From NCBI GenBank assembly GCA_019058275.1, contig JAHLVW010000089.1:1-64000 (forward strand): a stretch of DNA of 64,000 bases, written 5' to 3'. The stretch is from Candidatus Heimdallarchaeota archaeon (GTDB lineage Archaea > Asgardarchaeota > Heimdallarchaeia > JABLTI01). Of the stretch, positions 1-64,000 are shown piece by piece. Each line of letters begins with the position of its first letter. Within the stretch, counting starts at the first letter, position 1. Both the position numbers and the translations under genes were made by a program. Below the pieces are notes generated by a model. That model was not told the origin of the DNA and ran no database searches. It saw only the letters and a list, made by a program, of their open reading frames with translations.

Positions 1-91
1 AGAGAAGATTTAAAAAACAAAAGGAATAGCAAAAAACACCAAATATAAAAACGGGCGCATGGCTCAGTTAGGTAGAGCGGGAGACTCTTAA
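1..91 (+). repeat. Left arm of inverted repeat (TATA-containing promoter + tRNA-Lys 5' half)
   Basis: 1-36 matches revcomp(14190-14225) at 33/36 nt; 53-91 matches revcomp(14134-14172) at 33/39 nt. Confidence 0.9.
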
Positions 92-160
92 TCTATCGGT
101 CGGGGGTTCAAGCGTCTCAAATTTCGATTTGTTTCGGAATACATCCCACAGCGCCTACCA
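53..160 (+). tRNA. tRNA-Lys(CTT)-like gene with a 31-nt non-canonical intron at 58/59 (112-142); three stem mismatches, possibly non-functional
   Basis: GGGCGCA acceptor; D-arm GCTC/GAGC; anticodon loop CTCTTAA; GGGGGTTCAA^ATCCC T-arm; encoded CCA. The intron forms a BHB (GTTC/GAAT helix, AAG and ACA bulges, CAAAT-TTCG-ATTTG hairpin). Mismatches A7-A66, G28-A42, G50-A64. Confidence 0.8.
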
Positions 161-809
161 TTTCCTTTTTTTCTTTTATCCATCTTCTCATTTTTATTGG
201 ATCATTTCTCTCTGCATCGTGTGTGATTATGAACACTCCCACATTTCTTTTTATGTACTCTTTCTCTTCTTTTCTTTCCGCTTTCACTTTCCATGTTCCT
301 GTTGCGAACACTCCGTTCTCCATATCGTAAAATGGTGCGTGTGTATGACTAATTATTAGTTTATCTGCTTTCTCTATTTTTGGCAAATTCCAGTTTCTCT
401 CTCTCACTAGTTTTTCTTTCAGTCTTCCTGTTGCTACTCGCCACGTTTCTTCTTTCTTTTTCACTAGTCCTATGTTGTGTCCGTGGCAGATTATTATTCT
501 TCCCTCTTCTGACACTAATTTTACATATGGAAGAACTACAATATCCGGTCTATCGAACAACAGATTTCCTTCATGCCCCATTCCCCCTGTAATGAATACT
601 ATTCTTTCTTTCCAACCTTTTTCATCAACCCATTTAAGGAATTCTTCTAGTGCCTTTGCACCTTTTTCTTCGTATGAATCTAGAAAATCTCCATTAAAAA
701 TCATTAAATCCATATCTTCCTCAATACTTTCCACTGCTTTATAAAATTCTTTTTTTAAGCATTCTTCTGCGTCTAGGTGTACATCTCCAAATATTGCTGT
801 TTTCGTCAT
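117..809 (-). CDS. Calcineurin-like metallophosphoesterase
   Basis: Motifs GDVH, GDFLD, GGMGHE (variant of GNHE), CHGH, SHTH. Confidence 0.85.
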   Translation of the reverse strand: MTKTAIFGDVHLDAEECLKKEFYKAVESIEEDMDLMIFNGDFLDSYEEKGAKALEEFLKWVDEKGWKERIVFITGGMGHEGNLLFDRPDIVVLPYVKLVSEEGRIIICHGHNIGLVKKKEETWRVATGRLKEKLVRERNWNLPKIEKADKLIISHTHAPFYDMENGVFATGTWKVKAERKEEKEYIKRNVGVFIITHDAERNDPIKMRRWIKEKKEMVGAVGCIPKQIEI

Positions 810-810
810 T

Positions 811-3156
811 TTATTTTTCCTCAGCTATTATTTCCATAATTTCTTCTCTTATTTTCTCTGTTATTCCTTCTATTACTTGCTCTGTCCATCTTTTTTCTTC
901 CTTCTCTTCTCTTGCAATCAATTCCCTCATACCACCTAGCACTTTGTCAAATTTTCTGAAAATCTGTTCTATATTCCCCATTTCCCCTCCTTTTTCGTAT
1001 ATCACTATTTTTCTTTCCTGATAATTCGTGTATGTTCTAAGTGATGTTTCTGAGATATGCAGTTTTATTTCAATTGCTTTCTTCATGATTTCCCCTAATA
1101 GCTTCATCCTTTGTTTTTCTTGTTCCTTTGTTGTTTTTCTTTCCACTGGCTGTATTTCTATTATTAGTCCCTTTGTTTTCTTATCCCAATGGTAATTTTC
1201 CTTCCATTCCTTTTCTTCTTGATTCTTCTCTCCTAATCTCTCTCCTTCTTTCTTTATACTCCTCCCTTTTTTCCATCCTGTTATTAGCTTCCCATCTCTC
1301 GAGTATCTCATTATCTCATTTGTTTCTTTCCGAATAATCATCCTCCCGTATCTTATTGTTAATTTCCTAAACTGCTGTACTCTTGCTTGTCCTTCTATAA
1401 TAAACAGTGGTTGTTTTAACGTGTTTCTCTTTATATTCGTTTGATAGCAATTCAATTGTTCAACAATTACTTTTTCTTCTCCCAGTTCTAGTACTCTGTA
1501 TATTTCCCCTTTGCTTCCATGTAGTAATAGATTTCCCGGTAAAGCATTCCTAATTATCCGTCCCTCTTCGATTGTTCCAATTATTCTTTCTCTTTCCCCT
1601 TCAGTTACTACAATATTCCATTGTCGTTCTATTGCTCTTATTTGGTGTTTTCTGATGAACGCTTGTACTTCTTTTCTATCGGCTATGTTTACTGTTCTCT
1701 CTAGATATGGTTTTTTTTGTTCCTTTGTTTGCAGCATTCCTTGTGCATGTAGGATTGCTATTGCTTCCTCTATTACTTTCCTTGTTTCTTCGTTTTTATT
1801 TAATTCAATTATCTCTTTTCTTGTTGTGATTCCCAGCATTACTCTTAACAGCACAAATGCCTTTGCTCTTTGTAATGCTTTTGAATCGAACAGTATCCTT
1901 TCTGCTTTGTTTTCTAGTAGTATTTCCTCGAGTTTCTTTGTATTCTTGAGGTAGTATCTATCAATTGTGTTTTCCGGATCCAAAAAGATTGTAAAATTTT
2001 TTTTCTTTTCTATCTCGGGAAATCTTAATCTTCCCATTCTTTGTAATAAACCATTCACACCGGTTATCGGCCAACCAATATTGATTATATGCTGAATATT
2101 TGGAATATCCATTCCTAATTCCATCAATGAAGTTGTAAATACAAATCTTGCTTGCCCTCTATGTGTTCTCTCTACTACTGTTGACTTTTCTTTCCTTGTT
2201 AATTGACTGTTCATACAGACAAATGGTGAGTGTGCTAACACTAACTCTTTCGCTAAACCAGTTTTTTTCATTAAGTGCTTATTGCATTTTGCTACCATCT
2301 CTGACACTTTCTGAATATTATCCACAAACACAATTGCTACTCTACCTATTTTCTGTAGGTGAGGATCTAGTTTCTCAAGCAAAAAAGATTCTAATTTTTC
2401 AGGATCTAACAACATAACTGTAACTGTTCCTCTCCTTGTTTTTCCCTGGAAAACCTCTGCTGTTGGTAAGAATTTGTCTCTTAGTTTTTCTACATCCCTC
2501 ACTGTTGCAGAAGCTAGAACCACACTCATTTTTGGGTTCATTTTCTTTAACACCATAACCATTTCTCTAACATGTGCTAAATAGCTCCCAGAACCTGCGT
2601 GAACTTCATCAACTACTAACATTCCAGCATTCAATATCCAATCTATAAAATTCTCATTTCCTTCTTTAAAACATCTATGGAATAATTTGTCTATAGTAGC
2701 TAGTATGATGTTTGGTGTTATCTTTTCAACATGATCAATTTCTTTCTGTGTTAGATCACCATTATATCGACTATATGTTATCTTCCTACCAGTTCCTTCT
2801 AGTATTTTGTTACAGTACTTTGCTATTCTCTTTTCTTGATCTTCTGCTAACTGCTTTGTTGGATAGATTATGATGGCATTTTCTATCTCACCATTCAATA
2901 ATCTCTCAAAAATCGGAAAGAGGAATGTTTCAGACTTTCCAGAATCAGTTCCTACAGCAATAAAACTATCTTTCCCATCTAGAAGTGCTTGTATTGCTTT
3001 AATTTGGTAGGTATACATTTTATGAGGAAATATTTCTCGCAAACATTTGCCTGTAATCAAAAATCCTACATTTATATCATCTATAAAATAATCTGAGATC
3101 TCGCATAAAGATGAGGGTAATTTAAAAACCGATGTTACACCAATGTTTGAAGTCAC
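811..3156 (-). CDS. YprA/Hrq1(SftH)-like SF2 DEAH helicase with degenerate C-terminal DUF1998-like region
   Basis: Q motif YTYQ; I GTDSGKS; Ia YPTKQLAEDQ; YNGD; II DEVH; III SAT; V TSLMELGMDI; VI QRMGR; C-terminal IVIYEKGGEMG without the Cys cluster. Confidence 0.85.
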   Translation of the reverse strand: MTSNIGVTSVFKLPSSLCEISDYFIDDINVGFLITGKCLREIFPHKMYTYQIKAIQALLDGKDSFIAVGTDSGKSETFLFPIFERLLNGEIENAIIIYPTKQLAEDQEKRIAKYCNKILEGTGRKITYSRYNGDLTQKEIDHVEKITPNIILATIDKLFHRCFKEGNENFIDWILNAGMLVVDEVHAGSGSYLAHVREMVMVLKKMNPKMSVVLASATVRDVEKLRDKFLPTAEVFQGKTRRGTVTVMLLDPEKLESFLLEKLDPHLQKIGRVAIVFVDNIQKVSEMVAKCNKHLMKKTGLAKELVLAHSPFVCMNSQLTRKEKSTVVERTHRGQARFVFTTSLMELGMDIPNIQHIINIGWPITGVNGLLQRMGRLRFPEIEKKKNFTIFLDPENTIDRYYLKNTKKLEEILLENKAERILFDSKALQRAKAFVLLRVMLGITTRKEIIELNKNEETRKVIEEAIAILHAQGMLQTKEQKKPYLERTVNIADRKEVQAFIRKHQIRAIERQWNIVVTEGERERIIGTIEEGRIIRNALPGNLLLHGSKGEIYRVLELGEEKVIVEQLNCYQTNIKRNTLKQPLFIIEGQARVQQFRKLTIRYGRMIIRKETNEIMRYSRDGKLITGWKKGRSIKKEGERLGEKNQEEKEWKENYHWDKKTKGLIIEIQPVERKTTKEQEKQRMKLLGEIMKKAIEIKLHISETSLRTYTNYQERKIVIYEKGGEMGNIEQIFRKFDKVLGGMRELIAREEKEEKRWTEQVIEGITEKIREEIMEIIAEEK

Positions 3157-3158
3157 TT

Positions 3159-3716
3159 TTATCCCTCCTCTTTTAATCTCGCACCAAAAATGTAATCCAT
3201 GATCTCCTCTAATTCCTCTTGAATATACTCTCTTTTTTCTTCAGTCGAATCATTTTGGAGATCAATATTCTCAGTAATTTTTTCAACTGTTTCTTTTATT
3301 TTATCAATACAGATTTCCTCTGGTATTATCTCTATTTTATTCAGAAGAAGCTTTATCTCATCAATTACTTCTTTCTCTTTTTCCTCATTCTCTAATTGAA
3401 AATGTTTTTTTTGTGCTAATTTTTCTAAATCCTCAAGATTAATCGTTAATTCAGCAGGTAATGGTTTGTTTTTTATGATACACTTGTACAATTTATCCAG
3501 CAATGGCATTGTTTTTTCTTTTAATCCAAATCGGTATAGATTTTTTCTGCCCACCCGCCAGATTAATCCATCTTCTTTCAAGACTTGCAGTGTTCGGTAT
3601 GTTTCTGTTAATGATATCTTCGTTGCTTCAGTAATCTCTTTAGCACTTTTAGGATATACTACACCATCCACATTATACTCTTCTAAAAGATGCCATATCA
3701 CTCTAAATTTATCCAT
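3159..3716 (-). CDS. Winged-HTH DNA-binding protein with acidic coiled tail
   Basis: SAKEITEATKISLTETYRTLQVLKEDGLIWR wHTH pattern; overlaps the upstream gene. Confidence 0.7.
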   Translation of the reverse strand: MDKFRVIWHLLEEYNVDGVVYPKSAKEITEATKISLTETYRTLQVLKEDGLIWRVGRKNLYRFGLKEKTMPLLDKLYKCIIKNKPLPAELTINLEDLEKLAQKKHFQLENEEKEKEVIDEIKLLLNKIEIIPEEICIDKIKETVEKITENIDLQNDSTEEKREYIQEELEEIMDYIFGARLKEEG

Positions 3717-5194
3717 TCTATTGGTAACTCCTTCAAGTCATAACTATACTCTTTTACCCTTGGTGACAACTGACCTACTTTGTATCCATGTTTGATTATG
3801 TAATCCTTTTCTCTCCCTTTATGCAAGTATGATAATTTTTCAAATTCAGCTATATCTTTCTCAATTTGTTGCTCAATAAACTTAGACTTCATCCAAACTA
3901 TTGGTTGGAAACCACATCTCTTTATTTCCTCTTGACAGATTCTAAATACCTTATTTCGCAAGAGGTTTTTTTGACTAATAGGAAGATACTCCCATTCAAG
4001 AACTAATCGCCAGAGTTTAACACCGATTGAATTAATCATCTCTCTGTCATTGATAAAGAGTTGTTCATCATGTAATCTCTCACAAATATTTTCCAAAAGA
4101 TTATCAAATTCCAAAACATTCTTTGTTAGAGCTTCTTTATATGAATTATAGGTTTGACCATTAAACACACAGGGATTACTTAAAACATCCTCTTTGGTTT
4201 CAAATAGAATCTTTTGACCAACAGGAGAAACATAATACAATCTTTCACCTTTGAATCCAGAAATTTTCTTGATATGTTTTTTAGTAATTTTTTTATCTAA
4301 AATTGCCTTCAAAGATTGAATATGTCCTGTTTTCTTTAATGAATTACATAAATCTAATGGTAATCCCATCCAAGTAAGGTTAGAATTAATACTAAAATGA
4401 GTGAAACCACCAACTCCCAAGTAATTCAATCCTAACTCTTCTAATACTGACCACATTTCTTCCTCATAGATTAGAAAAGCAGTGTTGAACAAAGCATCTG
4501 CTTTTGTTCGAGCTATTGTCTTATAATTCCCAATCATTTGTTTCTTATTATGTAACCTATCAGAAATTCTGTGTCTAATCCGAAATCCATAAGGCTCAAT
4601 TAGGTTGTTTGTAAAATCCCATACTGTTTTAGCTGATAACCCCTCTGTAACATTACAGAGTGTTCCTTCATGATAGTGATAACCAAGAATATAGGTATCT
4701 CCTAGTTTATCAATAAGGGGTTGGAAAGTATTCCTATTAGATGCCATCCCTTGTAAAGCATATACTAGACTCAGATCACTTTTAATAGTTGATTTCAAGA
4801 AATGATTGTTAAAACCATTACTCAGTCTAATAGCATCTACACAAGTTGCTTTTTTTACAGAAATTCGATTAAGATTAAACCAACCTTTGAAAGAATCAAT
4901 TCGTTTATAATAACAACCATTCTCAATTAATACTTGTTTAATCTCAAGTGGCAATCCAATATGATCATAAACGAATTTAAGATCACTTATCTTTAGCATT
5001 AGTTGTCCTACAAACAGAAATTCACCTGCGATTTTAACCTCATATCCAGGTAGAATCGGAACTCCTAAACTACTCTTTGGTTGTTGGTAATCTTGTGCAG
5101 TTAATCCTGTTAGTTGGTAAATTTTATCTTTAAAGAGGTGCCCGGAATCTTTCACACACTTGATATAATGTGTCATTGACTCTCTAGTATTCAT
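3698..5194 (-). CDS. Highly divergent solo Cas1/casposase homolog, catalytic residues apparently substituted (Q/H/N)
   Basis: Ordered Cas1-like blocks: LQGMAS (IEGxAA), YGFRIR, ADALFNTAF (NAxLNYGY), GLNYLGVGGFTH (GLDPYxGFLH), LPLDLCNSLK (LxxDLMExFR), YYVSPVGQKILF...FNGQTY. N-terminal beta-domain-like KISDLKFV...VLIENGCYYKRID. GAGGAG RBS before ATG 5194. Confidence 0.7.
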   Translation of the reverse strand: MNTRESMTHYIKCVKDSGHLFKDKIYQLTGLTAQDYQQPKSSLGVPILPGYEVKIAGEFLFVGQLMLKISDLKFVYDHIGLPLEIKQVLIENGCYYKRIDSFKGWFNLNRISVKKATCVDAIRLSNGFNNHFLKSTIKSDLSLVYALQGMASNRNTFQPLIDKLGDTYILGYHYHEGTLCNVTEGLSAKTVWDFTNNLIEPYGFRIRHRISDRLHNKKQMIGNYKTIARTKADALFNTAFLIYEEEMWSVLEELGLNYLGVGGFTHFSINSNLTWMGLPLDLCNSLKKTGHIQSLKAILDKKITKKHIKKISGFKGERLYYVSPVGQKILFETKEDVLSNPCVFNGQTYNSYKEALTKNVLEFDNLLENICERLHDEQLFINDREMINSIGVKLWRLVLEWEYLPISQKNLLRNKVFRICQEEIKRCGFQPIVWMKSKFIEQQIEKDIAEFEKLSYLHKGREKDYIIKHGYKVGQLSPRVKEYSYDLKELPIEWINLE

Positions 5195-7265
5195 CAGGAC
5201 TCTCCTCATAATTTATTTCTATTTTTTCTTGAATTAATTTGAAAGACGATCCACATCTCGAACATTTGTTTACCATTGCACCTTGTTGAGGAAAAGCTCT
5301 AGAACCAAAACCTTCTATGTAAACTTTTTTACCTTCTTTCAAGCAATTTGGGCAATGATGAGCAAATTCCTCTCCATCTTCTCCACCAAAACTAACGAAT
5401 TCTGTTTGTGTACTTTGATAAAACTCTGGTATTGATATGTTAAATTCCATTGTATCTGCTTCTTGATAAAATTCGCATGCAACAGTTTTTCTTCGCAGTT
5501 TATTAGTAAGCAAATATAGTAGATATTTTTCTGGAATTTTCCGTTCAGCAATCTCTTCCGCTTCTACCCAAAAATTACATCGAACGTTTTCATAGTAGTA
5601 ACATCCACCACATTCTTTGAAATAATAAAATGGTATTTCACTCAAAGAATAATATTTTACGCTTCTACCTTTTGGTGGTTTTACTACCACGGTTTGAAGT
5701 GAATCAGATTGTAATTCAATTTTTGAAAGAGCATCTGTTACTTCTTTTTTTTGTAATGATAAGTTGAGCATTATCTGAGCTGCAGTTATTGGTTCACATG
5801 CAAGTGTTAATTCTTCATTTATTGCTTGAAGAATAGCCTCTTTATCTTTTTTTCCTGATTCATCATCAACATAATCGAAATTCGAAGAAATCAGACTTTC
5901 AATTAACGAAAAACGTTTCTTGGCTTTTTCTGACATGATTTCTTGATAACAAGATAATAATTTTTGTATTTTAAAGAAAGAGTAACTAGTTTTTCCTGAA
6001 AAAATTGACTTAAAAATCGCATCATCTTCATTTAATTCCCTTGTTTCCAACTTTTCGATTAATACTTGAAGATCATCATATGCAATTCGACCTATTGTGA
6101 ATGTATGAAAAATTCTAGCAATCCCATCCCAATCAAGAACATTGTTCGAAATCTTCTCCTGAATCAAAGTAATAATAGCTAATGGATCTTTTTTTATTTC
6201 CTCAAAATAAGTGGATGCTACTAGAAACCTTTTACCAAAAGGTGTTAGATTATATCTACCAGTATAATTCTCACCATGAGAAATTAATGCAAATGTTTCT
6301 TTTTCAGAATGTAAAGTCTTATTTGATTTATTTAGTAATTTAAATATAGCATAAAATTCCTCTTCGATAATTTTATCAAGTTCTTCATTCTTTCCTGTAA
6401 GTGTAGTTTCGTTAATTTGGAGCCTATAGTTTATGCTATCCTTTAGTTTTAGTAATAATTGTTTTTTCGTTGGGTGTCCTGAAAAGGATCTCAATAATAT
6501 TTGAAATGGTAAAATACTTCTGAGAAGATCTCTAGTATCTATCACCTCTGTTATTTCCACATTTTCTTGATTGGATTCAGTAACATCGATAATTGACTTA
6601 GTTTGGAATGACTTTAGTAGCTGACTTTTGGTTAGAATTCCAGGTGATATGAAATGAACTCTTTTATTTGACTTTGCAGTTTTTCTTTTTAAGAACAATA
6701 TACTATCAAGATCTATCAAATCAAAATTTCCCTTTTCATTTAGCGGATCAACAAAAATATATGCATTAACTAAAGGCAATGATACTTTTCTTTTTAAATC
6801 AGAAAAATTACTGCGCCTATATAACAAATTTCGAAGTAGTTGATTGTAGCTTGTGATAATTATGCAATTAGTACTGGATGGATAACAATTTCCTTTAAAT
6901 TTTTTAAAAGTAGATGCAACTCGAATTGTTGAGTTCGTTAATCGATGTGAAAAGTCATATTCATGCTCATATTGTTCTAATTGGTTTATCTCTGAAGGAT
7001 TGAGAAAATTGTGGATTTGTTTAGCTTCTTTGGTAGTTCTTACTACAATCATTGCGGATGTGTTTGCTAATCGGGAATTAAGTAATGCTAATGTTGCAGC
7101 AATTTGTAGTTGTTCAGATGTTTTAGGTGTATTGATGGTTAAATCTTCTTGACATTGAACGGCTTTTCGGATTCCCTCTTGGCTAAAACCAGTTGGGAAA
7201 GCATAGTCTCTAAGGATAGTTACAAAGGATCTCAGAAGACAACCTAAATGAGCCATATCAGTCAT
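5184..7265 (-). CDS. Inactivated Hel308/Ski2-like helicase derivative with wHTH domains and two C-terminal Cys clusters
   Basis: Degenerate motifs TPKTSEQ (I), VVRTTKEA (Ia), IIITSYNQL (Ib), FVDPL (II); YNLTPFGKR winged-helix signature; CGGC..C..C and CPNC..CSRC. Confidence 0.55.
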   Translation of the reverse strand: MTDMAHLGCLLRSFVTILRDYAFPTGFSQEGIRKAVQCQEDLTINTPKTSEQLQIAATLALLNSRLANTSAMIVVRTTKEAKQIHNFLNPSEINQLEQYEHEYDFSHRLTNSTIRVASTFKKFKGNCYPSSTNCIIITSYNQLLRNLLYRRSNFSDLKRKVSLPLVNAYIFVDPLNEKGNFDLIDLDSILFLKRKTAKSNKRVHFISPGILTKSQLLKSFQTKSIIDVTESNQENVEITEVIDTRDLLRSILPFQILLRSFSGHPTKKQLLLKLKDSINYRLQINETTLTGKNEELDKIIEEEFYAIFKLLNKSNKTLHSEKETFALISHGENYTGRYNLTPFGKRFLVASTYFEEIKKDPLAIITLIQEKISNNVLDWDGIARIFHTFTIGRIAYDDLQVLIEKLETRELNEDDAIFKSIFSGKTSYSFFKIQKLLSCYQEIMSEKAKKRFSLIESLISSNFDYVDDESGKKDKEAILQAINEELTLACEPITAAQIMLNLSLQKKEVTDALSKIELQSDSLQTVVVKPPKGRSVKYYSLSEIPFYYFKECGGCYYYENVRCNFWVEAEEIAERKIPEKYLLYLLTNKLRRKTVACEFYQEADTMEFNISIPEFYQSTQTEFVSFGGEDGEEFAHHCPNCLKEGKKVYIEGFGSRAFPQQGAMVNKCSRCGSSFKLIQEKIEINYEESPDEY

Positions 7266-8031
7266 CCTCCAATCCTGTGTGATTGAATTCTGTTATAATT
7301 TTCATCAATTTGTCACTGGAATTTGAACCCATTATTGACCAAAATAATTGGCTTTCTAATTCTTTAGTAAATTCATCAACAGAATCAATGATATCAAAAA
7401 ATTCGTCTGAAATAGATAGCAAATGAGATTCACAGTCTAATAAAAAAGAAAATATGGTATCTAGTTGTTTTTTATATATCTGTAACATTGATAAATTTGA
7501 GATTTGAGGTTTAGGTTTGTTAATCTCGAAAACACCTTCTGGATAATAAATCATAAGAATAAATCTTAGTAAAGGATGATTTAGTTGTAATCGGTAAGAT
7601 TGTTGTTTCTTACGTGGTAATTTCTGTAAAACTCCTAATCGAACTAAATTTTTAACAAAAGAATCAACTGATCTTTTGGAAAATTGGTTAGCAGCTTTCA
7701 TCTTCAGATATTTTAAAGATTGATACTCTAAATTGCATGTTTGCAAACAATAATTTGCTAGCAAGTAGCACATGGAAACTATAGACTTTTTGTTTAAATA
7801 ATCATCACCAAATGTTTGGATGACATTACGGTTTTCAACAGGCAACTGTATCATAAACTCGTCTTCACCAAGTATTTCTCTAGAATTTTCTTTAAATAGA
7901 GCTAATCTCGCAAAAAAACGAAAAGGAGATTGTGATTTACAATTAACAATTGCAAAAAAATGGAAAGGGTCAAATTTCACTATCGAAAACACGCTTTCTC
8001 CTGCCTTCTTTTGACGAGAAGAAAGTTTCAC
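7258..8031 (-). CDS. wHTH-containing protein, first gene of the Cas1-like operon
   Basis: FSKRSVDSFVKNLVRLGVLQK...YRLQLNHP wHTH pattern; 8-bp overlap with the next gene. Confidence 0.55.
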   Translation of the reverse strand: MKLSSRQKKAGESVFSIVKFDPFHFFAIVNCKSQSPFRFFARLALFKENSREILGEDEFMIQLPVENRNVIQTFGDDYLNKKSIVSMCYLLANYCLQTCNLEYQSLKYLKMKAANQFSKRSVDSFVKNLVRLGVLQKLPRKKQQSYRLQLNHPLLRFILMIYYPEGVFEINKPKPQISNLSMLQIYKKQLDTIFSFLLDCESHLLSISDEFFDIIDSVDEFTKELESQLFWSIMGSNSSDKLMKIITEFNHTGLEDD

Positions 8032-8161
8032 AATGTCCCTTTTCTATTTCAATAAATCCTATTTTCTTACTTCTTTCTTCTTTAATAATCTCCTTTCTAC
8101 CATTTATTGAAAATCAGAACATAAAAAGAAATGATTTTTTATCACTCATCTGTTTCACTTT

Positions 8162-17465: not shown

Positions 17466-17697
17466 TTTAAATCAACCTAGTAATTATCAAACGCATCTGG
17501 ATTATAAATTAATCTCATGATTTTAGATTATGATTCAATTAGTTTGTGAAAAAGCAAAAGTTAATACTTTCAGTTATCTCCAATAGATGTTTGTTCTCTT
17601 AAGAGGATGTTTGAAGAGGAGATTGCTAATACTTTCACCAATCAGTCTCAACTTTTTATATAACCTATTGAATAATAATAAACTAGGAGCGCAGAAA

Positions 17698-17988
17698 ATG
17701 CATACAAAGAAGAAAATCATCCAAAAGGTCAAAATTGAAACTGTTCAAGCTAAAATTCTGTTGGATTTGGTACCTTGTCCTGATTGTACAAGTTCTCTCA
17801 ACTTCTATCTTGATTGTCCTTTTGGTGAAGGTAACATAGTGAACCCAGAAATCTGTGCTGAACAATGCAATGTTCAATGTGAAGCACTAATCTATTGTGA
17901 ACAATGTGACTACGAGGAGTTTATTGAATTATTCCCAAGAACAGGTTTACCTTTGAAGAAAGGTTTGGAAGAACGTGATGCAGTATAA
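17698..17988 (+). CDS. Small Cys-rich zinc-binding protein
   Basis: CPDC, CAEQC, CEQC; AGGAG RBS before ATG 17698. Confidence 0.55.
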   Translation: MHTKKKIIQKVKIETVQAKILLDLVPCPDCTSSLNFYLDCPFGEGNIVNPEICAEQCNVQCEALIYCEQCDYEEFIELFPRTGLPLKKGLEERDAV

Positions 17989-18040
17989 AGAATCATTTAC
18001 AATAAATATGAATGAAAAATATAGGCTAATATGAAATGCT

Positions 18041-18511
18041 TTAATCTTCGGGGATGTCTGGAATAGCAAGATTTTCATCGAAATCTTCATCATAATCTGG
18101 GATATATTTGTCTCCCGGAGGTAATAATTCTGGGCGCTTCGCAAGTATTCTTTCTATTTTTTGAGCAATAAATACTAATGTAATCGCTTGAGACACATAA
18201 GCTTCTCCTTCTAGAACTGCCATAACCAACGCGTTTTGACCAGCACTGACTGCGACTATATGTTTGTCACCTGGAACATTGATTTGAATATCTCTAACAC
18301 CTGAGAATTTTAAAAGATCTGAAACGTATTCAGAAATGTGGATTATCCCTGACGCTGCTGCACTTAGTGCTTCTTTCAAATCCTCAGAATCATCTGGTGC
18401 AAATGTTTGGATCGGAATTCCTGACCGAGAGGCTACTACAATTGTATTTACACCTGTAGATTGAGAAAAATTAGATAGAATTGTTTCTATGTCTTCCATT
18501 TTTACACCCAA
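18041..18511 (-). CDS. Roadblock/LC7 domain protein
   Basis: GVNTIVVASRSGIPI...LSAAASGI...VSAGQNALVMAV. Confidence 0.8.
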   Translation of the reverse strand: MGVKMEDIETILSNFSQSTGVNTIVVASRSGIPIQTFAPDDSEDLKEALSAAASGIIHISEYVSDLLKFSGVRDIQINVPGDKHIVAVSAGQNALVMAVLEGEAYVSQAITLVFIAQKIERILAKRPELLPPGDKYIPDYDEDFDENLAIPDIPED

Positions 18512-18612
18512 CTAACTTATTTGTAGCTCTTCAGAGTTATTTATTTTACTGTTGTAGTTTTATAGCGTCTTCCAGTAATTTTTATCTTTCTCTTCTAAAG
18601 CTGCTAAAATTG

Positions 18613-19305
18613 TTATTTGTCTTTTAGAAATTTAATAATTTCCTTGGGACTATTAGTTATTAAACCATCTGCACACCATTCAGTCAATTTTCTTGCTGTT
18701 ATTCGATCATCGACTGTCCATACTCGTACTTGCATATTCAATTCATGTGCGTTATCAATTACTGTTTTATTTACAAAATGTTTTCCTGGATGTATGTCAT
18801 TAGTATCAACATTTTTGATTAATTTTTTCAAATCATTTGTTTCTCTGTTAAATAGATATGCAGTAGGAATTTCATCTGTTAGTTCTTTCAATTTATTAAG
18901 AACTGGAATCTTAAATGAAGACACAACAAGTTTTTTGTTAATCTTTAATTCTTTCAGCATTTCAACAAGTTGATTTTCAAATCCTATTTCTTTTACTTCT
19001 ACATTTAACCAATGCTTGTTACCATACAGTTTCAATACATCTCTTAATAATGGGATTTTTTCTTCTTTCCCAAAATCGTACTTTAATAGATTTGAATAGC
19101 TTATTTTTGATACTCTACCCCTTCCATTTGATGTTCGATTTATCCTTTGGTCATGAATAATAACCAGCTCATCATCAGTTGTTTTCCGTACATCAAACTC
19201 AATACCATCAGCTCCATCCTGTAAAGCTCTATCAAATGCTTTCATTGTATTCTCTGGTTCAAGAGAGGATGCACCTCGATGTCCAAAAATGATGGGAAAA
19301 TTCAT
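18613..19305 (-). CDS. glpQ: Glycerophosphodiester phosphodiesterase
   Basis: HRGAS..PENT, EFDV, HD, NVEVK, WTVD. Confidence 0.9.
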   Translation of the reverse strand: MNFPIIFGHRGASSLEPENTMKAFDRALQDGADGIEFDVRKTTDDELVIIHDQRINRTSNGRGRVSKISYSNLLKYDFGKEEKIPLLRDVLKLYGNKHWLNVEVKEIGFENQLVEMLKELKINKKLVVSSFKIPVLNKLKELTDEIPTAYLFNRETNDLKKLIKNVDTNDIHPGKHFVNKTVIDNAHELNMQVRVWTVDDRITARKLTEWCADGLITNSPKEIIKFLKDK

Positions 19306-19398
19306 TTACATTCACACTATGAACATATTTGTAACAGGATATATTTTATTTGATGGAAAGATAAAAATATCACTCAACAAAACTCTACGTGATACATT

Positions 19399-20478
19399 AT
19401 GGATGTCAAAATTGCTCTTTTAGAAACAATAGAAGTAGTATATAATGAACTTCAAGCATTATTCAATGACAATGGTTTTAAACAAGCAAATCTAGGTGCT
19501 TTTGGAGATATGTTTTACAAGGAGCTTGATAATTATCTTACTTTTGGGGGCAAAAGAGTTAGACCATTCTTGGTAAGAACAGCATTTGATGCAGTTGGAG
19601 GTAACCATGAAGAGGGTAACATCACGAAAGCTTCTTTGGCAATTGAACTGTTACACAATGGATCACTTTTACATGATGATGTGATAGACAAAGATGAGAC
19701 TCGTCGAGGAAGACCATCTTTTCATGTAATCTTTAGAGACATTTATTCAAAGAAGAAAAAAGGGTCGTTTGAAAAAGCAACTGATTTTGGTGAAGCCATG
19801 TCAATCTTCGCAGGTGATTTATGCTTCCCTTACGCAATTGAAAGTATCATTCAAAGTGGATTTCCAGCTGAAAAAAGCTTGAGAGCACTACATGCTTTCA
19901 CAGAAGCATTTCGAGAAGTTATTGATGGAGTTATTCTTGAAACAGGTAATGCAATTCTTCAAAATGGTACAGAAGCATCCTATAGGAAGATGATTAATCT
20001 TAAAACTGGTGCATTAATCAGAAAAGCAGTTGAAATTGGAGCAATTCTTGGTGGTGGAAGTGATTCACAAATTGAATCGCTTAAACAGTATTGTTTGGGA
20101 ATTGGTACAGCATTTCAAGTTCAGGATGATATACTAGGTATTTTTGGCAATCCAGAAGAATTAGGAAAACCTATTGGTGGAGATGTTCGAGAAGATAAAC
20201 AAACGATCCTTAGAATTCACGCAATTAAAAAGGGTTCTAAGGAACAGGTTAAACGTATTTCTGAGCTAATGGGCAAAGAAGATGTAACATTGGAAGAGCT
20301 AAATGAAATTAGAAAAATCTTTGAAGAAACAGGTGCACTCAATTACTCATTTAATTTGATCAAAGAAGCAACAAAAAATGCAATAGAGTCATTAGAAAAA
20401 GCCAAACCACCATTAAAAGAAAAACCAAAAATGCTTTTGATTTCACTAGCTAAATTTCTAGAGGAAAGAAAATCATAA
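19399..20478 (+). CDS. idsA: Geranylgeranyl diphosphate synthase (polyprenyl synthetase)
   Basis: GGKRVRP, HDDVID..RRG, KTGAL, FQVQDDILG, GGDVREDK. Confidence 0.9.
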   Translation: MDVKIALLETIEVVYNELQALFNDNGFKQANLGAFGDMFYKELDNYLTFGGKRVRPFLVRTAFDAVGGNHEEGNITKASLAIELLHNGSLLHDDVIDKDETRRGRPSFHVIFRDIYSKKKKGSFEKATDFGEAMSIFAGDLCFPYAIESIIQSGFPAEKSLRALHAFTEAFREVIDGVILETGNAILQNGTEASYRKMINLKTGALIRKAVEIGAILGGGSDSQIESLKQYCLGIGTAFQVQDDILGIFGNPEELGKPIGGDVREDKQTILRIHAIKKGSKEQVKRISELMGKEDVTLEELNEIRKIFEETGALNYSFNLIKEATKNAIESLEKAKPPLKEKPKMLLISLAKFLEERKS

Positions 20479-20560
20479 TTTTTACATTTTCATGAAATTT
20501 CATGGTTTTATATACCTTCTTTCCAACTTTACTTTAGGAAAAATTTCTGTTTGAGGTTCT

Positions 20561-20920
20561 TTGATGAAGAAGAAAACAATAAATGATATCATTGTGAAAT
20601 TAACTCGAGAGGAAATCGAACGCATAGAAAATGAAATGCGAACAAATTTACGTTATTCATGGCAAAAAGCAATTGCGTTTGCAATTTCATATAAAGCTAC
20701 TATTGAGGAAGTAATGGAAAAACTGGAAGAATCATTTCTAATGTTTATTCCAATTAATAATAAATACAGACATTTATACAAAGAAATCGTTATGAAATCA
20801 TTCAATAAAGTTCTAGGGAAACTATATACTACTGTAGATATTTCTGATATCCATACAGAAAATGATTTCATAAATTTAGCAGTTACTCAATTATATAATA
20901 CTAGGATTATTTTTTCATAA
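20561..20920 (+). CDS. Hypothetical protein
   Basis: 119-aa ORF with GAGG RBS. Confidence 0.5.
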   Translation: MMKKKTINDIIVKLTREEIERIENEMRTNLRYSWQKAIAFAISYKATIEEVMEKLEESFLMFIPINNKYRHLYKEIVMKSFNKVLGKLYTTVDISDIHTENDFINLAVTQLYNTRIIFS

Positions 20921-21003
20921 ATGTAATATCAAGTCAATTGAAGCAATAGTTTTTTATCAACAGTTAGTACTCATTGTTTAAACAAAATCTATTTGTGATT
21001 TAA

Positions 21004-22026
21004 TTGAAAATCTTAGTAATTGGTGGTAGTCGCTTTAGTGGTAAAGAAGTTGTAAAACTACTTGCTAAGAAAGATTATGATGTAACAGTATTAAATAGAG
21101 GTAAATCTGAACAAGTGGCAACTCCTTTTTACAAACCTATTAAACATGAATATCCCAAAGATGTAAAAGTAATTCATGCTGACAGAACTAATAATGAGGA
21201 GTTTAACAAAGTACTTGAAGGCAATAATTTTGAAGCAATAATTGATTCCTGTGCTTATAATGAGAAGGACATACAAAGAGTAATTAATATAGCTTCAAGT
21301 GAAATCAAAAACTACGTATTCATCAGCACAGCAAGTGTATATGATGAAGAGAATGTTGTTTATCTTCCTATTTCTGAAGATGAACAAATGGGTTCAGAAG
21401 CTGAGGACTGTCCCGTAAAATATAGTCGAGATAAAAGAAGAGCAGAATCACTTCTCAAAAAGAATTTTGAAGAAAATAACTTTCCAATGACAATAGTTCG
21501 TCCAACCTACATTTATGGACCATTTAACCCAATGTATCGGGAATTCTATTTCTATGATAGAATCATGGATAAGAAACCTATTTACATGCCTGGAAATGGA
21601 GAATTTGTTACTGATTTTGTTCATTGTAAGGATGTTGCTTGGCTATGTGCAGCACCACTTGAGAACAAGAGAGCCATTGGCAGAATCTATAATGCTACAG
21701 GTGGAGTAGCAACTACATTGAATCAATATGTGAGAATTTTAGGTGATATCATTGGAAATGAAGTCAAAGTCACTCACTATAAGCCTGAAATCTTAAAGAA
21801 AGATAATATGAAGCCTGATGATTGGATAGAGATGTTTCCATTCATGTATGATAATCACCTCATATTAAGCAAAGAAAGAGCAGTCATAGATTTAGACTAT
21901 AAACCAACACCTTTTGAAGAAGGTCAAAAAGAGACATTTAATTGGTATAAAGAAATGAAGAATCCTGAATGGAAAGGTGCATATGAATTCGATGCTAAAT
22001 TAGCAAAGGAGATTGAAAAAGAATAG
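21004..22026 (+). CDS. NAD-dependent epimerase/dehydratase (extended SDR)
   Basis: GGSRFSG, YSRDK, RPTYIYGP. Confidence 0.85.
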   Translation: MKILVIGGSRFSGKEVVKLLAKKDYDVTVLNRGKSEQVATPFYKPIKHEYPKDVKVIHADRTNNEEFNKVLEGNNFEAIIDSCAYNEKDIQRVINIASSEIKNYVFISTASVYDEENVVYLPISEDEQMGSEAEDCPVKYSRDKRRAESLLKKNFEENNFPMTIVRPTYIYGPFNPMYREFYFYDRIMDKKPIYMPGNGEFVTDFVHCKDVAWLCAAPLENKRAIGRIYNATGGVATTLNQYVRILGDIIGNEVKVTHYKPEILKKDNMKPDDWIEMFPFMYDNHLILSKERAVIDLDYKPTPFEEGQKETFNWYKEMKNPEWKGAYEFDAKLAKEIEKE

Positions 22027-22092
22027 ATTCAACCCTTATTTTTTAGGAAAAATTGATTTTATTGAAATCTAAATAAAATTTGAGGAAGGACA

Positions 22093-22785
22093 TTGACTGA
22101 AGAACAGAAACTTAAGGAAAGAAAGGAAGAGCTGATATCCCATTACAAGAAGTATGGTTACCTTAAATCAGAGGAAATTATTAGTGCCTTTCGTAAAGTT
22201 CCTCGAGAGCATTTCATTGGTTCAAATCCCAAGCAATTAGCTTATTTAGATCGTCCACTGCCAATCTACTCCAATCAAACAATATCAGCACCACATATGG
22301 TAGCTATGATGGTTAGCAAAGAAATCTTAGATCTAAAAGTAGGGGACATTTGTTTAGAGGTTGGAGCAGGATCTGGTTATCATGCAGCAGTTATTGCTGA
22401 AATTGTAGCGCCTACTGGTACAGATAAATCAAAGTGGGGTCATGTTTATACTATTGAGAGAATTGAGAAGTTAGTCAACTTTGCCAAAGATAATCTCAAA
22501 AATACAGGTTATGATGACAGAGTAACTGTCATTTATGGTGATGGTTCTTTAGGTTTGCCAGACAAAGCACCTTATGATAAAATCACAGTTGCAGCTGCAG
22601 CACCTGAAATCCCACCACCACTTCTGGAGCAGCTAAAACCAGGTGGTAAATTAGTGATACCGGTTGGTGGAAAAGGGTACTATCAAGAACTAAAAGTAAT
22701 TGCAAAGAACAAAGATGGTTCTATAAATTCTGCAACAAAATGCGGAGTAGCTTTTGTACCCTTAATAGGTAAATTTGGCTACTAA
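22093..22785 (+). CDS. pcm: Protein-L-isoaspartate O-methyltransferase
   Basis: QTISAPHMVA, LEVGAGSGY, APYDKI, FVPLIG. Confidence 0.95.
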   Translation: MTEEQKLKERKEELISHYKKYGYLKSEEIISAFRKVPREHFIGSNPKQLAYLDRPLPIYSNQTISAPHMVAMMVSKEILDLKVGDICLEVGAGSGYHAAVIAEIVAPTGTDKSKWGHVYTIERIEKLVNFAKDNLKNTGYDDRVTVIYGDGSLGLPDKAPYDKITVAAAAPEIPPPLLEQLKPGGKLVIPVGGKGYYQELKVIAKNKDGSINSATKCGVAFVPLIGKFGY

Positions 22786-22797
22786 ATAGCTACGACT

Positions 22798-25700
22798 TTA
22801 ACCAAAGAACTCAGTTAAGCTTCTTTGATTATTTTCTTCTTTAATAAAGAACTCATCAATGGATTCATTGAATAACTTAAGTCTTTGTTTGAGGTAAAGA
22901 GAAAGATCATAAGTGTTGATGAGGTTTTTCGCTGTATCAAAATATTTTGTAACAGTTTTCTTATAAACTGTTAAAAGCAATTTTCCACCATCTTCACATG
23001 TTGTGCATTTTCCAGATAGAGGTATTCTTCTGTACTTAGTATTGCATTTTACGCATCTAAAAGTTTGAGAGCCAAATGCTCGTAAACAACCAATCATATC
23101 GGGGAAGAAATGTTTATTGATTACACGTTCAGCAACATCCTCTAGTTTTACTGCACGAATTAATTTAGCAACAGCTAATTGTGCTTCCAATTTATCGATC
23201 ATTTTACCTAATCGAGAATAAGCTGTTGATACAGGACCAATACCTATGTCAGATGTTTCATGAGTATAATAGAAATTTTCGAATTGTCCTGGTGTTTCCA
23301 ATCGATTTGCTATTAAATCAATGATTTGAGCAATCTTCTTTGACTCTATGAATTTAAATGATTGTTCATAAAACTCCAAAGGATATCTTTTTGTGCAATC
23401 TACAGCATGTGATTCATCGTCAACTTCTAATGGATTCAAAATAAGTCCTAGAGTTAGTGGTGCATCCATAGATCCACCTCGAGTAATTGGTAGAAATTGC
23501 TTGGAAAAGTCCAAAAATCCTTCCAGCATTAAAATAACAGCATCTTCATCACCATCACATTGATGAGTTAAAATATATTCATTTACCAGTACATTGTGAT
23601 GCTTTTCTGCGTTCAATGAATAGACAAACTCAGCACTTGATTTAATCATCTCCTTCTTCTTAACTTTGAGTAATCTGTTGTTCTTGAATTTCATTTGTGG
23701 TTTTGTTTTCTTGGTTTTGATTATAGCATCCAAAAGCTGTTGTTTTCTAATAGATGTAAAGCCTATTTGATTCCTATAATTTAGAATATTTTCCCCTCTT
23801 ATAGTCAATTTGTATTCTGTTTTTGAATCGCTAGAATAACTTGAGTAACTTGAATAGATTCCATATCGTAACAGCAGTAAATCAAAATCCTTCAGCAACC
23901 CTTTGCTAAAAGAAGAACATACAACAGTGCCATTTTTTCGATCGAGTCCACCATCACCACTAAAATAGGTGCTAATTAAATGCTTTATTTTACTCTTTGG
24001 TAATTTTAAGAGAAAGGAGGGAATTTTCTTCTTATGGGAGCTTGTCTGTAATTGTAAAATAACTTTGAAAAATTGATAAATGATTCTACTGGAAATGGTA
24101 ATCCTATTTGAATCTACATAAGGTTTGAATCCCTTTCCAAAAACCTCTGTTATTGAGGAAAGCATATCCTCTCGTAAATCAGATTCAGATACAGCTAAAT
24201 CAACTTGATAGGTCAATTTGTCAACTTTGCGATGAAATCCTTCAGCAAGATAATAGCCAATTAGCTTCATCAAACTTTCATTGAAGGGGATAACTCGCTT
24301 TATGAAAGTGTGATCTCTTTTAAACCCTAGAGTGCATGGAGGAATATCCATTATTGTTTGTTCATTTATTTCTAGCAATTTTTCTAAAATACTCAAAGGT
24401 ATGGAATCTCTTTCTCGATAGTAATTATTCAGAGTTTTCTTGTTTATGGCTATTTTTTCAGAAAGCTCTTGTAGTCCATGTTTATCAATAATGGTTTGTA
24501 CAAAGGAGCTAATACCCCTAACCATTAGGTCATCCTTAATATCAATAAATTTACTTTTGGTAAATTCTTGAAGTAAATCTATTTCTTGGATATCCTCTTC
24601 AACAAGATTTAGATTTGGAAGTACAAATGTATCACCCTTATTAACTTCTGAGGCTCTTTTTTCTACTAATTTTCCTGCTTTATGAACAATTACTGGATGA
24701 CTTGCGGTGGTAACGTAGGATCTTTTTCCGACTAAATGAAATTTTACTAAATGTTCTGGTGCTGGTATCTTAATTACATCAAGAATATTTGATAGTGTCA
24801 GTTCTCCTATTGAGTGATCAAATGAATAGACTTTAATTTCTCTATTTGGTTGTTTTTTGATCAAAACCATCTTTTCTTCTGTTTCGTTAGTAAATTCATT
24901 CTCATATAGATCTTTGATTTTTACTTGAGTAATTTTCCCTTCGATGTCTAATAAGATTTCAGTATCTCCAGGAAAGCAATTTCGTCTTTTTGCTGCGTGC
25001 CAGTAAGGATGTGCAAGATTGCCTTTAACACTAGAGAAACCAATAATCCTTCCTGTGATTCCAGATGATGTATGGGGAGCAAGACCAATAATAAAATGAC
25101 CAATTAAATCAGTAATTCGATTTATGTTATAAAATCTTGGCAAACCATAAACGGATTCCAAAAGATCATCAACATACTTTGAAACACGAACTAAGAAATC
25201 ACCATTATCAATATTCAATACTACATCTTGTATTTTTAATTCTATGATTTGATCATCTTCAGATAAGGGTTCACCATGAATATCCTTAGTATATCCCAAT
25301 CGTGTTAATTGTTCTATATTAGCATTCACTTCTTTTGGTTTGAAATGCATTAGTGGAATATCTGTAGAATCAAAACGAATTGTCCCATCTTTATAAACAT
25401 TCAAACTGTGTCTAGCTCTTAGGAAACCCTTTTCCAGTATTTCTGGGATTCTATTCTTATTCATTAATTTCTTTACACCTTTTGTTTTTGAAGGTATAGA
25501 ACCACCAAGAGCTTTTTTGACTCGAGTAATTTCAGAATCGATGTTTATTAGTCTCGTGGTAAAGCTTACAGATGATCTTCTACATTCATCACAGAAATTC
25601 TCAGAAAGCTCTTTACCACATCTTGGGCAGCTTTTTACAATAGCAGTTCTTTGATTACATATAGGACAATTAGAAAGGTGTGTGATGGTATTACATGTTG

Positions 25701-27705
25701 AGCACTCTCGCTGAACCACAGTTATCTCAATATCCTTTTTCTTACCGGCTTCAATTAGAAGTCTACTGTTTCCTCCTCCTTCCATTTCTATTGGGTAGAG
25801 AGAATGAATTGGAGGATTCATTTTACGCTCTTTTGCTTTTTCAGGACGTCCCATTCTTGCTCCAGAATATATTGGAGTTTTTAATTTAATCTCAAAAGGA
25901 ACGATGTGTTCGAATGGTGGTCCACCTGTTCTTTGTACTTCATTTGGATCAATTGACTCATTATTAAGTTGCATACATTGTTCAATGATTAAATTACTTT
26001 CATCTATTACAATGTAGTTCTTTTTCACTTTGTGAGGTAGACCTATGACCTCTAAAAATCGTTTTGCTCCGAAATTTTTTTTCAGAATAATTGCGTTGGG
26101 ATTTTCTGTTAATTCTGAAATTAATTTTTTATCTTTTACTCTTTGTTCAATAATCTTACTCCGTAGATCAAAGAATTCATCAAATGATATATCATGCCAA
26201 GCATAATTATATTGAGGATGTAAAGGTAGGAGCAGCTCATAGCAAAAAGCCAAAGTTTCTTCTTGTGTTGGTTTTGTTCCAATTGGGTTGTTTAGAAATT
26301 CTCGCAAGCGATCCTGTTTCATACCTAATTTCTTTGATGCAACTCCTAAATCATTATTACATCTAGATTTTATACGGGATTCTAGATATAATACCCACCA
26401 TTCTTCAACAAAACCAGAAGGAATTAGTGGATGATTATTTTCTAAGAACTCACCAAAACCAACTAACAAATCACCTAGGAATAAAATCTCTATGATTTTC
26501 TTATGGTATTTTATTGCATCTTCATAAGTATTGAGTTGCACTACAGATCCATCTTTCAAGAGAACAATTGGTCCCTCAATTGAATCTACTGGCATTACAA
26601 TGCTTCCTTTTCCAGGTCTTTCTGTTCTAATGTGTGTTCCAGGAGCTAAGAATTCCATAACAACCTTCATTGTAGCTGGATGAATACCAATTCCCGCCAG
26701 GCCAGTATTTCGAGAATGGCCATATCTAATTCGAAAACCACCACGATGAGAGGGATGAGAAAATATTGGCCTCCCAGCTATTACATCTTTAATATAGCCA
26801 TCAGAAGGCTGCGTTTTTGCTTTCATTTCTTCTTTTTCTTGTTCATCTTGAGCTTTAGCAACAGATGCTTTTAGATCTTTTAACCAATCCCAATCAGAAA
26901 GACCAACAGCATTTACTGTTTTTAAAATCTTCATTGCTCGACCTACAATTCCATCATTTAGAACTAAGCATGCTCCACCTCGCAAACAATTTGTTTCTAT
27001 TCGAGGTAAATCCCTAAATGCTGAAACTTCATCAGGATTTGTGCTTTCCCCTGTTACTTCCACAGGTAAATTCTCAACAGCAGTTTCAATTTGATCTGCA
27101 GTAGTAGGACTTTGCAAATGCATGACTCTATTGTATAAATCGACTTCTTCTACAAATCGCTTCATTTCTTGCCTTGTTGCTTTGTATTTAGACAAGTTAA
27201 GCGCTTTTCTAACATGATCAGAGATAAGGACTGTTAGAGCTGCCTCAGTTCCCCCTGCCGATCTAATAGGTCCGGCAAAATAAATGGCTAAATATCTAGA
27301 ATTATCTTCATTACGTTTTATTTTGACTTTAGCAATTCCTTCTAGTGGAGCTGCAGTTACACCTTCGGTTAATATTGCTAAAGCAGTTCGAATAGCCATA
27401 TCTGCTTTTTGCTCTTCTGAGACATCTCCAACATATTTACCTGTAGCAATTTCATGAGCAATCTTAAAAGCTACATTTTCTCGATCCATCTGTAAATTAA
27501 GGTTTCGAATTCTTTCTGCAATACCGGCAAGGCCAATTAAACCTTCCACTTTCCCAGCTACATCTTTTGCTAGATGAATCTCTGGTACAGTTTCAGGATC
27601 TAAGCCTTTCTTTCGTGCATTTTGTGCAACTTCGTAAAGCTTATTGACTTCCTCTTCTAGCATCTGGAAGTATTCTTTTATTTCTTCTGATGCAGCTAGC
27701 TCCAA
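22798..27705 (-). CDS. polC: DNA polymerase D large subunit (DP2) with intein
   Basis: YFAGPIRSAGGT, GARMGRPEK, HAAKRRN^CDGDED, C-terminal CxxC..CxxC and PIP-like QRSLTEFF. Confidence 0.97.
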   Translation of the reverse strand: MELAASEEIKEYFQMLEEEVNKLYEVAQNARKKGLDPETVPEIHLAKDVAGKVEGLIGLAGIAERIRNLNLQMDRENVAFKIAHEIATGKYVGDVSEEQKADMAIRTALAILTEGVTAAPLEGIAKVKIKRNEDNSRYLAIYFAGPIRSAGGTEAALTVLISDHVRKALNLSKYKATRQEMKRFVEEVDLYNRVMHLQSPTTADQIETAVENLPVEVTGESTNPDEVSAFRDLPRIETNCLRGGACLVLNDGIVGRAMKILKTVNAVGLSDWDWLKDLKASVAKAQDEQEKEEMKAKTQPSDGYIKDVIAGRPIFSHPSHRGGFRIRYGHSRNTGLAGIGIHPATMKVVMEFLAPGTHIRTERPGKGSIVMPVDSIEGPIVLLKDGSVVQLNTYEDAIKYHKKIIEILFLGDLLVGFGEFLENNHPLIPSGFVEEWWVLYLESRIKSRCNNDLGVASKKLGMKQDRLREFLNNPIGTKPTQEETLAFCYELLLPLHPQYNYAWHDISFDEFFDLRSKIIEQRVKDKKLISELTENPNAIILKKNFGAKRFLEVIGLPHKVKKNYIVIDESNLIIEQCMQLNNESIDPNEVQRTGGPPFEHIVPFEIKLKTPIYSGARMGRPEKAKERKMNPPIHSLYPIEMEGGGNSRLLIEAGKKKDIEITVVQRECSTCNTITHLSNCPICNQRTAIVKSCPRCGKELSENFCDECRRSSVSFTTRLINIDSEITRVKKALGGSIPSKTKGVKKLMNKNRIPEILEKGFLRARHSLNVYKDGTIRFDSTDIPLMHFKPKEVNANIEQLTRLGYTKDIHGEPLSEDDQIIELKIQDVVLNIDNGDFLVRVSKYVDDLLESVYGLPRFYNINRITDLIGHFIIGLAPHTSSGITGRIIGFSSVKGNLAHPYWHAAKRRNCFPGDTEILLDIEGKITQVKIKDLYENEFTNETEEKMVLIKKQPNREIKVYSFDHSIGELTLSNILDVIKIPAPEHLVKFHLVGKRSYVTTASHPVIVHKAGKLVEKRASEVNKGDTFVLPNLNLVEEDIQEIDLLQEFTKSKFIDIKDDLMVRGISSFVQTIIDKHGLQELSEKIAINKKTLNNYYRERDSIPLSILEKLLEINEQTIMDIPPCTLGFKRDHTFIKRVIPFNESLMKLIGYYLAEGFHRKVDKLTYQVDLAVSESDLREDMLSSITEVFGKGFKPYVDSNRITISSRIIYQFFKVILQLQTSSHKKKIPSFLLKLPKSKIKHLISTYFSGDGGLDRKNGTVVCSSFSKGLLKDFDLLLLRYGIYSSYSSYSSDSKTEYKLTIRGENILNYRNQIGFTSIRKQQLLDAIIKTKKTKPQMKFKNNRLLKVKKKEMIKSSAEFVYSLNAEKHHNVLVNEYILTHQCDGDEDAVILMLEGFLDFSKQFLPITRGGSMDAPLTLGLILNPLEVDDESHAVDCTKRYPLEFYEQSFKFIESKKIAQIIDLIANRLETPGQFENFYYTHETSDIGIGPVSTAYSRLGKMIDKLEAQLAVAKLIRAVKLEDVAERVINKHFFPDMIGCLRAFGSQTFRCVKCNTKYRRIPLSGKCTTCEDGGKLLLTVYKKTVTKYFDTAKNLINTYDLSLYLKQRLKLFNESIDEFFIKEENNQRSLTEFFG
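23560..24978 (-). mobile_element. 473-aa intein with LAGLIDADG endonuclease, ending His-Gln
   Basis: Starts CFPGDT; block B TASHPV; GYYLAEG and YFSGDG; ends THQ/C. Confidence 0.93.
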
Positions 27706-27835
27706 TTTTCAACCACAACAATTGCTCTTAAGTTAAAATACTGATAATCTAAATTATAATGTTATTATTTTACTTTGAATTGCTTTTAAGAACTCTGGTA
27801 TTATTTCTTTCAAATGGTTTTATCCCTGAAATTTT

Positions 27836-29431
27836 TTATGAAAAGAATAAGTCTATGTACTCAACTATTTGATTATCAATTATAAATGGAAGTAAACCAA
27901 ATACGATTAAGCACAATGCTAGAAGAGTACCAAAAAATGTCTGTAAACTCAAATCACGACTTAATCCACCTTCAGTTAAACTGACATCCCTAGTAGATTT
28001 TCCAAATAGTATGTATTTGAATACTAATAGATAGCCAAAAAGCATCATTATAACAATTACAATTAAGGCAATAGCAAAGAAAAGGCAATCTAATTTTATT
28101 AGAGATAGGAGGAGCATGTAAAGATTTACTCCACCAAAAGTTGGAAGAAGTCCAATTGTTGAAAAAATAGATATAATTAAAATGAAAGTTGTTAATGGAT
28201 ATTCCCGAGCAATACCTTTTAAATCAGGTAAACTGTCACTCATGTTTCTTTTTTCAACTATTCTATCCTTAGCTGTAAAACTGAGAAACATTGACAAAGC
28301 AAGATTAATCATCTGTAACATGCTATAACCCATGCATTCCTTAATTGAGAGGAGTGATTCTTGTGAGCTTTCTATTGACATACTTCCTAAAGACAGACAA
28401 GTCAAAATTATACCGATATTAGCAAAAGCAGAAAAGATGATAATTTTTGTTAGACTGATATTCTCAGATTCTTTCTTTGTAACTTGATAAATTAGTAGTA
28501 ACGCACCTTCAAAAGCAGTAAGAAGACCAAAAATCGCAAGTAACATTGGATAGTTTGCCATATCATAATTTTCTGGATTAAAGAATGACAAAAGAACTCT
28601 AAACATTGACACTAGTGCTAGACTACTGGTGATACCCATCATGAAGAATTGTGTGGTTCCTGATGTTTTCTGTATGGTTTTTGGCATCCATAGATTGAGC
28701 AGAAAAACATTAGCAAAGATTCCAAATCCTATTACAACTAAGGCAATAATAGTATAAATTACAAAAGGTATATTTTGAATTCGAGAAGAGGACATAATAG
28801 CATCATCATTCCTAATTGTATCAAAATTCAAAGTTCCGAATACACCATAACATAATACAACTGCCAATAACAAAAGGGCGATGCTTAAACCAATTAAAAT
28901 GAAAGATCTAACACCACCTTCTTTTAGATTTTCAGTTTGTCGTTTGAATGAAATAAGCGAAATCAAAGAAACTCCAATGATAACCCAAGATAAAATCATG
29001 GTAAGAAAATCATATGAGAGTGATACACCATTAATGCCTGCAACTAGAAATAGAATTATGCTCACATATATTGGTGCTTCTGGCTTTTCTCGTTGTTTTG
29101 CTGATTCAAAAATGAAGACAAATATTATGATTATATTGATTAGTAACATGAACCAAGTAGAAAATCCATCTGCTCTAAACTGTACGCCTATTGGGGGACC
29201 ATATTCATTTCCAACAGATGTATTATAGACCCCATATAGGATTTTTGTTGATGAATTCATAATTCTGTAATTCAATGCAGCTATTAAAGCAACTATAGCT
29301 ATCAAAACTCCTGCACCAAGTTCAGCAGCAAAGCTTTTTAACCATTTTTTGAAACCGAAGATAACTAATGCTGCTACAAATGGGAGAAGTATAGGTATTA
29401 ACATGAGAATAGTTACAGACATTTCTGCCAT
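27836..29431 (-). CDS. MrpD/NuoN-like antiporter subunit (degenerate)
   Basis: PPIGVQFRAD, DFLTM, GTLNF, GLLPTFGG; polytopic membrane protein. Confidence 0.75.
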   Translation of the reverse strand: MAEMSVTILMLIPILLPFVAALVIFGFKKWLKSFAAELGAGVLIAIVALIAALNYRIMNSSTKILYGVYNTSVGNEYGPPIGVQFRADGFSTWFMLLINIIIIFVFIFESAKQREKPEAPIYVSIILFLVAGINGVSLSYDFLTMILSWVIIGVSLISLISFKRQTENLKEGGVRSFILIGLSIALLLLAVVLCYGVFGTLNFDTIRNDDAIMSSSRIQNIPFVIYTIIALVVIGFGIFANVFLLNLWMPKTIQKTSGTTQFFMMGITSSLALVSMFRVLLSFFNPENYDMANYPMLLAIFGLLTAFEGALLLIYQVTKKESENISLTKIIIFSAFANIGIILTCLSLGSMSIESSQESLLSIKECMGYSMLQMINLALSMFLSFTAKDRIVEKRNMSDSLPDLKGIAREYPLTTFILIISIFSTIGLLPTFGGVNLYMLLLSLIKLDCLFFAIALIVIVIMMLFGYLLVFKYILFGKSTRDVSLTEGGLSRDLSLQTFFGTLLALCLIVFGLLPFIIDNQIVEYIDLFFS

Positions 29432-29432
29432 C

Positions 29433-31349
29433 TTAGTTACCTCCCATAAATGACATAACTGAGATCATTATAACCAAAGCCAATATTGCCCCAATGACGC
29501 TTGCATAAGGAGCTTTTATTCTTGTCCATGCAAATAGCTTGCTTAGAAAGCCAATTGGTTGGAAAATGATCAAATCATATATTTTATCAATATATAGACC
29601 ATTTTCAAATGCTCTTTTAGTAAATTTAGTAATACTCAAATTCCTGAATCTATCGATAATTTTGCCTCGTCCATCCCTATACACAAAATATGTGCCAATA
29701 AAAGCACCTGCACATAAGATAAGTGTTAAGGGGGAAGCAATCCAACTACTGAAAATCGGGGAGTCATATGAAACAAAGTAAGGTGTATCTAATAAACCGG
29801 ATATAAATGAAGGAGTTGGATATCCTATTAATAATATAAAAATCCCAGCAAAAATCGCCCAAATTAGAGAGATACTTCCAGAGACTAGTGATTGTTTTTT
29901 CAGGGATCTCATTGAATATTCATCATTTACCTCTCCATGGAAGAGCTTCATGAATGATTTAGTAATTGCTATTATTAGCAATATTGAACAAATTATTGTG
30001 AGAATAAGTATTGCTATGCTTGATGGAATACTACTTATTATTAATGATTTTAGTATCATGTCCTTGCTGAAGTAAATACTTGATGGAAAAATACCTGATA
30101 GAGCTAAAATGGCTATAAATCCAATGTAATATAAAGTTGGATACTCTCCCTTAAGTCCACTAACTCTAGAGATCGATCTAATCCTTAATGATTCAATTAT
30201 CATACCAAAAACGATATAGAGAGCGATACTTGAAGGAATAGAAAGCAAAAGGTGTATAATTGCTGAAGAAAATCCTAACTTATTTCCACTACTAAAACCA
30301 ATTAATGAAAAACTAATTTGTGCAAGAGAAGCTCCAATAATTACCCGATTGATATTATCTGATGTAAAGATCATTCCTATGATAACTATAAGAGAAATTA
30401 CTGAAAACCAACCTATTATGATAAATGGTGTTTGACTAAATATACCAATATTTGTTCCATATTCATAACCTCCTCTAGAGAAGATTGGATATAGAAGACC
30501 TAATATATACAGACCAAAATTTCCAATTGTAACACTTAGAAGAAAAGCAGAAACAGATAAGGGGGATTTTGATAGATCATGATCGTTTTGCTTACCGCTT
30601 AATGGCCAAATCAAAATTGGTATTTGAGCTGATTTTATCAAAGACCCAATTACTATGAAAACTTTGATTAGTAATCTAGTTGAACTACTTGAACCGCCAA
30701 TAATTTTTACAGGTGGAAAAATCCATTTAGCAATAAGTTCGCTTATTATAGAAGTATCAAATGAAACCATAATGAATCCAAAACCAATCAATAAGAAGAA
30801 ATCACCAATAATACTGATAATTAGATATTTTATAGCAGCATTACCTGCTTTTTCTCCTTCATCTCCAGATTTTCGATGGTAGTGTGAAATTAGAAAGAAC
30901 GCACACAATGAAGCTATTTCAAATCCTGCAAATAACCAAAAAATATTGTTGGAGAATACACCCATCATTGTTGCTGCTAGCGTGATCTGATAAAAGAACC
31001 AATATTGGCTTCTATAACGATCGTAATTCATAAATGATATCGAATATAGAGCTAGTAGTGCACTAAAATTAGAGATTATACATGCAAAAATGATTGATGT
31101 TTCACTCAATCGTATACCAAGCTCCAAACCAGGTAGCCAAAAAATTCCATAAGTATAATCTGCATGCAGATACTTTAGTAAAATAAAGGAAATTATAGCT
31201 TGAGGGATAAAAATGATTATGAACAAAATCCAATCTCTTGTTCTACCTTCAGCAGCAATAGCATCTTCTAGTTGTGATAAAACTAATCCTATAAAAGCTC
31301 CAACTAATGGAATAATAATTAGCAAAGCTACTAAAAGTAATCCGCTCAT
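29433..31349 (-). CDS. NuoL/MrpA-like antiporter subunit
   Basis: FEIASLCAFFLI, IGDFFLLIG, KSAQIP, YFSKD. Confidence 0.8.
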   Translation of the reverse strand: MSGLLLVALLIIIPLVGAFIGLVLSQLEDAIAAEGRTRDWILFIIIFIPQAIISFILLKYLHADYTYGIFWLPGLELGIRLSETSIIFACIISNFSALLALYSISFMNYDRYRSQYWFFYQITLAATMMGVFSNNIFWLFAGFEIASLCAFFLISHYHRKSGDEGEKAGNAAIKYLIISIIGDFFLLIGFGFIMVSFDTSIISELIAKWIFPPVKIIGGSSSSTRLLIKVFIVIGSLIKSAQIPILIWPLSGKQNDHDLSKSPLSVSAFLLSVTIGNFGLYILGLLYPIFSRGGYEYGTNIGIFSQTPFIIIGWFSVISLIVIIGMIFTSDNINRVIIGASLAQISFSLIGFSSGNKLGFSSAIIHLLLSIPSSIALYIVFGMIIESLRIRSISRVSGLKGEYPTLYYIGFIAILALSGIFPSSIYFSKDMILKSLIISSIPSSIAILILTIICSILLIIAITKSFMKLFHGEVNDEYSMRSLKKQSLVSGSISLIWAIFAGIFILLIGYPTPSFISGLLDTPYFVSYDSPIFSSWIASPLTLILCAGAFIGTYFVYRDGRGKIIDRFRNLSITKFTKRAFENGLYIDKIYDLIIFQPIGFLSKLFAWTRIKAPYASVIGAILALVIMISVMSFMGGN

Positions 31350-31748
31350 CTATTTTTCACCAGCTTTTGATGTTACTGTTTCGTTAATTGATTGGCTTCC
31401 TTCTTCATCTTTAGTAATATTTACACCATCAGCAAAGAAATTAAACTCTAATTCTGTTGAATCATGATTTTTTCTCAAAAATTTATCAATGGTAGTTCCA
31501 ACAACTAGTAAAACAACTCCTATTACTATGATTAATATAGAAATTGTTTGAGCAAAAGGATCTGGGGTTGGTGATGTTTCTCCTCCTAAACCAAAGGATA
31601 AGAGGAGGAGATTAACTGCCATTAAAAGTAATTCAATGCCAAATACAGCTCGTAAAAATGTCTTACAAGTTATCAATGCATAGATACCTATTGCAAGCAA
31701 AATAATCACACAGATAAGGGAATATGGAAAGAAGGTTGACCAGTCCAT
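31350..31748 (-). CDS. NuoK/MrpC-like subunit
   Basis: AIGIYAL...IELLLMAVNL...DPFAQ. Confidence 0.8.
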   Translation of the reverse strand: MDWSTFFPYSLICVIILLAIGIYALITCKTFLRAVFGIELLLMAVNLLLLSFGLGGETSPTPDPFAQTISILIIVIGVVLLVVGTTIDKFLRKNHDSTELEFNFFADGVNITKDEEGSQSINETVTSKAGEK

Positions 31749-32077
31749 TATACTCTATACCTCCTCTGATTTGCTTGCTTTTTCATATCAGATTTAAAAT
31801 TCAGCAAGTAACTGCTAAAGATAAGTGTCAAGAGTAAAAGTATTACAATCAAAATCAAATCAAAAACTCGAAATGTCCATAAATATCGACCAATTCTATT
31901 GGAAGCTATAATATAGTCCATACCTTCGGATGGTTCTTCATCCACATAGAACAATCCTTCTTGTAAATTCATTAATGAAAAGGTGATAACTGTAACAAAT
32001 ATGCTAGCTACTACAATACCAATACCTCGAATAAACCATTGATTTATTCTTTTTTGGTTTAAGTCAGTTTCACTCAT
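31748..32077 (-). CDS. NuoJ C-terminal/MrpB-like small membrane subunit
   Basis: IGRYLWTFRVFDL motif; operon position. Confidence 0.55.
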   Translation of the reverse strand: MSETDLNQKRINQWFIRGIGIVVASIFVTVITFSLMNLQEGLFYVDEEPSEGMDYIIASNRIGRYLWTFRVFDLILIVILLLLTLIFSSYLLNFKSDMKKQANQRRYRV

Positions 32078-32092
32078 TTATTAAACCTCATA

Positions 32093-32503
32093 TCAGAAAT
32101 TCCGCATATCCCTCTGGACTGTTCGTTTGCTTCGTAATTTTACTCTATCAATTATAATAACAGTACAAAAGATTAGAATAACAACCACAAAGATAAATGG
32201 CCAAGCATCTCCTAAAGAAAAATTATCTTTGAATGCAAAAAAGGAAAACATTAGGAATATTAACAATATACCTATGATTATTGTATAAACAGAATATAGA
32301 TACAAACTTTCTAGTTGCTCACCACTTGTTTCAACTGATTTCACTATTTTTTTGCTTGATTCAATCACATCTATTTTCTCTTGTTTTTTACGTTTGAAGA
32401 TTTTATTCAAGGAAGATAACAAGAGAGTGATGAAAAACAATACTGCGACAAAACCAATTGCTATTGCTAAGGCAATTCCAAGGTCATTCACAGTTAATGT
32501 CAT
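32093..32503 (-). CDS. NuoA-like three-TM membrane subunit
   Basis: 3 TM segments with ETSGE loop; first gene of the operon. Confidence 0.45.
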   Translation of the reverse strand: MTLTVNDLGIALAIAIGFVAVLFFITLLLSSLNKIFKRKKQEKIDVIESSKKIVKSVETSGEQLESLYLYSVYTIIIGILLIFLMFSFFAFKDNFSLGDAWPFIFVVVILIFCTVIIIDRVKLRSKRTVQRDMRNF

Positions 32504-32560
32504 TTTGTTCCCTACATTATTACCTTTACAACAAGCAATTACGTTTTTATTATTTATTAT

Positions 32561-35281
32561 CTAATTGGTTGATTGTGTGATTGATAGTTTATTGCAGATT
32601 AAATGATAACTTTCCATTAGTTGATCTACTAGATTAGAAGTTCCACTGTGAATCTTCTTTCCCATAGTAACAATTTTCTTCAAACCAACCTCAACACTAG
32701 CATATGCACGTCGAAATGCATCAGATAATAACAGCTCAGTTAGATTATTGATATGGTCATTATTGAATGGTTGATATGTGTATACCCGACCAATTATCTC
32801 ATTTTCTTCACTGTCTTCAGTTAATATAAAGAATTTCTTGATTTCTTCTGAGATTATTGGTGGTTTAATAGGTAAGTAACTATAAAGATAGCTTTTCTCA
32901 TCTGCTGGTTTCGATAGTGGAATTGTTGTAAAAATGCTCAGTGGTTTATTGTATAATAACCTATCACCAATTAACGTAAAAAGATCATTTTTAAATTGAA
33001 AGCTCAATCTAACTAATTCTTTTCTTTCTAAATCGCTATTAGTAAATTCTTCAAACTTCTTGTTTATAGATTCTGTTAAACTAGATCTAATAAATTGGTT
33101 CAAAATATTCTCATGTATGTTTTGATTTGTAGAATCTTTAATCTCAAAGTTAACTCTGAACATAGTTTCGAGTACATCATTAAAATCAATAGACCATTTC
33201 TTGAATTGACTAAGTGATTCTCGCATTTCCTTACTATAATCTGATTCTTTATGAGGTAATGGTATTGCAAGAAGTTGTAATGATGTTATATTTGTAGTTA
33301 ATCCAGAGTAATTTACTGCAGATGCTTTAGAGATGTTCTCCAATTCCTTATTTGACATGTTTTTGTTTATTGATTTCATTTGCTCGAGATGTTTTCTTAT
33401 TTGGGGGATACTAATCTCTTGTATTCGCCCTAAAAATCCAGTTTCCAAATATGATTTTTTGTTTTCTTTAGTTATTTTACCCTTTGATGCATCAGTTTCA
33501 ATTTGAGATATTATAGTAATTATTTTGTCAGCTGTCTTTCGAAAATGTTCATTTACATGTTTGATATCAATTGTTATTTTATTTTCGGGTTTATATTTTA
33601 TTTTAGGTTCAGGTTCGAAGCTATGTAATTTGTCTTCAACAGAATCTATAATTCGACTTAGTTGTCCGATTAACCATGTACGTGGTCCAGAAAATGATTG
33701 AATTAGATTAAACGTAAGTCCTATTTCTATTGCTAATGATTCAGAAAGATTATAAAACAACAAACCATCAGTTGATATTGTTGGGGTATTTTTTGCACCC
33801 AGAGAAATTTGTCCAAACAAATGATTGTGAACCCAACTAAAGGTATTAGCAATAGATTGTATGAGAATACTATTTTTTATCAATGAACATTCTGGGGAAG
33901 CTTTAGGTAAATCTACATCAACAAGCTTTTTCTTTTTAGATTTCTTCTTAGTAGATTTCTTCTCGGTCTCAGTCATTTCGATGCTGATTGTTTTTGGTAT
34001 TCCTGGTGCTTGTTTTGTAGTAAGTTTTGATTCTTGACTTGATATCTGAGGTATTTTTTCAGGTTTTAAGGTGTCCAAATCAATGGGTTTTGATAGATTA
34101 GTATTAACAATTGTAATGAATTCATCAATATATTCAGATGGAACAATTCCATTAGAGGTATTATAGATACAAGAAAGAAATTCCTCTTGAAGATTGAACT
34201 GACTAAGAATTTTGCAGAATTGTTTTAGAAATGGAAGTTCAAAAGGACGATCGCCAATTTCTACCAAGTAATTTCTTAAGAAATTCCAACCAATTTTTCT
34301 ATCGTCGTCTACACCAATTTTAGATAGAATAGCATCTATACCTCTAATACTAATACCAATTGGTCCTCTTATAATCAGTAAATTAACGATAAATGAATTG
34401 AAAAGTAATGGTAACTGTGTTTTATAAAAACTTTCAATTTTATCTAGTATATTTCCTGAATATTGAATCAAAGGCATTAATCCTCCTTGTAGAATATACT
34501 GGAAAAGGGCTGTTGATACTTTTTCTTTGTAATTTGTTTCTTTAAAATTTCTTGTGAAAGTATTTGTTAGAACATTTATTCCTGACCAATATTCTTTCTT
34601 TCCAAAAAATTGCTTAAATGCTAATTTGGGAAAGAATTCAGGATAATTTTTTTCTTTAATCCAATGACAGAATTGTTCAATTTGATTTTCAAGAAGCTCA
34701 TCATCAATAGGCAATGTTATAAATCGATCTTTTTCTTGTAGAAAATTTATATTCTCATAAAATGTAGATTTTCTCGCTCTTTTGCGATAATCGCTTATTG
34801 CTTCAGCCAGAATCTCAATGGTTTCTTTATTAGTTGGGATATAACCCTCTACGTTCCCTTTAACTAGTTTTTTTGCTAATTTGGGTTTCTGACATATCAT
34901 TACCATTATCGAATAACATAATTCACTAAGAGCAAGTTCTTGTTCTCGAGATAATTCACCTTCTCTTACGATAACAGCAACTCTCATCTGAGAACTGTGT
35001 TTGATTTCAGGGCTAATTAATCCTAAATTATCATTGATTTGACTTAAGTGCCGAATATAAACATGAGCATTATACAACTCAGAATGTCTTAATTCACCTT
35101 GTTGAAGCATTTCTTGAAACATATTTGACATTCCAGATAATGCTCCACTAATTAAAGTTGCTTCTGTATGATCCTCTTGAAAAATCCCTGCAGTGATAAA
35201 AGGCACAGAACCTGTCATTACAACAAGATCTATTTTTTTAGCAAGGACTTCTATACCCATATGAACAACACCTATACTCAA
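32561..35281 (-). CDS. Large hypothetical protein with N-terminal longin/roadblock-like domain
   Basis: LVVMTGSVPFI...LISGALSGMSNMFQEM...ELRHSEL pattern. Confidence 0.5.
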   Translation of the reverse strand: MSIGVVHMGIEVLAKKIDLVVMTGSVPFITAGIFQEDHTEATLISGALSGMSNMFQEMLQQGELRHSELYNAHVYIRHLSQINDNLGLISPEIKHSSQMRVAVIVREGELSREQELALSELCYSIMVMICQKPKLAKKLVKGNVEGYIPTNKETIEILAEAISDYRKRARKSTFYENINFLQEKDRFITLPIDDELLENQIEQFCHWIKEKNYPEFFPKLAFKQFFGKKEYWSGINVLTNTFTRNFKETNYKEKVSTALFQYILQGGLMPLIQYSGNILDKIESFYKTQLPLLFNSFIVNLLIIRGPIGISIRGIDAILSKIGVDDDRKIGWNFLRNYLVEIGDRPFELPFLKQFCKILSQFNLQEEFLSCIYNTSNGIVPSEYIDEFITIVNTNLSKPIDLDTLKPEKIPQISSQESKLTTKQAPGIPKTISIEMTETEKKSTKKKSKKKKLVDVDLPKASPECSLIKNSILIQSIANTFSWVHNHLFGQISLGAKNTPTISTDGLLFYNLSESLAIEIGLTFNLIQSFSGPRTWLIGQLSRIIDSVEDKLHSFEPEPKIKYKPENKITIDIKHVNEHFRKTADKIITIISQIETDASKGKITKENKKSYLETGFLGRIQEISIPQIRKHLEQMKSINKNMSNKELENISKASAVNYSGLTTNITSLQLLAIPLPHKESDYSKEMRESLSQFKKWSIDFNDVLETMFRVNFEIKDSTNQNIHENILNQFIRSSLTESINKKFEEFTNSDLERKELVRLSFQFKNDLFTLIGDRLLYNKPLSIFTTIPLSKPADEKSYLYSYLPIKPPIISEEIKKFFILTEDSEENEIIGRVYTYQPFNNDHINNLTELLLSDAFRRAYASVEVGLKKIVTMGKKIHSGTSNLVDQLMESYHLICNKLSITQSTN

Positions 35282-35463
35282 TTGTAATTTGCAAGAAATA
35301 GTTATAGATGTATAATAAAATCTTTCCCTCAGTTCGCAACAAATGAATAAAAGAGATATATTTAGTGTAAAAGTTGAAGAACTAAATTCACATTCATTAG
35401 TAAGTAAATTAGAATGAAATATGAAAAATAATGCGGAAAAGCATCAAAATTGTATTGAACAAT

Positions 35464-36186
35464 TTAAATTTGATGCATCCATAATAAACTTCTATAAACG
35501 TTTTTAATTCTCTTTTGTAATTCATCAACTGCTTTAGTTTCATTCATCTTTTCTAAGCCTTTCAAGACTTTACGGCAGTAATCGCATTCCTCACCATTGG
35601 AGACTTTCTTGTTATCAATATCTAAGATTACTTCTGATTCATAATAGTCTCGCAATCCTTGAGCAATACCGATGATATCGTAATCACGAGGATCGACAAA
35701 GGTTTCAGTAAACCAACTAATTCGTAGTTCCTTTTTATGAACGAATAATTTTAATGTAGCAATTGCAATTTCCATTAAAGCTAAATCACCAGTAACAATG
35801 ACGGTTTTACCTGTCATTACTGGTTTCATTACATACTCTAAATTATTACCAAATGTTTTGAGCATAAGAGTAATACTGGCTCTAGCTTCGGGTCTTGGTG
35901 ATGGAGTAGCTGCAGTTGTTGATGCGGCTTGTGCAGTTGTTGCAGCTGAGGTTCTAGCAGATACTTCTTCTCTACTTGATCTTGCAATTGTAGATGAACG
36001 ATGTTGTCTAAGTGATAAATTTTTATCAAGTAAAAGAGTAATTACATGATCATCATGTAGATAAGAAACTTGCCATAACCCACCTACTTGCGTCTTAAGA
36101 TCATCTACATAAATTGGTATGGAAATGTCTTTTCCGCAGCCTTTACAATTAAGAGCTATTTCTTTTAATGGTACCCTAGCAGACAA
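35464..36186 (-). CDS. Zn-ribbon + folliculin/DENN-like domain protein
   Basis: CKGC..HDDH; A/T-rich linker; VMTGKTVIV...LKLF...YDIIGI...ILDID. Confidence 0.55.
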   Translation of the reverse strand: MSARVPLKEIALNCKGCGKDISIPIYVDDLKTQVGGLWQVSYLHDDHVITLLLDKNLSLRQHRSSTIARSSREEVSARTSAATTAQAASTTAATPSPRPEARASITLMLKTFGNNLEYVMKPVMTGKTVIVTGDLALMEIAIATLKLFVHKKELRISWFTETFVDPRDYDIIGIAQGLRDYYESEVILDIDNKKVSNGEECDYCRKVLKGLEKMNETKAVDELQKRIKNVYRSLLWMHQI

Positions 36187-36391
36187 TATTTACAACTCCG
36201 ACTAATGCCAATAATATGAATTTTTAATATTCGTATATTATTAGTTAGTGCTAATGTTTTAAAGTTTTATGACAAAATCTTCCGTATTTCTAGGAAGAAG
36301 ATTACCTTATATTTATTACTTTATAGACATTGTAATACTAACTAATACCTAAGTACTACTTAGCTATTTTCACATAAAATAAGTCTTTTTT

Positions 36392-38089
36392 TCACGGCAA
36401 ATAACCCATAATTCCCATGATGACTAGACAAAAACCAAAGAAGAATGAAACGGTTGATACTAAAGCTAGTAGCTTTTTACTACGGAATACTAACCTTGGC
36501 AAGTCCCTTAATTTGTATGGAAAAGTTTTGACTTCTCGAAGAGTTAGGAATGGAAATGCTGTAGTTAATCTTCCGACAAATCCCACAGCAAAAGCAATTG
36601 TCACTGCTTTATATTGACTATAAAATGGTGAAAAACCACCAATTGTTATCTCTCCAATAAGAAAGTCTACAAGGTATCCTCCCAGTAATGAACCAAGGAA
36701 TAGTATTACTCCATAAAACATATTGTAAAAACCAACATATAAGCTCCTATTCTTTTCAGGAGTTACATCAATAAGATAAGATTGCATAACAGCTGAATTC
36801 AAACCAAGAGGTATGCAAATTATAGCATGAATTACTATAATGTGCCATACTTGACTTGCAAACATATAGCTTATGGGCATAGCAACAAGAATGAATCTAT
36901 TCATAACCATCTGAGGTTTTCTGCCAATAAGATCTGAAATCCCCCCAGCATAACGAATAGTAATAACAGTTGCAATACTCATTACAACAGAAAAGATAGC
37001 GATTTCTAAGAAATTTGCTCCAATATCACTTCTTTGTCTGATTGGGAAAAGTGGCCAACACCAAGACATAAAGAAGGATTGTATACCGAAAACAATTGTG
37101 AATTTCCTAAAGTCTTTGTTTTTGAACATTTCCAGAACTTTAATTGTAAAAGACTCTTCAATGGTCTCTGCATCTTTTGAAATTTCAAGTGTTTTGGTTT
37201 CATCAGTTGTTACGCAAATTGCTTCAATCCCATCACTAGCAATTGCTTGTGAATCTTTACCGTTAATTATTACACTTTCGATTACACTTGAATCAGCTTC
37301 TTTTTCATGAGATTTTATCTTGCTTTTTCTGTTTGTTTTTTTCTCAAGTAATTTTGAGAGAACTTGAGCTCTACTTCTAGCTTTCTTTTCTTTAAATGAA
37401 AAAATGGCAAAAGCAGATGCAAATCCTGCAACCAATCCAAATGCTATTGGAAGAAAATAATTGAGTTGAAATGTCCAAGAACCTATAGATAATTCTCCAG
37501 CAATATAATTGAACAAAATACCACCTAATATTGTAGATAAGATATATGGGAATTGAGAAAACCAATTAACATTGGCGATTATTTTTCCTCGAATTTTCTG
37601 TGGTATAATTTCACCTAGTAGTGCAGTCCATGCAGGTGTTCCTAATGAAACTACCAACGAAATAACACTCGCAATTACAATTATCATCACTACTTTGTTC
37701 ACAAAGAGAAGAAGTATCCAAATGCTAGAATAAAGTATATTTGACAGAGCAACAAACACAGATCTTCTTTGAATCTTATCTGAAAGGAAACCAAAAACTG
37801 GTTGTACGAAATTACCCAGTAGATTGCTAAGCGCTCGCAACCAACCCATTTGACTTCCTGTTGCACCCATATCAATTGCTATAGTCGTTAAAAATGGATC
37901 AACCATACCATAGCTAAATGTAGCTAAGATTGAACGTCCGTAAATTTTCTCTCGCTCAGGAATTTTAGCCAATTCATCATCCGATAAATCAATCTTATCA
38001 TCCTCAGATACAGCTTCATAATAATCAGGTGCTTCAGGAATTGACACTAATCTGGGATTATCTTCGTCCTGAGGATCATTGTTTGGCAT
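36392..38089 (-). CDS. MFS transporter
   Basis: GFLSDKIQRR and GGISDLIGRK motif A copies; about 12 TM. Confidence 0.9.
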   Translation of the reverse strand: MPNNDPQDEDNPRLVSIPEAPDYYEAVSEDDKIDLSDDELAKIPEREKIYGRSILATFSYGMVDPFLTTIAIDMGATGSQMGWLRALSNLLGNFVQPVFGFLSDKIQRRSVFVALSNILYSSIWILLLFVNKVVMIIVIASVISLVVSLGTPAWTALLGEIIPQKIRGKIIANVNWFSQFPYILSTILGGILFNYIAGELSIGSWTFQLNYFLPIAFGLVAGFASAFAIFSFKEKKARSRAQVLSKLLEKKTNRKSKIKSHEKEADSSVIESVIINGKDSQAIASDGIEAICVTTDETKTLEISKDAETIEESFTIKVLEMFKNKDFRKFTIVFGIQSFFMSWCWPLFPIRQRSDIGANFLEIAIFSVVMSIATVITIRYAGGISDLIGRKPQMVMNRFILVAMPISYMFASQVWHIIVIHAIICIPLGLNSAVMQSYLIDVTPEKNRSLYVGFYNMFYGVILFLGSLLGGYLVDFLIGEITIGGFSPFYSQYKAVTIAFAVGFVGRLTTAFPFLTLREVKTFPYKLRDLPRLVFRSKKLLALVSTVSFFFGFCLVIMGIMGYLP

Positions 38090-38370
38090 TAAAAAATTGC
38101 TCCGAACGTTAAATTGACTTGTCTTTTTGCTTTACAGAACCAATCAAATATTTACTAAAAACTTTCTGTTTGATATGAGCTTTCAATAGAATTTGGATAC
38201 TTTAGCTATATCCTGAAGTAGAATAATATATCTAATCCAAAGAATGTCTGTTCTTATATTAGGTGACAAGCATTATGAATTCTGAAAAAAATAATCTAGA
38301 AGAGCTTGTAAAAATTGGCAGAGAAGAAAGAAAAAAAGAAAATAAAGAAATCAAATAATTGATTTCCATT

Positions 38371-38730
38371 TCATTCTAAAAATTTACCTACTATGACTAG
38401 TATACCACCTACAAGTATTAACCAGCCAGGTATACCCGAAACAAGTGCACCGATGATTACTAGAATAATTCCTCAAATAATTAGATCAAATTCTAGAATT
38501 TTTGAAAATGATTTTGTAGCACCTATGATCAGGGCAATTGCACTTAAAGCAATAAAGATTATTGGCCAAATAATATTAGTAGCTCCAATAATCCAGCCTA
38601 GCAAACCGTTACCACCTAGATACCAAGGGGTAAAAATGTTGACGTTTACAAAGCTCAAAATACCAGCGACTACGCCTAATATTCCTCCAAGTAAAGCTGA
38701 GAGGAATCCAATCTTATCTAATTTAACCAT
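38371..38730 (-). pseudogene. Small membrane protein interrupted by in-frame TGA at 38473-38475
   Basis: Hydrophobic frame continues past the stop: ...FDLII*GIILVIIGALVSGIPGWLILVGGILVIVGKFLE*. Confidence 0.65.
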
Positions 38731-38954
38731 TGTTTTCAATAGCTCCATACAGATAGTAATAGATAGTAATAATTCACATAAAGTGAATTGAACAATATAG
38801 CACAAGAAAGGATAAATTGATTATTTTCTTTTAATGTAAAATAAAATCAAAACGACATTTTTTTAAAAATGGTATTTCAAATGAAAAAATAACCAATCAC
38901 ATATCAATCAAAAAGATTTTAAAATAAGTTTGAAGGCAAATAAAGTGCTTTAAT

Positions 38955-39060
38955 GCCGGCATAGCTCAATCTTCATGGTTGTTACCATATAGAGGCAAAG
39001 CGGTAGAGCTCTCGGCTGTTAACCGAGTGGCCACAGGTTCAAATCCTGTTGCCGGCGCCA
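38955..39060 (+). tRNA. tRNA-Asn(GTT) with a 31-nt non-canonical D-loop intron (about 38969-38999, position 14/15)
   Basis: Perfect acceptor GCCGGCA/TGCCGGC, anticodon arm CTCGG-CTGTTAA-CCGAG, T-arm, CCA; intron hairpin ATGGT/ACCAT in a relaxed BHB; splicing restores G15:C48. Confidence 0.9.
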
Positions 39061-39074
39061 TTATCTTCTTTTGT

Positions 39075-39335
39075 CTAAAATTCTTCATCTATTTCATGTA
39101 GTATCTCAATTGCTGCTTCTAGTTTATTATTGATGTAAAATCTTAGTTCTCCATAATTCTCGTCTTCTAATATTCTTGAAACATCTATAGATGCATCTTT
39201 AAGTGCTCTATGAGCTTGCTCCATAAGCTCTTTAATTTCTTTTGGATGCTCAATAACAGATAATTTTGGACCTACAAATAGTGAGCCATTATTCATAGCT
39301 CTAACATAAAAGAAACTAAAATACTCAATCATCAT
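39075..39335 (-). CDS. Hypothetical protein
   Basis: 86-aa helical ORF; start uncertain. Confidence 0.45.
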   Translation of the reverse strand: MMIEYFSFFYVRAMNNGSLFVGPKLSVIEHPKEIKELMEQAHRALKDASIDVSRILEDENYGELRFYINNKLEAAIEILHEIDEEF

Positions 39336-39497
39336 TATTCTTCCTTATCTGATATGTTACTTCTATCCATTTTAAAAACATTTTACTTGTCATTTCTTAA
39401 TATTCATACGAAGCGATATGCTTTTAGATGATTATCTGAAAGATTTTATTTGTCATTTACATGTTTGTATTCGGTGATTAGGCAGGTATTTAGAAAA

Positions 39498-40550
39498 ATG
39501 TCTACAGTAGAAGAAACGAATATATTATCAGAACAATCCCAAAGGGAAGTTGAAATATTAGAAACTTTAAAATTGGTTGAAGGATCAAACCTTTGGACAA
39601 TAACCTATCGACGAATGAAAAAAGACCAGTTGGGAATGTTTGGTTTTGGCATAGTTATGCTTCTGGTTGTAGTAGCAGTTGTTGCCTTTATTTTAATGCA
39701 ATATGATGCTTTGTTTGGTCTTCAAAATCCAACAAGCGATCCTTGGGATTTACATAATTACTTTATTGAAATATGGATTCCAGGTACTGAAAAATACATT
39801 CGTGTAATTGCTCATCCACGACATATAATAGCTGGTGATGATGGATTAGCTCCCAATTCAAAATATCCTTTTGGTACTGATCTATTAGGACATGATGTTT
39901 TCTCTAGAATGGTTTTTGGCACTCCACTTTCTTTAGCTTTAGGTTTGACTGGACAAATTTTTACTAGTATTATAGGAACTTTTGTTGGTGCTATATCTGG
40001 CTATTATGGAGGATTATTTGATGATATTGTCCAAAGAATAAATGAAGTAATCATTGGATTACCTGATTTTGTTCTATTCATTTTTGCAGTTGCACTTTTT
40101 AGAGAAGTTTCTCTAACAATTCCTGGCGGTTACTATATTGTAGTTCTAACAATTCTATCACTTATTAGCTGGGGTGGAACAAGCATAATTGTTCGAAGTA
40201 CCATTTTGAGCTTAAAGGCTCGGGAATTTGTAGAAGCAGAGCGAGCACTAGGTGCAAGTGATGCCCGAATTATTTTACGGCATATAATACCAAATGCATT
40301 ATCACCAATAATCATCATTACTACTTTAGGGATAGCTGGAACAATCATGAGTATTACAGCTTTAGCCTTTTTCGGTTTTGGTGATCCTACTGCAGTCTCA
40401 TGGGGTGATGACCTTGCAAAATATAGAGACCAATTAATTACCCATTGGTGGATGCCTACATTTCCAGCAATGATGATATTCCTCACGATGTTAGGTTTTA
40501 ACTTAATGGGTGATGCATTACGAGATGCATTAGATCCAAAATTAAAGTAA
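39498..40550 (+). CDS. oppC: Oligopeptide/dipeptide ABC transporter permease (OppC/DppC)
   Basis: PFGTDLLGHDVFSR, EFVEAERALGAS, HIIPN, GDALRDALDPK. Confidence 0.9.
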   Translation: MSTVEETNILSEQSQREVEILETLKLVEGSNLWTITYRRMKKDQLGMFGFGIVMLLVVVAVVAFILMQYDALFGLQNPTSDPWDLHNYFIEIWIPGTEKYIRVIAHPRHIIAGDDGLAPNSKYPFGTDLLGHDVFSRMVFGTPLSLALGLTGQIFTSIIGTFVGAISGYYGGLFDDIVQRINEVIIGLPDFVLFIFAVALFREVSLTIPGGYYIVVLTILSLISWGGTSIIVRSTILSLKAREFVEAERALGASDARIILRHIIPNALSPIIIITTLGIAGTIMSITALAFFGFGDPTAVSWGDDLAKYRDQLITHWWMPTFPAMMIFLTMLGFNLMGDALRDALDPKLK

Positions 40551-40586
40551 ATATAAAAAGGTGATTTTATTATCACCTCATTTTCT

Positions 40587-41369
40587 CTACAAAAAAGCTA
40601 CTACTTTGTTTCTATTTGAAAGTTCATAAACATTGTTCTCTGAAATAGGAACTTTAGATGTAAAATTCAATCGGCTGCAAAATTCGATGTCTTTTGTGAA
40701 ACCTAAATCAATTAGCTTTTGACCGTGGTCTGTTGCTAGAAGAATTTCTTCAATCGATAAGTTCTTCATATGCTCTTCTAATAATTTAATTTCTTTTAGA
40801 GTCTTCGAATCAAGCTTCATTCCTACTTTTTTAAACTCTTGAGTGATAAGCAAGGCACCTATTTGATCTTCTGTTACAGTGTTATCAGTTATTGGTCCAT
40901 GTGTAAAAGTTGGAACTATTACTATTGTTAATGGACTATTGGTTGTTAATTCTATACATTTCTTAACAACAGCTGCAGCATTCACAATAGAACCTATTAT
41001 GAGATATTTAGAACCAATAGCATCTACTATTCTTTTAGCACCAGTTGATGAAGTAAATGCTGCTACTTCTTTGTCAAATGAGGTTTCATTAAAAATCTCT
41101 GTTGGGCTATTACCGTAATCAAATCCAGGAAGTTTCAAACATCCTCTTTCTCCCATAAGTATTGTTTCTAATTCTTTTTTAGTTAGTCGAGCATCCTCAA
41201 CCTCTTTTGCGACATAAAACTTCCTTATGCCCTTTTGCATTGCTATAGGGATAGTTGTACTAGCTCTTAGAACATCAACTAATATGGCAATTCCTTCTTT
41301 ATTTGAAGCAAGTTTAGATCCTTCAATATTACCTCGTACTAACACTTCCAAGTAAAGCACCAGAAGCAA
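40587..41369 (-). CDS. comB: 2-phosphosulfolactate phosphatase family
   Basis: VDVLRASTTI, GERG...GFDYGNSP, TSSTG, ED. Confidence 0.85.
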   Translation of the reverse strand: MLLVLYLEVLVRGNIEGSKLASNKEGIAILVDVLRASTTIPIAMQKGIRKFYVAKEVEDARLTKKELETILMGERGCLKLPGFDYGNSPTEIFNETSFDKEVAAFTSSTGAKRIVDAIGSKYLIIGSIVNAAAVVKKCIELTTNSPLTIVIVPTFTHGPITDNTVTEDQIGALLITQEFKKVGMKLDSKTLKEIKLLEEHMKNLSIEEILLATDHGQKLIDLGFTKDIEFCSRLNFTSKVPISENNVYELSNRNKVVAFL

Positions 41370-41614
41370 TTCACATAGTATTCCCTTATAAGGGATGGTA
41401 TGATTTTAGCAAACTGATATTTTTTTTCTCTAAGATAGAAAAAATGAAAAAGGGTAAGTTATTTTGTTATCTCAAGATTAAAACTAAACTGTGTTAGGAT
41501 AGTTGAATCCAATAACTTTCGTTATTATTGGATTGTTTAATTAACATATAAAGTACAAATGTAGATTGACATAAGACATTGGAGCAATAATTTGTGACAC
41601 AAGGAGGAATCATT

Positions 41615-42718
41615 TTGACCTCAAAAGATGATATCAAACTTTTACTGTTGAATAAGAAAGAAGAAGAATTACTTCAGCTGTTGGAAAAAGAGAAGAAAAG
41701 TATTAGTGAGTTATTAATAGGAATAGCTACTGATGATACGGAATGGAAAATCCGTAGAGATGCTGTAAAGATACTCGGAAAAGGAGGGATAGAGCAGAGT
41801 ATTGATTTACTGGGCAATATATTGCTAAAGGACCATCTAACTGTAATGCGAAAAAATGCTGCGAAAGCATTGGGATCAATAGAGAATCCTGAAAGTAAGA
41901 AACCTTTACTTGAAGCATTAAAAACCTCCAAAGATCCTTCAATAATAATAGAAGTAGCAAAAGCTTTAGGGAATTTAAAAGTAAACGAAGCAGTAGATCC
42001 TTTAATTAAAATGCTAGAATCTAGTAAAGATGGAGAAATCAGGGAAAATGTTGCAGAATCACTTGGTTTGATTGGTAATCCAAAAGCTTTAGATCCGTTA
42101 CTAAAAATAATGAAAAGTGATAAGGAAGATTGGGTAAGAGGACAAGCAGCAGAAGCTTTAGGTTTGATAGGAGATACAAAAGTTGTTCCTGATTTGATTT
42201 CAACTCTCGAGAAAGATACAGGAATTAGTGTTTCAGTAAAAACAGCAACTGCATTAGGACGATTAAAAGATTCACAAGCTGTAGATTCATTAATTAGCTT
42301 TCTGCAAAAAGGTCAAAATGTTGAGAACAGACGAGCATTAGCATATGCATTAGGAGAGATTGGTGATAAGAAAGCTGCTGAAGTCTTCTTAGATTTACTT
42401 ACTGATGAAGATGAGACTGTTCGATATTGGTCTTGCCTTTCTTTAGGTTTTATGAAATATAAGCGAGCTGCCAATCCAATCCTTGATGTATTAAAAGATG
42501 ATAGTAGTATTCGAGTTAGAAGAATAGCCGCATTGTCTGTGGGTCAATTAGTACCTAAAACCAAGAAATGTGTAAAAATGCTTCTCGAATCACTTGAAAA
42601 AGAAGAAGATGATGATGTTAAAGAAAAAATTATGCGGACAATGATTCGAATCGCTAAAGAACAAGGATATAAAGATGAAAAAGATATGATAAAGAAAATG
42701 GAGATTGATACAGAATAG
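41615..42718 (+). CDS. HEAT/PBS-lyase repeat protein
   Basis: About 9 xRxxAAxALGxIG repeats; GGAGG RBS before TTG 41615. Confidence 0.9.
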   Translation: MTSKDDIKLLLLNKKEEELLQLLEKEKKSISELLIGIATDDTEWKIRRDAVKILGKGGIEQSIDLLGNILLKDHLTVMRKNAAKALGSIENPESKKPLLEALKTSKDPSIIIEVAKALGNLKVNEAVDPLIKMLESSKDGEIRENVAESLGLIGNPKALDPLLKIMKSDKEDWVRGQAAEALGLIGDTKVVPDLISTLEKDTGISVSVKTATALGRLKDSQAVDSLISFLQKGQNVENRRALAYALGEIGDKKAAEVFLDLLTDEDETVRYWSCLSLGFMKYKRAANPILDVLKDDSSIRVRRIAALSVGQLVPKTKKCVKMLLESLEKEEDDDVKEKIMRTMIRIAKEQGYKDEKDMIKKMEIDTE

Positions 42719-42844
42719 ATTAATTTTCTCCAAACTATATAATCAGAAGAGAGATTTTCTCTCTTTTTTCTAAAATTTTTAGAATCCAAGTGAAAATCAA
42801 ATTAGAAGAAAAGGATAAAAACAATTTTTATTATTAAACAATTC

Positions 42845-44284
42845 ATGACTGTTCAAGAGCTATTAATTACTTCAGTAGGTATTGATGTAGGTACATCAAC
42901 CTCACACATGGTCTTTTCAAGATTACATCTGGTAAAACAAATGAGTCGCACATCAAAGAAATTTGAAATCGTTAACAGAGAAATACTTTATCGTGGTGGT
43001 ATCTACATTACACCATTAATTGATCAAGAAACGATTAATTTTGATGAATTATCGAAGATTTTTCAGAAGGAATTTGCCAAAGCAAAAATTACTAAAGAGG
43101 ATATTGATACTGGTGCAGTCATTGTTACAGGGGAAACAGCTAAAAAGAAGAATGCTGAAAAGATTGTTAGTTTATTAGCTATAGAAGCAGGTAAATTTGT
43201 AGCAGCAACAGCAGGTCCAAATTTTGAATCAGTAATTGCAGCAATGGGTAGTGGAGCTGTAACTCGAGCAAAGGATTTGAAAAAGACAATAATGAATATT
43301 GATACTGGTGGGGGAACCTCGAACATTGCAGTAATTTCACCTAAGGGGGAAATCATTGATACTGCATGTATTAATGTTGGAGGTAGGTTACTCGTAACTA
43401 ATGGTTCTGAGAATATTATTGAGAAATACGAAGAAGCAGCCAAAATTGCAGCTGATGATGTAGGGGTTCACCTTGAAGTAGGTAAAACAATTTCCAAAAC
43501 AGATAAAGAACGAGTAGCTAAAAGGTTAGCTGAAGCTTTAATAGAGATTATTACTAAGAAAGAAAATATTTCAGAAGTTGCAATAAAATTAATGATGACA
43601 CCCTTACTAACCTTTGATGGCAAAGTAAATTACTACTCATTTTCCGGTGGAGTTGCAGAATATATTTATGGCAAAACTAACGAGTATTTTGGTGATATTG
43701 GTCGTGAAGTTGCCAAAGAAATCAAGAAACAAAGTCAAAAAGCCAAGATAAAACTCCTTGAACCTCTTGAGTTAATAAGAGCAACTGTCATTGGAGCGGG
43801 GCAATACTCTTTACAAGTAAGTGGTGCAACAACCTTAGTAACAGAAGATAATGATTTCCCGATCAGGAACATTCCAGTAGTAGTACCTTATTTACCACAA
43901 GAAAGCCCTACTGAAAAAGAAATCAAGAGAGCAATAGATATGGCTTACCAAAGAATTGATTTGAAAGAGGGAGAAGCTCAAGTAGCTCTATCATTTCATA
44001 AAACAATTGGTCTTTCTTACGAACGATTAAAGTCATTTGCACAAGGAATTGTTTCTGCAGTCCCATCTCTTGTGAAGAAAAACATGCCACTCATATTGGT
44101 ATTCAAAGATGATATTGGTAATAGTGTTGGCAATGTTATGAAAAGAGAAACAGAAATGAAATCAAATATCATTTCTATAGATGAACTAGGTCTAAGGGAA
44201 GGAGACTATATCGATATAGGTGAACCTATGGCAAGTAAACAAGTCGTTCCTGTTGTAGTTAAGACACTTATTTTTGAAAACTAG
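42845..44284 (+). CDS. eutA: Ethanolamine ammonia-lyase reactivase EutA family
   Basis: SVGIDVGTSTS, GAVIVTGETAKKKNA, FVAATAGP, NIDTGGGTSN, VVPVVVKTL. Confidence 0.9.
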   Translation: MTVQELLITSVGIDVGTSTSHMVFSRLHLVKQMSRTSKKFEIVNREILYRGGIYITPLIDQETINFDELSKIFQKEFAKAKITKEDIDTGAVIVTGETAKKKNAEKIVSLLAIEAGKFVAATAGPNFESVIAAMGSGAVTRAKDLKKTIMNIDTGGGTSNIAVISPKGEIIDTACINVGGRLLVTNGSENIIEKYEEAAKIAADDVGVHLEVGKTISKTDKERVAKRLAEALIEIITKKENISEVAIKLMMTPLLTFDGKVNYYSFSGGVAEYIYGKTNEYFGDIGREVAKEIKKQSQKAKIKLLEPLELIRATVIGAGQYSLQVSGATTLVTEDNDFPIRNIPVVVPYLPQESPTEKEIKRAIDMAYQRIDLKEGEAQVALSFHKTIGLSYERLKSFAQGIVSAVPSLVKKNMPLILVFKDDIGNSVGNVMKRETEMKSNIISIDELGLREGDYIDIGEPMASKQVVPVVVKTLIFEN

Positions 44285-44541
44285 ACAAAAGTGATTCTAT
44301 ATACAAACACTTAAAATACTAAAGAATAAATCACCAATAAGTTTAATTTACGGAGAGATTTTCCTAAAGAAACTAATTATAGAAATTAATTCAGATTTAG
44401 TTGTGATTTTAAAAGCAAAACAATATAATAAAAGCAGAACAGTAAGCACAAAATAAGCTTTTGATTGTTCTTTGATTGCAATGAAAACACAAAGAGACTA
44501 TTTAAAAAGATAACTTACAACAATAAAACAGAGGTGATAGA

Positions 44542-44823
44542 GTGAAGGAGAAGTTAATGATTCTGACTGATAAATTATATTCAGCAGGTTTTAATATTTC
44601 AGGGATAGAGGTTGAAGCAAGTGATTTGGTACGAATTAAATTTTCAGACCTCAAAGGTTTAGAACTGCTTTTGAATGAATCATATGCCAAGATCGAAGAT
44701 GGAGAATGTTCCGGAGAAAAACTGAAAGAATTTAAGAAACTTGTAGAATCACATTATACATTAAAAGACGAAATAGTATCAAAAGATAATGATATGTTTA
44801 ATCAATTACTAAACGCAAACTGA
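44542..44823 (+). CDS. Hypothetical protein
   Basis: 93-aa ORF with GAGGTGA RBS. Confidence 0.55.
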   Translation: MKEKLMILTDKLYSAGFNISGIEVEASDLVRIKFSDLKGLELLLNESYAKIEDGECSGEKLKEFKKLVESHYTLKDEIVSKDNDMFNQLLNAN

Positions 44824-44873
44824 GTTATTAAAGCTCATTTTATTTTGAGGTTTTTAGTTTGTAGCTAAAAACC

Positions 44874-45080
44874 TTAGGAACCAGCAACACGTTTAACAGT
44901 ACATTTATCATCATTGCAATTGTAACAACTTGTTCCTTTGTATTTTTGAGAGCAATAGGTGACTTCATTACGTAATTTACACCAATCAATAACGCAATCT
45001 AAGCAAAAAGTTTTCGATTTTCCTTTTAAGAGATTTTCTTCTCTTGAGAGAGATTTTTTATGCGAATTTAAGACTGCCAA
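44874..45080 (-). CDS. Small Cys-rich protein (paralog 1)
   Basis: CLDC-x4-C-x8-CS-x2-YKG..C..C; GAGG RBS. Confidence 0.65.
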   Translation of the reverse strand: MAVLNSHKKSLSREENLLKGKSKTFCLDCVIDWCKLRNEVTYCSQKYKGTSCYNCNDDKCTVKRVAGS

Positions 45081-45224
45081 TTTTACCTCGTTCCTTCAGA
45101 TTGTTTCATCCAATTAAACAAATCTGCGAATCTATACTTTTTAAGTTCCTAACATACGGAGAATACTGACATAATACCTAAAAAGCTTAATTTTTCAAAA
45201 AATAGTATGTAAAATTAGTCAATT

Positions 45225-45416
45225 CTATTTAGTTTTACACTTTTCTGAATCACAAATAAAGATTAATTCACCTTTGTATCGGAACGAACAGTAATTAACT
45301 TTGCTTTTTAAGATACACCAAGTATAAAGACAACTACCACAGTAACCTAAATGTCTTTTATCAAATGTTACCATTGTTTCTTTTGTATGAGTTTTTTTCT
45401 CTGACTCTGTTGCCAA
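45225..45416 (-). CDS. Small Cys-rich protein (paralog 2)
   Basis: CGSC-x4-C-x8-CS-x2-YKG..C..C; same spacing as its neighbour. Confidence 0.65.
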   Translation of the reverse strand: MATESEKKTHTKETMVTFDKRHLGYCGSCLYTWCILKSKVNYCSFRYKGELIFICDSEKCKTK

Positions 45417-45556
45417 TTCTTTCCGTTCCTTTATTCACTATCTTGTCAAGTAAAACTCCTTGATAATAACTTCATGCAATTTATTTCTTAACTATAGCAT
45501 ATTATAGAGTTTAACTTTTAAAGTCACCATCTTTAATCGAACATAATATGATCCTC

Positions 45557-46687
45557 TTAGGGTGATAACTCTGGGAAGTAATTATATGTCTCAAGTATTT
45601 TCTTGTTAAGAGGGAGTTTCTTCATTGTTTTTGGTATCAAATTATTGATTCTGCTATATTGATGGAAGTCTCTTAACTTAAGATTAAATAGCAACATTCC
45701 AGCCAAGATTTTGCAAAAAATTGCATCTTGGTAAAGATCTCGATGATTCCATGAAAAGTTCATATTGAAATCTTTATCAGCAATATTCTCAGCGCCAATT
45801 AAAGGAATACTTGAAGACGATACAACTCCATCGTTCCCCACACCTCGTTTATGGAGGAGTTTTGAAAACCATTTACTTTTTGTACCTCGTATTGTTACCC
45901 ATCGTATGTTTCCTGGTGTTTGTGGGTTAGAATTAAGTGTTCTAAGGAAGTTGTTTTTAGGTGATTTCTTTTTGAAGAATAGACCTAGTAATCTACCAAA
46001 AACATTGATATTGCCAATTCTAATTTGCTGAAATTGCTTACTTTGAGAAAAGTTATCCTTTCCAAAGAAAAGCTTCAAGAGAAATTGCAAAAATGGTGAT
46101 TGTAATCTATCTACAATCTTACATCCATTATTTGGTGTAGCTATTAAAATAATGTTTTTGACTCTTAACAAACAGCTATTAGTTGTATGAATCTGATCTT
46201 CATAAATAAGGTATTCTTGGATAAATTTCCTTACAATTAGACCGCCCATGCTTCCTGCAATGAAATCTATTTCACCATCATTATGAAAATTCCATCCATT
46301 ACGTTTTGTGTTTATGTTTTCCATAAGTTCTTCTGCTAACATTGGTATATCATGTTTAAAGTTGCATCTTCCATCTTTTTCTGAATATAAATCAAAAACA
46401 AATATTTTCTTGTATCCAAAGGGGTTCTTCTGTGGATGATATTCTAAAGCCTCAATATAATAACGGTGATCCCCAATTCTAGGTGGGTTTGATACAGAGT
46501 AACCTGGAACAATAATTAATGTTCTTCTTGAAAGATCTGCAGGTTTTGTATCATACAAATGAGAACCTTTCGCAATTGTTTTTTCGGAAACAGCTCTAGT
46601 TCTATTTAGATTATTAATATGAAACAAATTTAGTGTACTATCAGAGGAATTCTTTATTTTAATTGAAACATCTAATTCTAGACTCAT
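45557..46687 (-). CDS. Alpha/beta hydrolase (lipase/PGAP1-like)
   Basis: VPGY oxyanion loop, AGSMGG nucleophile elbow, TPNNG, NDGVV, NH. Confidence 0.8.
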   Translation of the reverse strand: MSLELDVSIKIKNSSDSTLNLFHINNLNRTRAVSEKTIAKGSHLYDTKPADLSRRTLIIVPGYSVSNPPRIGDHRYYIEALEYHPQKNPFGYKKIFVFDLYSEKDGRCNFKHDIPMLAEELMENINTKRNGWNFHNDGEIDFIAGSMGGLIVRKFIQEYLIYEDQIHTTNSCLLRVKNIILIATPNNGCKIVDRLQSPFLQFLLKLFFGKDNFSQSKQFQQIRIGNINVFGRLLGLFFKKKSPKNNFLRTLNSNPQTPGNIRWVTIRGTKSKWFSKLLHKRGVGNDGVVSSSSIPLIGAENIADKDFNMNFSWNHRDLYQDAIFCKILAGMLLFNLKLRDFHQYSRINNLIPKTMKKLPLNKKILETYNYFPELSP

Positions 46688-46769
46688 TTACTTAAACCAA
46701 TTGAAGAATCTTTAACTTCCTTCTTCCATGATTTAGTTTAAAAAGAGCTAATTTACTTACAAGATTAGA

Positions 46770-47533
46770 TTAAGAAAGAATAGTCACTTTATTTTTCTTT
46801 AAGAGTGCAAGAAATGCTTTCTTACAAGACATCTTCTTTATTGTAAATAGGTTTTGATATTCTGTTTTATTCAAATGCTTAGCTATTTTCTCAGAATGAT
46901 CTCTTTTATCCTTGTCTAGATTTCGAGGAATATATATGTTGATTAATTTACTCCGTTCATCTATTAATAATGACAATTCATTTCCTAAAGCAATTTTTGA
47001 TTCTTCAAATTCAACTGTTATTCCGTTATGCACTCGAAAGAGTCTAATTCTTGTTTTAATTTTGAGACTTACCAATAATTCTTGGTAGATGTATTGAATT
47101 GTATCGTTTAGCAGATTCTCTTCATTCAAAAGATAATTCTCTTGATAAACATTCAGAATAGATTCAATCATTGAATAGACATTAGCTATAAATCGAATCA
47201 TTTCTTTCTTGTAGATGAGAAACATTGCACAGAATTTTCCTCTCTCTAAAATGATTGGATCATCACTTGCTTTAACTTTAATATGAAAAACATAAATTAA
47301 AGATCTAAAATCTGAATTGTAAGGAACAGGTATTGGACCAAATAACCCTCTATTTCTTTCTTCGCCAAGACCAACTGCAGTAATCCCATGGATACCAGTA
47401 GCTAACGCTTCTCTTTCAGATAATGAACTGAGGTTTAGTCGCACAATAGGAACATCATAATCATAACAGCAAATAACATACTATCAAAAATTGTTTCACT
47501 ATCAGCTGCTATATCCTGTAGGTTTTCAGTCAT
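46770..47533 (-). pseudogene. Longin-like Asgard-type protein with apparent 1-nt frameshift near 47465
   Basis: ATG 47533 (AGGTG RBS) reads MTENLQ...MLFAV then stops; the neighbouring frame continues YDYDVPIVRLNL...GLFGPIPVP. Confidence 0.55.
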
Positions 47534-47671
47534 TAGCTTGCACCTAAGATAGTCCCTATTCAAATTGTAAAATCAATAATCCTACTTTAAACTTTTGTTC
47601 GCTATAGAAAGCTCTGTGTTACCAATTAAATAATACATAAAAAAAAGTTAAAAGTTATAATAACAAGTTTA

Positions 47672-49210
47672 ATGAATCATGGAAAAGAGGGTTCTCCTAT
47701 GCCATCGAATGCTGCTAAAAGAGATAGCATCGAATCAGAACCAAGAGCACATCGGACTGTTGAAGGTTTTAACAACTTTTGGTGGAAAATCAGAGATTCA
47801 GTTAAGATGCGTATTAAAGAAGAATCTTGGTCAGATATTGGGTTAGATATAGCGATAATTTTAGGTTTGATTGGCATCGGAATGTTTATTCGAGTCATTC
47901 TTGCTTATGAATTTAGAGAACAATGGGGATTTGGTTCGAGTGAAAATCTCTGGAATAGGAACTTACTATTTAATATTAACAACGTAGAAATACGTGGTTT
48001 TGCTGATTTTGGCTATTATTACCATTCATGGATAACTGCTTGGTATAATGATAGTTGGTATCCTTATCGCTGGATCGAACCAACAACAGTATTAGATTAC
48101 TATTCCTATCCACCCATTTTTCTATATTTCTTAGTTCTTACTTGGCGTCCAGGCTTGAGTAATTTTTGGATGGCTTTTCCTATGGTCTTAACTGATGCAG
48201 CATGTGCAGCAGTAGTCTATCTAATTCTGAAAAATATCATTAAGAATAAGCATAATCGAGGTATTGCTATTTTCGGCGGGGTTTTGATGGCAATAGCACC
48301 AATTAACGTTATCTATGATGGAGTATATTGGCTTAATCCTGGCCCAGTCACTCTTTTGACAATGATAGCGTTTTATTTTGCGATTAAAAAGAAGTGGTGG
48401 CAATCATTTTTCTGGTTAGCAATTGCTACTATGACAAAACAAAATGCTTTGTTCTTTACTTATCCACTATTCTTTGTAATGTTAGGTGAAAAAGTTAGAA
48501 ATAAATCCATCCGTGAGTCAATAATAGAAAGCGTAATGAATGTAGCATTATTCGTTGGAGTTTGCTTACTTGTATCTGTTCCGTGGATATTTATGTCACC
48601 TTATCAATATGGTCGGCATATGTTGTTACCGGGTAGATCTATCTCATTGCAGCTAGAACCTGTTAATCCATCAGCCAATGACTGTGTCTCCTTTGCAAAA
48701 TCTCTGCAAGAAATAGGTTTCAGTGGATTTATTTTGAAATTAGCATCTTTTGGTAACTATTCAATGCTATGGATGATTTTGAGTGCAACAATAATTGCAA
48801 TCTATATGTTTTGGAAGTCATATAATGATAAATTAGATGGGATTGCATTTTTTGAATGGATTGCTGCGTATACCATTTTCACACACATTTTCATGCCTAG
48901 AGGAGTATACAAATTCTATACAGCATATTATGTACCAATGATTTTAATTGCACTAGTTGGATCATTTACATATTTTACTTCTGATGAAAAATTCTTACCA
49001 ATAGGGATGATTCTTAGTAGTGCTCTTTTCTTAGGATTCAATATTTGGTTACTTGTTATGGGGAGATGGGGCGTACCATTCTACCTCTTCATGGTAGCAA
49101 TTACCATTATATTATTTGGTGTAATTAGAACATACATTAGAGATCAAATGGCAAAAGATAATCAGTATGCAAGAGTACGGAAATTTTTCTACAGTAAAAT
49201 CGGATCATAA
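47672..49210 (+). CDS. GT-C fold membrane glycosyltransferase (GT87/PIG-M-like)
   Basis: DFGYY, YSYPPIF, KQ motif; multiple TMs. Confidence 0.7.
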   Translation: MNHGKEGSPMPSNAAKRDSIESEPRAHRTVEGFNNFWWKIRDSVKMRIKEESWSDIGLDIAIILGLIGIGMFIRVILAYEFREQWGFGSSENLWNRNLLFNINNVEIRGFADFGYYYHSWITAWYNDSWYPYRWIEPTTVLDYYSYPPIFLYFLVLTWRPGLSNFWMAFPMVLTDAACAAVVYLILKNIIKNKHNRGIAIFGGVLMAIAPINVIYDGVYWLNPGPVTLLTMIAFYFAIKKKWWQSFFWLAIATMTKQNALFFTYPLFFVMLGEKVRNKSIRESIIESVMNVALFVGVCLLVSVPWIFMSPYQYGRHMLLPGRSISLQLEPVNPSANDCVSFAKSLQEIGFSGFILKLASFGNYSMLWMILSATIIAIYMFWKSYNDKLDGIAFFEWIAAYTIFTHIFMPRGVYKFYTAYYVPMILIALVGSFTYFTSDEKFLPIGMILSSALFLGFNIWLLVMGRWGVPFYLFMVAITIILFGVIRTYIRDQMAKDNQYARVRKFFYSKIGS

Positions 49211-49222
49211 AAAAAGAGAAGC

Positions 49223-51067
49223 TCACTGAAGAGCTTCATCAATAAAATCAGCAATTCGTTTGAATAAAACTTTCTGATTTTTTACTTTCAAAATACCATG
49301 ACCCTCATCATCAAATGTCAACAAATCAAATTTGATTGAATGTTCTTCTAGCTTCTTTTTCACTTCATCAACATTCTTAGGCGAGACATTTGGATCTCTT
49401 AGTCCCTGAACAATTAGGAGAGCTCCTTTTATATTTTGTACGAAGTTTATTGGTGATCGTTCATAATAAACTTCAGGGACTTCTTCTGGGTTACCACCAA
49501 GCATCTGTTCTGAATATGGTCTTAAATCAGGTCTTGTTGTATTGTAGTCAATAACTAAGTCTGTCATACCACATATTGGAACTGCAGCTGCAACAATTCT
49601 TTTTGGTGCTTTTGTAATTGTAAACCAACTACTATAACCTCCATAGCTTGTTCCTGTTACACCTACTTTATTCTCTTCTGCTAATCCATTATCTATTAGT
49701 GCTTCAATTCCAGAAAGAATGTCATTTTGCTCGTCAGAACCCCATCCGTTTAATCGTATAGCATCTTCAAATTCTAGTCCATAGCCAGTACTTCCTCTAT
49801 AATTCGGGTCTAATACAAAGAAACCTCTATTGACGTAATATTGAATTTGCTCATTTATACTATCTGAAGAGTGAGCAGTTGGTCCTCCATGAATATAAAC
49901 TATAGTTTTTCCATTAGGATTTCTAGGACGATATATCCAGCCATGTATCAGCAATCCATCTTTTCCATTCCATTCAAATCCCTCAGCAGGAGTAAAGTCT
50001 TCCTTTGTAATTTTAGTGTAATCCCAAAGGTTTGTTAGGAATTCAAATTTCTCTGGGATAACGTTATTGACATTAAACTTGATAAAATTCATAGGTTGTG
50101 TAGAGGAATAATATAATCCAATCCATGTTTCATCAGAAATTGGAAATCTGGGTACTAAATTACCAATTATATCAGGTAATACTCTTTCTTCCATTGTTGC
50201 TAAATTAATTATTGATGATTTAACTTTTGCTTTCTCATATTCATACACAATGATATGATTTCCAATTTTTGGGATCGAATAATACTCAATGTTTCTAGTT
50301 GGCTCATCAATAATCCATTCTATTTTACCAGAAGAGACATTATAAAATCCAAGGGAATAGTATTTTTGAACATGTCCATCTTTAGTGTCCGTTTGGAATA
50401 TTACTCTTTGTGAATCAGGCAACCAATCAGAATAAACTCTTGCTTTTTCACCAAAATTTAGTATTTCTCTATCTTCTTTTCCGTCAATGTCTACAAACCA
50501 TGTTTGTGTTCCTTTAGGATGTAATTCTTTTCTTGTGTAAATTAAATGAGTTCCTGTTTTATTCAACAAGGGATATGTATAAGCTGGTTTGTTAGGTTTT
50601 GCTATGACAGTTCTTACATTAGTTTCAATATTATGACGATACATCCATGTAGGTTCAATTTCCTCTTTTTTATTAGAATCATAATTAGCTCCATAAAACA
50701 ATAACTTTTCATCAGGATGTATATCTCCCCATCGCAAGAAATAATCTGGATCATCTTCTGTTAAGGGAATCATTTTCTTTGGTTCATCCAAGTTTACACG
50801 GAATAATCTATGTCTTTCGTTTCTACCCTTGTCTTCTGTAACAATTATTGCATTACTTTTAGGATAAAAATCTAACATAATGGTTAGTTCTGGTGTTTTT
50901 GTTAAAACAATAGGTTTGGATTTCTTCACCAAGTCTATGCAGAATACATCAACATTTGGATGAATGTTTTTCCAAGAATAAGCAAGCATATCTCCCTTTG
51001 GCGATATTTTTGGAGCTGAAATTCTAGGCACAGTTAACAAATTTTCTAAAAATTCTTTAGCGTTCAT
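49223..51067 (-). CDS. S9 family peptidase (acylaminoacyl peptidase-like)
   Basis: HGGP, NYRGSTGYG, GTSYGG, D, EGHG. Confidence 0.92.
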   Translation of the reverse strand: MNAKEFLENLLTVPRISAPKISPKGDMLAYSWKNIHPNVDVFCIDLVKKSKPIVLTKTPELTIMLDFYPKSNAIIVTEDKGRNERHRLFRVNLDEPKKMIPLTEDDPDYFLRWGDIHPDEKLLFYGANYDSNKKEEIEPTWMYRHNIETNVRTVIAKPNKPAYTYPLLNKTGTHLIYTRKELHPKGTQTWFVDIDGKEDREILNFGEKARVYSDWLPDSQRVIFQTDTKDGHVQKYYSLGFYNVSSGKIEWIIDEPTRNIEYYSIPKIGNHIIVYEYEKAKVKSSIINLATMEERVLPDIIGNLVPRFPISDETWIGLYYSSTQPMNFIKFNVNNVIPEKFEFLTNLWDYTKITKEDFTPAEGFEWNGKDGLLIHGWIYRPRNPNGKTIVYIHGGPTAHSSDSINEQIQYYVNRGFFVLDPNYRGSTGYGLEFEDAIRLNGWGSDEQNDILSGIEALIDNGLAEENKVGVTGTSYGGYSSWFTITKAPKRIVAAAVPICGMTDLVIDYNTTRPDLRPYSEQMLGGNPEEVPEVYYERSPINFVQNIKGALLIVQGLRDPNVSPKNVDEVKKKLEEHSIKFDLLTFDDEGHGILKVKNQKVLFKRIADFIDEALQ

Positions 51068-51136
51068 AGTACTTATATAAAAAAGAAGCTCTATTTAAGA
51101 ATAAAGGCAAAACACGAACAGTAGGAAGTAAATACT

Positions 51137-51520
51137 GTGAAGGAAGAAGAAACCAATGCTAAATTCTTGCTTGCTGTTTATGGTACTCTTAAAGAAAATT
51201 TCCCAAATTACTTTTACTATTTGAATCCAAATAAACCTATTTTTCGAGGTATGGTTGAAATAGCATATCAAATGCATTCTAACGAAGGGTTCCCACTTCT
51301 ATTTCCTTCTAAAACACAACATCAAATCTATATTGAAGTTTTCGTGGTTACAGAGGATGTATTAAATAAAATAGATAGATTAGAAGGAGTGCCAGAATTG
51401 TATGAAAGAAAGCTCCTCTATCTTGAGGAAATTAATGCAAGTACGTTCATTTATGTCATTACTAATCGAGAACCATTCGGTGAAATCATAGAAGATGGAT
51501 TGTTTCCTAAAAAAGAATAA
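51137..51520 (+). CDS. Gamma-glutamylcyclotransferase (AIG2-like)
   Basis: AVYGTLK...IDRLEG..LYER. Confidence 0.85.
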   Translation: MKEEETNAKFLLAVYGTLKENFPNYFYYLNPNKPIFRGMVEIAYQMHSNEGFPLLFPSKTQHQIYIEVFVVTEDVLNKIDRLEGVPELYERKLLYLEEINASTFIYVITNREPFGEIIEDGLFPKKE

Positions 51521-51529
51521 ATACTTTTC

Positions 51530-52774
51530 TTATTGAGGATATTTTGCATATTCTAAGACTGCTTTCAATCCTTGTTTCTTCTCAATTTCAAAGAATCTCT
51601 TAAAACCTCGCCCATAAATATCATCTCGAGAGCTTATCAATTCAGCTTGACCATGATAGCCATATAGTATTAGAACTTTGTAACTGACCCATTCGCAGAA
51701 ACCTTCTCTAATTTGCTTGTGCTGAGCTCTATCAATGACATTTTCAGATTGCCAAGCATGAGAGATTTCATGGCAAATTGTCCCTAATGCTAACTGTAAT
51801 GGCAAATGTGATTGTAAAAATATATTCATTTTTTCATTCTTTCTTTGGAACAAACCTAGATTTCGACCATCAGCTATAGCTGCACCAGTTTCTCGGATTT
51901 TTCGATCTAGGATTTTTTTAGATATTAATCGATAATTGATTTTATGATTTATTTCAAGACCAAGCTTTTGTATACCCTTTTGAGCTATGTCTATTAGTTC
52001 CCTTAATTGTTTCTCAGTTGAGATAGCACTTCTTTGACATTCAAAGCAGATCTTCCTTCCATCAGAGATTTCAACGAATTTCAAACCTACGGGTCTTCCA
52101 CACGAATCGCAATGTGGTACCAAGTGTTCACAATGCTCACAAAAGATACCATCCTTATTTTTATATGAATAATAGCGACCAACAATTGGCAAACCACAGG
52201 CTGAACATCTTCTTGCTTTTTCTTGACAAGTATAACAGAGTTTCTTCTCATGAACAGTAAATAAGAATTGACTTGGTATGCCACACATGTTACATCTTTC
52301 ATATATTTTGTAGCAATAATTACAGACCGAATCTTTATTGAAAATCCAATAGGTTCCTATGATTGGATTACTACATACAGAGCATCTTGGTGCATGTGTA
52401 AGGCAATTTCTACATAGAACTTGACCACGAATCTTTGTGTACCTAACAACTGGTTTTCCGCATCGATCACATTTTACATACTTCTTCATGCAGCTGTCAC
52501 AGGCAATAGTTCTATCAACAAACCTAGTATAACTGCCAATTATTGCCTTTTCACAGATATCACATTTTGGCGAGCGATTATAGCAAAGAATACATAAACC
52601 ATCTATGGAATTGTCTTCTCCACCGATAATAGGTTTCTTACAACTGGTGCATTTTGGAAGAAATTTATAACAATCATTACAAAAAATGGATCCATCTGAG
52701 AAATGAATATACTTCCCTCTGATAATTTCTTTGCAAGCATCACATTGTACTTTTATTACGCCAACAGAAACCAT
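51530..52774 (-). CDS. LIM-like zinc-finger repeat protein with DA1-like zinc peptidase domain
   Basis: Eight CxxC...CxxC units followed by HEISHAW...EGFCEW. Confidence 0.8.
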   Translation of the reverse strand: MVSVGVIKVQCDACKEIIRGKYIHFSDGSIFCNDCYKFLPKCTSCKKPIIGGEDNSIDGLCILCYNRSPKCDICEKAIIGSYTRFVDRTIACDSCMKKYVKCDRCGKPVVRYTKIRGQVLCRNCLTHAPRCSVCSNPIIGTYWIFNKDSVCNYCYKIYERCNMCGIPSQFLFTVHEKKLCYTCQEKARRCSACGLPIVGRYYSYKNKDGIFCEHCEHLVPHCDSCGRPVGLKFVEISDGRKICFECQRSAISTEKQLRELIDIAQKGIQKLGLEINHKINYRLISKKILDRKIRETGAAIADGRNLGLFQRKNEKMNIFLQSHLPLQLALGTICHEISHAWQSENVIDRAQHKQIREGFCEWVSYKVLILYGYHGQAELISSRDDIYGRGFKRFFEIEKKQGLKAVLEYAKYPQ

Positions 52775-52902
52775 CTAGTTGATAACCTCACAAGGTAAGT
52801 AGATTAGTTATTATTGTTCACTAATATACATTTGTTATTGAATTGGAAAAAACTTTCTATAGGGACAATTATTGTTTTGCATTATCATAATTAAAGGTTA
52901 AA

Positions 52903-53445
52903 CTACTTTCTTCTTAATTGAATTAGTTTCTTTACAAAAGCATCTAAAATCTGACATTCTTCTTCATGTCTTAGAGGTATAGCTTCATCTCTTTTACCGA
53001 TATAGGGACCAATTATGTATTTTGGAATATTAGTAGCTCGCAGAAAAAGAACTAAACCTGCTGAAAGTAAAATAATCCACTTACCCCATCCCTCTATTAG
53101 GAGAGCAGAAGCTACAGCACCAGCTATTACTAGTGCAGAAACAAAAATAGCCAAACCTATAAGCAATCTTGTTATAAATTGCCGATTTTTCTTTATCTTA
53201 ATTAGTGCCACTCTTGCACCAGTATCATACCATGATTCATCAATTTTTGGCAATACCATACATAAAGCAGCAACATGTGCATCAGCATTTCTAAAAGCAT
53301 CATTAAGAGCTTGCCCAAAATCTTCTTTAGGTAAACCCTTTCTGCCAATTATAATGGACAGTTCGCTAATAACCAAATCAATGGTCACTTTTGCATCAGA
53401 GGAAATCTTTGTTTTTTTGTTTGCCTTCTTTGTTTTATAAGACAT
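52903..53445 (-). CDS. Membrane protein (2 TM)
   Basis: Hydrophobic hairpin. Confidence 0.55.
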   Translation of the reverse strand: MSYKTKKANKKTKISSDAKVTIDLVISELSIIIGRKGLPKEDFGQALNDAFRNADAHVAALCMVLPKIDESWYDTGARVALIKIKKNRQFITRLLIGLAIFVSALVIAGAVASALLIEGWGKWIILLSAGLVLFLRATNIPKYIIGPYIGKRDEAIPLRHEEECQILDAFVKKLIQLRRK

Positions 53446-53478
53446 TTTTTTCTATCCGGATTTTTACTTAATGAAAAG

Positions 53479-53892
53479 CTAGCTTTTTGATAAATGATAG
53501 AAGATAATTATCAAAGCGCCAATAATGACGACCAATGCACCCACATTTCCAGCCAATATTGCCAGAACAATGATTATTGTTGCATAAGCTATCAAATGCA
53601 AACTATATGGAAATCTTTTGTCTACTGCCATCCAAATAATTAATACAGCAACTACAATTGCTATAATAGCTGCTAAAAAGGGGACACCAATTTGACCAAA
53701 AGTATAGGAGGACCATACACCATCTGTACCTGATGGATCTTCAATCAAATCAAGTACTGCTGCAACGATAATTAAAATTGCTCCAAGGACAATAAGAACT
53801 TGCCCAACTTGGAACCATGGTCCTAACTCTTTTCTTCTACGATATTTCTTCTCTTTTTGTTTCTTCTTGGTGGACATATTAAGCACTTCCAA
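53479..53892 (-). CDS. Small membrane protein
   Basis: Hydrophobic segments; architecture similar to 38371-38730. Confidence 0.6.
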   Translation of the reverse strand: MEVLNMSTKKKQKEKKYRRRKELGPWFQVGQVLIVLGAILIIVAAVLDLIEDPSGTDGVWSSYTFGQIGVPFLAAIIAIVVAVLIIWMAVDKRFPYSLHLIAYATIIIVLAILAGNVGALVVIIGALIIIFYHLSKS

Positions 53893-53981
53893 CTATGAGA
53901 GAAAAATATTAACTCTAAAAATTATTTAAATACATTATACTTAATTCTATCGTTTATAAAAAAAGAAAAGGGAAATGGAGC

Positions 53982-54485
53982 TTACTTTCTTGCGTCTTTA
54001 ATCCCAGCAATAAAAGTTCCCAATAAAGCACCCATTGCAAAAGTAACGCAGATAAAGAAAACTGCAATTATTGCACAAGCAATTAAAAGCTCTACAATTC
54101 CAACAATATAACCAAAAGTCTCATTTGCGTTTGTCAAAACAAAGATAAGAGAAATCAAAAAGAAAGTCACCGTAGCTATTAAAGCACTAATAGTCGAAAA
54201 TTTAAGGGATATCAATGCACTAAAAGTTTTATTTTTCCAAGCACATGCAAAACCTGCAGGAATTCCATATAATGCTAATATAAAATTAAAAGCATAAGCA
54301 TTACCGTATAATGCAACAGCTAAGAAATTCGTTGCTATCATAGCAACACTAACAAGCACACCAGATATTATTATCGTTACCCAAGGAAGTGGTATTTTCT
54401 TACTTCTACCATGAGCATATTCTTTGAATGCTTGACTATCTCTGAGATTTGTATCCTCTTCCAACATCGTTATCTTATTTTCCAT
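53982..54485 (-). CDS. Membrane protein (4 TM)
   Basis: Hydrophobic segments. Confidence 0.6.
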   Translation of the reverse strand: MENKITMLEEDTNLRDSQAFKEYAHGRSKKIPLPWVTIIISGVLVSVAMIATNFLAVALYGNAYAFNFILALYGIPAGFACAWKNKTFSALISLKFSTISALIATVTFFLISLIFVLTNANETFGYIVGIVELLIACAIIAVFFICVTFAMGALLGTFIAGIKDARK

Positions 54486-54964
54486 TTTTAGCTATTTTTA
54501 TTCTATTATTGATATGATAATAACTAATTAATTGATGAACTGATTTATATTTTTTTTTAAATTTAGAAATTTAGAAAAATAACTTAAATCTCATTAGGAT
54601 GAGACTTAGCAAACCACTGATTTCTAAACTGGTTTTACATAGCTGAAAGACCATCTTCATAACTTCTTTCCAGTTTTTTGGTGTTTAAATACTAAGGCGC
54701 CAACTATAAAATCAGAGAAAATATAGTGATTATATAGATAAGGTTTAGTTAAAATTATAAACCTTAATTAATAAAATACAACAATTTTTACATAAATTGC
54801 TGTAAATATAACTAAAAGCGAGAAAATTCCGTAAAAAAATGGAATAAAGGCAAGAAATAGAAAAAAACATGCGGATGATTTTACTAGAACAAGGAAGAAT
54901 TTTACTAGACATAGGGTAAGAATTCTTCATAGTTCTTTTATATTAAAATTGATTCTCTTGTTTC

Positions 54965-55204
54965 TTGGAGTTGACTATTAAAATGCTGACTGTCGCGGAT
55001 CAATTACCCCCTTCTGCAAGAGCGATATACACACTCTTATCTGAACAGGGACCTTTGACTTCAAAGGATTTAATACAAAAGTGCGATCTAGCACCACGAA
55101 CTGTTAGATATGCTTTAAAACGTTTAACGAAAGAGGGCCTCGTAAGAAAGGCACCATACCTTCTTGATATGAGATCATCAAAATACTTCGTTGAAACAAG
55201 TTAA
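54965..55204 (+). CDS. Winged-HTH transcriptional regulator
   Basis: LPPSARAIY..L...GPLT.KDL....LAPRTVRYALKRL. Confidence 0.85.
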   Translation: MELTIKMLTVADQLPPSARAIYTLLSEQGPLTSKDLIQKCDLAPRTVRYALKRLTKEGLVRKAPYLLDMRSSKYFVETS

Positions 55205-55252
55205 ATTGTTCTCAACATTAACTTTGTTCACAATTTAAGATGGTTAATATTG

Positions 55253-55288
55253 CCTCGCATTTAATGCGAGGAAAACTCCTCTTTTTTT
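55253..55288 (+). terminator. Hairpin plus T-tract downstream of the wHTH gene
   Basis: CCTCGCAT-TTA-ATGCGAGG followed by T7. Confidence 0.5.
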
Positions 55289-55385
55289 GACTTCTTTACT
55301 TGACCAAATAATGATTCTAGAGATAAATTTTTGAATTGCTTTTTTATTTGATTTCTACACGTAATCAATGTTAAGATAAAAAGGA

Positions 55386-56786
55386 ATGATTCCAATGAAA
55401 CTCTTTAGTACCTCAGGCATTCGTAGAAAGGTTGCTGAAATACCTCCAAATTTTGCTGTAAATATTGGATTAGCAATAAGTAAAGCTATTTGTAATAATT
55501 CAGATTCTGATGTTATTGTTGCTCGAGATGCACGTTCTAGTGGTCCAATGGTAGAGCACGCAATAGTTTCTGGTTTGATAGCAGGAGGTTCAAGTGTGGA
55601 AAGAAAAGGAATTATTCCAACACCAGCTTTAGCCTATCATACACATAAAACAAATGCGTGTGCAGGTGTTATGTTAACTGCGTCTCACAATCCACCTGAA
55701 TACAACGGAATAAAAGTTTTTGATAAAACAAGTATGGGACTATCACCTGAAGATGAAAGAAAAATTGAAGAAATTTTTGCAAATAATGATTTGCCTATTG
55801 TTCCCTGGATGAATTTTGGTAAAGATAAGGAAGTTTTAGGTTCTGAAATTTATAATAAGATGTTATTAGATGCGGGATCTCAAATTGATCCTGACAAATT
55901 TGATTCTGTAATTGTTGATCCAGGTGGAGGTGCTGGTTGTGAAGTAATATTAAATATCTATCAAGAACTAGGTCTAAATCTCATTTCAATTAATGGTATG
56001 TTTGATCCTTATTTTTCTGCAAGACCATCTGAACCAGAAGCAAAAAATCTCTCACAATTACTCGAGACAGTCAAAAAATTCAGTGAGAAAAAGAATGATA
56101 GTAGTATTGGATTAGCTTATGATGGCGATGCTGATAGATGTGTGGCTGTTGATGAAAAAGGCAGATTTGTACCTCTTGATATGCTGATATCTCTATATGC
56201 AAAATATATTGTAGAGCAGAATTCTGGCAAAGGAATTATCATCACTCATATTGATGCTTCAATGCTTATTGACAAATTAGTTAATGATGCAGGTGGAAAA
56301 GTTAAGCGTACCAAAGTAGGTGATGTTGCTATTGGTAATATGGTAGCTAATGAGAAAGCGGTTTTTGGTGGAGAACCTTGTGGCGCTTGGATACATCCAA
56401 AACATCATTTATGTCCAGATGGTCCATTAACAGGTATAAAAATTTTAGAATGGGTTAATGAAAGAGGACCACTATATCAATTAGTAGATTCGGTAGAAGA
56501 TTTTCCAGTTAATAGAATTAAAATAAATTGCCAAAATGACATAAAGCAAATTGTACTCATAAAACTAGATGAAAAATTATCATCAAAAGATGAATTCAAA
56601 GATATTCTCAAGATGGATGGTTTACGACTTAATTTTGAAGATGATAGTTGGGTGTTAATAAGACCAAGTGGAACAGAACCATATTTCAGAGTTACATCAC
56701 AAGCTATGACCCAAAAGGAATCCAAGGAAAGATTAGAGTATTATTCCTCACTTGTTGAGAAAGAAATTAAATATACGCAGAAATAA
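55386..56786 (+). CDS. glmM: Phosphoglucosamine mutase / phosphohexomutase
   Basis: TASHNP, DGDADR, GGE, RPSGTEP. Confidence 0.9.
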   Translation: MIPMKLFSTSGIRRKVAEIPPNFAVNIGLAISKAICNNSDSDVIVARDARSSGPMVEHAIVSGLIAGGSSVERKGIIPTPALAYHTHKTNACAGVMLTASHNPPEYNGIKVFDKTSMGLSPEDERKIEEIFANNDLPIVPWMNFGKDKEVLGSEIYNKMLLDAGSQIDPDKFDSVIVDPGGGAGCEVILNIYQELGLNLISINGMFDPYFSARPSEPEAKNLSQLLETVKKFSEKKNDSSIGLAYDGDADRCVAVDEKGRFVPLDMLISLYAKYIVEQNSGKGIIITHIDASMLIDKLVNDAGGKVKRTKVGDVAIGNMVANEKAVFGGEPCGAWIHPKHHLCPDGPLTGIKILEWVNERGPLYQLVDSVEDFPVNRIKINCQNDIKQIVLIKLDEKLSSKDEFKDILKMDGLRLNFEDDSWVLIRPSGTEPYFRVTSQAMTQKESKERLEYYSSLVEKEIKYTQK

Positions 56787-56794
56787 AGGTTGTA

Positions 56795-58063
56795 TTGATT
56801 AAATTGTCCAAAACAAAAATGAACCATACTATGATTGTTTTTATTTCACAAAATGACAATGAACAATTATATCCCCTGGTTAAAAATCGTCCAGCTGTAT
56901 TATTACAAGTAGCAGGTAAAACGATTATTGAATGGTTTTATGAAATTGGCAAGAAATCTGGAATCAATGAGATTTTGCTTTTAGCAAATAAAGATGATCG
57001 TCAACTATTGTATCAAGCACTTGATGATTATCAAGAAACAAGTGCGCCTATTAATGAAATTGGACCATTTGTTATCATTGATTACGATCCAAAGAAAGGC
57101 ATAACAGAAGAAATAATGGACGACTTACTTAGGGATCGGGTAACAAAGGATTCAGTTTGGTTAGATGGTAATATTATTTTCAGTCCAGATTTCTTCAAAG
57201 AATTCTTGAAAAAAGCAGAAGGTACAGGGAAATACGCATTAGTTGAACAAGATAATGACCAATGTTTAGGAATAGGTCTTTTTGCTAAAAATTATTTGGA
57301 AAGCTGTGCATTAGGAGCTAATAGAGTTAATGATATTTTCGAAGAAGTTAGTACGAAAACTCAAAGTGCAATCCTTACAATGAAATACGAGAAAAAGGAC
57401 ATGGAATTTTGGCAGATAAACTATTTGTGGAATTTACTGGATGCAAATCAAGTTTTGATTAATTATATTGATGAGAAAAAATCTGGTACAATTGAAGATG
57501 GAACAACAATAATTGGTAAAGTATCAATTGGTAAAGGTTCTAGGATTAGAGCTGGGAGCTATTTAGAAGGACCTTTAGCAATAGGCAAAAACTGTGATAT
57601 TGGACCTAATTGCTATTTGAGAAAAGGAGTATCATTAAGTGATAGTGTTAGGATAGGAAATGCTTGTGAATTAAAGAATACTATTGTTTTTGATGGAACA
57701 CATATTGCTCATTTATCATATGTTGGTGATTCGATAATCGGAATGCATTGCAACTTTGGTGCTGGAACAATTACTGGCAATCTAAGATTAGATGATAAGA
57801 CTGTAAGGACTAAAATGATTAAAGATAAAACGGAATCTGAAGTTGTTTCTACAGGAAGAAGGAAAATAGGAGTAATAATGGGCGATAATGTAAAAACAGC
57901 CATTAATACATTCTTTATGCCAGGAGTAATTGTCGGGAACAATTCTGCTATTGGAACAGGAGTAATTGTAAATCGAAATATTGGTTCCAATGTTTTTGTA
58001 TGTATTGATCAAGAGCAAATTTCACGCGAATGGAAAATAGAACAAAAGAAAAAGAAAGGTTAG
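56795..58063 (+). CDS. glmU: GlmU-like sugar-phosphate acetyltransferase with degenerate nucleotidyltransferase domain
   Basis: Hexapeptide LbH repeats, HLSYVGDS, NFGAGT, NLRLD; N-terminal GxGTR motif replaced by SQNDNEQ. Confidence 0.75.
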   Translation: MIKLSKTKMNHTMIVFISQNDNEQLYPLVKNRPAVLLQVAGKTIIEWFYEIGKKSGINEILLLANKDDRQLLYQALDDYQETSAPINEIGPFVIIDYDPKKGITEEIMDDLLRDRVTKDSVWLDGNIIFSPDFFKEFLKKAEGTGKYALVEQDNDQCLGIGLFAKNYLESCALGANRVNDIFEEVSTKTQSAILTMKYEKKDMEFWQINYLWNLLDANQVLINYIDEKKSGTIEDGTTIIGKVSIGKGSRIRAGSYLEGPLAIGKNCDIGPNCYLRKGVSLSDSVRIGNACELKNTIVFDGTHIAHLSYVGDSIIGMHCNFGAGTITGNLRLDDKTVRTKMIKDKTESEVVSTGRRKIGVIMGDNVKTAINTFFMPGVIVGNNSAIGTGVIVNRNIGSNVFVCIDQEQISREWKIEQKKKKG

Positions 58064-58073
58064 GGAAGACTGT

Positions 58074-59624
58074 ATGAGTAAATTAGTAGAAGCTCACATA
58101 GAAGAAATTAATGCAGTCAAGAAAGATCTTTCACAGATGAAATTAAAGATTGCTTTTTGTTATCCTAATACCTATCGAGCAGGCATGGCCTCATTAGGTT
58201 TACAACTGATTTACAGGTTATGGAATTCATATGAAAGAGTTGCTTGTGAACGATCATTTTTGCCAATAAAAGAATCAGTAGAACCTTATACACTTGAATC
58301 AGATAAACCACTACGAGAAATGGATGTAATTGCCTTTACACTTCAATATGAAGATGACTATACTAATGTTTTACAAATATTGGAAAGGTCGCATATACCT
58401 CTGGAAACAAAGGATAGAGATGACCGTCATCCATTAATTATTGCTGGAGGACCATGTGCTCAATCCAATCCCATCCCTATCTCATCATTCATTGATGCAT
58501 TTATGATAGGTGATTTAGAACCAGTTTGTGATCAATTAATTAGAGAAGGTCTACTAAGTAGTCAAACAAGATCAACAAGATTAGAATCACTAGATAATTT
58601 TGAATGGATTTGGGTACCATCTATAAATGAAGATAAATCAGTCAGATTTGCTCCTAAAGGTGACATTAATGATTATTTTTATCCAGTAAAACAAATTATT
58701 GCTCAAGTTGAGGAAGAGAATCCATGGTATGGGGTTTTCGGTAAATCCTTCATGTTGGAAGTAGTTAGAGGATGTAACCGTGGTTGTTCATTTTGCTTGA
58801 CAGGAAAAATCAATCATCCAAGAAGAGCTCGTACATTAGATAAACTACTAGAACTCTATAGACAAGGAACACAAGAGTGCGATGTCAATAAAATAACTAC
58901 AATTGGTTCCGGGATTTCTGATTACAAATATCTAGAAGATTTATGTCAAAGTATTTTGGAAGATAATCTTACTTTTTCATTACCATCAATAAGAGCTGAT
59001 AAAATCACACATGAACTAGTTAAGCTACTAGTAGAAGCTAAACAACGAACAATAACTACTGCTCCTGAAGCAGGAACAGAAAATCTTCGCAAACAAATTT
59101 GTAAAGGTGTAAGTAATGAAGAAATCATCAATTCTGTTTCCTTAGCTTCTGATGAAGGTCTTTCACGATTAAAAGCTTACTTCATTTTGGGTTTGCCAGA
59201 TGAAAAGGAAGAGGATATTGAAGCAATTGCAAAATTAGCTGAAGAAATGGCAAAGGTAGGTAAAAACATAAGAAAATTAAGAATTTCAAGTTGTTTCTTC
59301 ATACCCAAACCACGAACCCAATATCAAGATAAATCTCTCTTTTCATTAAAAGAGCTTCAAGCAAAAAGCAAATTATTATATAAACTAACAAATAAAATCC
59401 CTAGAGTTAATTGTGATATAAGCAATCCAAAGTGGTCAAGAATTCAAACAATTTTATCAATTAGTGGAAAAGAAATATCTAAACCTCTAATGCTTGCTGC
59501 AAAATATGGCGGAGGGCTTGGTAGTTGGAGAAGAGCTTTGAATGAATTTAATCTTACAATAGAAGATATTGTAGAAAATAGATCAGAAAAAGAAGAGCAT
59601 CCATGGGACTTTATTGAATTGTAA
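58074..59624 (+). CDS. B12-binding-domain radical SAM protein
   Basis: YPNTYRAGMASLG, GGP, EVVRGCNRGCSFC, APEAG. Confidence 0.85.
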   Translation: MSKLVEAHIEEINAVKKDLSQMKLKIAFCYPNTYRAGMASLGLQLIYRLWNSYERVACERSFLPIKESVEPYTLESDKPLREMDVIAFTLQYEDDYTNVLQILERSHIPLETKDRDDRHPLIIAGGPCAQSNPIPISSFIDAFMIGDLEPVCDQLIREGLLSSQTRSTRLESLDNFEWIWVPSINEDKSVRFAPKGDINDYFYPVKQIIAQVEEENPWYGVFGKSFMLEVVRGCNRGCSFCLTGKINHPRRARTLDKLLELYRQGTQECDVNKITTIGSGISDYKYLEDLCQSILEDNLTFSLPSIRADKITHELVKLLVEAKQRTITTAPEAGTENLRKQICKGVSNEEIINSVSLASDEGLSRLKAYFILGLPDEKEEDIEAIAKLAEEMAKVGKNIRKLRISSCFFIPKPRTQYQDKSLFSLKELQAKSKLLYKLTNKIPRVNCDISNPKWSRIQTILSISGKEISKPLMLAAKYGGGLGSWRRALNEFNLTIEDIVENRSEKEEHPWDFIEL

Positions 59625-59644
59625 TTAGAAAGAGCAATTGAAAA

Positions 59645-60034
59645 TTAATCCTCATGTTGAAAATAGAAGCCAGCTTGCTTTTTTTCACCGAAACTTCTTA
59701 AACCATCTTTTGAAAGTAGCTGTTTGATGTCTTTAGCAGTAGATCTACTTATATCGCCCTTTTTCTTGAGGTAATCAATTATTTCGACAGCTTGTTCTTC
59801 AGTTTCGCATCTGCGGATAAAATCAATTACATTTGGATCATAACCAGCAAAACGATAAGGATTGGGCATCTCTTTCATTTTTTCTGCTAGTTCAACTTCC
59901 TTTTCAATATCATCTTCGATTTGTTTTGCTTTTTCCTCACAGACATACTTTAGAGGAAACATATTTTCTTCTTTAACAATTTCCTTCTTCAAAGATGGAT
60001 ATTGCTCTTCTTCGTTGCTCATTGTGTTCACCAA
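59645..60034 (-). CDS. DUF2095 family protein
   Basis: FAGYDPNVIDFIRRC..EEQA.EIIDYL...GLRSFG. Confidence 0.8.
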   Translation of the reverse strand: MVNTMSNEEEQYPSLKKEIVKEENMFPLKYVCEEKAKQIEDDIEKEVELAEKMKEMPNPYRFAGYDPNVIDFIRRCETEEQAVEIIDYLKKKGDISRSTAKDIKQLLSKDGLRSFGEKKQAGFYFQHED

Positions 60035-60042
60035 TTATTGTT

Positions 60043-61257
60043 TTAATGTCCCTCTGCAGCATTTATTTTTATGATATCACCATCTTCCAATTCATAACCT
60101 TCACCAATACGTCTTTGAGTTTTAACCAAAATTGCATTGATGAATGACTTTGCTAAATCTTGATGGATCATTCCAGCAAACTCTTTAGCAGTAGTACCTT
60201 TTGGTACAAGATAAACATCTGGTAAAACGTTTCCATTATGATCTGTGTATTTTTGTTGATCTTCTACTGGATAGATAGAAATAACATTCATAATATCAAA
60301 TACTGCTCGATTGATTAAATTTTGAACTCCAGTTGAACCATATTTTTGCAAAATATTTGTTCTTAATTTCTCCAAAGTTTCTTGATCCTTATCTGATAAT
60401 TTATCTGGTTTTAGAATGGTAAAATCACTATCACCTGGTGTATATGAGATAATCTCCTTTTCTGCAAATTTCCTCAAGAAATATTCAGCAAGAGCTGAAC
60501 AATGAATGAGATCATCACCATATTTTTCTTTTAAACGCTGATAATTATCATCTGATCCTTCAAGATCAATTTTATTAGCAGCATAAATCATTGGTTTTGC
60601 AATAAATCTTAAAATAGTCAAGAAATTGAGCAATTCATCATCCGACCATTTCGTTGGTATTGCTATATTCAATCCAGATTTTATTAATGCTTTTTTAATA
60701 TGTACTCGAGTAATTTGCAAACCGGTCAATTTCTCAGCTAGGAGCTTATCTATCGGGATTTTCTCAGTTTCTGAGGTTCTACTAATTCTTGTCCAACCTT
60801 TTTTGATGAGCTGATCTAACCACATTACTACTTCTCGATCTAGAAATGTTATATCATCTTCTGGGTCATATGTACCTCGTTCGATGTTATTACCATCTGC
60901 ATCCAGTGATCCTGAAAAATCAATTACATGGATTAATACATCTGCTCGTCTTAGGTCATCCAATAGCTTATTACCGAGCCCACGTCCTTTCCATGCGTCT
61001 GGAACTAAACCAGCTACATCTAGCAACGGAATTGGAACAAGTCGAACACCTTCAATACATAAGGAATTTTGAGGGTTATCTTCAACATCAAGCTCTTTAC
61101 ATACACATGGGATTCTAACATAGCCAGTACCTGGTACGGGTTCAATAGTGGTGAAAGGATAATCACCCACTTTTGATGTTGTTAGACAAGCAGCATTAAG
61201 GAATGTGCTTTTTCCGCTAGAAGGTTTACCTACAATACCAATTAACAATTGTATCAA
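60043..61257 (-). CDS. ychF: OBG-family translation-associated GTPase/ATPase (YchF/Ola1-like) with TGS domain
   Basis: GKPSSGKS, YPFTT, DVAG, NKID, C-terminal TGS. Confidence 0.85.
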   Translation of the reverse strand: MIQLLIGIVGKPSSGKSTFLNAACLTTSKVGDYPFTTIEPVPGTGYVRIPCVCKELDVEDNPQNSLCIEGVRLVPIPLLDVAGLVPDAWKGRGLGNKLLDDLRRADVLIHVIDFSGSLDADGNNIERGTYDPEDDITFLDREVVMWLDQLIKKGWTRISRTSETEKIPIDKLLAEKLTGLQITRVHIKKALIKSGLNIAIPTKWSDDELLNFLTILRFIAKPMIYAANKIDLEGSDDNYQRLKEKYGDDLIHCSALAEYFLRKFAEKEIISYTPGDSDFTILKPDKLSDKDQETLEKLRTNILQKYGSTGVQNLINRAVFDIMNVISIYPVEDQQKYTDHNGNVLPDVYLVPKGTTAKEFAGMIHQDLAKSFINAILVKTQRRIGEGYELEDGDIIKINAAEGH

Positions 61258-61336
61258 GCTCCTAATGACTTGAGTTCAGCTCAATCAATAGTTCATTTAT
61301 TTTCATTATTTAATATAATTTCTAAAAGATATCAAA

Positions 61337-61945
61337 TTATTCGTATAGTTCATCAAGGTAATCATTTTGAATTTTAACTACCTCTAGACTACTCTTTGCG
61401 TCAGAGTAAGCTTCGAGCAATTCAAAATTGAGAGTGAAGAAATTTTCACCCCACTTAAATCCATCAAGTAACTTACGTGCATTATCCTTGAAACCAACAA
61501 TATAAAGAGCTGAAGCTAATGCCTCTGCAGTGCTCAATTTGCAAGGTTTGCCATAATTGACAGGATTAGCTGCTAGCAAATATGGTAGAATTCTATCTAT
61601 GAAACGCCATCGACCCTTTTTCTTAGGTTCATCATCCCTATGTTCATATGCACCAAAAATCCTTTTAGCTTCAACCCAAGAGCAATCAAGACCCACAAGA
61701 CCTTTAGTATGTATAGCAGGAAGATCCTCTATAGAAAGGGCTTTTTGTGAGAAAGGATTGAGAAGAACAGCATTTTTAGGAATATTACCGATTTTATAGG
61801 TCAAAATGATTTTTCCCATTTTATGAAGATGGATAGCTGTACATTTTTTGGGATCATCACCTTTTGTACTATAGACAAATAATTTTATGTCACTAACGGT
61901 ACGAAATTCTTCTTCAGGATTATACGGCATAATAATAACTACCAA
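61337..61945 (-). CDS. tsr3: 16S rRNA aminocarboxypropyltransferase
   Basis: DPKKCTA, LDCSW, LPYLLAANPVNYG, LSTAEA, FKWG. Confidence 0.93.
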   Translation of the reverse strand: MVVIIMPYNPEEEFRTVSDIKLFVYSTKGDDPKKCTAIHLHKMGKIILTYKIGNIPKNAVLLNPFSQKALSIEDLPAIHTKGLVGLDCSWVEAKRIFGAYEHRDDEPKKKGRWRFIDRILPYLLAANPVNYGKPCKLSTAEALASALYIVGFKDNARKLLDGFKWGENFFTLNFELLEAYSDAKSSLEVVKIQNDYLDELYE

Positions 61946-62112
61946 ATTCTAATTAAATTGCTAATTTCTAGTCTATCATAAAAAAGTTATTATTTGAATA
62001 TTTATCTATTTTAATACGGAATTAAAGAATAATGCTATAACTTCGAATGAGAATTTATAGAAAAAATAGAATCTTTAATTGAAGTGAGACGTCACTGTTA
62101 GCTGGTAATAAA

Positions 62113-62346
62113 ATGGTCAAAGCGTATATACTAATTAATGTTAAAGGTGGAACAGAATACGATTTATTTGAAGAATTAACTAAAGTTTCAGGTTTAGAAG
62201 AAATTTCCTTGGTTTGGGGATTATTTGATATTATATTAAAAATAGAATCTGATTCTGCCAATGCTCTTGATAAACTTGTTACTGATGAAATTAGAAAATA
62301 TTCAAACATATCAAGTACAATGACCATGCTAATACGAGAAGAATAA
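62113..62346 (+). CDS. Lrp/AsnC ligand-binding domain protein
   Basis: AYILINV...VWGLFDIILKIE...IR. Confidence 0.85.
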   Translation: MVKAYILINVKGGTEYDLFEELTKVSGLEEISLVWGLFDIILKIESDSANALDKLVTDEIRKYSNISSTMTMLIREE

Positions 62347-62412
62347 TCTTTTACTTTCTTAGTTTCTCTTTCTATTTATTGAAAAAATAAATTTGAATTT
62401 TAGGAGTGGGAA

Positions 62413-63117
62413 CTAGTAGTCATTATAGACTCTATTTCCACATACACTACAAAATTCACTATCTGTATCTAGATAGGAACCACAAAATTCACAAGTTAGT
62501 GGTCTAGATCTTTCTTGAGTTGGTTGCTGGTGAGCAGCCATATAGTCATCACGACTTGGGCTTTCTGTTGGCATATAATATGGTTGCGGAATGTCATCTT
62601 GCTCTTGTCTTGGTATTCGGACACTATCATCTGGTCTATCTTTCTTAAAGGGACTAATTAATCCAGCCAATATACCAACGATTACTGTGACAGCATTTAT
62701 GATAAGAAAACCATAGAATAAATTGGCTTCTGTAAACATTGCAGTAGAGAATGTACCAGCTTGATAAATAATGTAATAAGCTATTTCTACACCAAAAAAC
62801 ATTGAAATTACTGTTGACAAACCTCCACGAGCAGCTGCTTTTTTCTTGAAGAAGAAGCTAACTGCAAACGCTACTACAACCCAGGGAAGATACGCGAAAA
62901 GAATTCTCAAGAAATTAGCACTAACAAAAAACACGTTAATAGGTTCCATTATTGCTGTTTCAAAGACTTCCATTAACTTTACCCAATCTCCTGCAAACAA
63001 TTGATTAAACCATGTTGGCACATACGCTGCTTCCAAATAGATTTCGATAAACAGAAAACTTGGGACAGTAATTGCCAATGATGTAAAGAATCCTTTTAGG
63101 TAACCCATGAATATCAC
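62413..63117 (-). CDS. Membrane protein with C-terminal zinc ribbon
   Basis: 4 TM + CEFCG..FCSVCG. Confidence 0.75.
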   Translation of the reverse strand: MIFMGYLKGFFTSLAITVPSFLFIEIYLEAAYVPTWFNQLFAGDWVKLMEVFETAIMEPINVFFVSANFLRILFAYLPWVVVAFAVSFFFKKKAAARGGLSTVISMFFGVEIAYYIIYQAGTFSTAMFTEANLFYGFLIINAVTVIVGILAGLISPFKKDRPDDSVRIPRQEQDDIPQPYYMPTESPSRDDYMAAHQQPTQERSRPLTCEFCGSYLDTDSEFCSVCGNRVYNDY

Positions 63118-63229
63118 ATCTATTTTAATTTAACAACAATAGTTATACAAAGATAAATGTAACAAAATATAATAAAAACCTTGGTAAATATGCACTTATC
63201 AATAAGATAGAAAATTGAGTAAATTTCCT

Positions 63230-64000
63230 ATGAGCAAAACTATAACTGAAAAAGAAATTTTCAATGCATCAGAGCAAGAACTAACTGTCTTAATGGAAAA
63301 AGCAAGAAAGATTAGTTGGAATGCTTTAGGGAAAAGGATAAGATTCTATTACCCCAGCAAGGAATTCCCATCGATTAGCATTACAGGTTCAACTTGTGCT
63401 CAAAGTTGTTTATATTGTAATAAACACTACCTTAAAGCAATGCATTCTCTAACTACACCACAAAAAATGTTGAATTTTGCTCTTAAGCTCAAAGCTAAAG
63501 AAGGAAAAGGGATGCTAATAAGTGGAGGGTATGATGAAGAATCTGTTGTTCCCATAGACTCCTATCTTGATACAATAAGTCAAATCAAGAAGAAAACAAA
63601 TCTTTCTATCAATATTCATCCAGGTCTTGTAACTTTAGAACAAGCTAAAGCTATTTATGATTCTGGAGTAGATGCAGCTTCTTTTGATCTTGTTACCGAT
63701 AATCAAGTGATACGTGAAGTGATTAGAAATGGTAAAACAGCTGTAGATTACAAGAAATCATTTGAAGCACTAATTAATGCAAAACTTAAAGTCATTCCAC
63801 ATATCTGTCTTGGATTATACTATGGAACAGACAAAGGAAATATCGAGGCTGTAAAATTAGCCTTGAATTATGATATACCTCTAATAGTATTTCTTGGATT
63901 TATACCAACAAAAGGAACTCCCATGGAGAATGTCAAAGTTATAACAAGTGATTTTTTAACTAAAATTAGTATCTATACAAGATTTAGAAAAACAGACTTA
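63230..64000 (+). CDS. Radical SAM protein, biotin-synthase-related (possibly archaeal LipS-type); truncated by window end
   Basis: FPSISITGSTCAQSCLYC, GMLISGG, NIHPG, PHICLGL; frame open to the end of the window. Confidence 0.8.
   Translation, partial: MSKTITEKEIFNASEQELTVLMEKARKISWNALGKRIRFYYPSKEFPSISITGSTCAQSCLYCNKHYLKAMHSLTTPQKMLNFALKLKAKEGKGMLISGGYDEESVVPIDSYLDTISQIKKKTNLSINIHPGLVTLEQAKAIYDSGVDAASFDLVTDNQVIREVIRNGKTAVDYKKSFEALINAKLKVIPHICLGLYYGTDKGNIEAVKLALNYDIPLIVFLGFIPTKGTPMENVKVITSDFLTKISIYTRFRKTDL

Follow-up and report, generated by a model that had tools for sequence, protein, structure and literature searches.

What does a Cas1-like protein do in an archaeal genome when it stands apart from any CRISPR locus? 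Cas1 connects transposons (casposons) with the origin of CRISPR adaptation, and the setting here is the archaeal group nearest to eukaryotes. We analyzed a 64,000-nucleotide stretch of a Candidatus Heimdallarchaeota archaeon contig (the window), in which an earlier note had read one open reading frame (ORF) as a solitary Cas1 with two catalytic acids exchanged for amides. The gene is listed below.

3698..5194, minus strand: target gene, Cas1-like (Asgard 'aCas1' type), 498 aa

The full ORF spans 3698-5209 on the minus strand and encodes 503 aa. Its start was placed at M6 (base 5194), which is also the start in 14 of 14 close homologs, and the boundaries given in the earlier note are therefore retained. 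The motifs LQGMAS, YGFRIR, ADALFNTAF, GLNYLGVGGFTH, and LDLCN were all found in the claimed order, and the codons named for Q153 (CAA, 4751-4753), H271 (CAT, 4397-4399), and N289 (AAT, 4343-4345) were exact.

Assignment to the Cas1 superfamily

As a single sequence, the target had no match in Pfam, PADLOC, NCBIfam, or the PDB (phmmer), and a profile built from 15 close homologs returned only noise against the PDB. A profile of the 48-member family (A3), when searched against the PDB, matched a single entry, the casposase of Methanosarcina mazei (6OPM, E 9.3e-6). The same profile aligned by hhalign with 33 canonical Asgard Cas1 sequences at 97.0% probability (E 1.2e-10, 292 columns); the value with own-genome paralogs only was 94.6%. 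A distant relative, P0026, and a paralog, C48, reached the Pfam Cas_Cas1 model directly, C48 above the Pfam cut-off. Iterated HMM searches within the genome never recruited its two canonical Cas1 genes, so the link to Cas1 required hhalign and the PDB profile search. A word-indexed profile search added zero relatives. At superfamily level, the match to Cas1 is thus made by the family profile, the single protein having none in Pfam.

The AlphaFold (AF2) model of the target had a pLDDT of 79.5, whereas a shallow alignment of 15 close homologs had given only 39.7. All of the top 50 Foldseek matches of the model were Cas1 or casposase structures (E about 1e-7), and over model residues 42-442, structure comparison with VIA scored 4n06_A at Z 20.1 and 6opm_C at Z 19.7. 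In these residues of the 498-aa model, a beta-strand N-terminal domain is followed by an alpha-helical catalytic domain, as in Cas1, and a helical tail of ~55 aa lies C-terminal to them. The profile and model comparisons confirmed the Cas1 assignment, with the target as a real but extremely diverged member of the superfamily that is predicted to adopt the two-domain Cas1 fold.

Active-site residues and selection

The metal-binding set of Cas1, in E. coli numbering, is E141/H208/D221. The corresponding and neighboring residues of the target are as follows.

4643..4645, minus strand: codon GAG of E189, in the 'TEG'/'EG' motif, aligned with the catalytic Glu of Cas1 and casposases
4397..4399, minus strand: codon CAT of H271, aligned with the catalytic His of 'GfLH', invariant in 48 sequences
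4343..4354, minus strand: D286-L-C-N289 (GAT..AAT), equivalent of Cas1 'D-l-x-E/D', D286 invariant
4751..4753, minus strand: codon of Q153, variable position (Q/H/N/Y and others), non-catalytic

One of the two proposed amide swaps was retained and the other was not. The supposed Glu-to-Gln exchange at Q153 came from a misalignment, because the profile alignments place the catalytic Glu at E189, where it is intact; all aligned relatives have Glu there, apart from two distant paralogs with Asp, and position 153 is Q, H, N, or Y among close homologs. The exchange at 289 is real, with Asn standing at the position of the last acidic metal ligand. Of the four conserved active-site residues, the target therefore retains three, E189, H271, and D286, and its Glu, His, and final Asp/Glu set ends in N289. 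Conservation of the proposed Q/H/N trio across the family held for H271 (as for D286) and failed for the other two residues, Q153 being variable and N289 occurring only in the target and its two nearest orthologs. These three share a single G-to-A change, and the Asn is lineage-specific since every other family member aligned at this position in a 30-sequence hmmalign table carries Asp or Glu. The E-H-D core was essentially universal in the 48-sequence alignment. These results do not support the suggestion that a repurposed sensor or scaffold is a property of the family.

Within the Asn clade, dN/dS was 0.13-0.17, compared with 0.157 in the sister pair that carries Asp, and N289 has been kept across dS of 0.4-0.6. 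On these substitution rates, the clade is still under purifying selection and hence not decaying. The earlier note had reasoned that homologs with an intact triad would mean lineage-specific decay; the change is indeed confined to one lineage, but decay is contradicted. That the target is a functionless, decaying Cas1 remnant, as the missing catalytic acid and the absence of a single-sequence database match might suggest, is highly improbable given these ratios, a frame that is intact and full length relative to 14 homologs, and conservation of the operon with its translational coupling, described below.

Mutating the equivalent Asp abolishes the activity of the E. coli and Pseudomonas aeruginosa Cas1 proteins, and by analogy, the target copy with Asn as its last ligand may be catalytically incompetent. 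A clade-limited loss of catalysis, which is the idea of the earlier note narrowed to this clade, would leave the target and its two closest orthologs serving a domesticated island as a DNA-binding or scaffold subunit. The restriction of N289 to three orthologs and its retention under constraint are consistent with such a role, as is the degenerate state, in the target copy, of the tRNA-like gene at the operon tail. However, E189, H271, and D286 are strictly kept in the same three proteins, which would be unexpected were catalysis dispensable, and Asn is still able to ligate a divalent metal. The whole operon is also intact, and what surrounds its tail is not the same in the Asn-clade loci L044 and L045, a hint of ongoing rearrangement. 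Taken together, we regard a scaffold role as decidedly unlikely.

A conserved operon in tRNA-associated islands

The target lies in a run of genes on the minus strand, and further genes of the island follow upstream.

117..809, minus strand: calcineurin-like metallophosphoesterase, last gene of the operon
811..3156, minus strand: DEXH helicase, 781 aa, closest solved relative YprA/MrfA (6znp), with a weak C-terminal MZB (Zn-binding) match
3159..3716, minus strand: winged-helix protein (TrmB/Csa3-like HTH), 185 aa
5184..7265, minus strand: partner protein, 693 aa, its N-terminal part resembling a degenerate SF2 helicase, followed by a wHTH-like region, with Cys clusters at the C terminus
7258..7854, minus strand: small protein of ~198 aa, first gene of the core, no known family
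8162-8857, minus strand: HEAT-repeat protein, accessory, upstream and in the same direction as the operon
8884-11082, minus strand: 729-aa protein with a C-terminal NERD/PD-(D/E)xK-like nuclease domain, accessory, upstream and in the same direction
11395..13074, plus strand: LAGLIDADG-like plus HTH_3 protein, 559 aa, divergently transcribed
13071..14048, minus strand: TPR-repeat protein, 325 aa, within the segment bounded by tRNA pieces

Six genes form a conserved core, namely those for the small protein, the dead-helicase/wHTH/Zn-ribbon partner, the Cas1-like protein, the wHTH protein, the YprA/MrfA-like helicase, and the metallophosphoesterase. The operon was kept in six public loci with conserved translational coupling; in the target locus, the partner gene overlaps the target start by 11 nt and the winged-helix gene overlaps the target 3' end by 19 nt. 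Two ORFs are longer than their orthologs: that of the small protein when read from the GTG at 8031, and that of the phosphoesterase, which is ~15 codons longer and enters the tRNA-like gene. In 1000-1376-aa paralogs, the partner is fused to the Cas1-like domain; in P0027 (1215 aa), residues 94-719 align with the partner gene (E 2e-27) and residues 726-1184 with the target.

The earlier note had called the gene a solo Cas1, and this was borne out. No Cas2, CRISPR-like array, or family-B polymerase was found on the 66-kb contig, nor any tandem array within the window. Elsewhere in the genome, Cas2 was found only on contigs C26 and C76, array-like repeats only on C4, C26, C68, and C99, and matches to family-B polymerase (PF00136) only on C11, C41, and C94; the two canonical Cas1-Cas2 loci are also on other contigs. 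The target has no adjacent cas2 and array of the kind that make up a CRISPR adaptation module and is outside any CRISPR system.

With about 16-18 paralogs per genome, the family is restricted to a single genus: 8 of 10 congeners have it, and none of the 72 genomes from elsewhere in the class does. The copies within the genome studied here are old paralogs (about 65% nucleotide identity), not recent jumps. Genes beside the operon vary between paralogous islands and the operon is their constant core: the HEAT and NERD accessory genes occur in loci of the target's sub-lineage and are absent from the paralogous loci L002 and L003. At the strain level, a rearrangement has its breakpoint at 12829, inside the LAGLIDADG-like gene.

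Three tRNA-like pieces occur at this locus. Neither Rfam nor ARAGORN, with or without introns, called any of them, and they were identified by manual comparison with an intact tRNA from a congener.

53..160, plus strand: tRNA-Lys(CUU)-like gene transcribed toward the end of the operon (convergent), by manual reading with a single intron in the T loop and three mismatches in the stems
14100..14225, minus strand: partial tRNA-Lys copy in inverted orientation to that at 53-160, comprising promoter region, 5' exon, and intron 1 and truncated after these
14304..14333, plus strand: tRNA-Lys 3' fragment, 30 nt (T arm, acceptor, CCA), right boundary of the island

The operon lies inside a roughly 14-kb island that ends at this 3' fragment. 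In the congeneric genome G199, the same flank adjoins an intact tRNA-Lys and the island is absent, and in G200, whose flank is 95% identical, similarity begins at 14316. The locus thus shows an empty site and a presence/absence polymorphism for an insertion at a tRNA gene. Where the target locus has the 53-160 copy, orthologous loci have a clean two-intron tRNA-Lys, and one paralogous operon copy abuts tRNA-Pro. These results indicate that islands of roughly 14 kb lie in tRNA genes of a single Heimdallarchaeial genus and share the six-gene operon as their conserved core.

The inverted partial tRNA copies align at 79.6% between bases 1-91 and 14225-14134, and the extra inverted copy at 14100-14225 is not accounted for by simple 3'-end integration. 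A displaced 3' end matching the acceptor of the tail tRNA was searched for and not found. Terminal inverted repeats of ~200 bp ending in TAACAATTAG were considered and rejected, since they are missing from the L046 copy, where conservation of the repeat stops at the tRNA and its promoter. The contig start truncates the left end of the target island; contig C2, a candidate neighbor on that side, bears tRNA-Gly and then the 5' part of a truncated tRNA-Lys. Contigs from four metagenome runs, compared with positions 1-18000, contained no joint skipping the island and no transposition or excision product, a comparison that is weak because it used contigs only.

The gene content could also be that of a non-programmable defense or DNA-repair module, in which the Cas1-like protein serves as a nuclease or DNA-end binder and the operon is cargo of an island moved by something else. 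YprA-like helicases and nucleases are typical of defense systems, genes for a NERD nuclease and a HEAT protein adjoin the operon, and the helicase matched the BrxH, Cas3, DruE, and Dpd models of PADLOC generically. The age of the operon copies does not resemble that of fresh transposition products. In reviews that cite Makarova et al. (2020), most Asgard ARAMP defense-like systems are described as carrying a distinct Cas1. By contrast, the non-helicase genes matched no system-specific PADLOC model, the operon stays constant where its neighbors vary, it adjoins tRNA genes at the island edge, and the island genes tested yielded no further integrase-type domain. A defense or repair function with the operon as cargo therefore appears unlikely.

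We favor, with moderate confidence, the reading in which this diverged, non-CRISPR aCas1 at the center of a six-gene operon is most likely the integrase of the island. By analogy with casposases, it would join the island ends to the tRNA-Lys target. It would act together with the 693-aa partner, as the fusions suggest, and the partner probably supplies DNA and target recognition. The helicase and phosphoesterase may stand in for the casposon polymerase by processing DNA ends or intermediates. Against this reading, the LAGLIDADG endonuclease gene in the island would offer an alternative route of spread. More tentatively, and as something conceivable rather than probable, the six-gene aCas1 module could be the self-contained machinery of new, polymerase-less, Cas1-mobilized elements that insert in Heimdallarchaeia tRNA genes and carry a replacement tRNA; the change of the last ligand to Asn in this lineage, in a gene that stays under strong purifying selection, would then point to an amide-tolerant Cas1 active site or to a selected non-catalytic role. 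If a Cas1 relative moves 14-kb islands without a polymerase, the known range of Cas1 enzyme functions would be wider, and the protein would offer a new site-specific integrase scaffold. A natural Asp-to-Asn variant under selection is also a ready means of testing how much change the Cas1 metal site tolerates.

Comparison with known systems

CRISPR Cas1 (PF01867; Archaeoglobus fulgidus 4N06 and E. coli) has the same fold as the target model (Z 20.1, rmsd 4.0 A over 266 residues) and the same motif order, EG, N-containing helix, G-x-H, and D-x-x-D/E. Identity is only 11-14%, and the target differs in having no Pfam match, no nearby Cas2 or array, and Asn as its last ligand.

Casposons target tRNA 3' ends. 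The target likewise occurs in association with a tRNA gene 3' end. Of all solved proteins, its family profile reached just one, the casposase of M. mazei (6OPM), from the family-2 casposons that also include that of Aciduliprofundum boonei. The target and 6OPM share a fold (Z 19.7), and both are CRISPR-independent Cas1 proteins without Cas2. Casposons have a family-B polymerase, whereas the target island has none and carries a helicase and a phosphoesterase instead. With regard to the terminal repeats and target duplication of casposons, the target island has inverted partial tRNA copies, and its left end lies beyond the contig start. The target also differs from casposases in being a 498-aa protein with a separate, or fused, 700-aa partner.

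The target is of the Asgard aCas1 kind, which is already published, and is one diverged example of it. Secondary descriptions of Makarova et al. (2020; PMC7307682) present aCas1 proteins as predicted transposases or integrases of unknown mobile elements. Like the target, they are extremely diverged Cas1 proteins from Asgard (Heimdall-group) genomes without an array or Cas2. The aCas1-TnpB transposons Cas1H-Asgard-1/-2 (Altae-Tran et al., 2023; PMC10691335) have an adjacent TnpB, whereas no OrfB_IS605/TnpB domain was found among the genes tested in the target island; TnpB genes do adjoin the paralogous operon loci L002 and L003. What sets the target apart from Asgard aCas1 is its place in a tRNA-Lys island, within an operon of six genes that also encodes the dead-helicase partner, the YprA-like helicase, and the phosphoesterase. 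The main additions to what has been published on aCas1 are this tRNA-Lys-associated copy and its active-site variant, with Asn as the last ligand.

Cas1 identity and active-site residues of the target

The target is a 503-aa ORF on the minus strand (3698-5209) of a window with ~32% G+C. Its sixth codon, base 5194, is the start common to 14 of 14 homologues (48-89% identity; two labelled Candidatus Heimdallarchaeota) and matches the start adopted in the earlier note, whose motif strings and codon coordinates were all exact on codon check. Single-sequence searches of Pfam, PADLOC, NCBIfam, and PDB with the protein gave no match, a profile from its close homologues gave none in PDB, and an AlphaFold model based on a shallow close-homologue alignment reached a pLDDT of only 39.7. 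Distant relatives, including proteins of 998 and 1215 aa, were recovered by exhaustive HMMER search; one distant relative grazed Pfam Cas_Cas1 (E 0.066), and an own-genome paralogue (contig C48) passed the Pfam Cas1 cut-off.

Public homologues, own-genome paralogues, and sequences from congeneric genomes were combined in a 48-sequence alignment (A3). As a profile against PDB, its sole sequence match was the Methanosarcina mazei casposase 6OPM (E 9.3e-6), and hhalign against 33 canonical Asgard Cas1 sequences gave 97.0% probability (E 1.2e-10) over 292 columns spanning both Cas1 domains; with own-genome paralogues only, the probability was 94.6%. The AlphaFold model obtained with A3 had a pLDDT of 79.5 and a pTM of 0.73, and Cas1 or casposase accounted for all 50 best Foldseek matches. 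In VIA comparisons, model residues 42-442 gave Z 20.1 against A. fulgidus Cas1 (rmsd 4.0 Å over 266 residues) and Z 19.7 against the casposase. Because these profile and structure comparisons agree, the Cas1 assignment, previously made from the sequence alone, is sound.

HMMER and hhalign alignments were concordant in placing the Cas1 motifs on the target.

Cas1 catalytic motifs in the target protein (HMMER and hhalign)
E189: Glu of 'EG'
H271: His of 'GfLH'
D286 and N289: 'D-l-x-E'

Conservation was read across 30 aligned family members and the 48 rows of A3. Position 189 was E across the aligned family (D in two distant paralogues), and H271 and D286 were invariant. Position 289 was D or E in all sequences aligned there except the target and the two orthologues nearest to it (89% and 84% identical), all three of which have AAT instead of GAT at this codon. 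Two amide swaps had been claimed for the active site. N289 is real, though lineage-specific; the E-to-Q change at Q153 was an alignment error, because position 153 varies among close homologues (Q/H/N/Y) and lies outside the aligned catalytic motif, the 'EG' Glu being E189. The target carries one genuine active-site substitution, N289, rather than two. Pairwise dN/dS between orthologues of the target gene was 0.13-0.17 within the Asn clade (at dS 0.41-0.61) and 0.157 between two Asp-bearing orthologues, and was similar in four neighbouring genes. N289 is therefore no mark of decay, and the selection analysis excludes a functionless remnant. A rival explanation for the Asn clade is that the target there is a catalytically altered subunit, with N289 standing beside the retained E189, H271, and D286.

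Partner gene, operon, and paralogues

The target shares an 11-nt overlap with the 693-aa gene on its upstream side and a 19-nt overlap with the wHTH gene that follows it. In the 1215-aa relative, residues 94-719 align with the 693-aa partner (E 2e-27) and residues 726-1184 with the target, and the 998-aa relative shows the same two-part alignment more weakly. This fused arrangement indicates that the target and the 693-aa gene are parts of one unit. A six-gene order was preserved across six public loci.

Genes of the conserved operon, in order
Gene 1: ~200-aa protein
Gene 2: ~700-aa protein
Gene 3: Cas1-like protein
Gene 4: wHTH protein, ~185 aa
Gene 5: DEXH helicase, ~780 aa; nearest solved relative YprA/MrfA
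Gene 6: metallophosphoesterase, ~215 aa

The genes upstream of the operon differ between loci: NERD-nuclease and HEAT genes are present at the window locus and the nearest orthologous loci, and a LAGLIDADG-like gene and TnpB adjoin other paralogues. Between the divergently transcribed NERD-nuclease and LAGLIDADG genes lies an imperfect palindrome (64 bp, 81%; 11096-11159), a possible operator or promoter element; related sequence occurs on own-genome contigs C105 and C77. When the own-genome contigs were searched, no Cas2, CRISPR array, or PolB was found on the target's contig, extending to its whole length the absence previously noted nearby, and the two canonical Cas1-Cas2 loci of this genome sit on other contigs.

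A six-frame search of the same genome gave 13 matches to the target family, and HMM searches of its ORFs gave 15, or 18 after iteration. Three of them are stand-alone genes (~500 aa), and the remainder are fusions (1000-1376 aa), ~620-720-aa genes, and fragments; the 1000-1376-aa ORFs on C17, C27, C50, C93, and C106 join the Cas1-like domain to an N-terminal region of 500-700 aa. The copies are ~65% identical in DNA and are thus old paralogues. With a cut-off of E <= 1e-5, members of the family turned up in eight of the 10 other genomes searched from the genus, each with 12 matches at most; 72 further genomes of the class were searched and had none. Two further Asgard genomes, G041 and G058, contain ORFs of approximately 1325-1367 aa that pass the Pfam Cas1 cut-off directly.

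An island at tRNA-Lys

At 53-160, in convergent orientation to the operon tail, is a tRNA-Lys(CUU)-like gene that contains a T-loop intron; at the corresponding place, orthologous loci carry a tRNA-Lys that is clean and has two introns.

tRNA-Lys(CUU) genes with two introns (anticodon loop and T loop) at public orthologous loci
L001: 15045-15175, minus strand
L045: 15036-15150, minus strand
L046: 15040-15170, minus strand

ARAGORN, intron option included, left these genes uncalled; tRNA totals for the three genomes are probably underestimates. An own-genome paralogous operon copy abuts tRNA-Pro. In the window, the phosphoesterase ORF runs ~15 codons beyond the orthologues' end (117-165), reading antisense across the 3' portion of that tRNA-like gene and reflecting either a shifted stop or a degenerate tRNA copy.

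A 30-nt tRNA-Lys 3' fragment is located at 14304-14333, on the same strand as the tRNA-like gene. In the congeneric genome G200 (flank 95% identical), similarity to the window starts at 14316, within this fragment; in G199, also congeneric, the island is absent, and this flank adjoins an intact tRNA-Lys that has a tRNA-Gly before it. These results indicate that the ~14.2 kb from 160 to 14333 were inserted at the tRNA-Lys locus. Among the island genes tested, none had a tyrosine- or serine-recombinase domain. Positions 14100-14225 hold a partial tRNA copy in inverted orientation. The contig starts at base 1 and so lacks the left junction. On own-genome contig C2 (76832-76965), tRNA-Gly(GCC), the same as that of G199, is followed by 16 nt, a truncated tRNA-Lys-like 5' part, and unrelated DNA to the contig end. 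This region may be the left junction of one or more insertions, and, given the truncated 5' part, more than one may be present at the locus.

Locus L001 belongs to a close strain, 97.5% identical to the window right of 12829. Left of this point, it holds a 75%-identical operon, inverted, and an additional 427-aa gene. The breakpoint falls inside a LAGLIDADG-HTH gene (11395-13074). In metagenome run X5, the flank was covered from 12829 on and the operon hardly at all, and one contig stops at 12829. The conserved flank encodes a Translin-family-like protein (217 aa; 16812-17465, minus strand), and a 1635-aa ORF lies at 22798-27705 (minus strand).

Integrase reading and known Cas1 relatives

In the best-supported reading, the island lacks a polymerase and integrates at tRNA genes, and the target serves as its casposase-like integrase. 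The data establish the fold and homology, the residue pattern, the gene fusion, the conserved operon, and the island boundary; integrase activity is inferred. The 693-aa partner would bind DNA or the insertion target, and DNA processing would fall to the helicase and phosphoesterase. A rival explanation is that the operon is a defence or repair module borne as island cargo.

Some published work on Asgard mobile elements does not mention Cas1. The target's gene context and insertion site have no description in the papers compared, among them one that cites Makarova et al. 2020. The target itself is a genuine Cas1 relative of an already published kind: Asgard Cas1 homologues are described as showing 'unprecedented diversity', with some predicted in new mobile elements (Makarova et al. 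2020, via PMC8730458), and loci pairing diverged Asgard Cas1 homologues with TnpB (aCas1-TnpB) and bearing flanking repeats have been reported (Altae-Tran et al. 2023, PMC10691335).
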